Of a DNA stretch of 64,000 nucleotides, positions 1 through 64,000 are shown in pieces. Origin of the DNA: the human T2T-CHM13v2.0 reference genome, Homo sapiens; assembly GCF_009914755.1 (NCBI RefSeq), contig NC_060926.1, one strand, 5' to 3'. The position numbers and the translations under genes were made by a program. Below the pieces are notes generated by a model, which had not been told where the DNA came from, ran no database searches, and saw only the letters and a program-made list of their open reading frames with translations. Each line of letters starts with the position of its first letter. Positions within the stretch are counted from its first letter, which is position 1.

Positions 1-146
1 GTTGAGTTATTCAGCATGCTTCAGTTCCCTCTGCTGTAAACTGGGGATACTGATGGCTATTAACTCCATCCTCACAGAACTAGTAAAAGGTGCTTTTGTC
101 ACTGCATGATACATAGGAAACATTCAACAAATGTTAGTTGTTATTA
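1..146 (+). mobile_element. MIR 3' fragment
   Basis: cttcagttccctctgctgtaaactggggata ... acataggaaacattcaacaaatgttagttgttatt. Confidence 0.7.
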
Positions 147-383
147 ATTGTATTACTATCACCGAAAAATAAGTCATTCAGTTGATATATTTTCTTCTGC
201 TCTTTTCCTCTATGTTTACAATTAACTACAAAATGTTTTCTTTTCTTGAATGACAGGGTAGATGCTAAACAAAAGATTTACCAAAATCTAACTCTAATAA
301 TAAATGGGTTAAGGTTTCACTCAAATTATAGGTTATTTCCAAAATTAGGAGAAGGGAAAATATTTTTTTAAAAAAAGGATGAT

Positions 384-660
384 ACACTTTGGGAGGCCGA
401 GGAAGGCGGATCACTTGAGGTCAGGAGTTTGAGACCATCCTGGCCAACCTGGTGAAATCCCATCTCTACTAAAAATACAAAAAATTAGCCAGGTGTGGTG
501 GCTCATGCTTGTAGTCCCAGCTACTCGGGAGGCTGAGGCAGGAGAATCACTTGAACCTGGGAAAAGGGGTTGCAGTGAGCCGAGATCATGCCACTGCACT
601 CCAGCCTGGGTGACACAACGAGACTCTGTCTCAAACAAACAAACAAACAAACAGCAAAAG
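384..660 (+). mobile_element. AluS (Sx/Sz-like), 5'-truncated
   Basis: Starts at CACTTTGGGAGGCCGAGG; (AAAC)n tail; TSD AAAAGGATGAT at 373-383 and 661-671. Confidence 0.93.
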
Positions 661-1214
661 AAAAGGATGATGAATTCCTAAAGCTGGATTGTAGCACCTG
701 CGATAACTTCTTTATTTCTATACTTTTGTATAGTGTGCTAACAAAGAACCCAAAAATAAGAAAAAAGAAAAAAGTTGTATAACATTTAAAGGTCTGTAAC
801 ATACTATTCACTTAACACAAACAACCTATGAAGCTCAGGGATAGAGTATTCAAATATTTGTGGGGGGCAGCAGAGGGCTGCATGGCATTCCTCTCCAGAA
901 TGTAATCATTATTTCTGGGTTATGGCTGGTTCTAAACCTAACAGTAGTGACTCATCCTTTTCCAGAGATTCTGAAGTAGATGGAAAATGCATACTTGAAG
1001 AAAAGGTGGTGAACAAAGAGAGAGAAAGACTAATAAATGGTGGCTCTATTGCAAAGGCAAAGCTGTTGAACAAAGTGGGGGAAATGAGAGAACTCTGTGC
1101 AAACTAACTCATAGCATTTTTTAAAGCTTCATTATGTTTCTGAGACTTGCGCTCTGATAATGTGTAAAGAACCATTTTTTCCCCTTTCACCACCGCCCCA
1201 TTCTGTTATCTGTT

Positions 1215-1315
1215 ACGTCTATTTCATATTTGAGACAGATGAATTTTGGAAAAGTTATGTAATTTGGTCAAGATCATGCATGTAGTAAACAATACATTTA
1301 GGATTGAATTCTAGT
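1215..1315 (-). mobile_element. MIR core fragment
   Basis: acagatgaa...aagttatgtaatttggtcaagatcatgca...ggattgaattctag. Confidence 0.6.
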
Positions 1316-2314
1316 TTAAAAAATCAGTTTTTGTGTTATTTTCACTGTAGTAATATAGCATCAGCTGAACTTGAATTCCAGCCAAGTGCTTGTTCTCCTA
1401 AAGCCTACATCGCAATCTACTGAAATAATTCTTGGCCAACCCAAGCATCAAATAAAGAATAACCTCACCTTCTGGTGCTCAGCCAGCATGGGGATTCTGT
1501 TAAATTGTGGGTGTAGCTGATATTCTTGGTTACCTGGGGATCCTTCTGCTAATTTTGGAACATATTTGGCTTTTCTTAAGCTCTCGGTCTGTGACTTTTT
1601 AAACTATTCAGCTGTATCCTGGCTATGTCCATGTCCTCAGAGAATAAAACAAAATCATAGATCAGGGTATTCTTTTTATTTTGTCCTGGACACTCTCATT
1701 CCCCAGATAAATCACAGGCACAGTCATAAATCTATGGAAAAGAACAGTACAATTTCCACTGGAAAGGCATTCTCTATCTTTTCCACATTGTATCCACTAT
1801 TCACAGTGAATTGCTACTAAGAACATTTTTCTCTCTAGTACTCTAGCTACATAAAACACTTGGTAATATACATACTAGTTTATTGTTCTTCACAGGCAAA
1901 CATAGTGCTACTTTTCCAAGTGTGGGAATAACTCATTCTGAACCACTGGTCCCCCAAAGGCATATCCATATCCCTTACCTTGGCTTTGACAGGAATTATA
2001 GGAGTAATGTAACTATTATTTGGTAAGAAAGCTGATAGTAAACCGTGTCTTCTCCTTATTCCTGACCCTGCGCTTATACTTTGCCTAGCCTCATATTTAA
2101 AGAATACCTTCCACTTTTCTCAAAGCTACAAGTAACAAATATTCAACACTTCACAGAGTCAGGTCCAGCAATCTTCTGCTGAGGTCTAAAACCTTGCAAA
2201 ATTCTGGAAAATGGTATCCAGGTAATATTGTGGTTTTGTTAGTTAAAAGTATATCTGAGTATATGTGTGAATGTGTATGGGTGGGTATGTATGTGTGAGA
2301 CAGATTGGAAGTTT

Positions 2315-2990
2315 CTTCAATAAATATATTACTTTGAGTAATATCAGGAATTGTGCTAGGCACTAGGGTTATAAAATATATCATAAATGAATCGAGTCCT
2401 TAAGGAACTTTGCTTGTTACACTTTTATCAAAGGGTCAGATGGAGAAAAAATGCTTTTACTATGCCATCCTGAGTACTCGGATATAAATGTGCACAGGGT
2501 CCTGTGGGAGCAGAGAGAAGGGTGATTTGGTTTCCAGGGACAAGTTGTCTTGAAGGAGATGGCAGTAGAAGCAATGAATGCATAGGAGTGACCCTGGAGA
2601 AGAAGAATGTGGAGGATGTTGCAGGTAGAGGAAAAGAAAAGCATGAAAAAACATGGTGAGTATGAAAAAACATGAAAATTCATTATTATTAATTAAAGTT
2701 TGGGAAGGGAGTGGTAGAGTTAAGGCTCGACAGATATTATGATGAAGACATTATGTAAGACCATATGGACATAATCGGAAGCTTAAAATTTAACCTGTAG
2801 GTAATGAGGAATCATCAAAAGGCTTTATGGCTAAGTGTGGCAAAACAGTTTGCCATTGAGGCAAGCTGGTCAAGGATGAAATGGGGTTAAGATCCTAGGC
2901 AGGGAACAAATTAGGGAGCTAATGAAAGAGACAGTTTCCAGAAGATATGATGAGGACCTGGACAAGGGTGATGGTAATAGTGAGGACAGG
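2315..2990 (-). mobile_element. L2 3' region, degraded
   Basis: caataaatatattactttgagt...tgtgctaggcactaggg followed by purine-rich L2-like body (gtaggtaatgaggaatcatcaaaaggcttt). Confidence 0.55.
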
Positions 2991-3068
2991 AAGATCCATA
3001 GTGGGGGCACTGTATACACAATGAGATCCTCTCTCCAGGGGCGTCTGAAAGGGATATCCATGTGAGGG

Positions 3069-3780
<712 letters not shown>

Positions 3781-5392
3781 GAGGGTTTTGTTGATAGAAG
3801 TAAACCCTAAAAAACACATAAAGAGAAGCAAAAGCACTGAGAGAAAGTCTGAAGAAGCAGAAAGCCAGGAGCAGACAGGTGAGTAGAGCAGGAGCTTCTG
3901 CTTGGTAGTTTTGCAGGATGAAGCAGAAGTCACGTGGGTTCCCTGTAGAAGGGAGTTCTAAAGCATGTAATGATGGATTTCTGTTTCTGAGGAGGCTATT
4001 CTAGAGTTGTGATTGGATCAGCCAAACTGTTGTCCAACTACTATTATATCCTGAATCTATTTTCATTCCTGAAGTCTGTGTGGTAGCCAAGTTTGTTTCT
4101 TGTTTGCCTTGCTTGCCAATGTGGTATAACAGCCACGCCCCCACCCTCCTCTGGCATCAACTGGAATAGGCCTTTTCACTTGCACTCTAAAACTGCCAAA
4201 CATCAAGAGTGGGAGGAAGAGATGTCAGGATGAGCAGAATGCAAATAATGACTGCAGACTCCAGAAATCTTGGGATGAGATGTTAACTATCCAAGATTTT
4301 ATTTAAAAAATATGAACTGTAATACATATATAAAATATGAATATTTTAGCCATCCACATTATAATACCAGAAAACCTCTTGTGCACATAATGAGGGCCAT
4401 CTATGTACGACAGGAAGTGTGGCATGATGCCGTCTCTAAATGAAGAGGGGCTCTTTTTAAAAAGGCACCAAAAAATCTGTTTTTATTCCTCTTTATAGCA
4501 AATTGGCTTAGTTTAAATGCCAGTCTATAAAAGGCTTCATCCACACTCTCAGTACCTACCAGTTGTGAAGAAAAGAATGAAGGAAACCACTGCGTGCACT
4601 TTTTTTCTCAGCACCTGCCAACACAGGGCTTGGGTTTTCGGACGGAATTTCATAAATGGAACAAATGAAGACTAATGATCCTTTCTTTATCTCTAAGCCA
4701 TTATAGCGCCATCAAGTGGAAGACAAGATTATAGGATTTAGACAGTCCTTGCAGAGGAACTGGTAAGTAGATTATTCTTCTACCTGCTTAAGGATAGTTT
4801 CAATTTTGATCCGAGACACATCTGTGTGTGTCTGTGTGTGACACAGAGAGAAACCGTGTGGCAGTTCCTCCCTTTTGTCTTCTACATTAATGCATTCCAC
4901 CTGTGCTTTTAACATCCAGATGCTATCATATTTTAATTATACTGATTAATGCCCGCATAAGAATTACAAATGGTAAACCAACCTTCCCTCAAATTAGCTT
5001 AGTCAATCTGTTTAAAGGCAGCACAGTGAAATAGAACACCAAGCTAATAACATATAAAAAAATGGAAAATTCTTCATTTGTTTCTGTTTGAGTTCTTTTA
5101 ATTAAAGGTGACAAAACAGCCCTTTACTATCAGTGCAGCAAATGCAATATGCAAAGATGAATGCATTTACAGCTGTAGCTTGCATTGCTGTTTTAGCATT
5201 ACTAACACTGTTGGGAAAACATCTGTGAAAAATAAGATGACAGGGAATTCTCATGATAAAACTGGAAAGAGATGTCAAAAGAAATATTGCCATCTCCATC
5301 TTTGGAGAGCTTCGTGAAGAGGATCATTGTGTGCTCTAGTTGCTCTGACCGGAGATTCCAACTCTACCCTGAAATATCTTACAGCATCTTTA

Positions 5393-5769
<377 letters not shown>

Positions 5770-5989
5770 AAAACAAGAAAACAGAAAATCCTTTAACCTA
5801 AGTTACCAAGTAATTTAAGGTGAAATAATTTTCTCCTTGGCCACTTCTTGAAGAAAAGAAATATGAAACATGTATTAAAAAAAAAAAAAAATCAGGGCTT
5901 TATAACAACCCTGAAAAGACCAGGAACCATGAGTTAGTTGTTTTTCCTGAGTAAGGACATTGTGCAGCCGAGAGGTAAGGACTGCTTTT

Positions 5990-6125
5990 GGCACTGGTGA
6001 CCTGCCCTGAGGCTTTTTCAGTCCATGATTGCCAATTCTTCCATCTAAAAATGGAGATCTCACCACTTCTCAGCATGTCATAAGGATTAAATGGCATAAT
6101 ATAAATGAAAGCATCTTGAAAATTT
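5990..6125 (+). mobile_element. MIR fragment
   Basis: ttcttccatctaaaaatggagat...taaggattaaatggcataatataaatgaaagca. Confidence 0.55.
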
Positions 6126-6262
6126 TTGTATATTGACCTATTGTGAGTCTGCAGAGATAAATATCCCAAAATATTTTTGTGCTCCAAAATATGAGAAGGT
6201 AAATACGGCTTTACAATTCCAGTTTTCTATCTTGCCTGCTTTATTATCTTCCCCTCGCCACC

Positions 6263-6550
6263 TTTTTTTTTTTTGAGACTTGCTCTGTCGCCCAGGCTGG
6301 AGTGTAGTGGCGCGATCTTGGCTCACTGTGAGCTCCGCCTCCTGGGTTCACGCCATTCTCCTGCTTCTGCCTCCTGAGCAGCTGGGACTACAGGCACCCG
6401 CCACCATGCCTGGTTAATTTTTTTTGTATTTTTAGTAGAGATGGGGTTTCACCATGTTAGCCAAGATGGTCTCAATCTCCTGACCTCGTGATCCGCCGCC
6501 TCGGCCTCCTAAAGTGCTGGGATTACAGGCATGAGCCACCGCGCCCGGCC
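6263..6550 (-). mobile_element. AluY
   Basis: gagctccgcctcctgggttcacgccattctc and catgttagccaagatggtctc...gacctcgtgatcc. Confidence 0.94.
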
Positions 6551-6756
6551 TCCCCACTGGTTTTAAGCACTTTACCAAGAGCTTTCTGTTGAGACTGCAT
6601 CAATGTCATGTAACAATTCCACACAAAACTTGTTTCCATGAGTCTGACGCTTCTGGACAAGGACAAGGTCATCAGTTTTGGGTGATAACTTCTGTAATAT
6701 CATAAGACTATTGTTTCTAAGGTACCTACTAGTGGCAAATGTGTGCATGTGCGTGT

Positions 6757-6799
6757 GAGAGAGAGAGACAGAGAGAGAGAGAGAGAAAGAGAGAGACAG
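6757..6799 (+). repeat. (GA)n microsatellite, imperfect
   Basis: Visible directly in the sequence. Confidence 0.9.
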
Positions 6800-6884
6800 A
6801 AACCCTTTCGAGAAGGCCTCCTTAAATCAGGGATAAGGTTATTTCTGAGAATAAGATAAAAACCTAAAGATACCAGTGATGGCA

Positions 6885-7290
6885 AGCTTAACTGTGTGCC
6901 TAATATGCACCAGAACTAAACCTTAGAAAACAAAACTGAATAAAGCATATCCCTACCTATAAGGAGATTACAATGTCAAAGGGTAAAATGGATAATTAAA
7001 CACAGTAATTATCACATAAGCACTATGATAAGGGTAACTGAGGCATTGAGTGATCATGGAAGGTTTCTCAATAAAGGTGCTACCTCGTGTAACTCCTTGA
7101 TGGATGACAGGGAGATGGAAAAACATGAGGAGTAGGACAGTAAGAATGCAAGGAGCAGGAAACGGATTGGGGGAGAAAAGGGAGACCAGGAAAAGGGATG
7201 GCTAATGTAAGGCCCGTAGGTCCAAACAAACCAAAACAAAGGCATATTAAGGAATTTCATATATTCCAGAATGGCCAAGGATTTTAAGTG
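6885..7290 (-). mobile_element. L2 fragment
   Basis: tgtgtgcctaatatgcaccagaact...tccctacctataaggagattacaatgt. Confidence 0.5.
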
Positions 7291-8297
7291 TAATTTTACA
7301 TTGTGTATACATTTTCATATTTCTACTATATGCATATAGACAGCTACATCTTTATATACCTACTGCTTGGACCCAAAACCTGATTCATGGCTGTCAGTTC
7401 TTCCACATATAGGCAACAAGAAAAGGGCAAATACAACATGCCTGCAATGCTCAAACGGCTTCCTTCTGTTAAATGCAATCATGAAATGATACGGCTTAAC
7501 ATAAACTCATTGAAGCTTCATCTTTCAAGCACAATGTAAAGATTCTAGCTCTATTCAATCTCAGCTACAGGGCAATCACAACTGTAACTAACTCCTACGT
7601 CTTTCATCTTTTGACAATGAAATTAAAATATTGCTTCATGCTATAGTAGGAAAGAACACTCTAAAATAAATAATCCCAAAGTTGAAATAAAACTGAAAAT
7701 AACAGCAGTGTCTTTCTGAGACAGTGGGGCAGCAATGTTAATGAACGGAAGCTTTGCTACAAACTGAACAAACACGCATTGATTTTGAAGGTATACGGAA
7801 AGACGACTCAGATAAGCTATAGACATCAGAAATTTAAGAATCAAAGCCAAAATGAGACAATTTAGACAAGGGGCATAACTATTTTTTTTTAAAGGTGGGG
7901 GATATGCAGAGAAAGTAAAGATGAAAGTTAGCATTCACTTGAGATACTCAATTACAGAAAAGTCATGGAAATCAAACATGCAAGATGTTTAATGCACAGA
8001 GTGAGATGAAGAAGGATCATTTTTAAACCTTAAATTCTCCCTGCTCTTAGTTTGGATAAAGAGGAATTCCTCAAGTCCTACGTTTTCAAAATTATGTCTC
8101 TTAAAGAATTAGTAGCTTTGCAAATCAAAGCAGGATTGGCTCTTATCATCTCAGTTTATCTCTGTCAGTGCTCCTGGTGGTGGTGACATGCTGGCCTCTC
8201 ATATTTCTGTAAGCCTGGCCCTTTGGATTTTCCCACAGTATCAGCCTAAAAGGCCAAGGAGTTGTAAACCTGCTTTTAACTCTCCTTATTCCCTCCC

Positions 8298-8299
8298 AC

Positions 8300-8327
<28 letters not shown>
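8298..8327 (+). repeat. (CA)n microsatellite
   Basis: Visible directly in the sequence. Confidence 0.95.
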
Positions 8328-8332
<5 letters not shown>

Positions 8333-8625
8333 GGTCTACCTGTCCCATGGCTTCCGAATTATGAAATGTGCCCCATTCAGTTCTTGCAACTCTTCCCACT
8401 TATCCACTCTGTTCATCCTCTCTGGGGAATCCAATCTTGACCCAAAGAGACCAAGTAATCTTTAAAATCAGAAACTGCTTTAATAACTCATTAGAGATAG
8501 ATGACCATCTCTTATATCACTTGAGTCTTTCCTTTCCTCAGGCATTTCTAGATTTTGGGTCACCAAAACAACCCAACAGCCATCCACTCACTCCTCTCTA
8601 CATAAACATAAATAAAATCAAAACC

Positions 8626-8728
8626 AAAAATAAAAGCAGCCAGGTGTGGTGGCAGGTACCTGTAACCCCAGCTACTCAGGAGGCTGAGGCAGGAGAATTG
8701 CTTGAACCTGGGAGAGAGAGGTTGCAGA
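8626..8728 (+). mobile_element. Alu right-arm fragment, truncated at both ends
   Basis: agccaggtgtggtggcaggtacctgtaaccccagctactcaggaggctgaggcaggagaattgcttgaacctggga...ggttgca; no tail. Confidence 0.88.
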
Positions 8729-8812
8729 GATATTATTTCTAGAGATTACTATATTATCCTCTGAGAAAACACACCTGCTTGTCCTTTGGAAGCAAAACCA
8801 TAGTGTAAAATG

Positions 8813-9148
8813 CAGGTTGAGTATTCCTTATCTGAAATTCTTGGGATAAGAAGTGTTTCAAATTTTTGGTTTTTTTGGATTTCAGAATATTTGCCTATAC
8901 ATAATGTTCACATGGGAAATCTGGGCATGAGCAGAAAAGATATATCACAAATGAGGATGACTGGGAGGGTTTTCTTCCCCCTAAAGAATGCTGAATAAAC
9001 TGTGTATTGTGTGCTTGTATTTTGACCGCAACTCATCACATTAGGTCAAGTGTGGGATTTTCCACTTTTGGCATCAAGTGGGTGCTCAAATCTTTGGATT
9101 TTGGAGCACTTCAGATTTCAGATTTTCAGATTAGGGATGCTCAACCTG
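8813..9148. mobile_element. MER46/Tigger4-type TcMar MITE
   Basis: Terminal inverted repeats CAGGTTGAGTATTCCTTATCTGAAA ... TTTCAGATTAGGGATGCTCAACCTG; TA at the right flank. Confidence 0.85.
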
Positions 9149-11009
9149 TACTAGTAGCTGATTTTTAAGGTTTCCTTTGTTGGTAATTTTTATGGAAAGA
9201 AGAAAATCTCAACAGATGAAATAAACAGCAACTAAAAGTGGATTTATGTTGTTTTTTTTTTTCAGCAATAAGTAAATGCAATCAAAATGTTTTTTTTTTT
9301 TAAAAAAAAAGACTGTCAAAAGTAACACATGTAACTAAGAGTGAAATCTTTGGAGAGTTAGACTTTATAGCTCCAAGTGAATGTAAATGCTTTACTAACA
9401 GTGGAATTGGAAATTGGATAAGTTCCCTTGAGATAGAAATAGTCAAAATGCTACAGGAGATTCCAAACTGCTTGCTACAAAAAAAAAAAAAAAAAAATCC
9501 TTAGCTTTGACTATAAGTAGATCTCTAGTTCTTCTCCATACAGGAGATATGTGGTCTTCCATCCCAGGGAGAATAATGGTTAGGTTTCTCAACTCTCATA
9601 ACAGAATGTCAACATCACCATCTGCTCATCTGGCTTTCAAAGGATGCATATGGGCTCATCTTCTCGCCCAGAATCTCCTCTTGCTTTGGGGCTTTTCCCT
9701 TCAGTTTGGTCTTTAGTATGTACTCCTAAGTTTGCCAAATGCACACTGGAGATCACAGAAGACTTTGCTGAAGAACAGCCCAGTAATGAGTTGAATTCTT
9801 ATCTATTCAGAGGTTTCCGTGAAAAAATTCCTCTGCAGCGTATTCAAATTGTATAGCCGCAATTATACTCCCTGGCTGTGGTAATTTAAACGTTATTTTA
9901 AAATTAAGGCCTTTGTTAATAAATACTGTTTGCTTAAAGGTTAAAAGGTAGAATTATACCCTTCACACCAAATTGCAGTCTCCATGGGTCCTTATCTGCT
10001 TGTATTAATTCAAAGAGAAGATTCTGGGTGTCATCTGCCACTTAGAGCCTGAAGTAAACCTCTAAAAGCATACATTTCTGTTGTTGTTTCCATTCTACAT
10101 GGGCTTAAAGTATGCTTTAGAAACATACATCACAACTGAGATGTGCGTGGGCATTATGAATAGTTAAGCAGGAGTGCAGAAAGCAATATGGACAGAAGAA
10201 ACAAAATAATTTCCTAACATATAAATAAATTCAAAACCTACTTGAAATGTAGTATATCGGAAGAACATTAGTCAGGGTCTCTATAACTAATTAGCTTTGC
10301 GACTTTGGGTAAGACATAATCTCTCTGGATATTTATGTAAAGCTAGAATTATGTACGAGAAAACTACAGTTTAGAAGGAAAGAAAGTAATTACAAAGTAA
10401 AGACATTGAACATAAATCTTGAATTTTACCATTAATTGAATAATGGAAAGAAAATACAGACTATATTATTAACTTTTATTTGTCTATTTTCTCTATAAAA
10501 TTTTCAATCCATGATTTAGAGATCATGTCCATCTTGATCACCACTTTATCTCTGGTGTCTAGTACAGTGCAGACTGACCATTTAATATATTTTGAAGGAA
10601 AGACCAAATGAGTTTTAAACATATTATCTAATACTATAATACTCTTATGGTCTCATTCTTCAGTTATTTGCTAATATAATAGATGCATTTGTATCCTCTG
10701 TAATATAAAAATAGGAAGGGATGGTATTGGTTGTAGTTGAATATTTAATGGGAGAAAGTTAAGCCTCAAATAAGAAATTTCCTGAAATATTACCAATGAG
10801 AAAATGGGTATAAAACCTTCCATTTTACCAAAAACAGAACTTTTTTTTTATCACAAGAGAAGGGTAAACGGTTAATTAAAAGCAAATTAGATGAAATAAG
10901 ATGATACAAAGAAGGTATCCCATTTAATGAACATGTTAGATACTTTAGAGAATTTATTTAAATTTCTGAACAACTCTAAAAAATAAATCCAATATTAGTT
11001 TTAAATAAG

Positions 11010-11130
11010 AATAAATTAAAACATAGAAAAGTTAAGTGACTTATCCAAAGTAACATAAGCTGTAAGCAGAAGAATTGAGATTTGAGCACTGATATTACTG
11101 GTTCTAATGTCAGTTCTTTTTACAGTATCC
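11010..11130 (-). mobile_element. MIR fragment
   Basis: gttaagtgacttatccaaagtaacataagctgtaagcagaagaattgagatttgagc. Confidence 0.7.
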
Positions 11131-12065
11131 ATTTCACATTAATTGATAGTCTACCAACTACCAGATGTTTCACTGAGCACTCTTTAGGAAGGAAGGGAAA
11201 TTAAATATTGGCATTAGTTAACGAGAGACATTTCTTTCCACCGAGTGTAAGTAATAGGATGAAGATACATTTTGAGATGATATGATTTATCCAGAAGAAA
11301 AAGCAAAGTTTGTTAGAGGTCTCCAATCTATGATAAAAGCATTGTGTAAAATACAAGAAAAGTAAATTTCTTAAGAGTAATGTTAGATGAAAGCCCATCA
11401 TAGTTAATGGTATAAGTAAAACTGCATTAATTGTCAATGGTATGAAAATGTTCAGATAAATCATGCCAGGATAAAACAGAGGGCTTATAAACAAGTCTTC
11501 CAGTTGGGTGGTCATCAAAAATGTATGAATATCCACTGAGTTAAAACTACTTACTCTTTGGCTTTGCCATCTTCATGTTTAGTGAAGGGAAGCAGGGCGA
11601 TTTTTGGTGTAACGTTCCGCTTAACCTTCACTAAAGGGTTAATCAAGAACCATTACTCTAAAAACTCAAAACAATTCTGCAAGCCTTTATAATGCCTAGT
11701 TTATCCCTTAATTTTATTATCATGGGAATTAACAGAAAATCCTCCCAATACAAAATAAAGTGTGTTCTTTCAAAGATATACAGAAAGAGGCAGCTGAAGA
11801 GATGTTTCTTCCTCACATTAGCCTTGGGCAGGGTAAACAGAAGATAAAAATCCAAAGGGACATACTGAGTAAGAATAGCCATTGAATGATAGGAAGAAAA
11901 CCTAAATTCCTTGGTCTTGTGGACAAAATAGAAACAGGAATGCAAAAAGAGCCTGGAACCCCCAGAGGACCCTCAGCATGAGCAGCAGAATTATCCACAA
12001 TGATTCTCATGCATTTGTACTTTTTTTAATCAGCAAAATTTAGCAGCTTATATTTCAATGAGAGA

Positions 12066-12290
12066 CAGCAATGTTTTCACTGGGGGGCAATTCTGAACCA
12101 CAGGGGACATTTGACAATGTTTGTAGACATTTTTGTTTGTTACAAGTGGAGTGGTGGTTGCTTTGGGTATCTATTAAAAATAGGTAGAAGCAGGGAAGCC
12201 GTTAAACACCCTAAAATTCACAGGACATTCCACCACAGCAAAGAATTAACTAGCCCAGAATGCCAATAGTTCTGAGGCTGTGAAACCTTG
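12066..12290 (+). mobile_element. MER20 (hAT-Charlie)
   Basis: ggggggcaattctg...caggggacatttgacaatgt...aaagaattaactagcccagaatgccaatagttctgaggctgtgaaaccttg. Confidence 0.85.
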
Positions 12291-13634
12291 GAGTAGAAGG
12301 AGAATCAGCATCAAACCCTTTTTCATAGGCATTTTTCAGGTTTCTTTGTTACATCCGACTGAAACAGGCTTGACTAGCAAATTTCAAGAGTGACCTTGTT
12401 TCAAGGTGCATCATTTGTCGGCATCAAATTCACATCCTCTTTCTTATTTAAAATCTACCATTAGTTATTTCTCCCTCAAAAGGCTTCTACAATTTAACAG
12501 TGAGGACATGTTATGGCTGTGAAATAGATGTCCCTATCATACTGCTTTAGATGGGAAAAGAAACATTCTGCAGTGTTTATAAGTCATAAAGAATTCTAAA
12601 TATCTCCCACTCAACACATTCAGGCAAAATGATGGTATAATTTCTGTGCTGGGTAGCACTCTTTCATACCATTATGTGTCGTGTGAACCAACTGTAGGTA
12701 ATGCACTATCTTCCTTTAATCAAATCTGCATTGTAATTTCTATAAAAAAAATCAATTAAACACAAGGAGCAATTACTTATTTTTTATCACAGCATAATTT
12801 ACTTTCCCAGAACAGCAGCATGAAAATGTGAAGAAAGATCTCATCTACCTCAGTGTATTTAAAGTATGCATATTTTTAAATAAATGCGAATGGAACACTG
12901 TCAAATAAGCAATATATTATCTCTATATAATTCCCCATTTACATCAACTTTATGGATGGGTAATATGGCTTAATAGCAAAAGCTTAAGATATCTTTTTGA
13001 AACACAATTTTTTCATAGTCAATATTATGGCTGAAAACATTTTTCAGACTCTTACAGTGAAAATATAATTAGACAACAATTTGCTCATCAACCTCATCAA
13101 ATCACTTTCATAAATGACCTACTTAGGTGTCAAATAAACCTAAAAGAACTATATTTTTTCCAAGCCTTACAAATCCATCCTTGTTTACATTTCCCTACCT
13201 ATCTCTGTGCATTACTATCAAGGAATTTTGTTAACTACATGCTTAGTAGTTAGTAGGAGATCATGGAGCTAATCTAGCATCCTTACATCTGGGACCTGTA
13301 GTCTTTTCAGTGAAATCTATTTTACACTGAGCATCAGGAGTTTTTTAACTTTATGTAGATAAGATTTACCTGGAGGGTTTGGTAAGTAGGTTTGGAGAGC
13401 CCCCACATTTACATTTTAACAAGGTCTCATGTGATGCTGACGCTTGACCCATAGGTCTGGAAACTACCCAAGAATTTAAAAGACCCAATTTTCTTCATGA
13501 TTCAGTAATCTGTATGTGCTCTTAACCACTGTGTCAGCGGCATCAGTTTATTTTTTCTCCCTTACTTTTATGTTATCAACCTCTGTGCTCATCAGTTAAA
13601 CTAAAAGATCAATCCACTCCAACCTGGAAGATTG

Positions 13635-13760
13635 CATTTTCTTTCCTTCTTTTCTTGCCTCTTCCTGCTCCTCCCTTTCCTTTCTTTCTCCTCCTCTTTC
13701 TTCTCTCCCTCTTTCTCTCTCTTTCACCCCCTTCCTCACTCCCCAATTCCCTCCCTCCCA
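13635..13760 (+). repeat. Polypyrimidine (CT-rich) low-complexity tract
   Basis: About 125 nt that are almost purely C/T. Confidence 0.85.
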
Positions 13761-14953
13761 TATAATTCTGTAACTCTGATCTCTTTCAAATCCAGATGTA
13801 AATCTCACTTTGGCTGTGAAATCATCTCTGATTTACCCCAGTTGATACACAATTCTCCTCCATGTGGAACTGCTCAGTACTTATGAACTCACTTTTATTA
13901 GACTTGTTTGTACTCCTTGCTTCATTAATTAGTAAATTAAAGCCTTTGTGTATCCCTATGGTGCATGGTCTTAATTATATTATTATACTATTTGTTACAT
14001 GCATTTTTTTTTTCCTTTTTATAACAATGCCTGCTGGAATGATTGGCTCACAATCAGTGCATAATAAATATTATTAGCCCAATAATGTACTGAGTCAGGG
14101 GCTGCAAAGCAGTATTTCATCACGCAATGACCCAAGGTTCACAAGAAATCTAATTAGTGCTTCAACTAAAGCCACCAGTCAAGTCTGGGGGAAACTGGCT
14201 CCAAATCACAATGCTGCTTTAGTTTCCTCAGTAGCTGCTGATATTATCCTATTAATGGGGGAACTTTATGGAAGAATTATTAAATAGGCTTGGTCTGGTT
14301 GCTAGGCTGTCTGCGTGACTATAACAGGGATTCTCAGAAGCCATGTTAAGCATGTTCAAATACTCCTAAAATGGCTGCTGGTGATAGAGAAAGTAGAATT
14401 CTCCAAAGTTAATTTTTATACTTCTTTAAAAGCCTGGTTTGCTCTAAAGGAACTCATAAATGAGACATATTTTAACCACTTCATCATATTTGTTGGATCA
14501 CTCTGTTCTGAACATAAGCAATTTTGGAATGAAGGCCTTCTGGCCACACGGGTAATATATGTGTTGCAAAAAGTGGGACACCATGAGAGGTATGGAATGA
14601 ATGAACCCGCTCTCTCTCTCTCCTTCTCTCTACTTCACCACTCCCACCCCAACGGCCCCATCTAAGATCTGGATGACTAATGGAAGGTTAATTCTCTGAG
14701 GCCTAAAGGAAAATTTCACACTTTCTCAGTAGTTCAAAAGTTTGGCTTTCCCCTAAGTGATAACATACAAATGGAGTAACAGCAGAACTCTCAACATTAA
14801 GGAGTTTCTGTGAAGGTGCCAAGGCATTTATTTAAAAGTTGCTAATCAGATTTCAAGGCCCAAAGTCCCGGCTCCCTCACATTAGTGATCAGATTTGTTA
14901 ACTTTAATTTTTCATAACAATCCCATAAATTTATGTGTTTATGAGTTTTTTAG

Positions 14954-15331
14954 TATTTTAGTCCATTTGGGCTGCTACAGCAAAACACCTTCAGTTGGAT
15001 AATTTATAAACAAGAGAAATTTATTGTTCTCAGTTTTGGAAACTAGGAAATCCAAGATCAAGGCACCAGCAAAGTTTGGGGTCTGGTAAGAGTCCAGTCT
15101 CTCCTTCAAAGATGGTGCCTTGTTGCTGCATTCCCAGAAGGGAGGACACTGTGTCCTCACATGGCAGAAGGGCAAGACAGCTCCCTTCTTTTATAAGAGC
15201 ACGAATCCTATTTTATAAGTGCAGAGCCCTCATGACTTAATAACTTTCCGAAAGTCCCCATCTCTTAATACTATCACATTAGGTATTAGGTTCCAGTATA
15301 TGAATTTTGGAACAATATTCAGATCATAGCA
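14954..15331 (-). mobile_element. MaLR solo LTR (MST/MLT1A group)
   Basis: ttagtccatttgggctgct...tccaagatcaaggcaccagca...tgtgtcctcacatggcagaagg...attcagatcatagca. Confidence 0.85.
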
Positions 15332-15481
15332 ATTAGTTTATTTTTAAATTTTTTTCCTGATTGGTTCATAATTAGATTTATTGTTATATGGAAGCTGAGG
15401 CTACAGACTTTTTTCCTCTGTATCATAGACAAGATATTAGAAATGCAGCAACGGCATTTGCAACCAATATCCAGGTGTAGA

Positions 15482-15703
15482 CAGTAGTTCTCAATCACTG
15501 GAGATATTGCTCCCCAGGAGACATTTGAAAATGTCTTATGACACACTTGATTGTCACAAAGATGGAGGGGAGGAGGAACTCTACAGCATCTAGTGAGTAC
15601 AGGCCAAGCATGATCTCAAACATTTTAAAAACACAGAACAGCATTCCCAAACAAAAAATCATCCAGCCCAAAACGTAAATCATGCCAATACTGAAAAACA
15701 CGG
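15482..15703 (+). mobile_element. MER20 (hAT-Charlie)
   Basis: cagtagttctcaat...ccccaggagacatttgaaaatgtc...tgattgtcacaa...tcatccagcccaaaacgtaaat. Confidence 0.85.
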
Positions 15704-15704
15704 A

Positions 15705-15965
15705 GCTAGATCATGGGTAGACTTTGGAGACAGGTTAATGTAGACTCTTCTACATATTATCTATGCAAACTCGGGAACACTAATTAACCCTAACACCTCA
15801 ATATCCTATCCATAACCAGGGTTTAGAAATTATTCCAGCGCAATCTCTGGAAAGGACCGAATGATGTAATTTATGCAAGGTACCTATTTCAATGTCAGAT
15901 ACAGAGCAAGCACTCAATAAATGGTAGCCCTGGCATATCACAGGCACTCCATAAATGTTAGCTTC
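15705..15965 (+). mobile_element. MIR, degraded, with a repeated 3' tail motif
   Basis: gactttggagac... and gcactcaataaatggtagc / gcactccataaatgttagc. Confidence 0.55.
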
Positions 15966-17133
15966 CCATTAGTTCAAATATATTTTGACCAGAAGCTTCT
16001 CCTAGAGAAACTGTCATTCTAAGACAAACTAACTTCAGTGAAAATGTCCAGAAGTTCCCAGTGTAAGCTAAAAGAACAGTTGTCTTGTACACAAATATTT
16101 AGGTGATCAGGCTTCTCTGCTCACATAACTCAACTATTTAAATATATATTTGATATTTGTTATTTGAGGCGGGCTGGTAGAAATTGTATGCTAAAAGTAG
16201 ATATTTCCTATGATTCTGTAGAATATTTACCAGGAGAAGGAAAGAGAATGCTTAATTATTAGGAATAATCATCCAATAAACTGTTCACTTGAAAGAAAGG
16301 AATAAGGAGAATATGGGGGAAATTCTAGTTATATATAATCACTTAGGAAACTCCAATAGCAGTAAAAGCATTGGTTAATATAGTTGTTATGATCTCGAAA
16401 ATGCAGACCCTCAAAATCCCAAATCAATATTTTCCTCAATAGTCAAAAAGCAGAATTTGTTTAAAAATTATTTTGTATAATTAGAAAAAGCTTCTACCTT
16501 TCTTAACCAGAAATTGCTTTTTAAGTCTGCTTTTTCAAGTATTAGAGTACTCATAAATATTTCAGAAAAGCCATTCAGTTTCAGCACCACATGAAAAAGG
16601 AATGATAACTTTATATGTGTATCTCTGATTCAGGACACATTTTCTGAACCACCCATCATATTCCATGGACCCTTAAAATTCTCTGGTTCAGCAAGTTAAC
16701 ACTGCCCACTTCACCTTAACAAAGAAAATAAGAAAGCTTTAGGAGGCAAATTTAAAGAAGGAGAACATTCTCCCTGCAATATAAAGACCATGGAGGCTAT
16801 ACGCTGATTGATATTTCTGTACAAATGGGTAAAGAAATATCAGAAATGGGTACAGAAATATCAGCTACTCTACTAAAGTCAATGCCGTGTCTCAAATGCT
16901 GCAAAATTACAGCAGTCTGTATCAATTCTCTTTTGAGCAATAGTTTACAAAGCCATTCAAAAACTGTTTAAATTTTTATTAAATTCAAATTTTAACCTTT
17001 AATATCAGCAGATTAGAAGATCTTGCTAAAAAATAATTTGAGAAGCATTTTCTACATAGGCACTTGAGTTATTGGCAGCAATTGCTGAAAAGTTAGCATT
17101 TTTATTTCTCTGTTGTTATAATGTGTCTAAATA

Positions 17134-17213
17134 TTAGGTTGGTGCAAAAGTAATTGCAGTTTTTACCATTGAAAGTAATGACAAAAAATTCAACTACTTT
17201 TGCACCAGCCTAA
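17134..17213. mobile_element. MADE1 (Hsmar1-derived 80-bp MITE)
   Basis: TTAGGTTGGTGCAAAAGTAATTGC ... CTACTTTTGCACCAGCCTAA, exactly 80 bp, TA on both sides. Confidence 0.95.
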
Positions 17214-17650
17214 TAATTTGGTATAAGCTGTCTATCTATATGTGTATCTACCATCTATCTCAGTATCCTCTTTCTTGTTGGACATGAAAAAAATAATATA
17301 AGCTAAATTTCCTCTGTTCATTTATATATGCCGTGGGATGATACTGCATTGGTAAATGAATTCATCGGTCAATGGATGAGTTATTTGTGTACTTTGTTCC
17401 ATGAAGACATATTAAGTTTCACCTAAATCTTTCACTATGTTTGGATTCCAGTACAAAGTAGTTTTTGAGATTTGAGAAAGGACAACAATTTAATTCCTAT
17501 ACAGATGGTGAAATTGAAAGGCAGAAGAAACACCTGCATTTTGGAGAGATGGAGATGAGCCACAAAGTAGAGAGTCAGAGTGTGTGAGAACTGTCCAATA
17601 AAGCCACCCAAAATCTGAGGTGGGCTGGGGGATGTGTTCAGCACATAGTA

Positions 17651-17983
17651 CAGACAATCCCCTAATTACAGTTGTTCAGCTTAGGATTCTGCGACCTTAT
17701 GATGGTAAGAAAGTGATACATATTCACTAGAAACCGTACGTCGAGTACCCACATAACCATTCTGTTTCTCACTTTCAGTACAGTATTCAATAAATTACAT
17801 GAGACAGTCAACACTTTATTATTATAAAATAGGCTTTGTATTAGATGAATTTGCTCAACTGTAGCCTAATGTGCGTGCTCTGATCATGTTTAGTCTAGGC
17901 CAAGCTATGATGTTCAGTAAGTTAGGTGTATTAAATGCATTTTTCACTGGGCTGTAACTCCATGGTAAGTCAAGAAGCATCTG
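17651..17983 (-). mobile_element. MER47A (TcMar-Tigger)
   Basis: agaaaccgtacgtcgagtaccc...ttcagtacagtattcaataaattacatgag...gtaagtcaagaagcatctg; TA on both sides. Confidence 0.88.
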
Positions 17984-18053
17984 TATTTGTTTAGAAAATA
18001 CTTGGATTCAATTTCCAACTCTAATCTTGTGACACTTTAAGACATCCTCAATT

Positions 18054-18107
18054 ACAAACACACATACACACACACACACGAGAGAGACAGAGACAGAGAA
18101 ACACACA
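18054..18107 (+). repeat. (CA)n-(GA)n compound microsatellite
   Basis: Visible directly in the sequence. Confidence 0.8.
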
Positions 18108-18640
18108 TGATAATTTTTTTAAAAATTAAATGTACTTAAATTTAAAAGATGCTGTGCACATAATTTGTGGAAATAAATGAGAGAAATGGTTTCACAAAAC
18201 AAATGTTGAAGAACTGTAGTTATGCAAAAAGCCAAAAGTCAGTATTTCGTGACATACTCTTTGGCCTCTAAGCAGGAATAACGCACTGTTTTAATCTTGT
18301 CATTTTATCCATTTTATTTTGACCCATTGCTTATACTGAGTTCAAAGGTATTTTGACTTTATAATTTTTCTATTTTCAATTTCATTGCTGATTTGTCAGG
18401 AAATCTCTGAGGAGCCCAGTTTTCTCCTTTAACTAATAGAGATAAGAGGATCACTCTTCCCGTCTCAAATCATCCTCTATTCACACCAGGTTAAGCCTCA
18501 CTATCTATATTTACATTGCACTTTGCATTTTTTTCTATGGTACGTTTCATAATTTGAAAACATTATTTTTGTACTAATTTATCTATGAGCGATTATAGGA
18601 CATGTTGTAGGAACCATGGGTGTTTTGCTAACAGATGTAG

Positions 18641-19013
<373 letters not shown>

Positions 19014-20373
19014 AATAATGGGATTTTAATAGCACTTGTTACAAAAATCTTCATTTTTAATGACATTTGGAACTATTTTTTAATTCTTAAATTGTCTAAC
19101 ATTTTATAGTAAACTTTATTTTACGTCACTTTCTAATGTACGCAAGCATAACTTCAGAATTTACTGAGATTTTTTGAATGACTTCTATTAAACTAATTTA
19201 ATTGCATAATTTTCTACGTAGCAAAGTTATTTTTTTCCAATTTTTAAATTTCTCTGATTCTTTAAAATTAGCATTATCAATTATTTTTTATGCAAGTTTA
19301 TAAGAAGCAACTGATTCACTAATCAGGCTTATTTATGTCAAAGTTTCTAATTATTTCCAATATAGTGAGGTTTTTAGCTTAATTTTTATTAGCATTTCTA
19401 CAAAACTCAATTTTTCTGAGTCAAATCACTCAGATTCTATTTTTTTGTTCAGGATAAAAATGTACCTATGACAAGTAGTATTGGGTTTTATAAAACCATA
19501 ATTTATATCTGATGATTATGTCAATCTGCAATATGTATTGTGAATCACTTTATTTCTTGGAGAAAGGAACAGGGTAAAAGTTTCAGACTCTGTGAATATC
19601 TCTTAGAGAAAAAAATATCATAGTTACATAATGATGCAGGATCTGTGGATATAATAAGGTCTAAATGGCAGGACTAAATGCGAGGACTAAAGCATTCTAT
19701 GCTTCCACATTATACCTATGACACAAGCTTTGATATTTAAAAATAAACAAAAACAAACCCAGATACTCCCAAAATATGCACAAAAAACTTCAGCTTTTAT
19801 AAGAAAAAAAGCAAATATCAGTTTATATAATAGGTTTCCTAAATGTTTTGTGAGAATCTAGTTTTTGTATAATATTTATATTTGTATTTTCATTATTTCA
19901 AGGCTGGGTTTGATGTATTGGAAGCAAGGGCACAGATTTGGTAAAGCAGTGAATGCTTCCAAAGACAAAAATTTATTTCTGATATAACTTTTGAAGCAAT
20001 GTGAATTTTCTTCTATCAAGTTTCCTTAAATCGAAATCAAACTATAACAATATCTTGGTTTCTATGGGTTCTCTGTCATGTGCATCCTCAAGTATATGTG
20101 ACCAAAGGTTTTTAAGCCATAATATCACTATTATATCATCACCTACCTACCATAAGAATGCTAAAAATTGTCCTCTTTGAGATTTTGATAGTTTAATATT
20201 TCTGTGTGGAAAAAAAATCAAACCCAACAAAAGAAAATAATATATGATAAAGAATTACAAGGCCTTCTATCCCACCACTTGTTATAGGTTTAATGGTGTG
20301 GCCCTCAAAAGGATACACTGATGTCCTAACCCTCAGTGCCTCAGAATGTGAACTTATTTGAAAATAGGGTCTT

Positions 20374-20870
<497 letters not shown>

Positions 20871-22469
20871 TCATTCATGTGGGCCCTAATCCAATATGAT
20901 TTTTTGCTCTGACTAAAAGAAGAAATTGGGACAAAGAGATAGACACACACAGAGGGAGGAGGATGTGAAAATACGCAGAGAAACCATGTGAAGACAGAGA
21001 ACTGGAGAAATGCATCTGTAAGTCAAGAAATGCGGAAGACTGCCTGCACACCACCAGATACTAGGAAGACACAAGGAACGATTTCTCTGCAGATTTCAGA
21101 AGCAGAGTGACCCTGCCAACATCTTGATTTCAGATTTTTAGCCTCTACAACTATGAAATGATAGTTTCTTTTGCTGTAAGTCACCCAGCTTTTGGTACTT
21201 TTTGTGGTAGCCCTAAACAACAAATTCAACTCTTTTTCCAGTATTAACAGTAGTAAAATTAAAACAAGGATAATAAGAAAAGAAAATCTACTTTTCTGCT
21301 TACTCTTATAAAATCTGCCTAGCACTCATTTCTGCTGATTTGATTACATTTACATACAATTTTAATTAAAGAACTACTAATAAATGTTTCAATTACAGGA
21401 AAAAATACACTTAATGAAGAAATTGTCTATGATGATGATCTGAGAAGCCTTTTCAGAAAATGTTGTTGATATATTTATTTTTCTTTTCTACTATTACAGA
21501 GAAGACTGGAGGAGAAACTAATTCCAAGCCCCCATACATGATCAACTGAGTCATAAATCCTTCCCCAGTGTAGGTGAGAGTTCACAGATACTACTCTCAT
21601 AATCTCTCTAGTAAGTCTTTCCATTTCTCAATCATTTAAGCAGTAGAGGACACTGTTTTTATTTCTTTGCATTTTCAATGTATAAATCGTGCAATAACAC
21701 ATTGTTCAATTTTTTCTAAGTTGGTTTAAATGCTGAGAATTCTCCTGAGTTCTCTTCCTTGGCAGAAAAAATAAATTTCTGGAATATTTTCAAAAGCATA
21801 TCCTTGCAAATGGAAATGGTAAGCTTAATAAACCATGCTGTTTGAGGTCAGCCTTGCTGAATATTGCTCCTCATATCATCTTTAGTTATATAAGGTCATA
21901 AGGGATACTTACGTTCAAGATCATAAACAAAATGTTGGTGTAGCTCAGCAATTTCTTTTCTATGCTTAAGAATTATTTTCAAAAACAATATCACTTTTAA
22001 CATACTTCTGATTCTCTTGATGATAACCCCAGGCTTTGATAGTTTGTTTTTCTTTTCAGCTTTTGCACTGGGCCTTTGACATATGAATATACCTGTATCA
22101 CTCTCATAAACTTCAGAAGCTTTGTTGCATTTTCCTTCAAATTCTCTCTGGGTCAACACTTAAAGTATAATCCATTAACCAAGCCCTTGCAATATCCACA
22201 GTAGAAAATGAAGATAAGTAAATATTGCTGTGATTCTTTTACTGACATTTTTTCCAATTCTTACCCCTTTCAAACAGCGAATCAGTTCTCGAAATGAAAT
22301 CAATCTTGTAGACATGATTACCAATTATAAAAAGATGAAATTTTCAAATTTTATTAATTGGATCAATTTTTAGTATCATTAAGATTACCTTGCTTTCATT
22401 TACATTAGGTGAAGTTATGGTATACAATGACACTAATAAGCAAAGGCGAGTTTAAAATAACAAGAGCTA

Positions 22470-22680
22470 CCATTTATTCAATGTGGTATTATGTGGAAAG
22501 AAACAGTACCTGATGCTTTGCAAGCATTATCTTGCTTAATTTGCTTCATAAAACTATGAAAAACATATTATTTCAGTTTTATAGGTGAGGGATGTAATCG
22601 CTAGTACAATATAGGAAACACATGTCAGAGCCAAGATTTGAAGTTGAGTCTCTCAGACTCCAAAATCTGAAACTTTTTCA
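22470..22680 (-). mobile_element. MIR
   Basis: taccatttattcaatg...tatttcagttttataggtgagg...cagagccaagatttgaa...cagactccaaa. Confidence 0.65.
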
Positions 22681-23099
22681 AATATGCCGTCTTGTTTTCC
22701 ACACTGATGCTTTTGACCCTTGCCATAAAGTCAGCATGACCTCTTTGACAATGTGAATACAGTTAACACTGTGCACTTTGAACAAAAGAAAAGGAAGTAA
22801 AAGGACAAGACCATTTTCAGGCAAAATGAAGAATATGCAAAATGTCCCCTTTTTTTCTTTCTTTTTGCTGATTTCCTTCCTAATTCCCTCCTCACTACTC
22901 CCACCTCTAAGTCAAAAGCTTTTTCTTCTACCTTCAAACATCTGCAGCTATGCTATTTCTTAATTTACCTATCAAAACCACTTTTCTCTCCAACCACTCT
23001 TCCCTTCTCCCAATATACTTTTATATCAGTAGTTGTTATCCAATGACTATGAATTTAAGTCTTTTGTTTCTTTGGGAACAGTGTGTGCATGTAAGAAGA

Positions 23100-23300
23100 A
23101 GCAGTACAGTATAATAAAGAAGGCAGGTTTGGGAGCCAGGCTCTTGGCTGCATCACTAGGTGACCTTTTTGTAGCCTCTTTGTGCCTCAGTTTCATCATT
23201 TGTCAAGTAGTGCCTATCCCAGCACTTACTGTGGGAATTAAGTGAAGTGATTAGAACAATGCCTGCCACATAGTTGGTAATATATGTGTTAGCTGTTATC
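23100..23300 (+). mobile_element. MIR
   Basis: cctctttgtgcctcagtttcatcatttgt...gattagaacaatgcctgccacatag. Confidence 0.8.
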
Positions 23301-23533
23301 CAAATGTATCTTTCATTGAATTAAAAATGTAAATAAAATATGTCTTCTACTAAAGGAATTGCACAAATTACCATGAAAAAGTAAAAAAAAAAGTATTGGG
23401 ATTTTGTTTTATTACACCTCTAAAAACATATTACGTGAGGACTTTAGACATATAAGGTTACTTCTATGAAGAAACAGAATGGAAAATGTCAAGTCATTTA
23501 AGATGCTCACTTATTACATTAAAATATTTTCCA

Positions 23534-23822
23534 GGCAGGTGTGGTGGCTCAAGCCTGTAATCCCAGCACTGTGGGAGGCCGAGGTGGGCAGATCACTTGA
23601 GGCCAGGAATTCGAGACCAGCCTGGCCGACATGGCAAACCCCATCATTACTAAAAAAATACAAAAATTAGCTAGATGTGATCCCAGCTGCTTGGGAGGCT
23701 AAGTCACGAGAACTGCTTGAGCCCAGGAGGCAGAGGTTGCAGTGAGCCAAGATCACGCCACCACACTCCAGCCTGGGTGACAGAGTGAGACTCTGTCAAA
23801 AGGACGGAAGGAAGGAAGGAAA
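23534..23822 (+). mobile_element. Alu (old AluS-like) with short right-arm deletion and GGAA tail
   Basis: TSD TAAAATATTTTCCA at 23520-23533 and 23823-23836. Confidence 0.92.
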
Positions 23823-26800
23823 TAAAATATTTTCCATTGATTACCCATGCTTTTTATTTTGAATTAATAGTGTTCGATGCGTTATTAAAAAATAGAATTT
23901 AAAATAAATTGTAGAAAATATGGAGAGAAATATTTATGTTTCAAATTTCCCAAGAGTAGGGCTTTGGTGCATTATAATCCCCTGATAGCTGGCATGATCC
24001 ACTTTGTTGGTTACTTTTACAGGGTCCTTCTACTCTCTTCCTTAGTCTCCAGGCTTTTAATAATCACACAGAATATTCTTTTCACTACAGAACATACCTA
24101 CCTATATTTTGGCTGTTTCTCAAGCTGACTTATTTCCCAGACATATTCATCCTTTAAGTACGCAAAAATGACTTTCATAATATTTCCATTGATAGGCAAT
24201 ACACAAATATGTTTAAATGAAGGAATAATTTATTGCATTGTACTTTAAAATCCACATTCCTTGCTATACATAATCTGAAACCACTGTAAAAGTACACTTT
24301 TTTAATGCAACAGCAGGCATACATTTTTTCCAGTTTGATGTAGGCAGGACCTCAAATAATGTCAAAGTAAAGATGGTCAATCTATTCACTATTGGAGGAA
24401 AACATTCACTGTGTATCAGCTTGAGTTGGAGAAATTACAGTTAAGAAATGTTTTGTAACTAATGATGGCTTCCACGTTTGTAAATCAATGACTCATAATG
24501 TATACATGTAAACCTATATTTCATTATTTTGTTAGTAAACCCCATTATAACATATACTTTAACCCTATTATTCAATATAAAATGGCAAATGCATTTTTAT
24601 GATTCATTTGTCGTATTGTTATTTTACTCAAGATTTGTTCAAATGTTTTACTTTTTGTAAGTTAAACTTTCTATGCTTAAGGAGTATATAGCTACAAGAA
24701 ACAGATAAACACTAAAAATTACAGTTCTAAGACTTAGTTGAATATCTTTCAGTAATTTCCCTTAGAGATATGGTCACACTGACCAAGCTACATAAATATA
24801 TTTTTTAAAATTTAGTATACCAATGTGTCTATTCATGATAGGTTGTGTTTTTCTCCTTGTACCTAAAAGTTTGATGGTTTCTTTTCCACTCTGTCTCTCT
24901 CTCTCTCTTATTGAGCTACCTCGTACTAGTCCTGCCTAAAGTTTTATATTGTTTCTATTCTAACTATACTCAGAAATACATAATTTGAAACTTGAATATA
25001 ACCTCTTTTGTATTTCTAATTTTTGGTGAGCATTATTCTGGTTGTTAGCCCCTTGAAGGCAGGTACTTTGTGTTACATTCCCAATTTATCTGACAAAATA
25101 TTTAGTTCAGCATAAATAATATGCTTAGCATTCAAGATATAATTTGTGATTAATTTATTTTGCTTTATAAGAGGAATTCTGGGGGTAGCATACACGCCAA
25201 TCATCCTTGAAATATATATAAACTACAGTGCCTCTAGAGTGTTATAGAAAAGCCAGTGGATTAAACATCAAAACCTCTTAGAGTCTCTGAATCATATTAT
25301 TCTATTACTTCTCTTATTTTCTTTATCTATCTTTGTCTCCTATTATAAGAAAGAAGACATAAAGATATAAAAAACTTTTCCTACCTCTGCCTTGAAGAAA
25401 GTTTAACTATAACCTTCATAATTATGACCAGGGACAAGTTAATGACAGATTCCAGCTTTGGTATGGCTAAGGTAGACCACTCAAGGGATCAACTAACTAA
25501 TATCAAGGACAGTAAGGTTCTTACCCCATTCATGAGCTTCAAGTGTTCTATCTCACCCCAAAAGAGATTATAACTCTTTTTTTACAATTTCATTTTATAA
25601 TATAAACCACTATTTAACCTATATTTCTGAATCACTGGACTGAATAATTTTATATCAATTTATTCCAACTGCTATGAATACTGAAAGTGCATGAATGGAA
25701 GATGGCGGCCCATGAGGCAGGCCTTGTTAACAGTGTTTCCCCAGCAGAAGGGTAAAACACAAATAATCCCTCCAGAGAATCAATTTGCAAAAGGAGCTCT
25801 TCAAGGTTCTGAACTCCTTTCCTTGCTCTGCTGTACTAATTAGATCTGACCTAACAATGATTCTGCTTATCTTGGCGTTGTGTCACTACCCTTAGCTATA
25901 CTTTAAATTAAGAAACTAACATAATTTATTTTGAGTTACTAGTACAAAAGAAAGTAATCTTCTTGATGGGATTCAGTTTGAGGCAGTAGGTTCTGTATAA
26001 AAATTTTTATCGTAGATACAATTGTCACCTGTTTTCTAGAAAAAATATATTAAATATAACCTAATGAATATGCCAAACTTACTAGGTCTGTATTTTTGCT
26101 TTATATAAAATGTCATCAAATTTAAATATAATTCCCAATAAAGTCCACATCTCTGAATTATCTATTACTTGCATTTTGGGGTGTGTTTATACTACCTAGA
26201 ATGTTAACCCTTATTGTGCCTTAAATGTGCATTTGTAAAATGTAGGCACTTTTATAACTATGAGTGAGGCTGGTAAGGTAGTGTTTAGGATTCTCCATGT
26301 CAGTTAGTGAAAGTAAGAAGTACAGTGTTAAAACTATTGTAAATAGTTTCCGGGGCAAGTATAGACTGAGTCCATCCAGAATGACTGTAACCAATTTGAC
26401 ATCATGTTATGGATAAAGAAGCAATGAAAAATAAACCAAATAGCTACATTATATCATATTCTTAACTTTCATAAGCCATGTTTTATGGAAAACTTTTTAG
26501 TTTTCTCAAAAGGCTAATATATTTCAATATTTTGAATACATCATTGTTAATTTTGAGTTGGCAGAGGTAAATTAACCAACTACCATTACGTTTTAGGATT
26601 AAGAGATATAGCTTTTAATAAAGTTACTGAAATGCAAAAAAAAAGAGAAACTAACATAAGTTAAAATTGATTGTACATAGTGTCAAGACAGCAAACTCAA
26701 ATGTCTAAAAGGACCAGGGAGAAAATGTCAATAAATAAATGTTTGTGTTCAAGGAAACCCAAAACTAGAGCAATTGAGGGCCCACACAATCTAAGCATAG

Positions 26801-28860
26801 TGTTTTCTGACTCTTGATGCATCAATAAAATACTTGGCCTCTGATAATTTTATTTTATAAGATAAACCAGTATATAACCTATAGTTCAAGATCACTGGAC
26901 TTCACACTTTTATAACGATTTACTCAGGTAACTAAAATATTTCTTCGCTGAGAAGATCACCCTACTGCCTCACTTTCAACACATTAATTAAAGATCTTAG
27001 AACCATAACAAGCTTTAAGGACTTACTAAACAATTAGGCAAGAAATTACAATTTTGCCAGTCATCCCAGGTAATCATACCATCCTGACTCATAAAATTTC
27101 CTTATGAACATATTGACAACTTTTAGGAAAAAATCTTTCTAACAGACTGCTTGGGAAAATTCATAATGTCTCTGGCCTGGTCACACAGCTTAAGTACTTT
27201 CCGTAGAAAATATTCATGGGATTTATAGAAAGTCAGTCTACAGTGTTTACAGATTAAGAATCAGACAATCAGGGTCCTCTTCATGGAAAATGAGGATCTA
27301 TTTACAGTTTATCAATAATCAGAGATGCTACGAAGTTGTTAGAATGAGCTAGGTGTAGCCTTGAGGACTTAGTAAAAGTCCTCAAAGGAAACTTAAGCAT
27401 AAGCAGAGTAACTTCTCTCTGAAGAATAAATCAGGATACTTCCTGATGTCTACCGAAGGTCCCTTGAAGCCATAAGCCCAAACATTTTTAAATTATTTCT
27501 GTCCCAAATCCTCTCGCTAAGGAATTAATGTCATCCTTTAAAGATTTAGCATCATATGAATGGAGAAGAGCCAGGTAGGTGCTTTCCTAGAGAGAAAAAA
27601 TAAATCAAACACAATTCATACTTTATTCCAGAAATTAAGTGTTAACATGTCAAATGCTTTTGTCTTTAATTTGAATGTCTTTCCCTTCATAATTATGTAG
27701 AGCAGAGGTTTAGTATTTTTGAGGCTATTAAAATTCCTGAGATAAACTTGATTTTTCTCTATGCCGTCACGCTCCAGAAAACATAAGAAGAATGTTAATT
27801 CTAACCTAAAAGAACCCAACTACTTCTGTGGATAATCAGTTTAAACATCCATGGGTCAGAGGAGGGGATGACAGTTTATTGTGATAAACACATGTCTAAG
27901 AGAACCAGATCAAGGTCACTGACATGTTTAATATTAATTGCTAAACAACTGTCAGATGGCAATGGTTTGAGTTCACCACCTCTCATGAGTTGAATCCAAA
28001 TTGCTCTCTGAAGGAGAAATCATCTACTAAATTCTGTTCTTTCAACAATGAAAACAGGCATACCTGTCAATTTTCTATATAAAAAATACCATTGTGTTTA
28101 TTCACTCACGTGGATTTTCAGCTCTGCCAATTCAATTTCTTCACTGAACCTACTAGTATACGCCTCTTCAATATAGTCACGTTCAAATAAATAAGAGTAA
28201 TATTCTCATTGAGAAAGGGATATATACCTCAGATAAATTCATTGTTCCCTCTTACCCTCTGTTGTTGATAAATTTAGTTTCCAAACATTCTAAAGCAATC
28301 TTTTGAAATCATCTGTTGGCTTGAGTACAAAGAACATGAGGTCCAACTAATTCCAAGCATTTCTTTAATATGGTAAAGGTGTTGCTTTGATTGTTACTCT
28401 CAGCCACGAACTACCATTGGATCATTTAATTCCTTCAAAAGCAATTGAAGGACTGGCTTCAAACCTTTCAAAATCTGTTTTCATATCTACATATACTGAG
28501 AGGAATAGAGAGAAGTTTCTGAATAAAATAATAATACTTTGCAGTTCTCTGAAACTTGAGAGGGAACCAGAGAATGTTTATTACTGAGTTTTAATGTCTT
28601 TTAAAGAGCCAACACCTGATACTTCAAAAACGTTAATCACTCCAATAAACATTTTACTCCCAGAAATTCATCTTAAATCCATCTTATAACATAAACAAGC
28701 CTAGTAAGTAGCATTATTAGGAGAAATTTCTGGCTGAGTTCCACACATATATTCAACTTCCTGAACACCCTCTAAAAGCAATTTTACCTTACTTGACACA
28801 ATACAGAAATTAATCAGCATAATAAGTAAGCTAAAACTTCAATAAAAGTGTTTGCATCTT

Positions 28861-29267
<407 letters not shown>

Positions 29268-30883
29268 TTATAGTTGACCTGCAGATAAATAAAGTATGGT
29301 GTTTTTGCCTTTATTCCTTAAATATAATACATATCCTTTCTCTCAATGACCGGCTAATCCAACACTGATGATTCCTTGAAACATCCCTGTGACTTAAAGT
29401 TTACAATTTCTAAGAACTTTTCCTAACTCACCATCTCTCAGTTATTCACACACTTAAATTTTCTTTTATCCTATTGAAATCATGCAAGTATTGTCTGCAA
29501 CCAAGATAGGTAAACATATCTTCTAGACCACTAGAACACATGGCTGTTTTCCAGATATACAATAAGTGATGTCACAGACAAAGAATCAAGATACACACTT
29601 CTCTTTACCACTGAAAATGTTCACCTCACATTTTTATCTCAACTTAGGTGGGTGTGTTTTTGTTTTTTGATTTTGTTTTTCCTACTTATGAAAATAGTGC
29701 CAAAGATCTTCAGTTGGCACTCCAAAGCACAGACAATTGCAACCAATGTTCTAGAGTTACTTCTGAATATTATCCTAGACAAGTAGCAGGAGCACTGACA
29801 TGTTTTCATAAGAGAATAAAAGACATACAAAGATTTATTATCTGGCTTCATAAATTTAAAGCAACTGTAGTGCCTTGAATGTCTTTGTATAAACTTTTAT
29901 ATGACTCTAAAAGAAGATAAAAATCTAATAGAGACTTTCAGAAGGTCAAATATGAAAGATGATCATGTCTAATGAATAAATTGATTTCTGCTGGAGTAAA
30001 TAGGTCACAATTCCAAAAAGAATCTGTATTATTTTTTGACAGTGCACCTAAAGTAAAAATGTGGCTCCATATTATGTAAGATTTTGGTACAATATTTAAA
30101 ATTCTAAAATCATTAAGCAATTCCAACCTATACAGAAGTATGACACCTTGGGATTATCTAGACTATATGGCTAACTCTTTTAATTGTATACAGATGTTAA
30201 GTCTTACCTCTGCATGTGTGCATTGAGAAACCAGATGAAAAAAAAAACTTAACTGTACTTTTCAAAAAACTTGGTTAGATATTTTTATTTAAACATTTGG
30301 TTTTGTACAGTATACATTTAAATTACATTGCTTAATGAATCCATCTGAAAACAGTCACTGGTTGCTTCTGTGATTTGTGAATAGGAGAACATATAAATAT
30401 AGCAGAATGACTTTGTCTAGCAACATGTTCTTGCCAAGATAATTGGGAATTAAATATTTAAATACATGGAAATAATATCTTTGCGGTTACATATGTGACT
30501 TCCAAATCAGACCAAACTAATTCCTTAGGAAGGCCAAGAGATAGTGAAGCCATAGCATCAGAGTGACACCCAGAAATTACAGACGACAAGCATTATGCAA
30601 AGGCATAGAAAATTTGAGATTTTGGTTTTAAGAAATTTTCCTCTTTGTAAGTCAATGTCTTAGTAAACAGGAACTATGTATTCATTACAAACATATTGAT
30701 AGATGTGTATGTGTGGGCATTCATGTGTGTGTATACATGACTATAATTCACAATTTAATTTGGGTAGATAAATAGATATTGTATAGATCCACATATACTT
30801 TCATTTGGCTATATATAAAATATATATACATAATATATAGAATTTCATCTGGTTATTATATTAATATACCATAAATAATAAGA

Positions 30884-30922
30884 GTGTGTGTGTGTGTGTG
30901 TGAGCGCATGTGTGTGTGTGTG
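30884..30922 (+). repeat. (TG)n microsatellite, interrupted
   Basis: Visible directly in the sequence. Confidence 0.9.
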
Positions 30923-31129
30923 AAATTTAGCTATAAACTTTGAGAGGGGAAAGAGAAAGCAAAAAAAAAAAGAAAAGGAAAAGTTAAACCTCAGAAGAGA
31001 ATACACTGATCTAGTGAGTTTTTTTAAATCTTGAAAAAATGGTTTTAAATTTTTGTTTGATACTTTTGTAATCTCAAAGCTGTCGCAATAACATATAGTG
31101 GTTTTGAATTGAAAAATAAAAAGATAATT

Positions 31130-31363
31130 GCCTGCGCTCAGAAGCTGGAGATCAGTTTGGGCAACACAGTGAGATCTCACCTGTACAATAACATATTTTA
31201 AAAAATTAGCCATTGGAGCAGTGCATGCCTGTAGTCCCAGCTACATGGGAGGCTGAGTCGGGAGGATGGCTTGAGCCTGGGGGACTGAAGCTGGAGTGAG
31301 CCATCACTGCCTCATTGCAACTCAAGCCAGGGTGACAGCAACACCTTGTCTCAAAAAAAAAAA
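31130..31363 (+). mobile_element. AluJ, 5'-truncated
   Basis: gggcaacacagtgaga...gggaggatggcttgagcctggg...poly-A; short TSD AAAAGATA. Confidence 0.85.
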
Positions 31364-32317
31364 GATATTAATGGCTTAAATATGCATAATCTCATGTTTG
31401 TTAAATGATGCACAGCCATGAATTTACTATCAATAAATATTTTTACCATTTTCTTTTTTGTTATCTTTTAGATCTCCATCAAAATAAACATAAGTAAATT
31501 AATTCTTTATCTTTACTTTTGCACTATCTTCTCTCGTTTATAGCTTTATCTTTTCAATCAGTTTCTAGCTTCCTTTGGTTTTATTAGTAATGTATTACAT
31601 TTGCATAGCATTATGTATTATATTGAACAATATAAAAGTGCCTTTTATAAGTAAAAATCGTTGATTATTAGCAATTTCATATGGCTTAAACTTAACTCTT
31701 CTCAAAGTGCATTTTTATGAATTCCCTCATTTGATCATCAACCTTGTTATAAGATTAATACTCAGGTTACACAAAAGAAAATAAGGTTTCAAAGAGTTAT
31801 TACTAAGTCTGAATCAGCTAGATATGTTAAAGTACTGGTGCATTGATTGTAGATTAAAGATGTGAACATGCATATACAAAGGCATTGTCCTGAAATTGGT
31901 TTTAATTAAAAGCTCAAAATCCACATTTCCATCTTCCCGCCACAATCTCTTACCCCACTAAAAAGTTATCATGATGATTAACATGGGGCCTTACTTCACT
32001 GAACTACTAATTATTCTTTTCAGTGCTTCTTTTATTATTATGACTTTAACAATACATCTTCTGATCTTACTAATATATTTTTTATTAAGAAGCTTAGTTG
32101 TTTCTACCAAGATTAAAGAGGAGATCATAGCCAAGTTTCTTTTAAAAATGAAGACTGCTTATTCTTAGCAAGAGGAGAAAAAATTGAGGGCAAAATTTTG
32201 TGGAAATTTAATTTGCCTCATTTGTCCACAGTAGGTAAGTATGGCAACTGTATGCAAAATGCAGCAGCCACGCATTTCATCAGTGATAATATGTGACTAG
32301 ACTTTCTACCCTCTCTG

Positions 32318-32457
32318 TTTGTTTTTGTTTTTGTTTGGTAGAGGTAGCACCTCCCAGTGTTGCTCAGGCTGTTCTTGAACTCCTGGCCTCAAGGAATCCT
32401 CCTGCCTTGTCCTCCCAAAGTGCTGGGATTACAGATGTGAGCTGCCACACCTGCCTT
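32318..32457 (-). mobile_element. Alu left monomer (FLAM_C/AluJ-like)
   Basis: tgttgctcaggctgttcttgaactcctggcctcaaggaatcctcctgcc...cccaaagtgctgggattacag. Confidence 0.85.
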
Positions 32458-35362
32458 TCTTCTCAATTTTTTAATCAATATAAATTATAAAATGTGGTTC
32501 ACAACTAAGGTTGAAAAATATCTAGTCCTTCACCCCTTACCCCTTCTCATTCCCCAAACCCTGTGAATCTACTGTAAAATGAATTCATAAACCAAGAGTC
32601 ATTGCTTTTTTATTCTACTGCTTACATTTTACTTGGCAAACACAGAAAGAAGTTGGGTAGTACCTCATGGAAGAACAAAAAAGAAGAACCCTGGGGAACA
32701 ATTTCTGGGAGTATATCATACCACATGAAATCTGGAAAACTCCTTCATTCTCATCTGTCTTTTTTCCATTCTAAATCAACACACTAATTGGATAAAATTT
32801 TGCCCAGTTAACTTATACTTCCTGCAAATATTACTTCAAGGATCTCACTTAAAAATGTAAAATAATTAAATCCCCCCACAAAAAGAAATAATTTAAAAAT
32901 ATACAAAGGTATTTGATACATTTTATTCTTATTCTCTCAAAATTATTATATTTTGAGCAGAATTATTATATTGAAATTCTGTATTTTCCTTACTTAGCAT
33001 TGCACTGGGAATAAGCTGGACACCATCTGTTTGATTCAATTGTTTACCTCAAAGGGGAAGTAAGTTCTAGAAAACAACTCTGAAAAACTGTGTAGATGAA
33101 CTTTCTGATTCTACGACATAGAATAAGGAGCTATATAGAGAATTCTTAGAACTATGTCATAGAATCAGAAAATGTATAAGGCAGAATTCTTAGAATTATG
33201 TTGCAATCAGATGAACTGACATACTCTTTTTTTTTTCCTTTTTGCCTCTTCGCTTTACAATCAAGTTAAACCAATTTACCTTGACTGTGTTTGCACTATT
33301 CCTACTTCATCTTTATTGAGTAATTATGTTCCTTCTCATGACAACAAAACTACATTTTGAAACCTTCTCATTTAAAGCAGGTACACAAGTCAAGACAGAC
33401 ACCGATCTCCAGTGCAGAGGTGCATTGGACAATGTGACAAGGGACGCAGTGGTAATTATAAAAGATCTGTTGACATTATGTCTTTTCTAAATCCCATTAG
33501 AATGATGCATTTTAAACTTATTATTTGATCAGGATGAGGAGAGTAAGATAATTAAAATCTTTACAGTACCTATATTTCATATACTAAAACACAGTAACAA
33601 TATGTGAGAATTATATTTCAAGCATTGGGTCATTTCTGTGTCTTATAAGTCTCTTTGCTATTTAAGAACCCATGGTATTTTTTTATTTCTATTTCTATTT
33701 CAAATATTAAAATGTTTATACCCATATGTCTATTTCAGAAGAGGTATTGTAAAATGATTTAAAATTTTGTGGTCCCTTAATAAATTCTATATAAAAAGCA
33801 TAGATTAAAGTGGTCAGGACTATTTAAAAACCAGTATTTGTGTGTATGTATATGTGTGTATTTTAAGAGAGTGAATATCCATGAAACATATCCTCATAAA
33901 CTGGCCTAACTGGTCTTCATAGAAAAGCATTATTTTCACGCTATTTTATCTATAGAATTAATTGTTTTGCATAGTCATAGAATTTTCTATATACAAGAAT
34001 CCCCAGTGCCCATCTTCCTACAAGTTAAATAATGCATAAGTGTATCCTGAAAAATGCTAGAATATCTCTCTTCAGAGAACCCATGTAAATAAATTAGCTC
34101 ATATTCTTGGAAAACAGCCTTGCTGTGTCTGTGTGTTCTCCTTCACCACACCTGGACAGACCTCAACTCGTAAACAAACATCCTAAGATCTTAAGTATAA
34201 TTAGTGCAACCAAAACACTTGAATATCAATATTATTCTTTTTAATTGCATTAGCTTAAAATATTGTATCTTTTTGTTGTCTAAGAACCAGAGCCCTATGG
34301 TTTTCTCTTAATGTTAAATTGTCTATAATAATGAGTCAAAGTCATATTAGAAAATATTAGTACTCACATGGCCATTATCTATTATGCCCCATTGATGAAC
34401 GCTTTGGGAGGGTGATGTTAAATCTTCTTCTATTTTATTTAGGAATCTCATTGGATATCATAGCACAGTCTACACATTTCAGTGTCTCCTGGGTGGCAGA
34501 CCTCACAGAATGAAGCCAGGAGCCTTATGCTGAGAGAATAGGAATGTTCAATGGGTTCTTCCTTCATCAAGAAAAAAAGCACCCAGAAAACAAATAGCTA
34601 ACAGCCATCTTGAAGCTATCTTGTGTGCTTGTCTCAGTAAAAAAACTAAACAGAAGGAGGAAAAAACAAACTTGACATGGTTAAAAAGCAGAGGCTGCTC
34701 ATCTGGATTTATCTTGCGTTATGCTTTTTTAATCAAAAATTCTTCAAAGCTTACTGATTGTTTGGTTCATGAGGTGAAGGGCCTGTATCTTCAAAGAAAG
34801 AAGAGGCAAGATCTGCTAAAAGAGAAAGCCTCTCGTGATGATGTACTTACTGCCACTCAGACCAGAAAAGATTCTGGCCCTGATGCAGTTAATCACTTGG
34901 GCCATGAGTTGGTCACTGCTGTATCCTACGGAGAGCCTGAACAAGTAGAACTTTTGTTGAGTCATTCAACTGTAGAATTTCTGCTTCAAAGGCAACAAAG
35001 TCCTTTCCTCCAAGATATTAAAACATAGACTAACCAGGAATGATTTATGTATTTTAAGATACAAATAATACGGATTTTTTTAACACTATTACTAAATTAT
35101 GTTTAAGGTCTTTGAGTTTAAAACTGTTAGGAGGACTCTCAGGCTATATAAATTACACAGGGCTCTCGGAGATCACAAACTGTCTAAAGAAAAAGGGTCA
35201 TGAGGAAGGCACCATCTCTCCCCATGTTTTCATGACTGAATTTCCATAATTTATTTAGTTTCTACCAATGACAGAAGGCGGGTGGAGGAAGGAACAAGAA
35301 AGCTATCTTAAAAGGAGATACAACAGAGTAAATATTTTCCCAGTTAGAATCTTAGTGACTTT

Positions 35363-37879
35363 GAGGGGATTAAAAGAACCTACTGTGAATAATTATACAT
35401 CAATAACTTGGATAATCCAGAAAAAGTATATAAATTCCTAGAAACATACAACCTATCAACTGAATCATGAATATAAAATCTGAACAGTTCATTAACTATT
35501 AAGGAGATTAAATCAGTAATTAAAAGCCTCCCAAAAAAGAAAAGCCCAGATGAGATGGTTGCACTGGAGAATTACACAAAACAATAAAAAAAAATAGTGC
35601 TAATTCTTCTCAGAATTTTCTAAGAAATAGAAGAGAAGAGAACATTTCCATACTTATTTTATGAGGCCAGCATTGTGGTGATAGGGATACCAAAGCTAGA
35701 CAAGGACTACAAGAAAAGAAAACAACAGGCCAATATCCCTAGTGAACACAGATGCAAAAATTCACAACAAAATACTAACAAAGCAAATTTAACAGCATAT
35801 TAAAAGTATCATACATCATGACGAAGAGGGATCTATTCCTGGGTTGCAGGGATGGTTCAACATACCAAAAGCAAATCAATGTAATACACCACATTAGTAG
35901 AATAAAGAGTGATCATCTCAATAGATGCAGGGGGTAAAAAAGTATTTTACTAAATTCAACCCCTTTTCATGATAAAAACACTTAACAAACTAGGAATAGA
36001 AAAATTACTTCAACATAATAAAGGCCATATGTGAAAAACCCAGAGCTAACAACATACTCAAAGGTGAAAAACTAAGAGCTCTTCCTGGATAATCAGGAAC
36101 AAGGTATTAATGCTCACTCTTGCCACTTCTATTCAAGATAGTATTGGAAGTCCCAGCTAGAGCAATGAAGTAAGAAAGATAAATAAAATGCATCAAAGCC
36201 AGCAAAAAGTAAAAAAAATCTCTGTTTGCAGATGGCTTGATTTTATATGTAGAAAACCCTAAAGACTCCATAGCAAAAAAAAAAAAAAAAAAAAGTTGGA
36301 ACTAATAAGCAAAAAAGTTGCAGGATACAAAGTCAACATACAAAAACAATTGTTTTTTTTTTTATTCCTGAAAAAAAGATATTAATAGTTTGATAAGGAT
36401 TGCATTGAATCTGCTGATTGCTTTAGATAGTTTGGACATCTTAACAATATTAAGCATTCCAATTTGGAAACACAGGATGCCTTTCTATTTATCTGTGTCT
36501 TATTTAATCAGTATATAAGTTTTCAGTATATAGGTCTTTCAACTCCTTGGGTAAGTTTATCACTAACTGTTTTATTATTTTTGTTGATATTATAAATAAA
36601 ATTGGTTTAATTTTTTATTTTTTTATTGTATATATCCATATGCAAAAGATTGAAACTGGATCCTTATCTTACACACAAAAATCAACTCATAATAGATTAA
36701 AGACCTAAACATAAGACCTGCAACTGTAAAATGCCTAAAATAAAACACAGGTGAAAAGCTTTAAAACATTGCTCTTGGCAATGATTTCCTGAATACGACA
36801 CCAAAAGTACAGAAAAGAGGAAAATTGGACAAATAAGACTACATTAAACTAAAAAGCATATGTGCAGTAAAGGAAATGAGTGAAAAGGCAATCTATGGAA
36901 TGAGAGAAAATATATGCAAACCATATATCTTATAAGAAATCAATAACCAAAATATATAAAAAACTCCATAACTCAATGGCAGAAACACAACTTGATTAAA
37001 AAGCGGGCAAAGAACTTGTTTAGACATTTGTTCCAAGAAATACAAATGGCCAACAAGTATATAAAAAGATGATCAATATCAGTAATCAAGCAAGGAAATG
37101 CAAATCAAAACCACAAGGAGGAGGGAAAGCAATGCGATATCAACCGACACCTGTTACGATGGCCATAACCAAAACACAAAATAACAACTGTCAGCAAGGA
37201 TGGGAAGACATTGGAACCCTTGTGCACTTTTGGTGAGAATGTAAAATGGTGCAGCCACTGTGTGAAACAGTATGGAGGTTCCTCAAACAATTAAAAATAG
37301 AACTACCATATGATTCAGTATTTACCATGTGATTTCTGGTATTCACCCAAAGGAACTGAAAACTAGGACCCTGAAGAGGCATCTGCACTTCTGTGTTCGT
37401 TGCAGCATTACTCGCAATAGCCAAAGGGCAGAAACAACCTGTGTCCATTGACAGATAAATGGAAAAAGAAAATGTGGTATGTACATACAATGAAATATTA
37501 TTCTTCCTTAGAGAAATAGGAACATCTTGTTATATGCTACAACATAAACCTTGAGGATATCATGCTAAGTGAAAGAAACCAGTCACAGGAGACAAACATT
37601 GCATGATTCCACTTCTATGAGGTACCTAAAATGATCAAGTTCATATAAGTAGAAAGTAGAACAGTAGCTGACAGGGGATAATAGGGCATAGGGAAGATAG
37701 GGAGTTGCTGTTCAATGGGTAGAGAGTTTCAGTCACGCAAGGTGAAAAAAGTTCTAGAGATCTTCCCTACAACAATGTTCATATTATTAACAATAGAGTC
37801 CTGCACACTTAGCAATTTGTTAAGAGGATAAATTACATGTTATGTTTTTTTTTAAATCTCAATCAAAGGAAAGAAAAAA
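35363..37879 (+). mobile_element. 5'-truncated L1 (L1MB-like) with an internal inverted segment
   Basis: ORF2-like sequence (aacaggccaatatccctagtgaacacagatgcaaaaatt), L1MB-type 3' UTR and A-rich tail; TSD AGAATCTTAGTGA(C/T)TTT at 35346-35362 and 37880-37896; ~36350-36633 is antisense L1. Confidence 0.9.
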
Positions 37880-39284
37880 AGAATCTTAGTGATTTTTAGA
37901 GCAGTGATTATTTCCCTGAATTATTTCCATGTTCACCCCATCATTAAAAAAAGAAAAATCCTTGGTTGTTCATTCAACCACAGAGAAGTGGTTATAAATC
38001 CCAACATATTGGTACTTTACTGTTAACACTGACTTGAGCAGACATCACTCATGATAATTCCTGTGTTTGCCATTTGCATTGTATCACCCTGACTTGTCCT
38101 GGTACGCACCAGCACCACTCTGCTCACTTGTTAATACACACATTTTCCACTGCACATGTTGGTTACAGGTCACTTTTTCCTTAAATTTAATTGCAACACT
38201 TAAGCATGGACTAACCAGGACTCATGTTTTTATTAATACATTTTTAAGAACCCATGATTGATATTCTTTTAGCCCTGGGGATGGGGATATGAAAAAAAAC
38301 AAGAATCATGAAGTGGTCCAGAAAATTGCTCTGGACCATCCTGATTTCTCTCCTGTATTAATTCCTATTGAACTTACTATCCTTTCTATTGAATTTTAGT
38401 GCAGAATTGCTTTCTGATAGTGTCTATCTTTATTCTCTTTCCCCATTAAATCATCTCACTGTTACCTTACTTTCTAACACCACTTCCTGCACAGGTGTTG
38501 TGTGTCCCATAATCTCATTGCTTGAGTGATTTGAACTAATTTAACTCACATGACTGACAGTTCAGTGGAGGGTGTCCTTTTGACAGGGTGGAGAAGAAGC
38601 TTGACTGTAATATTGCTCAGCTGTACTGCTATGGACCTCATTTAAGACCACAAACACTTTTTCAATGATTTATTTAACTTTTTGAACAGATAATATATTC
38701 ACAAAGCTCAAAAACTAAAAAGCACAAAAAGATGTGTGCTGCAATGTTTCCAACCTATTCTTGTTTGCCGTCTGCCTTTCATCCTCGCTCTACCCTCCAT
38801 CCAGGTGACCCTGGGATGTAGACAGCAGTACCTAAAGTTTCCCAGACGCTTCTAAAGCAGAACATTGTTGTTTTCAGTTGTAAACAAGGAGGAGCCTGGT
38901 GTGATTTCAGGTTCCAGTTTCCAGATGTCGCCTCTCTGTCAGGGATCAAAACCACTTACAGTGCCAATTTCACTTGTCAAGCAATCAAACACTAAATAAA
39001 CAAACCAAATGGATACTGAACACCCACGAGGTCTGTTTGTGTTATAGATTATGGAGAGGATAGGGATAAACAAGTAAATTATTAATCTTGAAACAGATAT
39101 GTGGAAAACCATATCTACATTAAATTGTCAATAAAACTGCATTTTCTAATTAAGCAGGTGTGAGATTTCCATATATGCATTCACCCCCAACAACATATTT
39201 ATTTAGGACTTGGCAGAAGTTTAGGTGTCATCAATGAGAATCCACTCATTTAACTAATGAGAAAACTGAAGTTCAGAGATGCAT

Positions 39285-39752
39285 CAGGGTTTATAATTAA
39301 GAATATGAAGAGTATGGATCCAGCCAGACTTGGTTTAATCCAAGCTTGTCCAACCCACGGCCCACAGGCCCCATGCAGCCCAGGATGGTTTTGAATGCAG
39401 CCCAACACAAATTCTTAAAGTTTCTTAAAACATTATAGATTTTTTTGCAACATTTTTTAAGCTCATCAGCTATCGTTAGTGTATTTTATATGTGGCCCAA
39501 GACAATTCTTCTTCTTCCAATGTGGTGAAGGGAAACCAAAAGATTGGACACCCCTGGCTTAATCCTACCACTTAGCAGCTGTGTGACATTAGACAAACTA
39601 CATAACTCCTATGTGCTTAAATCTTCCCATCTGCAAAATGGAAATAAGAATATATCCTTCATAAGACTGTAGTGATTAAGTGAGTTAACATATGTAAATA
39701 GCTAAGAAGGATGCTTGACATAGAATAAGCACCATAGAAGTGCAAGCTGTTA
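39285..39752 (+). mobile_element. MIR interrupted by MER30
   Basis: taccacttagcagctgtgtgacattagacaa...catctgcaaaatggaaataag...gtgagttaacatatgtaaa. Confidence 0.8.
39341..39556 (-). mobile_element. MER30 (hAT-Charlie)
   Basis: CAAGCTTGTCCAACCC ... AAAAGATTGGACACCCCTG; 8-bp TSD GTTTAATC/GCTTAATC. Confidence 0.93.
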
Positions 39753-42462
39753 TAGGTTAAGTGTCTTGTGAAAGATGAGAACAGCTGGGAGAGTCTAGAG
39801 AGGGTTACATGCTGATAAAATGATGTACTGAATTATCCATTACAAAGCATTAGAGGAAAATAAAATTCATAATAAGGTAATGTGCACATTGCACACGTGA
39901 AAAAAGAATTTAAGAAGGCTGGAGTAAAATAAGCAAATTACACTGATTTAGCTCATAAACAAGGAAATAAAAAAATCAATAAGGTGGACAAATAAGTAGG
40001 CTCTCATAAGCATCACTGGGCCAGGACAAAGGTCTCAGAGACTCCAAATCTACTCAGTTCTGGAAATGCTTCCTTTATTTATTTATTTATTTTTAATTTT
40101 CTGAGGGAAAATACAGAATGAAAAGGACGTATACTCACAGGTAAGTGCCAAATGTTTTGATAGGAAAACATTTTAAACACTAATTGACTTTGAATCACGT
40201 TTGAGTAAATTTTGGTCTTCATTGTATTTAAGTGATAGTCTAATTACTACCTATGATTTCAGAACTTTTACCAAATAAGAAAATAAAAACAATTAGCTAT
40301 TGCTCATCTTTTTCTATGTGAGTGCTAACATAAATTTTTAAAATATAAAACAAAGTGAAAGATTAGTATAATTTTGCTTTTCATTTTAAAATAAATATAG
40401 CTTTCCGTTTAAACTGTCTTCAGATACATTTCTCTCAGTATCTAAAACAATTACTAAACAAGATACGTTTCAAAGTAAGAAGTCATGCTTTTATTAAAGA
40501 GAAAATGGATAATAATGTTCACAAGTACCACTGATTCACAATTTCTAGATTAGTTATATTTAAGTGATTGAACAACAAATAAGGAAAGTCTTAAAAATAA
40601 ATATTTTTCTGCAGAAAATACACAAATATATTCCACTCTTGAGAGATCTCACCTTTGCATAATATAAGACACTCATCTGATGCAGTTAGCCTATAGATCC
40701 TTTAATGACCTTACAGCCAAATCTAATCAAGCTTAGATTGCAACAGAAAGTAAAGGACACACTCCTATTTTATCAAAATGTGAATGCTGAGAAAAAGAGA
40801 AGAGGGAATAATATGCCTTTTAAATTTATGATAAGATAATTAGCAACCTTGCTAATGTAGTTCTTCAAACATTAAATCCTCGTTTTCATTCTTCTTCCCT
40901 ACCAAATTTAATATACTATGAGAACTCTTTAGCTTAATTATGAAAATAATAATAATAGAGTTAAGGGTCTGTCAATCCAGCTTAAGCCCCTATCTAGAAT
41001 TTAGAACCTGGCATCCTAATTAAACTGCAAATACTTTATTTACAAAGTTATTGTTTATACATTGTAATGAATTAATCTGATTGAATCTCTGACTGATTAT
41101 GGGCTACCATGTATATTTTCAAAGCAATGAGAGGGGCATACAATTGCATTTCCAACATTCAGTCGCTCAGCATAATTAGAGAAAGTAACTATAGACGTCA
41201 ATAATCAATGTGCACTTGCACCCTGGAGACCTGGGCACCATTACGATTCCAGGAACCTCTTTGAGTTGTCATTTTAATTATTTGCATATTAAGATCTCTG
41301 CAGGCAGGCAATACTTCAAAAGATAGGCCAAAACAGCTCCTTCAAATGTTATTAAGTTCAACATTGCCAAATATATTTTAGTTGCCAATTTTGAAAACCA
41401 AAGAGATTATTTAAAGTCTATCACAAAACTGTTACAGTGAGAAGACTGAGTTAACTACCTGTGACCCTAGGCCATCAGTGCAGACCTGGGGTTGCTGAAG
41501 ATTTGGAAAAGTGAATCAAAATTTTTTTTTCTGGAAAAAATAATAAAAAGTAACAATACCTACCATCATACAACTACAATAAAATAAATGCTTTACAAAT
41601 AATGTCAAATAATAGATACTCCATAAATTCTGGTGAATCTTTGTTATTATAAGTAGTAGCAGAGGCAACATCAACATTCACATTCCTGATTCCCATAGCA
41701 CTGCTTTTTCTATGAATTAATGTTGTTTCCTCAACTAGACTGAAGAATTAATAAAAAGTCCTATTTTACCTTAAGTACAAAGTGTTTTGTCTACATGCTA
41801 ATTAAGTACGCCAAATTGTTTTCTATGCTTCTAGAAGACAAATAATGATTTATGGGTCCTAAAGAGCACTTGGAATAGTGCTGGATCCACAGTAAATGTC
41901 CAGTAATTGGTTATTTATTGCTTGATATAAGTAAGCACACAAAATGAAGGATTCAATGTTAAAGAATCAAACAGAGATTTATGAGTGTGATCAAACAGAG
42001 TTACTATGTTGGAGGTAAATTTAATTCTTGTATATTTCAAATATATGTCAAATATTTCTGGGACATTTTGAATTGACTTTCCTCTCTGTGAATGGCAACA
42101 CTACCCAACATCTATGGTAAGCCTCATTTTCTCTTATCCCCAACAATGCCTCACACACACAATGAACAAGAAATGAGAAACAATGTGGTCAGGCTTTCTG
42201 TCATAAAATCTGATTATAGAGCAGGATTTGCTATGCAGAAGAATTTAGAGGAAGTCAGAGCCACAAAGTGTGGCTGTGCCACCAAACTACATTTTTTTCA
42301 CACACAAAAAAGAGAAAGTAGAATAAGAGGCTGAATGGAAAGGAGAAATAACATAGACAGTACTGAGTACTTGTTAACATCCAATATATAAAAGAGCTAC
42401 CTGAATAAACAGAGAAAAATATGACTATAGTATTATTATTGCTACAATTCAAACCCTTTGAG

Positions 42463-42486
42463 TGTGTGTGTGTGTGTGTGTGTGTG
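42463..42486 (+). repeat. (TG)n microsatellite
   Basis: Visible directly in the sequence. Confidence 0.9.
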
Positions 42487-43259
42487 AAAAATAGATACAC
42501 AAAAATATCAAATGTGGCTATTTATAGATCTTAAATACTTAAAGGGTATGATTATTACACCTTGGCTCCTTCTCACTCACATTTTAAAGATGTAGGGAAA
42601 GGTGATGCCTAAAAAGACTACCATTCCTAAAATCTTATGATTTCACAATTTTCTGCATAGAAGTAGTTGCTTTTAAAACTCTAGTATGTATTTGAGCTGT
42701 ATGACTCCCTGAGAATGGAATATGCTAGGATCCAGTAAAGGGATATTGAGGTTTGGCCTAAGGGCTAAACAAATAAATACGTTGAGGCCAGAGGCATAGT
42801 CAAAGGTTAGCTCCTTGGTAAGAAAATAGATAATCCCCCTCTGAAAACTCCAGGTGAATCTAGGGCCCAGAAAAAAATACCCACTTCTCCAGGGTCATGC
42901 AAGGCTAAAACAGACCAGCCTAGGAGCATGGATACAAACTGGACTAGCAAGCACCACAACCTCAGAAATTAGAATTTGGTGAGGCAGCTTTTCATTAGTA
43001 AGATGAATAACAAGAGGGAATACTTGTTTTAAAATTGCATCAAGCTAACTGAAAAAGAAAGATTAGGTGCAGGCATCCACAATTTGTTATTATGTTTTTC
43101 AATCTTGGAGACCGGAATTCTCCTGTGCTTTGAATTAACAGCACGCAAGTGATACACTATAGAGAAGAAAAGTCAAAAAATTAGTAAATCAATAGGGCTG
43201 CCTTTATATAACTTGCCACCATAATTTTTCCCTGGATGCTTCCAACGTATCTATAGTTT

Positions 43260-45330
43260 TGTTTATTCATTTGGCAAAATAGGGCACCCACATCCTTGGC
43301 ACAGTTCATGGGCTTGAATTGTAACCGGGAAGAAGACAAATATAATTCCTGCTGTGATACTGTGATTTAAAATGAGATATATACATTTGGTCTTCACTCC
43401 CTTCTCCTGACATATAACTCTTAAAATCTTTGAAATCTCTGGAGTGATAAGAATATCATTTGTATGCTAATGAATGTTTGCTGGCTGGCAGCCTCTAGAT
43501 AGCTTCAGAATGGGGGCCAGTCACCAAGACCAAGACAGAATTAGAGGGTTAAAACTTTCAGCCCCACCACCAACATCCAAGTAGGTGAGAAAGGCTGAAA
43601 GCTAAGTTGATAACCAATGACCAATGATTTAATCAATCAGGCCTATGTAATGAAGCTTCCATAATAACTCAAAAGGACTGGAGTCAGGGAGCTTCCTGAC
43701 AGCTGAACATGTGGAGGATCCCAGAGAGAGTATGGCAGCTCTGTGCCCCTTCTTCCGTACATCTTCATCTGACTGTTTATCTGTATCCTTTGTAATATTC
43801 TTTATAATAATCAAGCCAAATGTAAAGTATTAAGTGTTTCCCTGACTTCTGTGAGCTGCTCTCGCAAATTAATGGAACCCAAGGATGGGGTCTACAGCCA
43901 GTCAGTCAAAACCTGTGCTTGCAACTGGCATTGGAAGTCGGTCGGGAGGCACTCTTCTGAAAATGATCCTTCAACTTAAGGGATCTAACACTTTCTGCTG
44001 CTAGACTGTGTCTGAATTGACTTAAATTAGAGAACACTTGGCAGGTGTCTGTTGGAGAACTGCTGGCTTGATGTTTGGGGGAAAACCCCCACACATCTCA
44101 TGTTAGAGGTATTGTGTTGGCTCTGCAAGAGTAGGAAAGCCACTTTGACTCTTCCCACATATCTTACATCTGCTCTCATGGAAATTACAGTGGCTATAGA
44201 CAGAGAATGAATTCTTAAACTTAAGAAAAACAATATAGTTTCAGAGAGTGATCCATGATTGGAGCTGTAAAGAAACCAGAAGATGTGGTTGAGAGGGACT
44301 GGGGGAAGGGAAAGAGGGGCCACAGGTTGGTGGATTCTTTAATTAGATGGGCTAATTGGAACATCCTCACTAAAAAGGTAGCATCTGAGCTGAGAGTGAA
44401 ATGACAAGAACAAGCTAGTCATGTAATCTTCTGGGGACAGTTTTACAAATAAAAGTAAAAACAAGTATGAAAGCCCCAACTAGGAACAACTTAAAGTATG
44501 TAAGAAAAGCAAAGACAGGTAAAGCCAATGAGCCAGTGAAGGAAAGTGAGGTATGATGCAGCCTGGAGTCACAGATCATTTGGCCTGAAAAAGGAGTTGA
44601 AATTTAGACATTAGATGAAAAGACTATTCTAGCCATCTTGCTACTAGATGATGGTGGCCTGACTAATGCATCACCTGTGAAAATGAAAAGACCCATATAA
44701 ATTCGGGATACATTTTGGAAGTGACCCTAAGTAATCCTTCAATTGTTGGGGTGATTATGTATGTTTGTGTTTTAAAGTGCGGTTCAGTGAGGGATCAGAT
44801 GACTCCTAGGTGTATTTCGCTTGAACAACAAGGCATATACTAATGATATCTATTGAGAAGAAACTTCGGCAGAAATTATGAACTAGAAAATGGAGAATGG
44901 ATAGCTCTGTTTTGGTCTTGAGAAGTTTGAGATAGCTCTTAGACATCCCAGTGGAAAGGTCAAGCAGAGGGTTTTTTACATAAATTAGGAGCTCATTGCA
45001 GAGATCAGGATTAGAGATATACATTTGGGATTCATCAGCATTTAGATGGCATTAAACGCCACAGTACTGAATCACCTTCAGAAAGATTACAGTCTTTCAG
45101 ACCAGCATTTGGAAGCCAACAGAGCAGAAGTCAGCAAGAAAGGCCAAGAAGAGCAGTAGGTATGGAGGAGAACATAGCATCATGATGCCACAGCAGAAAG
45201 TGTTTGAAGAAGAAAAGAACTGTCAACTTTGTGACTTGCTACCGCTGAGTAAAAAAATGAGGACAGAAATGTGATCACTGGATTTGGCGCATAGTGACCT
45301 TGGTAACAGTCTATTCAATCAAGAATGGCA
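43260..45330 (-). mobile_element. L2, split by the MER21 LTR
   Basis: ...aattcctgc [LTR] tctcatggaaattacag...; agacatcccagtggaaaggtcaagcag...gattagagatatacatttgggattcatcagcatttagatgg. Confidence 0.75.
43353..44168 (+). mobile_element. MER21-type (MER21B-like) solo LTR
   Basis: TG...CA ends; ccaatgatttaatcaatcaggcctatgtaatgaagc; gtgtttccctgacttctgtgagctgctctcgcaaattaat; 5-bp TSD CCTGC/TCTGC. Confidence 0.82.
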
Positions 45331-45785
45331 AATAGCCTGGAAGAAACTGTTGAGGTCGATGCGTATGATACAATGAATTAAAATACATCAATATTTCTAG
45401 CAAAGAAATACTATCATTTTTACCTATACTTCAATTCATCCCTGATTTCATGAATATCACAATATAGAATTTGGTTATAATTTATTGTTTCATAGCAGTT
45501 AGTTTTTTGAAGCTGTGAAAACTCACAATAATTAGCAGCAAATAATTAATGTGCTTATAAAATACTCTGGGGAAATATGCCCTGACACTTAGTATCCCAA
45601 ATGGCATTACTCTTAAAAGCAATACATGTGACCCTCTGGCTATAATAGTAAAAAATAATTTTTAAAAATGAAGAACAAAGTAAACTCTTTTAAAGACTTA
45701 CTTTCAAATGTCACAATAGCAATAAATTATTGATTTCCACATCTAAAATTAATGTTTTTATTTATTTATTTATTTAGTTTTTTAA

Positions 45786-47455
45786 TTGATCGTTCTTGGA
45801 TGTTTCTCACAGAGGGGGACTTGGCAGGGTCATAGGACAACAGTGGAGGGAAGGTCAGCAGATAAACAAGTGAACAAAGGTCTCTGGTTTTCCTAGGCAG
45901 AGGACCCTGCGGCCTTCCGCAGTGTTTGTGTCCCTGGGTACTTGAGATTAGGGAGTGGTGATGACTCTTAACGAGCATGCTGCCTTCAAGCATCTGTTTA
46001 ACAAAGCACATCTTGCACCGCCCTTAATCCATTTAACCCTGACTGGACACAGCACATGTTTCAGAGAGCACAGGTTTGGGGGTAAGGTCACAGATCAACA
46101 GGATCCCAAGGCAGAAGAATTTTTCTTAGTACAGAACAAAATGAAAAGTCTCCCACGTCTACTTCTTTCCACACAGACAGGGCAACCATCCGATTTCTCA
46201 ATCTTTTCCCCACCTTTCCCCGCTTTCTATTCCACAAAACCGCCATTGTCATCATGGCCCGTTCTCAATGAGCTGTTGGGTACCCCTCCCAGACGGGGTG
46301 GTGGCCGGGCAGAGGGGCTCCTCACTTCCCAGTAGGGGCGGCCGGGCAGAGGCACCCCTCACCTCCCGGACGGGGCGGCCGGGCAGAGGCACCCCTCACC
46401 TCCCGGACGGGGCGGCTGGCCGGGCGGGGGGCTGACCCCCCCCACCTCCCTCCCGGACGGGGCGGCTGGCCGGGAGGGGGGCTGAACCCCCCGCCTCCCT
46501 CCCAGATGGGGCGGCTGGCCTGGCGGGGGCTGACCCCCACCTCCCTCCCAGACGGGGTGGCTGCCGGGCGGAGGGGCTCCTCACTTCTCAGACGGGGCGG
46601 CTGCCGGGCGGAGGGGCTCCTCACTTCTCAGACGGGGCGGTTGCCAGGCGGAGGGTCTCCTCCCTTCTCAGACGGGGCGGCTGGGCAGAGACGCTCCTCA
46701 CCTCCCAGACGGGGTCGCGGCCGGGCAGAGGCGCTCCTTACATCCCAGACAGGGCGGTGGGGCAAAGGCGCTCCCCACATCTCAGAAGATGGGTGGCCGG
46801 GCAGAGACACTCCTCACTTCCTAGATGGGATGGCGGCCGGGAAGAGGTGCTCCTCACTTCCTAGATGGGATGGCGGCCGGGCAGAGACCCTCCTCACTTT
46901 CCAGACTGGGCAGCCAGGCAGAGGGGCTCCTCATGTCCCAGACGATAGGCGGCCAGGCAGAGACGCTCCTCACTTCCCAGACGGGGTGGCGGCCAGGCAG
47001 AGGCTGCACTCTCGGCACTTTGGGAGGCCAAGGCAGGCGGCTGGGAGGTGGAGGTTGTAGCGAGCCAAGATCACGCCACTGCACTCCAGCCTGGGCACCA
47101 TTGAGCACTGAGTGAACCAGACACCGTCTGCAATCCCGGCACCTCGGGAGGCCGAGGCTGGCGGATCACTCGCGGTTAGGAGCTGGAGACCAGCCCAGCC
47201 AACACAGCAAAACCCCGTCTCCACCAAAAAAATACGAAAACCAGTCAGGCGTGGTGGCACGTGCCTGCAATCGCAGGCACTCGGCAGGCTGAGGCAGGAG
47301 ACTCAGGCAGGGAGGTTGCAGTGAGCCGAGATGGCAGCAGTACAGTCCAGCTTCGGCTTGGCATCAGAGGGAGACCGTGGAAAGAGAGGGAGAGGGAGAC
47401 CGTGGGGAGAGGGAGACCGTGGGGAGAGGGAGAGGGAGAGGGAGAGGGAGAGGGG
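45786..47455 (-). mobile_element. Full-length SVA retrotransposon (SVA_D-like)
   Basis: Minus strand reads (CCCTCT)n hexamer (~47371-47455), Alu-like domain (~47011-47370), GC-rich VNTR (~46284-47010) and SINE-R (~45786-46283) ending ...AAGAACGATCAATTAAAAAA. Subfamily call is from recalled diagnostics only. Confidence 0.96.
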
Positions 47456-47587
47456 TAATTTTGTATTTTTAGTAGAGATGGGGTTTCTCCATGTTGATCA
47501 GGACAGTCAAACTCCCAAACTCAGGTGATCCGCCCGCCTCGGGCTCCCAAAGTGCGGGGATTACAGGCATGAGCCACTGTGCCCGGC
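47456..47587 (-). mobile_element. AluSp left arm carried inside the SVA insertion
   Basis: Minus strand GCCGGGCACAGTGGCTCATGCCTGTAATCCC...CAACATGGAGAAACCCC...AAAAATACAAAATTA stops at the A-rich linker, directly before the SVA hexamers. Confidence 0.9.
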
Positions 47588-47824
47588 TAACTCAGGATTT
47601 TTCCCTTTGCTGATGTAGCCTGACAGCAGGAGGGAGCCTATAATAATGAGAAAGGCGCGAATCAAAAACAGCACAGTGGCAAGTGCGATGGCCTTATAAG
47701 GGATCTTAGGAGGGGTTTTCTTAAACTGAAGGTCCATGTAGCCATCGTCTGTGCTGGAGAGCCTTGAATATTTCACTTTACTACTGGGGATTCCAGTAGC
47801 CAGGTTGGTACGGGACGGCATCAT
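47561..47824 (-). CDS. Potential 87-aa TMEM230(1-74)-adaptor/Alu fusion ORF (translation unproven)
   Basis: ATGATG at 47824, open frame through the junction at 47603/47602, then [13 protein letters not shown] and a TAA inside the Alu at 47561. Confidence 0.3.
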
Positions 47825-47937
47825 AACAGGCTGACACAGCGGAGCGCCGCGCCAGGCCGCCCGCACACCCAGAGCTCGCCCACGGTTGGCAGCGCCCAAG
47901 GTTGCACGGCATGGCCCGCTTAAGTGCCACTCAGCCC
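47603..47937 (-). pseudogene. TMEM230: Processed, 3'-truncated TMEM230 copy (5' leader + codons 1-74)
   Basis: Translation [74 protein letters not shown] matches the TMEM230 N-terminus as I recall it (differences I30M, G56R). It is intronless, and the upstream sequence reads [21 protein letters not shown], exon 1 of the long isoform. Confidence 0.93.
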
Positions 47938-48160
47938 TAATGTTTTTATTTATGAAGTAACTTAACTTTTGGTAACATAATATATAACTTCTCTTTCACA
48001 GATTATTTTATTTTTTTAGAATTCTAGAGTTTGAATGAATCCAATTAAGTGTGCTCTGTGTGTCTTCTCAGCCTGCCCTTAGCAAGACTCACAATGTGAG
48101 TTCTGTTCTACTTGCTATCAGGAGAAACCGCACAGGAACCCAAAGAATACTGCCTGCTGG

Positions 48161-48194
<34 letters not shown>
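48161..48194 (+). repeat. A34 homopolymer not attached to a recognisable retroelement
   Basis: Visible directly in the sequence. Confidence 0.95.
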
Positions 48195-48197
<3 letters not shown>

Positions 48198-48939
48198 CAT
48201 TTCTTCACAAAGTCTCTGGCTGTGGCAAATAGAACACACCATCCGTTTATAGAGTCTGCTAATTGGCACTAGGGCATTGTCTGGGCTTGCACTTCTTTAC
48301 TGGCAAATGCAGCTCATTTTTATTTATGCTCTTCAATAGATTCAGCTACCAATACATACAGATTTGGATTATGAAAAATTATCTAGGCAGGTAAAAGGAA
48401 TTGAAATTTCAGACAGTTCAGTGGATTAGGAGGGAGGGTGAGGTAGGCCCAAACTACCTTGAAGAAGGAGTATTTTGTGAAAATGAGCCAAGCCCCATGT
48501 TCACTTTTGAATAATAAAAACACTCATCCACATGCCGACATGACACAGGGATTTTATTGTGAATTGTCACACACGGTAGTTTTATTAGTACCTATTCAAC
48601 ACTAAGCTAATTTAAAAGCACTTGAAACCTTGGGCAGACGTTTTTAAATGAAAAAAAAAAAAGTTCAAAAAGCTCTGCATCATATACTATCTACTATAAA
48701 TAAAATAAGACTCAGTTCTTCTGAGCCCTGAAACACATTCATTTCCACATGAGCTGCCTGCACCAAGGATCACTTTCATCATTCTCTAGGGCAACACAGT
48801 TCCCTGTTCTGTCAGAACTTTATGGCATTCACCCTTTTGCCTAGTTTTCACTGCTTGGTCCATTTATAATACATCTCCTCCCATACTAGATTCCTATAAG
48901 AGGTCTCATTTAATTTCTTTTAAAATTAAATTAATACAA

Positions 48940-49820
48940 TTAACTTTGAAAAACTGGTAGTCTTTACTAAATCTCAACATAAGCATACTCCATGGCCTAG
49001 ACTTTTCACTCTTAAGTATAGACCCAGCAGAAAAAACGACACACACATCCACCAAAAGACATGCACTAAAGTGTTCGTAGCAGCGCTATTTATTTGTATT
49101 ACTTTTATTTTTATGTTTTATTTTTGTGGGCATATAGTAGGTGTATATGTTTATGAGGTACATGAAATGTTTTGATGCAGGCATGCAATATGAAATAAGC
49201 ACATCATGGAAAATGGGGTCTCTGTCTCCTCAAACATTTATCCTTTCGGTTACAAACAATCCAATTATACTCCTTAAGTTATTTATAAATGTACAATTAA
49301 GTTATTAAAACAAATATGTGTGGTCAAATAAAGAGTAGAATGGATAAAATTCTCACACAATGGAAACTGTAATACAATGAGAATGAACAATCTACAACTT
49401 CATGCAACAAGGATAAATCTCAATAATAGATTGTTGAGCCAAACATGTCAAATAACAGATCACAGTGAATTATTTCATTACATAAAGAACAAATACCTTA
49501 TCCTGACTAATATACCAGGTCTGAGTAAAATAATTGGGAAATTTTAGCCAATGTAAACATGTCTAATTCCCTTTTTATAAGTACAAAACCAGTCACAATT
49601 AGACTATGTTCCTAGAAGAAAGTATTAGTTATCCTTACTGTGGGAGCTAATGAGTAGAGGGGGCTTGAGGGGCTTCTGAAACTCTGGTGTTATTCTTGCA
49701 TCTGGGTACAGATTACACAAATGTGTTCAGTTTGTCAAAGTTCTTCAGAGTGTATAAATATGTTAAGATACGTACACATTTCTGTCTTTAGAATACAGTT
49801 TGAAAACAATTTTAAAACCC
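48940..49820 (+). mobile_element. Old L1M (L1ME/MC-like) 3' fragments
   Basis: ccaccaaaagacatgcactaaagtgttcgtagcagcgctattt ... tctgggtacagattacacaaatgtgttcagtttgt. Confidence 0.65.
49091..49307 (-). mobile_element. L1MA (early MA) 3' end nested in the older L1
   Basis: ttttgtgggcatatagtaggtgtatatgtttatgaggtacatg...ttacaaacaatccaattatactc. Confidence 0.8.
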
Positions 49821-50129
49821 TTAAATTTCTAAAACTTGTTTTTAAAACATGGACGTTACACCTACCCTCATATTTGGACTGAATTTCCAGCCTTGTAACA
49901 AGAGAGCATTCTCCGGAATATGAATAGAACTGGTGGCAGACTATTCATGTCATGCGAACAGTTAGTTTGCTTTCTAAACTAGATTGTACTTTTCCCAAGA
50001 GCAGGAGCCATTTCTTTTGTGTCTGTTCATGTGTCTGTTTTGTGCACAGATGCACAGAGAAACAGCGTTCTGAGTGACGCTGATTGTTCACATTGAGTAG
50101 CAGTGGCGGGCAAGCAAAAAAGAGCAGGG

Positions 50130-50520
50130 CTGAAATTTGGAAGGCTTTAAATAATAACTGGTTTCCAAGTTTGGATGCCATCTTCTAGGCAACAGTCAAC
50201 TGTAAAGATTTTGAGTGAGGCAATAACATAAGGAAAATATTATTTTAGGCATGCATACGTACTAGAATCGAGAAAATCAATGCCAGCAGACCAGTCAGCA
50301 GGCTTAGTTTAAGCCTAAACTAGAATGATCCTGGCACCAATGGAAAAGAGGGATGGGCATATATGAAAAAAAGTCAGACAAAAATAATCTATAGAGCTTT
50401 GAAAGTGATAGAGGTCAAGAGAGTTGTAAGTTCTAAAGTGATTGAGTTTTGCAGACTGAGTGAGAGCTTAATAGAGGAAGGAAAACCTTATGGATTAATT
50501 GATTTGGGAAGACACTGAAA
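50130..50520 (-). mobile_element. L2 fragment
   Basis: gtttggatgccatcttctaggcaacag...aaagattttgagtgagg. Confidence 0.45.
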
Positions 50521-50533
50521 AAATGACATAATG

Positions 50534-50850
50534 GGCCAGGTGCGGTGGCTCACACCTGTAATCCTAGCATTTTGGGAGTCCACGGTGGGCCGATCACCTG
50601 TGGGTCAGGAGTTCGAGATCCACCTGGCCAACATGGCGAAACCTCATCTCTACTAAAAATGTAAAAATCAGCCAGGCATGGTGGCAGGCACCTGTAATCA
50701 CAGCTACTCCAGAGGGTGAGGCAGGGGGAACTGCTTGAACCCAGTAGGCAGAGGTTGCAGTGAGCCAATGTCGCACCACTGCACTCCAACTCCAGCTTGG
50801 GCGACAGAGTGAGATCCCGTCTCAAAAACAAACAAACAAACAAACAAAAA
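50534..50850 (+). mobile_element. AluSx-like with (AAAC)n tail
   Basis: Full dimer, small internal duplication actccaactccag; TSD GACATAA(T/C)G. Confidence 0.93.
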
Positions 50851-51007
50851 GACATAACGAATAGCCAAAGTTGGAGCTCAATGCAGAACTCATACAAAGT
50901 ACAGGACTCAGATTTCATATATTAAATGTTTCTGTTTTCCTCAGGGTATTAAAAATACTAAAGAGGCACAGAGATATAGTGAGAAAGCATGAGAAGATTT
51001 AGAAATG

Positions 51008-51980
51008 CTAAACATCATCAAAATTAAAAACACTATTTCTGTGAAAGGATAGACTGAGAGGAAAATATTTTCAAATCACAAATCTGACAAAAGACTTGAA
51101 TTCAGACTATATAAGGAATTCTCAAATGTCAACATTCAGAAAACCTACAAATCAATTTAAAAGTGGACAAAATAATTAAACAGACACTTCACCAAACAGG
51201 CTATATGGGGGCAAATAAACACAGGAAAAAAAGTTTAGCATTAGTCATCAGCAAAATGCAAAATAACACCACAATGAAATGCAAATTAACACCATGTTCT
51301 ATACATATATTACAATGAATAAAATGAAAAACACTGATAGTACCAAGTCCCGACAAAGATGTGGAACAACTAGAACTCTAACACATTGCTGGTGAGAATG
51401 CAAAATGGTACAGTTCCTCTGGAAAACAGTTTGGCAGTATCCTATAAAATTAAATATATACTTACCATATGTCCCCAAGATTCTACTTTTAGATGTTTAT
51501 CCAAGAAAAATGAAAGCATGTATCCAGAGAAAGATTTGTATATGAATGTTTACAGTTGTTCTATTTATAAATTTATCAGGTACATGGATAAACATACTGT
51601 GGTACCTCCCTACAATGGAATAATACATACCAATAAAAAGGAGCAATCTATTTACAGAGAGAACTTGCATATATCTCAAAGGTCAAGCTGACAGAAACAA
51701 GCTAGTCTCAAACAGTTCCACATGTTATGATTACATTTATACGACATTCTCAAAGAGACAAAACTATAGTTACAGAGAAATGGTCAGTGGATGCCATGGG
51801 TAAAGGTGGGAGAAGAGTATATCTACAAAAGGACAGCAAGAGGAAGTATTGTTGGGCATTGGAACTGTTCTTGTATCCTGACTGTAGTGGTGGTTATACA
51901 AAACTGCACGTGTTAAAATTCACAGAACTTCATATACCACTCAAAAAGTCAATTTTCTTATATGTTAATTTAAAAAAATC
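51008..51980 (+). mobile_element. L1M (L1MC/L1MD-like) 3' portion
   Basis: gatgtggaacaactagaactct...gctggtgagaatgcaaaatggtacag...tgtatcctgactgtagtggtggttataca. Confidence 0.8.
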
Positions 51981-52729
51981 TTCTAAGGAAATGCACAGAT
52001 AGAACATAAAGCAACCATTTAAATGTCAGTATTCTTTTGTATTTTTACTGTTATTTATCTAAGAGTATCTAAAAATTCCACAGTAATAGGACAAGTAACT
52101 TACTAGATACTCCAGTATGCCTATAAAAATTACATAAAAACAAATTTAAGAAATTGAACTTTTTTGCCAAACAACTGAAATTTAATTTATACCAGATTAT
52201 ACAAAATACTTAATGTAAAACTAGTTACCAAACCTAATTAGCAAATGTACAGTAATTGACCTAATTGGCAAATTTCTTATTATTTATTGAGATCACTGAC
52301 TACCCAGCTGGGCTTACTAAAAAACTGAGAAGTAGTCAAAAGACTAAAGAAAAAAAATCCAAATATATTGAACATGGGAGGGATTTTGCTCTTAAATTTA
52401 AGATTCTCTGTAATCAACTGTGAAAATCTGAATACATTTGTTTTCTAGGTGAACAAGGGACAATAATAAATCATAACTGTCAATTTTGCTCAAAATATGG
52501 TTTAGGAGTACATTTTGGACTTCTCAGGCAGTTAATTGGTTTTGCAGTTTTGAAGGATGTGGTGCTCAGTTTTTGAGGGGTTGAAAACAACTCAACTGCT
52601 AGAATTTCAGGAGGAAAACAATAACTATAACAAAATTCACAGTGGCTTTTTAACTAAGGTGACTTTTTTGGAAAGTTACCCTAAATGATCTGACCAGTTT
52701 CATGTATCATAATGATTTTGAATTGAGAT

Positions 52730-52870
52730 AAGAATAATTGGTACGTGATCTCAGAAAATCTGAATTTGAAGGACGCCAATAACAAACTAGATAACCACTG
52801 GCAAATTAGTAAACCTCTTTGATCCTCAGTTTACTCATTTGTAAAATAAACTATCTGTATTAGATAAGAA
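52730..52870 (+). mobile_element. MIR fragment
   Basis: ggcaaattagtaaacctctttgatcctcagtttactcatttgtaaaat. Confidence 0.7.
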
Positions 52871-52904
52871 GTTCTAATCTTTACTATATTACATATATCT
52901 CTGT

Positions 52905-53035
52905 GTGCGTATCTTAGATTCCTAAGCAGGGCCCAACCCAGGTCTGAGTTGGGGCTCAGGGGTGCATCATTGTAATAGGAGCCTTTGTGGTGCTGAGGCA
53001 GATGGTCCTTAGTGCACGCCTTTAGAAACACTGGA
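52905..53035. mobile_element. MER5A-like hAT fragment
   Basis: agattcct...gggcccaaccca...gtggtgctgaggcagatggtcctt...ctttagaaacactg. Confidence 0.5.
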
Positions 53036-53959
53036 CCAGAGAGACAGTCCCTCACTCTTGCAGCTTTAACACTTGAATGCAGTCAGTGTCTTCTTAGCCT
53101 ACTTTTGTGTCATCCCTCTTTTCTCTTTAGCAGAGACCAGACTATTAGATTTGTCTTCTTTCATATCAGAAAGGCAAAGAAATTACTATGGTTTTCCTTA
53201 GACCTGTATTTTCTGAGAATAATATAGACAACCTCAGACAGCCCAGGGTGAGCTTCCTTTTCAAAACTGCTTTCAGATGGGATGTCTTCTACCTCGTAGG
53301 TTCACCTTCCCTGTAATTTCTGTAATTCAAACAGGCCTCATAAACCACAACTGATCTTTAAGAAGTCACCTTTCAGATTGTCTCCCAAAAAAAATTTAAA
53401 CTCCTAAGTGAAAGATGAAGTAATATGATATAAAAGAAAATCTAATGATACCCTTAAAATAAGATTTTACTCAGGCAAACTAAAAGGCCTACTAAAGAAA
53501 ATTATCTTTGACCTTTACTTTCGATTTCTTATGTAATCCTACCCAGTTGCTTTTCCAACAATAAGAGAAAAATTACATTTAAAAATATTTTGATATTTAT
53601 TTAAGGGAATTCTACTATTGGCTCTCAAAGGAAGTTTTAATTTTATTTGAAAGGCAAAGCAAATTTTAGATTAATCTTAGCCTCTGAGTTTAAAAATGCA
53701 AATGTTTCCAATAATAATGATAATTGACATGCCAGCACATGACATTTGCTTTGAGAATATTAAAGCTGAGGAAATATGGATATAAACATTCAACATTAAA
53801 CTTTGAGATAATTATATTAATCCTAAATGAATAATAATTCTTCAAAAATAAAAATAATCTTTAAATGCTAAAAGAATCAACATAATCACATTTATTTATG
53901 CTATGCAAGTATACATACTGTGTGGAAGAATCCAGAAGCAGGGTTGATACCTGACACTC

Positions 53960-54125
53960 TAGCCAGAATCTGATGAGACTGATAGTTTGGAACTCAGTCC
54001 CTTTCCTTACAAACTAGGTTGTCTTGGGCAAGTAATTTAACTTTGCTGAGCCTCATTTTCTAAATCTATAAAATAATAACAACCTATCAAATCTTTCTGC
54101 ATTAATCACATGTTAAATGAGGATA
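53960..54125 (+). mobile_element. MIR
   Basis: tcttgggcaagtaatttaactttgctgagcctcattttctaaatctataaaat. Confidence 0.75.
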
Positions 54126-54351
54126 AAGACACCTTTTAATTAGAATTTTCAAATATCTAAACTGTGGTGCTTGCAAAGTTTCACATTCTTTTCACGTTTG
54201 TAAAATTGAAAACATTTTACTAGTCCCCATAAATCTGAAAAAGAATTTCTAATTCTAGTTTTCGAAATTCAAAAGAAAAAGAGGCACGTTTCTGTCTTAT
54301 TAATGTATGGTTTTCTTCTTGTTTTCCTTCGACGGTCGTCTGTAACCTCCC

Positions 54352-54909
54352 TTTTGTTTTGTTTAGGTTTTTAATCGACAAATAATAATTTTACTTATTT
54401 ATAGGGTACAATGTGTTGTTTTGATGTATGATTAAATCAGGGTAATTAACAAATCCAATGCTTCATATACTTACCATTTTTTTGTGGTAAAAACATTTAA
54501 AATCTACCCCCTTAGCAATTTTGAAATATACAGTGCATTATGATTTATTATAGTCAGCATTCTGTACAGTAAATCACTAAAGCTTATTTCTTCTATCTAT
54601 GGAAACTTTGTACTCTTTAATCAACATTCCCCTTTTGCCATCCAACTCCCCACCTCCAGCCTCTGGTAACCACCATTCTACTCTTTATGACTTCACCTTT
54701 TTTAGATTCCACCCGTAAGTGAGATCATGCAGTATTTGTCCTTTTACACCTAGCTTATTTCACTTAGCATAGTGTCCCCCGATTTCATCCAAGTTGTCAA
54801 AAATGACAGGATTTCCTCCCCTTTTAAGGCTGAATAGTATTTCATTATGCATATATACCACATTTTTTTAATCCATTTATCAGTTGATGGACACCCAGGT
54901 TGCTTCCAT
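54352..54909 (-). mobile_element. L1MA (L1MA7/8-like) 3' end
   Basis: ttagcaattttgaaatatac...cagcctctggtaaccaccattctactc...ttagattccacccgtaagtgagatcatgcagtatttgtc. Confidence 0.88.
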
Positions 54910-55514
54910 GTAATCTTGACCTAAGTTACAAATTTGCGAACTCTTTAGATTCTTATATCCTTAGTATATGAGAAATATTTAAATCAATAAAGCATCATAA
55001 TTGTAAAAAAAAAAAAAAAACAGAAGAACAAATATGACTGTGGCAGCATCAATAGAAACCAATTGGTTTGTGTAAATTAAAAAAAAAATCAGATAAAACT
55101 GAAATCAGTCACTTAGAACAATATTTTAAAATCAGTATCCTGAGCATATGGTCATGTCTGGGTTTTCATTTCCAAAAGAGTAAATCCCTGAAGATACTTT
55201 GCATATTTTTATCCTCTCAGTTAGACTTTGCTCTTTAAAATAAAACCTACCCTGGTTAACACCGTATCTCCAGAGAAAAACACAATGCCTGCTACTTAAT
55301 AGGTGTTAACTTTTTATGTAATTGATGAATGAACCAATGAAAAATGTATAATAATTCTTAAGAAACAACAAGTAGTGTTATCTACTCATAGCCAAGTGAA
55401 AGGACAACTAAATATTCTGAAGAATAGCGCAAAAATTGTGCTTACCCCTTTAAAATACAAGTGATATCAATCGTTTACTAGTTCCAAACAAAGCACTTTC
55501 TTTGCATTTGCTTG

Positions 55515-55710
55515 AGGCAGTAGAGCATAATGGTTTGGGGCAGGCATACTTTTTGGGTCAGATGAGAATGGGTTAGAATCCAGGCTGTCCTTATAAACAC
55601 CATTAACTTGGGCAAGTACTTTCATTTGTTGAGACTCATTTTCTTTCTTGCAAAACTGGGAAAATCAATTTTAACTTATGACGCTACTGAAAGATTTAAA
55701 TGGCAACATT
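55515..55710 (+). mobile_element. MIR
   Basis: gaggcagtagagcataatggtt...gggttagaatccaggct...aacttgggcaagtact. Confidence 0.7.
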
Positions 55711-56609
55711 TTACTGGCTATTTGTTAAGTTGCATACCTGAGAGGACTCCTAGCCCTAAGAGTGAAAAATTAAATCAATATTATTTCTGAACAACTTTAC
55801 TTAACAATTATAAGAGCTGAGTAAGAAAGAAAGAAAATTTGTATTATATGAGATGCATACAAAATATTTTAGCATAAACCAGAAATATTTTTGCATAAGC
55901 CAAGAAAAGAGACAAAATGTTAACAGATTTAAGTGGTTAGAAATGTGCTTGACATTCATGAAAATGCAGTATTCCTTATACAAAAATAACAATTTAGTTT
56001 TATTAGGAAATACAGAAAACTTGAATAGAAATCTATTTCAGAAATACACTCAGAAATACTTAAATATGAATCCACAGTGAGCTGATTTATTTTGGGCATT
56101 AATTAGGTATTCTATTACATTATCAATCTTTTGATATTCTGCATTGCTGGCCTCATAAGACTGTTGCCTGAGTGAAACACATCTAAAGACTACCTCAATC
56201 TACCTTAAAGTTAAGGAGTAGCAGAGAACAAATGGCTGAATAAAGAGCTCCTCACATTTTATAAAACATTTCATTGTCTACTGCAAGCTACTTAGCTCAA
56301 TTTAAATACTGAAATCCATCTTTAGCCTTCCAAATTATGTTTCTTATCAGCAATGTTAGTGTAGGTATTACTCTGAAAACTATTATAAACAGTGTAAAAA
56401 ATATGTATGTAAGTCATGAAAATCATTCTGTTTCCCATAATGAAATCAAAAGCTCATTGCGTGTGGATGAAAGAAAAAATTGAGAGAACAGAGAGATGGT
56501 TTTAAGGAATATTTTGGTGATACTGCAAACCAACATGTAATGTTTTAAATTTATCATTAATTCTTCTTGATATTGCTTAGAATTCCAGCCATGTAGGACC
56601 TAAAAGAAT

Positions 56610-57068
56610 TGTTCTGGGTTGAATTGTGGCACCCCCTCAGAGAGTATGCTATAAGCCTAACCCTCAGAACTTCAGAATGTGACCTTATATGGAAATAACG
56701 TCTCTACAAATGTTAAAATGAGGTCATTTGTGTGGGCTCCAATCCAGTATGACTGGCGTCTTTATAAAAAGGTGAAATTTGGTCACAGGGACAGACATGC
56801 ACAGAAAGAAGATATTGTGAAGACACACCGGGAGAAGCTGGCTGTATGACTAGAGTGACGCATCTGCAAGTGAAAGAACACCAAGGACCACCAGGGAAAA
56901 CCAGAAGTTAAAAGAAGCAGAGAATAATCATCCTAGAGTCATCAGAGGGAGCACTGCCCTGTCAGTACCATGATTTCAGACGTCTATCCTCCAGAACCGA
57001 GACAATAAATGTCAATAAACCACCAATGTCTTCAAACTTTGGTACTGAAGCCCTAGGAAACTAACACA
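56610..57068 (+). mobile_element. MaLR solo LTR (MLT1C-like)
   Basis: tgttctgggttgaattgtgg...cagaatgtgaccttatatggaaata...gccctaggaaactaacaca. Confidence 0.85.
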
Positions 57069-57699
57069 GGGACATTCCAGAGCTTACAGTCCCATAAGCC
57101 AAAACACTGAGGTGAAAAAAGGTGAAATCTTGCTGACCAAGATCTTACAGTTACTTCAGACAGAACTCTAGAATCAAGAGCCTGGTTTTCTTGACTTTAA
57201 GTTTAGGCCTGTCATTTCCCCTTGGAGAACTGACAGATTGGAAATGCTAAATTTTAAAAAAGTTCATCAAGTTAATTCCTTTAAGCTATTTTATTTAGTG
57301 ACTTCTGTTTAAACTAAAAATAAATATTGTGACTCTGCCCTTTTGATTTTTTTCTAAGTAGCCATGCTCCAATTTCTGAAGCCTTTTTAATCTAAAAGAT
57401 AAAATTGAAATTCTTATTAACTTAGTTGATACTTCATTTTTATCTCATGATCCCTTTACTATTACATGCAAGAGGATGTGAAATTTAAAAACTATGATTA
57501 AAATTTTACAACAAAAACTATGAGGAAAAGGAAAGTGTCATAAAATACCATCAGTTATTTTAGTTAAATAGTCATTTTCTCATAATGTTTGAATTATTGT
57601 AACCTCCCCTAAGGTATCAATATTTTTAACACACAGATATCACGGAACATCTCCTTTCTGATGTTACTTGTAGGAACAATTATTTATTTAACTAATTTT

Positions 57700-58105
57700 T
57701 GAAACCGATGAGGCCAGAGAAAGATCTTCATGCATCTTTGCATCTCTAGCATCTAGGGCCACACCAAACACAAAGTTGGTGTTCCATAAAGGATGAATAA
57801 TACATCAATTCAACAAGTATCTATTTATCAGATACTATGAGCTAGACAGTCCTCTATATGCTGAGTATAGGATAATAAAGAAAACACATAAGAATGCTTG
57901 TCATTATTGAGCTTATGTTCTAGTGAGTACAGACAGAGAAGAAATAAGATAATTAAATTAGACGGTATATTGGAAAGTAATTCTCCTCAGAACTAAGGAG
58001 AAAAATAAGGCGGGGAGCAAAATTTAGGGAATATGGTTGTTGCTATTTTAAGTAGGGTGGGAGGGGAAGGTTGTAGAATTTCAACTTGACATTTGACACT
58101 TGAGC
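57700..58105. mobile_element. Two L2 3' ends, tail to tail
   Basis: ctagcatctagggcc...ataaaggatgaat (+) then ttcaacaagtatctatttatcagatactatgagctagacagt (-). Confidence 0.55.
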
Positions 58106-61100
58106 AAAATATTAAAGAATGTTTCAGCATGGCTGAAAGCTTTAAATCCTAGTTGTGTCTTTTCACTTCTAATAAATAAGAGGACACTGATTCCCAGTGT
58201 ACCCAGGATGGTCCTACTTTTACATGTATTTAATCCTAGTTTAACTATTAATAACTCCTCCTGTAATTCTTACTGGAATCTCAGATTGAATGATATATAG
58301 TCTCATTATTTAGATCATTATCTCTACATAATAGTTACAAATGTTTGTTAAATGAATGAGTTTTTAAAAAGGTATATCTCAGTCTCACATTTTATCATTT
58401 TTATTTGTCAAGCTGTTTAACCACTTTAAGCAGCAACTTTGCCATCAATCTCAAAACCGTGAAACCAAGATTGATGCTGGGAGAGTCTTTTAATATCCTT
58501 AGGTGAAAAACTCAAAAGATACACTTATGATTAACATCAACAATAACAATTTTCTCTCACTATGTAAGTTTTATTTAGTATCCCCCTTGTCTTTCATTTC
58601 ACCGCTGAGACGAACATCTTTATAGAGGTCCAGATGGTGCAGAGAGATTATGACAATGAAAAGTAGCTCATGCTGAGGGCCTCAAGGAAAAACACGTCTC
58701 GGCTTGCCTGACAGACCAATTTCAATTACGTACTTACTATGCCCCTCAACAGCTGAGGTGCTCCCTCTTACCATGCCTTGTGCAACTTCGGATAACACCT
58801 GAGGGGATTCATGGTTACACACAAAAGAGAAGCGACATGGACAAGTAAAATTCTTCCTACTTTACATAAGTGATGCCACACCCATTTTAGAAATAGGGGA
58901 TTCATCACAAATGATCCACTCTATAGAAATCTCATGTTTTCTGAGAGTAAATCTTAAGAGAGGACTTCAGGGTTCCTTGTTATGAGGACATTTTGAAACA
59001 TCACGTGTTTGTCAGGCTGGCCCAAACAATTTCTACAGGCAGGTTGTCAGAAGAAGATGCCTTCACCTCAGATGTGTAACGCTTACTTCCCTCAACCCCC
59101 ATTTCAGTTTCAGAAAGAAGTGCTAATTAGAACTGGGGTAGCTTTTGCGAGTCTGCATAAATTCAGCTATGTCAACGTTGCTTCTGCCCCTCTGCAAAGT
59201 GGAAAACAGTGATGTTCTACATACCATGTTAATGTAGAAATAACTTCTATGCTCATTTAGCCACTTCAGCACATCCAGGAAAATGACATTATGAATGAGC
59301 TACATTACCTAGAGGAAAGAGACAGACTAAATGTGGACTTCTATACAACTTAATATGCATCTAATGTACAACTTAAGCAGTATCTTCCACACTAAATGAC
59401 AGGCAAGTTATCTCCATACATCAGTATATGTTAAGGACATGACACAGCTTTATTGTTGAAGGAATTTGAAATTTCCAGCCATACCTGGATTTTCCTATAT
59501 CCATTTATTAGTCAGCTACTTGCAGAAGTCAAAGTAATTGCCACATTCATTACTGTGTTTGCCTCCATTTAATCAGTTTTGCTTAAGCTTCTCCTATCCT
59601 CCTCTGGAATCCAGACAAGCAAAGGCCACTATCAAAAAGTGACAATGTTACATATGTATACGTATGTGTGCACATTTTGCCACTGCTAAAATCCCTTTAT
59701 TTGCGTTATGTAAATGACCTACGTTAGTCACAGGACATTTACCTCAATTTAATATCTGTTATTTAGAGTGCTTGTTTCTGGCAAGACAAATGTCAACAGT
59801 TTTTGAAAACTAAGCACTGTTTATTGTTTAGCTGGCAGTTATAAATAACCACATCTAACATTTCTGTTATGTCTTTGGGAAAAAAAATTGTAATTTTTGT
59901 AAACCAAAGTGTTTCACGAGAAATTGCCACAGATTATTCCATAAGATCTTTCTTTATATTTCCAGCTCCCATTCTCTCCTCTTGTATTACATAACTATTT
60001 ACTAGCCCTACAATGCACATATCTGATATTGAACTTACTGAATTATAGTCTGGTGAGTTGAATAAATTCTTTGTCATTTTTGGAAGGAACAAAGTCTGTG
60101 TATGCATTGACACACCTAAGTTTCATTAACCAACAAACAAAATTATATGCAAAGTGTCTTTCATTTTGACTACATAATATCAAATAACTAGCTTGAATGA
60201 ATTTTATAGCCCCAACTGGACATCATCTCCATTTACAGAAGCCATGTGGGTCAAGTACCCAGCATCTTTCTGGGCACCTCATCTGTGAGTGGACAGGTTA
60301 CCTGTCACCAGCAAAAATGCTTACCAATTATTAACCTTCCATTAAATCATCACCCAACACTTGGCCCTATTGTAATTACCCCCTTCAAATGGCTTTTCTA
60401 TTACTATTTAAGGTCTGATTTAGATCACAGATATGTGTTAATATATCCATATCTGGGAACAGTGAGGAGCAGAAGGAAAAACATAGGCTAACAATTAATG
60501 GAGGGAAGAATGTGTCTTAGGCAATTTCTTAGATCATCTTTAGAGAATACAGGACAACTGTAAGTAAATTACACATTGTACAGCATTGAAAAGTCCTTGG
60601 ATTTGACTCTATAAGGAAACCACAGTACACTCATTAAGTTAGCACCAAACAGTTATGGGATCCAAGTCAAAATTATATAATAAAGGATGAATACAACAAT
60701 GGCATTCAGGGTGTCAGCATTGGAAATATCTGCTTTAGCGTCTAAATATTTATTTGCTATACCTGGGAACTAATCTGATATCCATTTGTGTAGTTTGATC
60801 AATTTGTCTGTGAGTAATAAATTAGTAACCCACTACAAACTAGAAAAAAGTGTACATAAATGACCCCCAAAGTGGTTGACCTCTACATGTTCATGGGATG
60901 ACTTTTCATAGAACCCCTTCAATTATCACATTGGTATTAGCAAGACCAATATTTTTATTTACAGATTTTCATGTAAGTGTGCATTCCCTCCCTTTTATGT
61001 AGCAGACATTTTATCCTGGCTAGAAAATCAGGTTTTTTAGACACTGTAATTGTTCTAGTCTTAAGATTACAGAATAGGATTATACAGTATACAAACGTAC

Positions 61101-61859
61101 TGTTAAAAGGATTTTATGCTTATTCCTATCCCCTCGGTATTTAATAAGAGAGAATCCAAATCATTTACAGATGTCTGTGGGTAGTAAAGAAAAAGTCTAT
61201 GTGTATAGTACTCATTATCGCTAAAGAAAAATAAACAGATCTGTGAGCGAGAAGGCAGGGAAGATGCTGGCTACCTGGAATATAAGACAGACACATACTG
61301 AGACCTGGACCCAGGGACAAGAAACCTTAGTTCATTCAAGCTCCTGTCTTCCTGGAAGGGATATCCCTATGGCTCTTCTTCCACAAGCCATTATTCCACA
61401 AACAATTAACTCCTTTAATTAAAACATTTTTCCTCCAATGGAGACTTTGCAAAAATGTTGAAAATCTCATGAATTTAAACCTGAACAGAAGGTACAATAT
61501 TTTTCAATATATTAAATTCTTGCTCCTGTTGTTTAAGTCTAGTTTTCCTGATAGAAAAAAACAACTGGATCAAAGAAAATGAGATAGTAATGGAGGAAAG
61601 TGATATTTTGGTTTTGAAATAAAGATGAGAGACTTTCCTTTTTCATAAGGACTTTAGACTTTTCCCCTAGTAACCTAAAATACACCTTTGCCTTTTATGG
61701 AATTGTCCCACTTGCCATTTCATTTCACTTCATTTCATTTCATTTCATTGGTAATGGGTGGAAGCCCATGCAGTGGTAATTGCCAGTGAGAACTGAAACT
61801 ACCTATCCGCCATCCAGGTTACTGTTTACATTAACACACATTTACTATTTCATTGCTCT

Positions 61860-62728
61860 CATTGGTATAACAACTATTCTAGGAGAGCCATGCCCAGGTA
61901 AACAACTTGATGGTTAATTACAGAAAACTCCCAAAAGACTCATCAAGACTGCAGTAGGAAGTATCAACCAACAGTTTATGCCCTAAAACTTCTCTGAACC
62001 CCTTCCCTCAAATGTCTCACAATGCTATTTCCACCAATCCTAACTGTTACATCAGGATCATTATCCAATCTCAACCAAACCCTAACATAAAAAGGTCAGC
62101 CTTAAACCAAACTTCCAACTGTCAATTTATTCTGATTCTGCCTTTACTCTTCTGAGACCTTGCCACAGCCTGGTCTAGGTGGTCACTCTCACTGAAGGAA
62201 GCAATGTGTCGTGAGAAACACGCTCACCTGTCCAAACCCAAAGAATGGACCTGGAGGCACGAAGAACAGCGAAAGTGAGACTTTTAATACTAGTCTTGCA
62301 AGATCGGGTGTCTGGTGAGCAGGCACATCCAGGCAGTCACAACAGGTAATTTATCTCCTAGCACATAAGTCCTTCCCCCAGTTCCTCACTAATCAAGTAC
62401 TATGGCGTTACAATCTTCCCGGACGTCACCTAAGTTTCATTATCCCCCTTGTAAGGTTATACCCTGGTCCACTTCTCCGCTTAAATTTTGATTTCCCAAT
62501 AACAAAACTTTCTTCCCTTTTATAGGCTGACCCTTCGTCTACATTCTGTTCACTTATGGTGACCTTCTAGGTGCATGACCATGTGGTTTGTTACATTTGC
62601 AGGCTGGCTGCCAGTATTTAGATATATCATGCCTTGAAAATGGACCATTGAAATTATATTCTCACATGTACTCAGTTTGTCTTATCAATATTTCGTATAG
62701 GTGGTATTTGGGGAGCAGCCTTTTGACA
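61860..62728 (+). mobile_element. Old ERV1-type LTR (MER110/MER90-like) split by a younger LTR
   Basis: ttctgagacc...ggtggtcactctcactgaaggaagcaat [insert] actcagtttgtcttatcaa...ggtggtatttggggagcagccttttgaca. Confidence 0.55.
62210..62666 (-). mobile_element. ERVL solo LTR (LTR32-like)
   Basis: gtgagaaacacgctcacctgtccaaacccaaagaatggac...gaaagtgagacttttaat...ccttgaaaatggaccatt...ctcaca; ATTAAA on the minus strand. Confidence 0.75.
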
Positions 62729-63006
62729 TCATCCATTTCTTACAAAAAGAGAAGTGTGTGCAGATTAGTGGGAAAGACTGTTCTAGTAAAAAGTATACAT
62801 CATATTATGATAATCCTTCCTGAAGGAAATTTAACCTCTGGTTTCAGACGCCACCCAGGTTTTCCTGCTTTTTCGAATAGTCGGTTCGTCATTCCTCACG
62901 TAAGGAAAGTGGTAAACACACTACCAGAGGCCAGAGCAAGTATCATGGAATGGAAAGTTATAGGAGAGTCATTTAATAAACATATTCACTGCATAGTGTG
63001 GTTTAG

Positions 63007-63306
<300 letters not shown>

Positions 63307-63439
63307 CTCAACTAATCTCTGAATTTAAAAAATTGCCTCTGAGAAAAGTAAGGGAGAGTTCTCTATTTTGTATGGATCCAGAGAATCATTTCAGGCATCA
63401 ACATAATACCAAGAAGAACCAAGCCACAAAACCATTATG

Positions 63440-63620
63440 ATAATGAGCTACCATCTACGAACACTTACTATTTATTGAGTACTTACTATAATCCAGGCAA
63501 TTAGAATATACTGTCACTCTTAATCTTCACATCAGTCTTATCTGGTAGATGTTATCGTCTCAATTTTCAAAAGAAGAAAATGCTTCAGATAGGTTAGGGA
63601 ACCATCCCTGACCACACAAA
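63440..63620 (-). mobile_element. MIR
   Basis: tatttattgagtacttactataatccaggca...ttaatcttcacatcagtctt...gctt cagataggtta. Confidence 0.7.
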
Positions 63621-63629
63621 CTAAAACTC

Positions 63630-63850
63630 CTCTATTCCAATCATCCTCTATTGAAACGTAATGACTTACTTTCTTCATGGCGTTTTTCACCATCTGAAAT
63701 TAGCCTGTTCATTTATTCACTTGTTAACTCTCTGTTTTTCCCTCACAAATTTAAAGTTCAGATTAGGAACCTCACCATCTATCTACCTCTCTAACTCTAC
63801 TGCCTAGAGTGGTACCTGGAATATGGTGGATGCTCGATCTATGTCAAGTG
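63630..63850 (+). mobile_element. L2 3' fragment
   Basis: tttattcacttgttaactctctgtttttccctcac...tgcctagagtggtacctggaatatggtggatgctc. Confidence 0.6.
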
Positions 63851-64000
63851 ATACAGTAGCATATTCCACAAAGAAGCAAGGGCTGAAATATGTGTTTAAA
63901 AATTTCCCCACATAATTCTGATATGCTTACCTCCCTCCCCACCACAGATATGTCTGATATAAATATCTACGCTGACACACTGAAGGAAAAATAAGGCTTT

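What the first reader, a model, noticed from the sequence alone, without database searches (positions are those of the whole stretch)
45750..47953. TMEM230-Alu-SVA chimeric retrotranscript: an SVA that mobilised spliced exons of a host gene
Seen: a single 16-bp TSD (TAATGTTTTTATTTAT) brackets, on the minus strand, a TMEM230 5' leader, codons 1-74, a 15-nt adaptor, an AluSp left arm, a complete SVA and an A-rich tail. It is therefore one L1-mediated insertion, not a pseudogene that happens to neighbour an SVA. Established: SVAs can acquire upstream exons by 5' transduction or exon trapping (e.g. the MAST2-carrying SVA_F1 group). Inference: a transcript from the TMEM230 promoter was spliced, read through an intronic Alu/SVA, polyadenylated at the SVA end and retrotransposed. 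Standard annotation would probably split this into three unrelated features. I cannot tell whether this event has been described before.
Basis: partly seen in the sequence, partly recalled or inferred. Interest (0 to 1): 0.9.

Follow-up and report, generated by a model that had tools for sequence, protein, structure and literature searches.

The report
SVA carrying spliced TMEM230 exons
A jumping-gene element (SVA) in an intron of NRXN1 carries the first three spliced exons of the chromosome-20 gene TMEM230 as a passenger; it is a clean single-copy example of an already known process, not a new kind of element.

Summary
An exact 16-bp target-site duplication brackets one 2,172-bp insert on the minus strand. 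Reading 5' to 3', the insert holds an untemplated G, TMEM230 exons 1-3 joined exactly at the parent's GT-AG introns, 147 nt of chr20 DNA, a full-length SVA and a short A-rich tail.

- The "adaptor + Alu" is not intronic. It lies about 1.55 kb downstream of TMEM230's canonical terminal exon. Exon 3 is spliced to a cryptic AG acceptor there, skipping that exon.
- This genome has no SVA anywhere in chr20:5,075,000-5,162,999, so the source element is missing.

Best reading (0.75): an SVA once sat in the A-rich linker of that chr20 Alu. It defined a new terminal exon for TMEM230-promoter transcripts, and L1 copied one such chimeric RNA into NRXN1. An RT template switch is the main rival.

Both junctions are unique in CHM13, so the copy left no offspring here. 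Divergence from the parent is 6/481. Damert 2018 lists the SINE-R as human SVA_DR with no chimpanzee or gorilla counterpart.

The mechanism class is in print (SVA_F1/MAST2, pt_SVA_D6/STK40, UQCRC1, LINC02916). I found no paper naming this event, but the two 2009 inventories were not held.

The parts
47938..47953 (-). 5' target-site duplication (16 bp)
Evidence: Exact copy of 45750-45765.
47937..47937 (-). Untemplated G at the 5' end of the insert
   Evidence: chr20 has C at this position. Reading it as a cap-derived G on a full-length cDNA rests on established knowledge of L1-made copies.
47840..47936 (-). TMEM230 exon 1 (5' UTR, 97 nt) = chr20:5,152,484-5,152,388
   Evidence: 1 mismatch in 97. 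On chr20 it is followed by gtaagg. The leader is 71% GC with CpG o/e 0.79.
47726..47839 (-). TMEM230 exon 2 (114 nt; ATG at 47824) = chr20:5,148,864-5,148,751
   Evidence: 2 mismatches in 114. The chr20 flanks are ...ctgtag and gtaaat....
47603..47725 (-). TMEM230 exon 3 (123 nt; ends at codon 74) = chr20:5,145,730-5,145,608
   Evidence: 1 mismatch in 123. The chr20 flanks are ...cttccag and gtaagc....
47589..47602 (-).
   Evidence: Contiguous with the Alu on chr20:5,137,721-5,137,575 and preceded there by ...taatccttag.
47456..47588 (-). Left arm of the chr20 Alu, ending in its A-rich linker
   Evidence: The whole 147-nt piece has 2 mismatches to chr20; the other Alus scored are at most 91% identical. 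Rfam Metazoa_SRP at 47473-47587, minus strand, E 1.5e-10. On chr20 the Alu continues with its right arm.
47561..47824 (-). Residual ORF: 74 TMEM230 codons + 13 codons from the adaptor and Alu, then a stop
   Evidence: 87 aa. It has two amino-acid changes versus the parent, at codons 30 and 56. Pfam gives no hit on this part alone.
47384..47455 (-). SVA hexamer (CCCTCT-type) repeats, the SVA 5' end
   Evidence: TRF period 6 at 47384-47454. Relatives align from query nt 2-5 in 9 of 28 alignments.
47005..47383 (-). SVA Alu-like region
   Evidence: 92-97% identical to relatives. Antisense 7SL-type match at 47116-47223, plus strand.
46303..47004 (-). SVA VNTR
   Evidence: TRF arrays with periods 37-50 and 156 across 46303-47004.
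45787..46302 (-). SVA SINE-R
   Evidence: 97-98% identical to 29 other copies. It is the only SINE-R in the window. Damert 2018 lists it as hs_SVA_DR.
45766..45786 (-). ATTAAA poly(A) signal variant (45781-45786) and a short degenerate A-rich tail
   Evidence: The same CAATTAAAAA variant occurs in 3 of the 12 relatives printed. TRF reports a (TTTA)n array at 45757-45784.
45750..45765 (-). 3' target-site duplication (16 bp)

Best explanation
This is a spliced 5' transduction (exon trapping) by an SVA whose source copy is no longer in this genome.

Inferred steps:
1. A full-length SVA_D inserted in sense orientation into the A-rich linker of an Alu about 1.7 kb downstream of TMEM230's terminal exon on chr20.
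2. Transcripts from the TMEM230 promoter ran past the gene's poly(A) site.
3. The SVA's poly(A) signal, together with a cryptic AG acceptor 147 nt upstream of the SVA, defined a new terminal exon. Exon 3 was spliced to it, skipping the normal last exon.
4. The capped chimeric RNA (exons 1-2-3, 14 nt, Alu left arm, SVA, poly(A)) was reverse-transcribed by L1 at a nick in an NRXN1 intron, in the same orientation as NRXN1. This made the 16-bp TSD.
5. The chr20 source allele was never fixed, or was lost.

Shown: the single TSD, the exon joins, the chr20 origin of every non-SVA base, the cryptic acceptor, the full-length SVA, and the absence of any SVA at TMEM230 in this genome.

Inferred: that an SVA ever sat at the chr20 site, and the order of events.
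For: - One exact 16-bp TSD brackets the whole composite.
- There is no poly(A) or second TSD between the Alu piece and the SVA.
- All 481 non-SVA bases map collinearly to chr20 with 6 mismatches. Each block is bounded by AG...GT on chr20, including ...ccttag before the 14-nt piece.
- The insert has an untemplated 5' G.
- The SVA starts at its canonical hexamer end, directly after chr20 sequence.
- The 15 nt before the junction (AAAAATACAAAATTA, preceded by CT) have the form of an L1-endonuclease site plus a TSD of typical length. That is what a sense SVA insertion at that spot would leave on its 5' side (sequence; the rule is established knowledge).
- chr20 today reads as an intact Alu, meaning an empty site.
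- Post-insertion divergence is similar in the two halves: 6/481 in the TMEM230 part, and 5 private plus 5 rare differences in 505 nt of SINE-R.
- There are precedents in print. Polymorphic SVAs carry UQCRC1 and LINC02916 exons 1-2 spliced and then flanking DNA into a full SVA. The same paper infers that a source SVA_D was 'lost or at low frequency', and finds that 16% of transduction-carrying SVAs have no identified source (PMC12593883 abstract and section 9).
Against: - No SVA (VNTR or SINE-R) exists in chr20:5,075,000-5,162,999. The best hit of the SVA query there is 111 bits, to Alus.
- No sibling carries either junction.
- No copy elsewhere of the 676 nt downstream of the chr20 site would mark a 3' transduction from the same source. 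The best non-self match is 86%, to repeats.
- The splice skips a terminal-exon acceptor with a good pyrimidine tract in favour of a weaker one, so the RNA must have been rare.
- The chr2 nick site (TC/ATAAAT) is only a loose match to the L1 endonuclease consensus.
- The A-rich linker makes the 'source TSD' argument weaker than it looks.
Confidence: 0.75

Rival explanations
1. Template switch during L1 reverse transcription. RT copied an ordinary full-length SVA RNA to its 5' end, then jumped onto a TMEM230 read-through or alternatively spliced RNA at the Alu linker and copied it to the cap. No SVA was ever at TMEM230.
For: - The SVA part begins exactly at a full-length SVA 5' end.
- chr20 has no SVA and an intact Alu.
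- There are no siblings.
- A template switch between an SVA RNA and an mRNA is proposed in print for the CKS1BP-SVA copies (PMC12593883 section 9).
Against: - It needs a TMEM230 RNA that uses the cryptic acceptor beyond the terminal exon without an SVA to define that exon.
- The switch point would have to fall by chance 15 nt after an endonuclease-like site.
- No microhomology is visible at the junction.
- In the cited study, 5' transductions far outnumber the single template switch proposed among 543 insertions.
Confidence: 0.12
2. Double splicing. The Alu left arm acted as a cassette exon (AG acceptor, then the GT that follows the linker on chr20) and was spliced to an acceptor lying exactly at the 5' edge of an SVA further downstream.
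For: On chr20 the piece is bounded by ...ttag and gttggg..., so a GT follows the breakpoint.
Against: - The donor (TTA|GTTGGG) matches about 3 of the 9 consensus positions, by my own count against the recalled consensus.
- It needs an AG exactly abutting the first hexamer of an SVA.
- No SVA lies in the 62 kb downstream or anywhere in the 88 kb examined, so this route also needs a lost SVA plus two coincidences.
Confidence: 0.05
3. Two separate insertions. A truncated TMEM230 retrocopy ending at the A-rich Alu linker came first, and an SVA later landed exactly at its 3' end.
For: The linker is A-rich and could prime or attract L1-type insertions.
Against: - Only one TSD pair exists, and it spans both parts.
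- The SVA has no TSD of its own.
- The bases between the Alu piece and the SVA are all templated by chr20.
Confidence: 0.02

Closest known systems
Polymorphic human SVAs with spliced exonic 5' transductions (UQCRC1, LINC02916, MRPS18A; PMC12593883, section 9 read)
   Same: Host-promoter transcript, canonical splicing between the upstream exons, then flanking genomic DNA running into a full SVA, ending at the SVA poly(A) site, with one TSD pair around everything.
   Different: In UQCRC1 and LINC02916 the last exon runs on into its own intron. Here exon 3 is spliced to a cryptic acceptor beyond the gene's terminal exon, three exons with a start codon and 74 codons are carried, and the source SVA is not found.
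SVA_F1 (MAST2 exon 1 fused to SVA_F) and chimpanzee pt_SVA_D6 (STK40 exon 1); Damert 2018, abstract and section 10
   Same: A GC-rich 5' exon of a host gene was acquired by splicing and sits at the 5' end of an SVA moved by L1.
   Different: In those families the acceptor is inside the SVA, so the hexamer and most of the Alu-like region are replaced. Both families amplified (84 and 94 copies). Here the SVA is intact, the acceptor is in flanking DNA, and both junctions are unique in the genome.
Ordinary TMEM230 processed pseudogene (chr11:56,628,245-56,629,700 in this genome)
   Same: An intronless copy of exons 1-3 of the same parent, made by L1.
   Different: The chr11 copy continues into the canonical terminal exon, ends in its own poly(A) and has its own TSD. 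The chr2 copy lacks the terminal exon and ends in an SVA.
Template-switch chimeric retrocopies (CKS1BP-SVA in PMC12593883; the older U6/L1-type chimeras are recalled, not read here)
   Same: Two unrelated RNAs joined in one TSD-flanked insert.
   Different: CKS1BP sits 3' of the SVA and is 5'-truncated with no splice site. Here the host part is 5', full-length to the cap, and enters through a splice acceptor.

Membership tests
SVA 5' transduction | One TSD pair encloses the SVA plus the extra 5' sequence, in the same orientation, with nothing between them | tested here: met
SVA 5' transduction | The extra 5' sequence maps to a single other locus | tested here: met
   chr20, 475 of 481 identical. 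The next best matches for the Alu piece are at most 91%.
SVA 5' transduction | A source SVA lies directly downstream of that locus | tested here: not met
   No SVA in chr20:5,075,000-5,162,999 of CHM13. Other haplotypes and apes could not be searched.
Spliced (exon-trapping) transduction | Breakpoints inside the transduced part coincide with GT-AG introns of the parent gene | tested here: met
   Three joins, all at AG/GT borders on chr20.
L1-mediated retrotransposition | TSD of 7-20 bp, a poly(A) tail and a T-rich nick site | tested here: inconclusive
   The 16-bp TSD and an A-rich tail are present. The tail is short and degenerate, and the nick site (TC/ATAAAT) is a loose match.
SVA (canonical, full length) | Hexamer repeats, Alu-like region, VNTR, SINE-R and a poly(A) signal in order | tested here: met
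SVA_D (subgroup DR) | Diagnostic SINE-R substitutions | not tested
   Taken from Damert 2018 Additional file 2: hg19 chr2:51054763-51055256 = hs_SVA_DR. The match of that coordinate to this element rests on my own estimated offset and on this being the only SINE-R in the window.
SVA_F1 | MAST2 exon 1 replaces the hexamer and most of the Alu-like region | tested here: not met
   The hexamer and Alu-like region are intact. The 5' part maps to chr20, to a gene of the TMEM230/134 family. I did not compare it with MAST2 itself.
TMEM230 processed pseudogene | A copy of the mature mRNA including its 3' end and its own poly(A) | tested here: not met
   The terminal exon (chr20:5,140,353-5,139,274) is absent from the insert.
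Parent gene = member of Pfam TMEM_230_134 (PF05915) | Profile match above the curated cut-off | tested here: met
The chr20 terminal exon scores E 9.8e-13, 48.7 bits against a cut-off of 26.8. The 74 aa carried in the window give no hit on their own.

The most novel reading that the evidence does not exclude
The chr2 copy would be a fossil of a vanished, gene-damaging allele. An SVA just downstream of TMEM230 (a gene discussed in Parkinson's disease) diverted splicing away from the exon that encodes the second half of the protein, and was lost for that reason, or still segregates at low frequency. Separately, the copy places a CpG-rich TMEM230 leader and a sense-oriented SVA inside an NRXN1 intron, apparently only in humans. 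There it could act as an internal promoter or exon trap for NRXN1.
Probability: 0.07. Interest if true: 0.55.

Novelty: new member of a known kind. Interest (0 to 1): 0.3.

Why it matters
The locus is a clean, fully resolved example of how SVAs shuffle exons. It carries three correctly spliced coding exons, a cryptic acceptor outside the gene and an intact SVA, and its source is no longer present. It shows that a retrocopy can record an aberrant splicing event caused by an insertion allele that has since disappeared. It also shows that annotation leaves the TMEM230 part (47603-47937) unmasked and unnamed next to a masked SVA. It does not change what is known about SVA biology, and the copy left no offspring in this genome.

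Tried and rejected
**Slips of my own**
- translated the wrong frame (my slip); one search gives the right frame.
- One search used chr20 exon 3 coordinates that were 3 nt off and produced 84 false mismatches. One search is the corrected count.
- My second notebook entry says '89 codons (74+15)'. The correct figure is 87 (74+13).

**Protein family**
- Pfam on the window's own ORF found nothing. The family name rests on the parent's terminal exon.

**Search for the source or for siblings**
- An SVA at or near TMEM230: none.
- Copies sharing either junction: none.
- 3'-transduction copies of the chr20 site: none.
- SINE-R relatives sharing this copy's rare variants: no relative shares more than a few.

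**Literature**
- 'SVA'+'TMEM230' gave 9 papers. By title and abstract start they are mostly Parkinson's-disease reviews. I opened one, and it only lists the gene.
- 'SVA'+'C20orf30' gave 1 paper, a Parkinson's-disease genetics review.
- 'SVA'+'NRXN1'+'retrotransposon' gave 9 papers. One notes repeated SVA integrations in NRXN1 but not this structure. The second paper I opened had NRXN1 only in its reference list.
- A six-term search was badly designed and gave nothing usable.
- The main texts of PMC6139936, PMC10681720 and PMC12593883 hold neither TMEM230 nor NRXN1.
- The two supplement files of PMC12593883 that are held hold neither name.
- Damert et al. 2009 and Hancks et al. 2009, the two genome-wide inventories of 5'-transduced SVAs, are not held. 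Whether they list this element is open. What I say of their content is recalled, or taken from how later papers cite them.
- Two supplement searches for chr20 coordinates were void because a colon is not matched. A numeric retry found no human chr20 entry near the site in Damert 2018's lists.
- Paper reading closed, so the supplements of PMC10681720 were not seen.
- The search of earlier findings was not open.

- No ape or other human assemblies can be searched with these tools.
Full report
**1. The observation**

Read on the minus strand, the region runs as follows:
- a 16-bp repeat at 47953-47938;
- one G;
- about 480 nt of non-repeat and Alu sequence;
- CCCTCT-type repeats, an Alu-like stretch, a long GC-rich tandem array and a SINE-R-type end;
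- a short A-rich run;
- the same 16-mer at 45765-45750.

The 16-mer occurs exactly twice in the window. A third hit with 2 mismatches lies elsewhere. 0.43 hits were expected, and 0 of 100 shuffles reached 3.

**2. Origin of the 5' part**

I searched the window's own genome (CHM13) with 47456-47937. Of 1957 candidates, 40 were scored, giving 57 matches. Four collinear minus-strand pieces on chr20 match at 98-99%. Exact alignment (which corrects my slip) gives:

| Part | Window | chr20 | Mismatches |
|---|---|---|---|
| Exon 1 | 47936-47840 | 5,152,484-5,152,388 | 1/97 |
| Exon 2 | 47839-47726 | 5,148,864-5,148,751 | 2/114 |
| Exon 3 | 47725-47603 | 5,145,730-5,145,608 | 1/123 |
| Fourth piece | 47602-47456 | 5,137,721-5,137,575 | 2/147 |

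The total is 6/481 (1.25%). On chr20 every block is bounded by AG upstream (except the first) and GT downstream, so the joins are splice joins.

The base before exon 1 is G in the insert and C on chr20. That is what a copied cap leaves on full-length L1-made cDNAs (established knowledge).

The ORF starts at 47824. It keeps 74 parental codons with two amino-acid changes (codons 30 and 56), adds 13 codons and stops inside the Alu.

The parent's terminal exon hits Pfam TMEM_230_134 (PF05915, E 9.8e-13). The 74 residues in the window hit nothing on their own.

**3. The 'adaptor + Alu' is not intronic**

A second retrocopy on chr11 is 97% identical. It has its own TSD and poly(A) and a frameshifted ORF. 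It runs exons 1-2-3 and then 1,080 contiguous nt of chr20:5,140,353-5,139,274. That stretch completes the ORF and ends near an AATAAA. It is therefore the canonical terminal exon.

The fourth piece lies about 1.55 kb beyond its end. It consists of 14 unique nt that follow ...taatccttag on chr20, then the left arm of a sense-oriented Alu up to its A-rich linker. The other Alus scored in the genome match it at 91% or less. Rfam sees a 7SL-type match there at E 1.5e-10, below the gathering score.

So exon 3 was spliced past the terminal exon to a cryptic acceptor in downstream DNA.

**4. The SVA**

- TRF finds the hexamer array at 47384-47454 and VNTR arrays across 46303-47004.
- The first 451 nt (hexamer plus Alu-like) align to 28 of 29 relatives at 92-97%. 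Nine alignments start at query nt 2-5, so the 5' end is the canonical one.
- The SINE-R is 97-98% identical to the 29 relatives aligned. These were the best of the 39 other copies scored out of 1667 candidates.
- The SINE-R differs from the commonest state at 10 of 505 positions; 5 of these are seen in no other aligned copy.
- The 3' end carries a CAATTAAAAA variant of the poly(A) signal, also seen in 3 of the 12 relatives printed. A tail of about 15 nt, degenerate and of AAAT type, follows.
- It is the only SINE-R in the window.

Damert 2018 (PMC6139936; I read the abstract, sections 10 and 12-13 as passages, and Additional file 2 part 20) lists hg19 chr2:51054763-51055256 as hs_SVA_DR. The chimpanzee and gorilla columns of that row are empty, whereas shared elements in the same table carry positions there. 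The match of that coordinate to this element rests on my own estimate of the assembly offset. On that reading the insertion is a human-specific SVA_D.

The 1.25% divergence from the parent, the SINE-R private changes and the decayed tail all point to an old insertion within the human lineage. The counts are too small for a firm date.

**5. The source is missing**

- A BLAST of the SVA part against a contiguous 88 kb (chr20:5,075,000-5,162,999) gives only Alu matches to the Alu-like region. The best is 111 bits, and nothing matches the VNTR or SINE-R.
- On chr20 the Alu is intact across the breakpoint (...AAAATTA|GTTGGGCG...). This is an empty site.
- Both junctions are unique in the genome, with up to 3 mismatches allowed and reversed-pattern controls at 0.
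- The 676 nt downstream of the chr20 site have no second copy. The best non-self match is 86%, to repeats.

So there are no siblings and no 3'-transduction relatives.

**6. Mechanism**

The most economical account is a spliced 5' transduction. A sense SVA landed in the Alu linker downstream of TMEM230. Its poly(A) signal and the nearest usable acceptor 147 nt upstream defined a new terminal exon. A TMEM230-promoter transcript was spliced 1-2-3 to that exon, and L1 copied it into NRXN1.

Points in favour:
- Unspliced chr20 DNA abuts the full-length SVA end directly.
- The 15 nt before the junction are preceded by CT and begin with AAAAA. They have the form and length of the 5' TSD that such an insertion would leave.
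- The acceptor has a reason to be used only if something downstream ends the exon.

In print, the same architecture is described for the UQCRC1 and LINC02916 transductions. Lost or rare source SVAs are inferred there too (PMC12593883 abstract and section 9).

Points against:
- No source has been seen.
- The linker is A-rich in any case.
- The RNA skips a good terminal-exon acceptor, so it must have been rare.

I put this reading at 0.75. The rivals are:
- A template switch of L1 RT from an SVA RNA to a TMEM230 RNA, at 0.12. It has a precedent in CKS1BP-SVA, but it needs the cryptic exon to exist without an SVA, plus a chance landing point.
- A double splice through the GT after the linker, at 0.05. 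The donor is weak, the acceptor would have to sit exactly at an SVA edge, and it also needs a lost SVA.
- Two separate insertions, at 0.02. There is no second TSD or tail.

**7. Comparison with what is known**

The element works like SVA_F1 (MAST2) and chimpanzee pt_SVA_D6 (STK40). In those, a GC-rich first exon was spliced onto an SVA. It is not a member of either: its hexamer and Alu-like region are intact, the acceptor is outside the SVA, and it did not amplify.

It is not an ordinary processed pseudogene, because the mRNA's 3' exon is absent.

It meets the tested criteria of an SVA 5' transduction except the presence of a source SVA, which was tested and not met in this one genome.

**8. 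Novelty**

The kind is well known. Searches for this event by gene name found nothing:
- 'SVA' with 'TMEM230';
- 'SVA' with 'C20orf30';
- 'SVA', 'NRXN1' and 'retrotransposon';
- a mixed six-term search;
- term look-ups in three SVA papers;
- the two held supplement files of PMC12593883.

The two 2009 genome-wide inventories of 5'-transduced reference SVAs could not be read. They may well list it, since the element is in the older reference builds. I therefore file it as a new member of a known kind, with low to moderate interest.

One note on context: the insert lies in the same orientation as NRXN1 (hub annotation). One paper notes repeated SVA integrations in NRXN1 (PMC10063665, passages). 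Any effect on NRXN1 is untested.

Noticed in passing
L023 (G000 chr11:56,626,000-56,632,000), about 2245-3712: An ordinary TMEM230 processed pseudogene. It holds exons 1-3 plus the full terminal exon, is 96-99% identical to chr20, and starts 30 nt upstream of the chr2 copy's start. It ends in poly(A), is flanked by an 18-19 bp TSD with one mismatch, and its ORF is broken by a frameshift.
   Followed up: partly
G000 chr10:23,277,143-23,277,438; chrX:106,376,526-106,376,810; chr12:39,489,499-39,489,731: Three older TMEM230-like retrocopies at 81-82% identity to the exon 1-3 part. The parent gene has therefore been retrocopied repeatedly.
   Followed up: no
window 45781-45786 and loci L036, L037, L038: The SVA ends in CAATTAAAAA (ATTAAA signal) rather than the CAATAAAAA seen in most relatives. 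Three of the 12 relatives printed share this variant, which may mark a sub-lineage.
   Followed up: partly
window 47116-47223 (+): A weak antisense 7SL-type Rfam match (E 0.0014) inside the SVA Alu-like region, as expected from its antisense Alu origin.
   Followed up: no
window 47593-47937: According to the hub's table, NCBI's repeat masking stops at 47592 and no pseudogene is annotated. The TMEM230-derived 345 nt are therefore neither masked nor named in RefSeq for this assembly.
   Followed up: no

What the first reader, a model, noticed from the sequence alone, without database searches (positions are those of the whole stretch)
47575..47615. Splice junction from TMEM230 into a cryptic acceptor just upstream of an Alu
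Seen: TMEM230 homology stops exactly after ...AGC AAA GGG (G74) and continues AAAAATCCTGAGTTA then GCCGGGCAC (Alu start). From recall, G74/G75 is the last exon-exon boundary of TMEM230. The 15-nt adaptor is A-rich at its 5' end, like an Alu TSD. Inference: the exon donor spliced to an AG in front of the Alu TSD, creating an alternative terminal exon. Unlike MAST2-SVA_F1, where splicing goes into the SVA itself, this SVA keeps its hexamer and Alu-like domain.
Basis: partly seen in the sequence, partly recalled or inferred. Interest (0 to 1): 0.72.

Follow-up and report, generated by a model that had tools for sequence, protein, structure and literature searches.

The report
SVA carrying spliced TMEM230 exons
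A jumping-gene copy (SVA) sitting in a neurexin-1 intron carries at its front three spliced exons of the chromosome-20 gene TMEM230 joined to a piece of an Alu repeat, a known way in which such elements shuffle exons around the genome.

Summary
On the minus strand, window 47937-45766 is one 2172-nt retrotransposed insert flanked by identical 16-nt target-site duplications.

Its parts, in order:
- one untemplated G;
- TMEM230 exons of 97, 114 and 123 nt, joined exactly at the gene's GT/AG borders;
- a 147-nt piece made of the 15-nt adaptor and an Alu left arm;
- a complete SVA (CT-hexamers, Alu-like domain, VNTR, SINE-R, A-rich tail).

The adaptor plus Alu start has one other match in the genome, on chr20, on the TMEM230 strand. 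There it follows TTTTAATCCTTAG, and the adaptor is that Alu's own target-site duplication.

One detail is wrong. The acceptor is not in the last intron. It lies 1552 nt beyond the poly(A) site of the last exon, so that exon was skipped in a read-through transcript.

CHM13 has no SVA at the chr20 site and no sibling copy. I infer a lost or polymorphic source SVA in that Alu's A-rich linker.

This is an ordinary member of a known kind: an SVA 5' transduction holding spliced upstream exons. The 2009 inventories could not be read.

The parts
47938..47953 (-). 5' target-site duplication, ATAAATAAAAACATTA
   Evidence: Identical 16-nt copy at 45750-45765.
47937..47937 (-). Single untemplated G at the 5' end of the insert
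   Evidence: It is not part of the duplication (the 3' copy is followed by A) and not in chr20, which has C before GGCTGAGTGG. Reading it as a copied cap is my inference.
47840..47936 (-). TMEM230 first exon (5' UTR), 97 nt
   Evidence: Matches C20:5152484-5152388 with 1 mismatch. On chr20 it is followed by gtaagg.
47726..47839 (-). TMEM230 second exon, 114 nt, holds the start codon (ATG at 47824)
   Evidence: Matches C20:5148864-5148751 with 2 mismatches. Flanked by ...ctgtag| and |gtaaat on chr20.
47603..47725 (-). TMEM230 third exon, 123 nt, ends at codon G74
   Evidence: Matches C20:5145730-5145608 with 1 mismatch. Flanked by ...cttccag| and GGG|gtaagc on chr20.
47588..47602 (-). 15-nt adaptor AAAAATCCTGAGTTA: first bases of the cryptic exon and 5' target-site duplication of the chr20 Alu
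   Evidence: Identical at C20:5137721-5137707, preceded there by TTTTAATCCTTAG. The 3' copy lies after the Alu poly(A).
47456..47587 (-). Alu left arm up to the mid A-rich linker (...AAAAATACAAAATTA)
   Evidence: 2 mismatches to C20:5137706-5137575. On chr20 the Alu continues with GTTGGGCGTGG; here CT-hexamers follow.
47366..47455 (-). SVA 5' CT-rich hexamer region, (CCCTCT)n with CCACGGTCTCCCTCT units
   Evidence: Tandem repeat finder rows at 47366-47454; sequence.
47005..47365 (-). SVA Alu-like domain, complete
   Evidence: Window 47400-47005 aligns over 391-396 of its 396 nt, at 96-97%, with all 39 other scored SVA copies of 4652 candidates.
46290..47004 (-). SVA VNTR (periods 37-50 nt)
   Evidence: Tandem repeat finder rows at 46303-47004. 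The border with SINE-R is approximate.
45784..46289 (-). SVA SINE-R domain, ending ...GATCAATT
   Evidence: 97.2-98.0% identical over 496 nt to 11 other SVAs. Its end is the same as theirs.
45766..45783 (-). Short degenerate A-rich tail, AAAAAACTAAATAAATAA
   Evidence: Its border with the duplication is ambiguous because both are A-rich.
45750..45765 (-). 3' target-site duplication, ATAAATAAAAACATTA
47561..47824 (-). Chimeric ORF of 87 aa: TMEM230 residues 1-74 plus 13 residues from adaptor and Alu, then a stop
   Evidence: It differs from chr20 by I30M and G56R. No Pfam match. No evidence that it is expressed.

Best explanation
Window 47937-45766 (minus strand) is a single L1-mediated insertion of a chimeric RNA, placed in sense orientation in an NRXN1 intron.

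Proposed origin of the RNA:
1. An SVA once sat on chr20, in the A-rich linker of an Alu about 1.7 kb downstream of the TMEM230 poly(A) site, in the gene's orientation.
2. A transcript started at the TMEM230 promoter.
3. Its first three exons were spliced normally.
4. The polymerase ran past the normal last exon and its poly(A) site.
5. The exon-3 donor (GGG|GTAAGC) was joined to a cryptic acceptor (TTTTAATCCTTAG|AAAAAT) 147 nt upstream of the SVA.
6. The new last exon ran through the Alu target-site duplication and left arm into the SVA, and ended at the SVA's own poly(A) signal.
7. L1 proteins copied this capped RNA in full into chr2.

Shown: the exon borders, the acceptor, the Alu duplication, the single pair of target-site duplications, and the absence of an SVA at the chr20 site in this genome.

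Inferred: that a source SVA existed at chr20:5137575/4, and the read-through. The insert shows no sign of function. It is a 5'-transduced SVA with a dead partial retrocopy attached.
For: - Exon borders. Three TMEM230 exons are joined exactly at chr20 GT/AG borders. All 481 nt of transduced sequence align without gaps to four chr20 pieces in genomic order on one strand, with 6 mismatches.
- Acceptor. The adaptor plus Alu start occurs only here and at C20:5137699-5137721. An AG with 78% pyrimidines at -20..-3 precedes it. By that crude measure it ranks 2nd of 124 AGs in the 1698 nt between the poly(A) site and the SVA junction.
- Adaptor. It is the Alu's target-site duplication.
- One event. A single pair of identical 16-nt duplications encloses the TMEM230 part and the SVA together.
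- Full-length copy. An untemplated G precedes the first TMEM230 base.
- Source site. The Alu/SVA break follows CT|AAAAATACAAAATTA on chr20. This resembles the L1 endonuclease motif TT/AAAA quoted in PMC13174262 (passage), as expected if an SVA had inserted there with a 15-nt duplication.
- SVA ends. The SVA starts with its hexamers and has full Alu-like and SINE-R ends.
- Precedent. Spliced-exon 5' transductions of SVA, and a cryptic acceptor 15 bp upstream of an intronic L1, are described in print (passages of PMC12593883; PMC6139936; PMC13174262; PMC4859970).
Against: - No source SVA is present. C20:5128001-5156000 holds no VNTR or SINE-R match, and the Alu is intact at the supposed insertion point.
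- No sibling copy shares the Alu/hexamer junction: only the query's own copy matched genome-wide at up to 3 mismatches.
- The acceptor lies beyond the gene's poly(A) site, so the model needs read-through and skipping of a last exon whose acceptor is stronger (83% against 78% pyrimidines).
- No RNA data were available to show that this acceptor is ever used.
- The source's 3' target-site duplication cannot be seen, because the chr2 copy has no 3' transduction.
Confidence: 0.8

Rival explanations
1. Template switching or RNA ligation. L1 reverse transcriptase copied an ordinary SVA RNA from elsewhere to its 5' end. It then jumped to, or the SVA RNA had been ligated to, a separate TMEM230 read-through mRNA that already used the cryptic downstream exon, landing inside the Alu. 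No SVA ever sat on chr20.
For: No SVA at the chr20 site and no sibling copies. The break is exactly at the SVA 5' end, where a transcriptase runs out of template. Same-orientation chimeras made by template switching or RNA ligation are described for L1 (PMC13174262, passages).
Against: There is no microhomology at the junction (AAAATTA|CCCCTCT here against AAAATTA|GTTGGG on chr20). The break follows an endonuclease-like A-rich site, which this model leaves to chance. It also needs a cryptic last exon used without an SVA poly(A) signal. In the L1 chimeras described there, U6 and most Alu partners are full-length (U3 is recurrently truncated) while the retroelement is 5'-truncated. Here the SVA is complete and the partner RNA is cut short at its 3' end.
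Confidence: 0.12
2. Two separate insertions on chr2. First a partial retrocopy of a TMEM230 read-through transcript, primed internally at the Alu's A-rich linker. Later an SVA landed exactly at its 3' end.
For: Internal priming on A-rich stretches is a known variant (PMC4859970, passage). The Alu piece ends in an A-rich run.
Against: One identical 16-nt duplication pair encloses both parts, and no second pair flanks the SVA alone. The sequence after the SVA tail carries no copy of ACAAAATTA.
Confidence: 0.02
3. Trans-splicing between a TMEM230 pre-mRNA and a separate transcript that started downstream of the gene and ran into a chr20 SVA.
For: The acceptor lies outside the main transcription unit as marked by the poly(A) site.
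Against: Donor and acceptor are on the same strand, in the same order and 7886 nt apart, so cis-splicing is the simpler reading. Sequence alone gives no test that separates the two.
Confidence: 0.03

Closest known systems
[quoted passage not shown] 2009 in PMC6139936)
   Same: A host-gene promoter drives the transcript. Normal exon-exon splicing is followed by a run through flanking DNA into a complete SVA, ending at the SVA poly(A) site. The product is then retrotransposed with target-site duplications (passages; here).
   Different: Here three exons, two of them coding, are carried, and the last exon and poly(A) site of the gene are skipped. The final splice goes to a cryptic AG beyond the gene's 3' end, rather than the transcript reading on from an intron. 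The source SVA is absent from this genome.
SVA_F1 (MAST2 exon 1 to SVA), and the chimpanzee pt_SVA_D6 (STK40 exon 1 to SVA)
   Same: An upstream exon donor was spliced towards an SVA lying in sense orientation downstream, and the chimera retrotransposed (passages).
   Different: In those elements the acceptor lies inside the Alu-like domain, so hexamers and most of that domain are lost, and they founded families of 84 and 94 copies. Here the acceptor is in flanking DNA 147 nt upstream, the SVA is intact, and there is one copy.
RAP1GDS1/L1PA2 chimeric L1 insertions (PMC13174262)
   Same: A host exon donor is spliced to a cryptic acceptor a few bases upstream of an intronic retroelement, in flanking DNA and not inside the element. 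The spliced RNA is then retrotransposed (passage).
   Different: That element is an L1 inside an intron, its source is still present and it has several offspring. Here the element is an SVA beyond the gene's 3' end, the source is missing and there is a single offspring.
TMEM230 processed pseudogenes (chr11 copy at 97%; chr10 twice, chrX and chr12 at 79-82%)
   Same: Intron-less copies of the same mRNA made by L1.
   Different: The chr11 copy carries the normal last exon, 3' UTR and poly(A). The older ones were not inspected beyond their match rows. None carries the adaptor plus Alu junction.

Membership tests
SVA retrotransposon, canonical full-length | 5' (CCCTCT)n hexamer region | tested here: met
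   47455-47366; tandem repeat finder rows and direct reading.
SVA retrotransposon, canonical full-length | Complete Alu-like domain | tested here: met
   Window 47400-47005 aligns over 391-396 of 396 nt, at 96-97%, with all 39 other scored copies.
SVA retrotransposon, canonical full-length | GC-rich VNTR | tested here: met
   Arrays with periods of 37-50 nt at 46303-47004; GC 0.73.
SVA retrotransposon, canonical full-length | SINE-R domain with poly(A) signal and A tail | tested here: met
   97.2-98.0% to 11 SVAs over 496 nt. It shares their ...GATCAAT(T)AAAAA end, and 3 of the 11 share CAATTAAAAA.
L1-mediated (target-primed) insertion | Target-site duplication, A tail, endonuclease-like target | tested here: met
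   16-nt identical duplication and an 18-nt degenerate A-rich tail. The target TC/ATAAAT is only a loose match to TT/AAAA.
SVA 5' transduction with spliced host exons | Non-SVA sequence between the 5' duplication and the hexamers that maps to one other locus | tested here: met
   481 nt map to chr20 with 6 mismatches.
SVA 5' transduction with spliced host exons | Breaks in the transduced sequence coincide with GT/AG sites at the source | tested here: met
   All three junctions do.
SVA 5' transduction with spliced host exons | A source SVA directly downstream of the transduced flank | tested here: not met
   There is no SVA in C20:5128001-5156000 of this genome, and the Alu is intact. Other genomes could not be searched, so a polymorphic or lost source stays open.
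SVA_F1 (MAST2) subfamily | Hexamers and most of the Alu-like domain replaced by MAST2 exon 1 (definition from PMC12593883) | tested here: not met
   Hexamers and the Alu-like domain are present, and the 5' sequence is from TMEM230. No MAST2 sequence was compared.
TMEM230/TMEM134 protein family (PF05915) | Pfam match above the gathering score | tested here: not met
   The 87-aa ORF and its 74-aa TMEM230 part give no match. The skipped chr20 last exon does match: E 9.8e-13, 48.7 bits against a cut-off of 26.8. The chr2 copy lacks the part the profile recognises.
SVA subfamily A-F | Diagnostic substitutions against subfamily reference sequences | not testable with these tools
Only pairwise comparisons were made.

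The most novel reading that the evidence does not exclude
No SVA ever sat next to TMEM230. The cryptic exon downstream of the gene is a genuine, SVA-independent alternative last exon. The chr2 insert is then a chimera made when L1 reverse transcriptase finished an SVA RNA and switched onto that mRNA inside its Alu. This would be an SVA-mRNA template-switch (or RNA-ligation) chimera that looks like a 5' transduction, and it would imply that some 'orphan-source' SVA transductions are not transductions at all.
Probability: 0.12. Interest if true: 0.5.

Novelty: new member of a known kind. Interest (0 to 1): 0.3.

Why it matters
The element is a clean, fully resolved example of exon shuffling by an SVA. 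Two coding exons and a 5' UTR exon of one gene were carried into an intron of another gene, NRXN1, in sense orientation.

It also records a splice event that skipped a gene's own last exon and poly(A) site in favour of a cryptic acceptor in front of a downstream repeat. This shows how a retroelement landing just past a gene can capture that gene's transcript.

The practical value is modest:
- It flags a chr20 site where a polymorphic or extinct SVA source may be found in other genomes.
- It gives a partial TMEM230 retrocopy that could confuse read mapping for a gene discussed in Parkinson's disease papers (listing).

Nothing here suggests a new mechanism or a functional new gene.

Tried and rejected
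- Sibling or source copies. The Alu/hexamer junction pattern (up to 3 mismatches) matched only the query's own copy. The adaptor/Alu pattern (up to 2 mismatches) matched only chr2 and chr20.
- An SVA near TMEM230. BLAST of the whole element against C20:5128001-5156000 gave 90 matches. The only ones of at least 90% identity and 60 nt were the four transduced pieces. The 27 matches starting after element position 880 were short Alu-type or A-rich hits.
- The chr11 match at 97% was first considered as a possible sibling or source. It is an ordinary full-length processed pseudogene with the normal last exon.
- Pfam on the chimeric ORF gave no family.
- Dating. Values obtained: 6 of 481 mismatches to chr20; 20 of 22 CpGs kept; 10-14 of 496 differences to 11 SVAs that are 98-99% alike among themselves; three substitutions in the last 40 nt of SINE-R that almost no other copy shares, with 3 other copies within 2 mismatches, each sharing one variant. 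These point to roughly 1-2% private divergence, so not a very recent insertion. Counts are small, and only 40 of 1667 candidates were scored, so I give no firm age or subfamily.
- Literature. Full-text searches for SVA with TMEM230 (9 papers, all on other subjects judging by titles and abstract starts) and SVA with C20orf30 (1 unrelated paper) found no description of this element. A broad search was too loose to be useful.
- Damert 2009, Hancks 2009 and Hancks 2010 are not held.
- No splice-site scoring model was on hand. Only a crude pyrimidine count was used.

Full report
**What is in the window**

Read on the minus strand, window 47953-45750 holds one composite insert. Its parts, in order:

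| Part | Window coordinates | Note |
|---|---|---|
| 5' target-site duplication | 47953-47938 | ATAAATAAAAACATTA, 16 nt |
| Single G | 47937 | untemplated |
| Unique sequence | 47936-47603 | 334 nt |
| Adaptor | 47602-47588 | AAAAATCCTGAGTTA, 15 nt |
| Alu left arm | 47587-47456 | ends in its A-rich linker |
| SVA CT-hexamers | 47455-47366 | |
| SVA Alu-like domain | 47365-47005 | |
| SVA VNTR | 47004 to about 46290 | |
| SVA SINE-R | to 45784 | |
| A-rich tail | 45783-45766 | 18 nt, degenerate |
| 3' target-site duplication | 45765-45750 | same 16 nt |

The insert is 2172 nt long, of which 1690 nt are SVA. The hub's table puts NRXN1 on the minus strand, so the element lies in sense orientation in an NRXN1 intron. 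NCBI's repeat mask stops at 47592, so the 334-nt unique part is unmasked.

**Checking the observation**

A search of the window's own genome with 47936-47596 gave three chr20 pieces at 98-99% identity, all on the minus strand. They are C20:5152484-5152388, 5148865-5148751 and 5145733-5145608. The match ended at window 47603, the last G of ...AGCAAAGGG.

The same search found a 97% copy on chr11 and four older copies at 79-82% (chr10 twice, chrX, chr12). The chr11 copy is a full-length processed pseudogene with last exon, 3' UTR, poly(A) and flanking direct repeats. I used it as a stand-in for the mRNA.

Mapped to chr20, that pseudogene gives a four-exon gene whose last exon is 5140353-5139274. 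This last exon translates to a 46-residue tail that matches Pfam PF05915, 'Transmembrane proteins 230/134' (E 9.8e-13, 48.7 bits against a cut-off of 26.8). No chr20 annotation was available to me.

The window ORF has 87 residues: 74 of TMEM230 type, then [13 protein letters not shown] and a stop inside the Alu. It is the last exon-exon border of that four-exon mRNA.

**The splice sites**

On chr20 the three exons are bounded as follows:
- ...CTCCG|gtaagg
- ctgtag|CTGTG...CTTCAG|gtaaat
- cttccag|TTTAAG...AAAGGG|gtaagc

Allowing for one to three ambiguous bases at each BLAST border, the window joins them exactly at these points.

The 23-nt string across adaptor and Alu start occurs twice in the 3.1-Gb genome at up to two mismatches: here and at C20:5137699-5137721, minus strand. 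The reversed control pattern gave 0 matches.

On chr20 the sequence reads CATTACATATCTCATTTTAATCCTTAG|AAAAATCCTGAGTTA|GCCGGGCACAGTGG... At the far end of that Alu it reads ...(A)n TCCTGAGTTA|GATAAG.

It is preceded by a pyrimidine-rich tract ending in AG.

A crude count of pyrimidines at -20..-3 gives 78% for this acceptor. The three true TMEM230 acceptors score 72%, 89% and 83%. The cryptic acceptor ranks 2nd of 124 AGs in the 1698 nt between the gene's poly(A) site and the SVA junction. This measure is my own and is not a trained splice model.

The acceptor is not in the last intron. It lies 1552 nt downstream of the poly(A) site of the last exon. An AATAAA stands about 20 nt before the end of the pseudogene match there. 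The acceptor is 7886 nt from the exon-3 donor.

The RNA must therefore have run past the normal poly(A) site, and splicing must have skipped the whole last exon.

Donor and acceptor are on one strand, in genomic order and close together, so I read this as cis-splicing of a read-through transcript.

**One insertion, from a full-length capped RNA**

All 481 transduced bases align without gaps to the four chr20 pieces, with 6 mismatches. A single identical 16-nt duplication pair encloses the TMEM230 part and the SVA together, and no second pair flanks the SVA.

The extra G at 47937 is templated neither by the target site nor by chr20, which has C at that place. I take it as a copied cap. That reading is an inference from general knowledge of L1-mediated insertions.

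**The Alu/SVA junction and the missing source**

In the window the Alu stops at ...CTACTAAAAATACAAAATTA and CCCCTCTCCCTCT follows. On chr20 the Alu continues with GTTGGGCGTGG.

CHM13 has no SVA there. BLAST of the whole element against C20:5128001-5156000 gave 90 matches. Only the four transduced pieces reach 90% identity over 60 nt or more, and nothing matches the VNTR or SINE-R. The junction string is unique in the genome at up to three mismatches, so this genome has no sibling and no source.

The break follows CT|AAAAATACAAAATTA. This resembles the L1 endonuclease motif TT/AAAA quoted in PMC13174262 (passage), with a 15-nt would-be duplication.

This is what an SVA insertion into the Alu linker would leave. 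It is why I prefer a lost or polymorphic source SVA (about 0.8) over template switching or RNA ligation (about 0.12).

The rival is not excluded:
- The break is at the very 5' end of the SVA, where a reverse transcriptase runs out of template.
- Absence of a source is what that rival predicts.

Against the rival:
- There is no microhomology at the junction.
- The complete SVA joined to a 3'-truncated partner is the reverse of most of the L1 chimeras described in that paper.
- It needs the cryptic last exon to exist without an SVA poly(A) signal.

**State of the SVA and rough age**

The Alu-like region aligns over 391-396 of its 396 nt, at 96-97%, with all 39 other scored copies (of 4652 candidates, 40 scored).

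The SINE-R differs at 10-14 of 496 positions from 11 other copies, which are 98-99% identical to each other. Only 40 of 1667 candidates were scored, so closer relatives may exist.

Three substitutions in the last 40 nt of SINE-R are close to private: only 3 other genomic copies lie within two mismatches, and each shares just one of the variants. The 3' end is the usual SVA end with no 3' transduction.

Twenty of 22 CpGs of the transduced part are kept. The four exonic differences all have the chr20 state in the chr11 pseudogene too, so they arose on the chr2 side. Two are coding and both change the residue (I30M, G56R), which fits an unconstrained copy.

With recalled neutral rates near 1e-9 per site per year, 1-2% private divergence suggests several to about ten million years. 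The counts are too small for more than 'not recent'. I did not assign a subfamily.

**Comparison with what is known**

The kind is established:
- PMC12593883 (passages) describes polymorphic SVAs whose 5' transductions arose by splicing into the SVA (MRPS18A), or by normal exon 1-2 splicing followed by read-through into the SVA (UQCRC1, LINC02916).
[quoted passage not shown] 2009.
- PMC13174262 (passage) describes RAP1GDS1 exon 2 spliced to a cryptic acceptor 15 bp upstream of an intronic L1PA2. This is the nearest match in mechanism.

This element is not SVA_F1, because its hexamers and Alu-like domain are intact.

What is particular here is the skipping of the gene's own last exon and poly(A) site, the acceptor sitting in front of an Alu duplication beyond the gene, and the missing source.

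**Is this copy already in print?**

Full-text searches for SVA with TMEM230 or with C20orf30 found only unrelated papers, judged from listings and abstract starts.

From recall, the abstract of Damert et al. 2009 reports a genome-wide inventory of 5'-transduced SVAs involving cryptic splice sites. A fixed chr2 copy would probably be listed there. I could not read that paper, Hancks et al. 2009 or Hancks and Kazazian 2010.

**Verdict**

The element is an ordinary member of a known class, with no sign of function. Interest is 0.3.

Noticed in passing
L002:1466-2940 (G000 C11, about 56628240-56629710): Full-length TMEM230 processed pseudogene, 97% identical over the part searched. It has the normal last exon, 3' UTR and poly(A), and near-identical flanking repeats (AAAGATGGCTAAATTGGA and AAAGATGGCTTAATTGGA). 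Its reading frame is broken (4 stops when translated). It starts about 30 nt further upstream in the first exon than the chr2 copy.
   Followed up: partly
L003, L004, L005, L009 (G000 C10:23277143, C23:106376526, C12:39489499, C10:92347933): Four older intron-less TMEM230 copies at 79-82% identity. Their sequences were not inspected.
   Followed up: no
L011:1599-1711, minus strand (G000 C20, about 5137797-5137909): A 5S rRNA pseudogene (Rfam RF00001, 41.3 bits against a gathering score of 38) lies about 75 nt upstream of the cryptic acceptor, in the same orientation as TMEM230.
   Followed up: partly
window 48161-48194: A pure A34 run on the plus strand, about 210 nt from the SVA's 5' target-site duplication. 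It may be the tail of another retroposed sequence. Not examined.
   Followed up: no
window 47907, 47829, 47735, 47659: The four exonic differences from chr20 are A>G, G>C, T>G and G>C, so three of four are transversions and two create new CpGs. This is an unusual spectrum for so few changes. It could be chance, reverse-transcriptase error or variants of the source allele.
   Followed up: partly
window 45785-45824: Three substitutions in the last 40 nt of SINE-R are almost private to this copy. One keeps a CG where the 11 compared SVAs have TG, which may mark an older or rare SVA lineage.
   Followed up: partly
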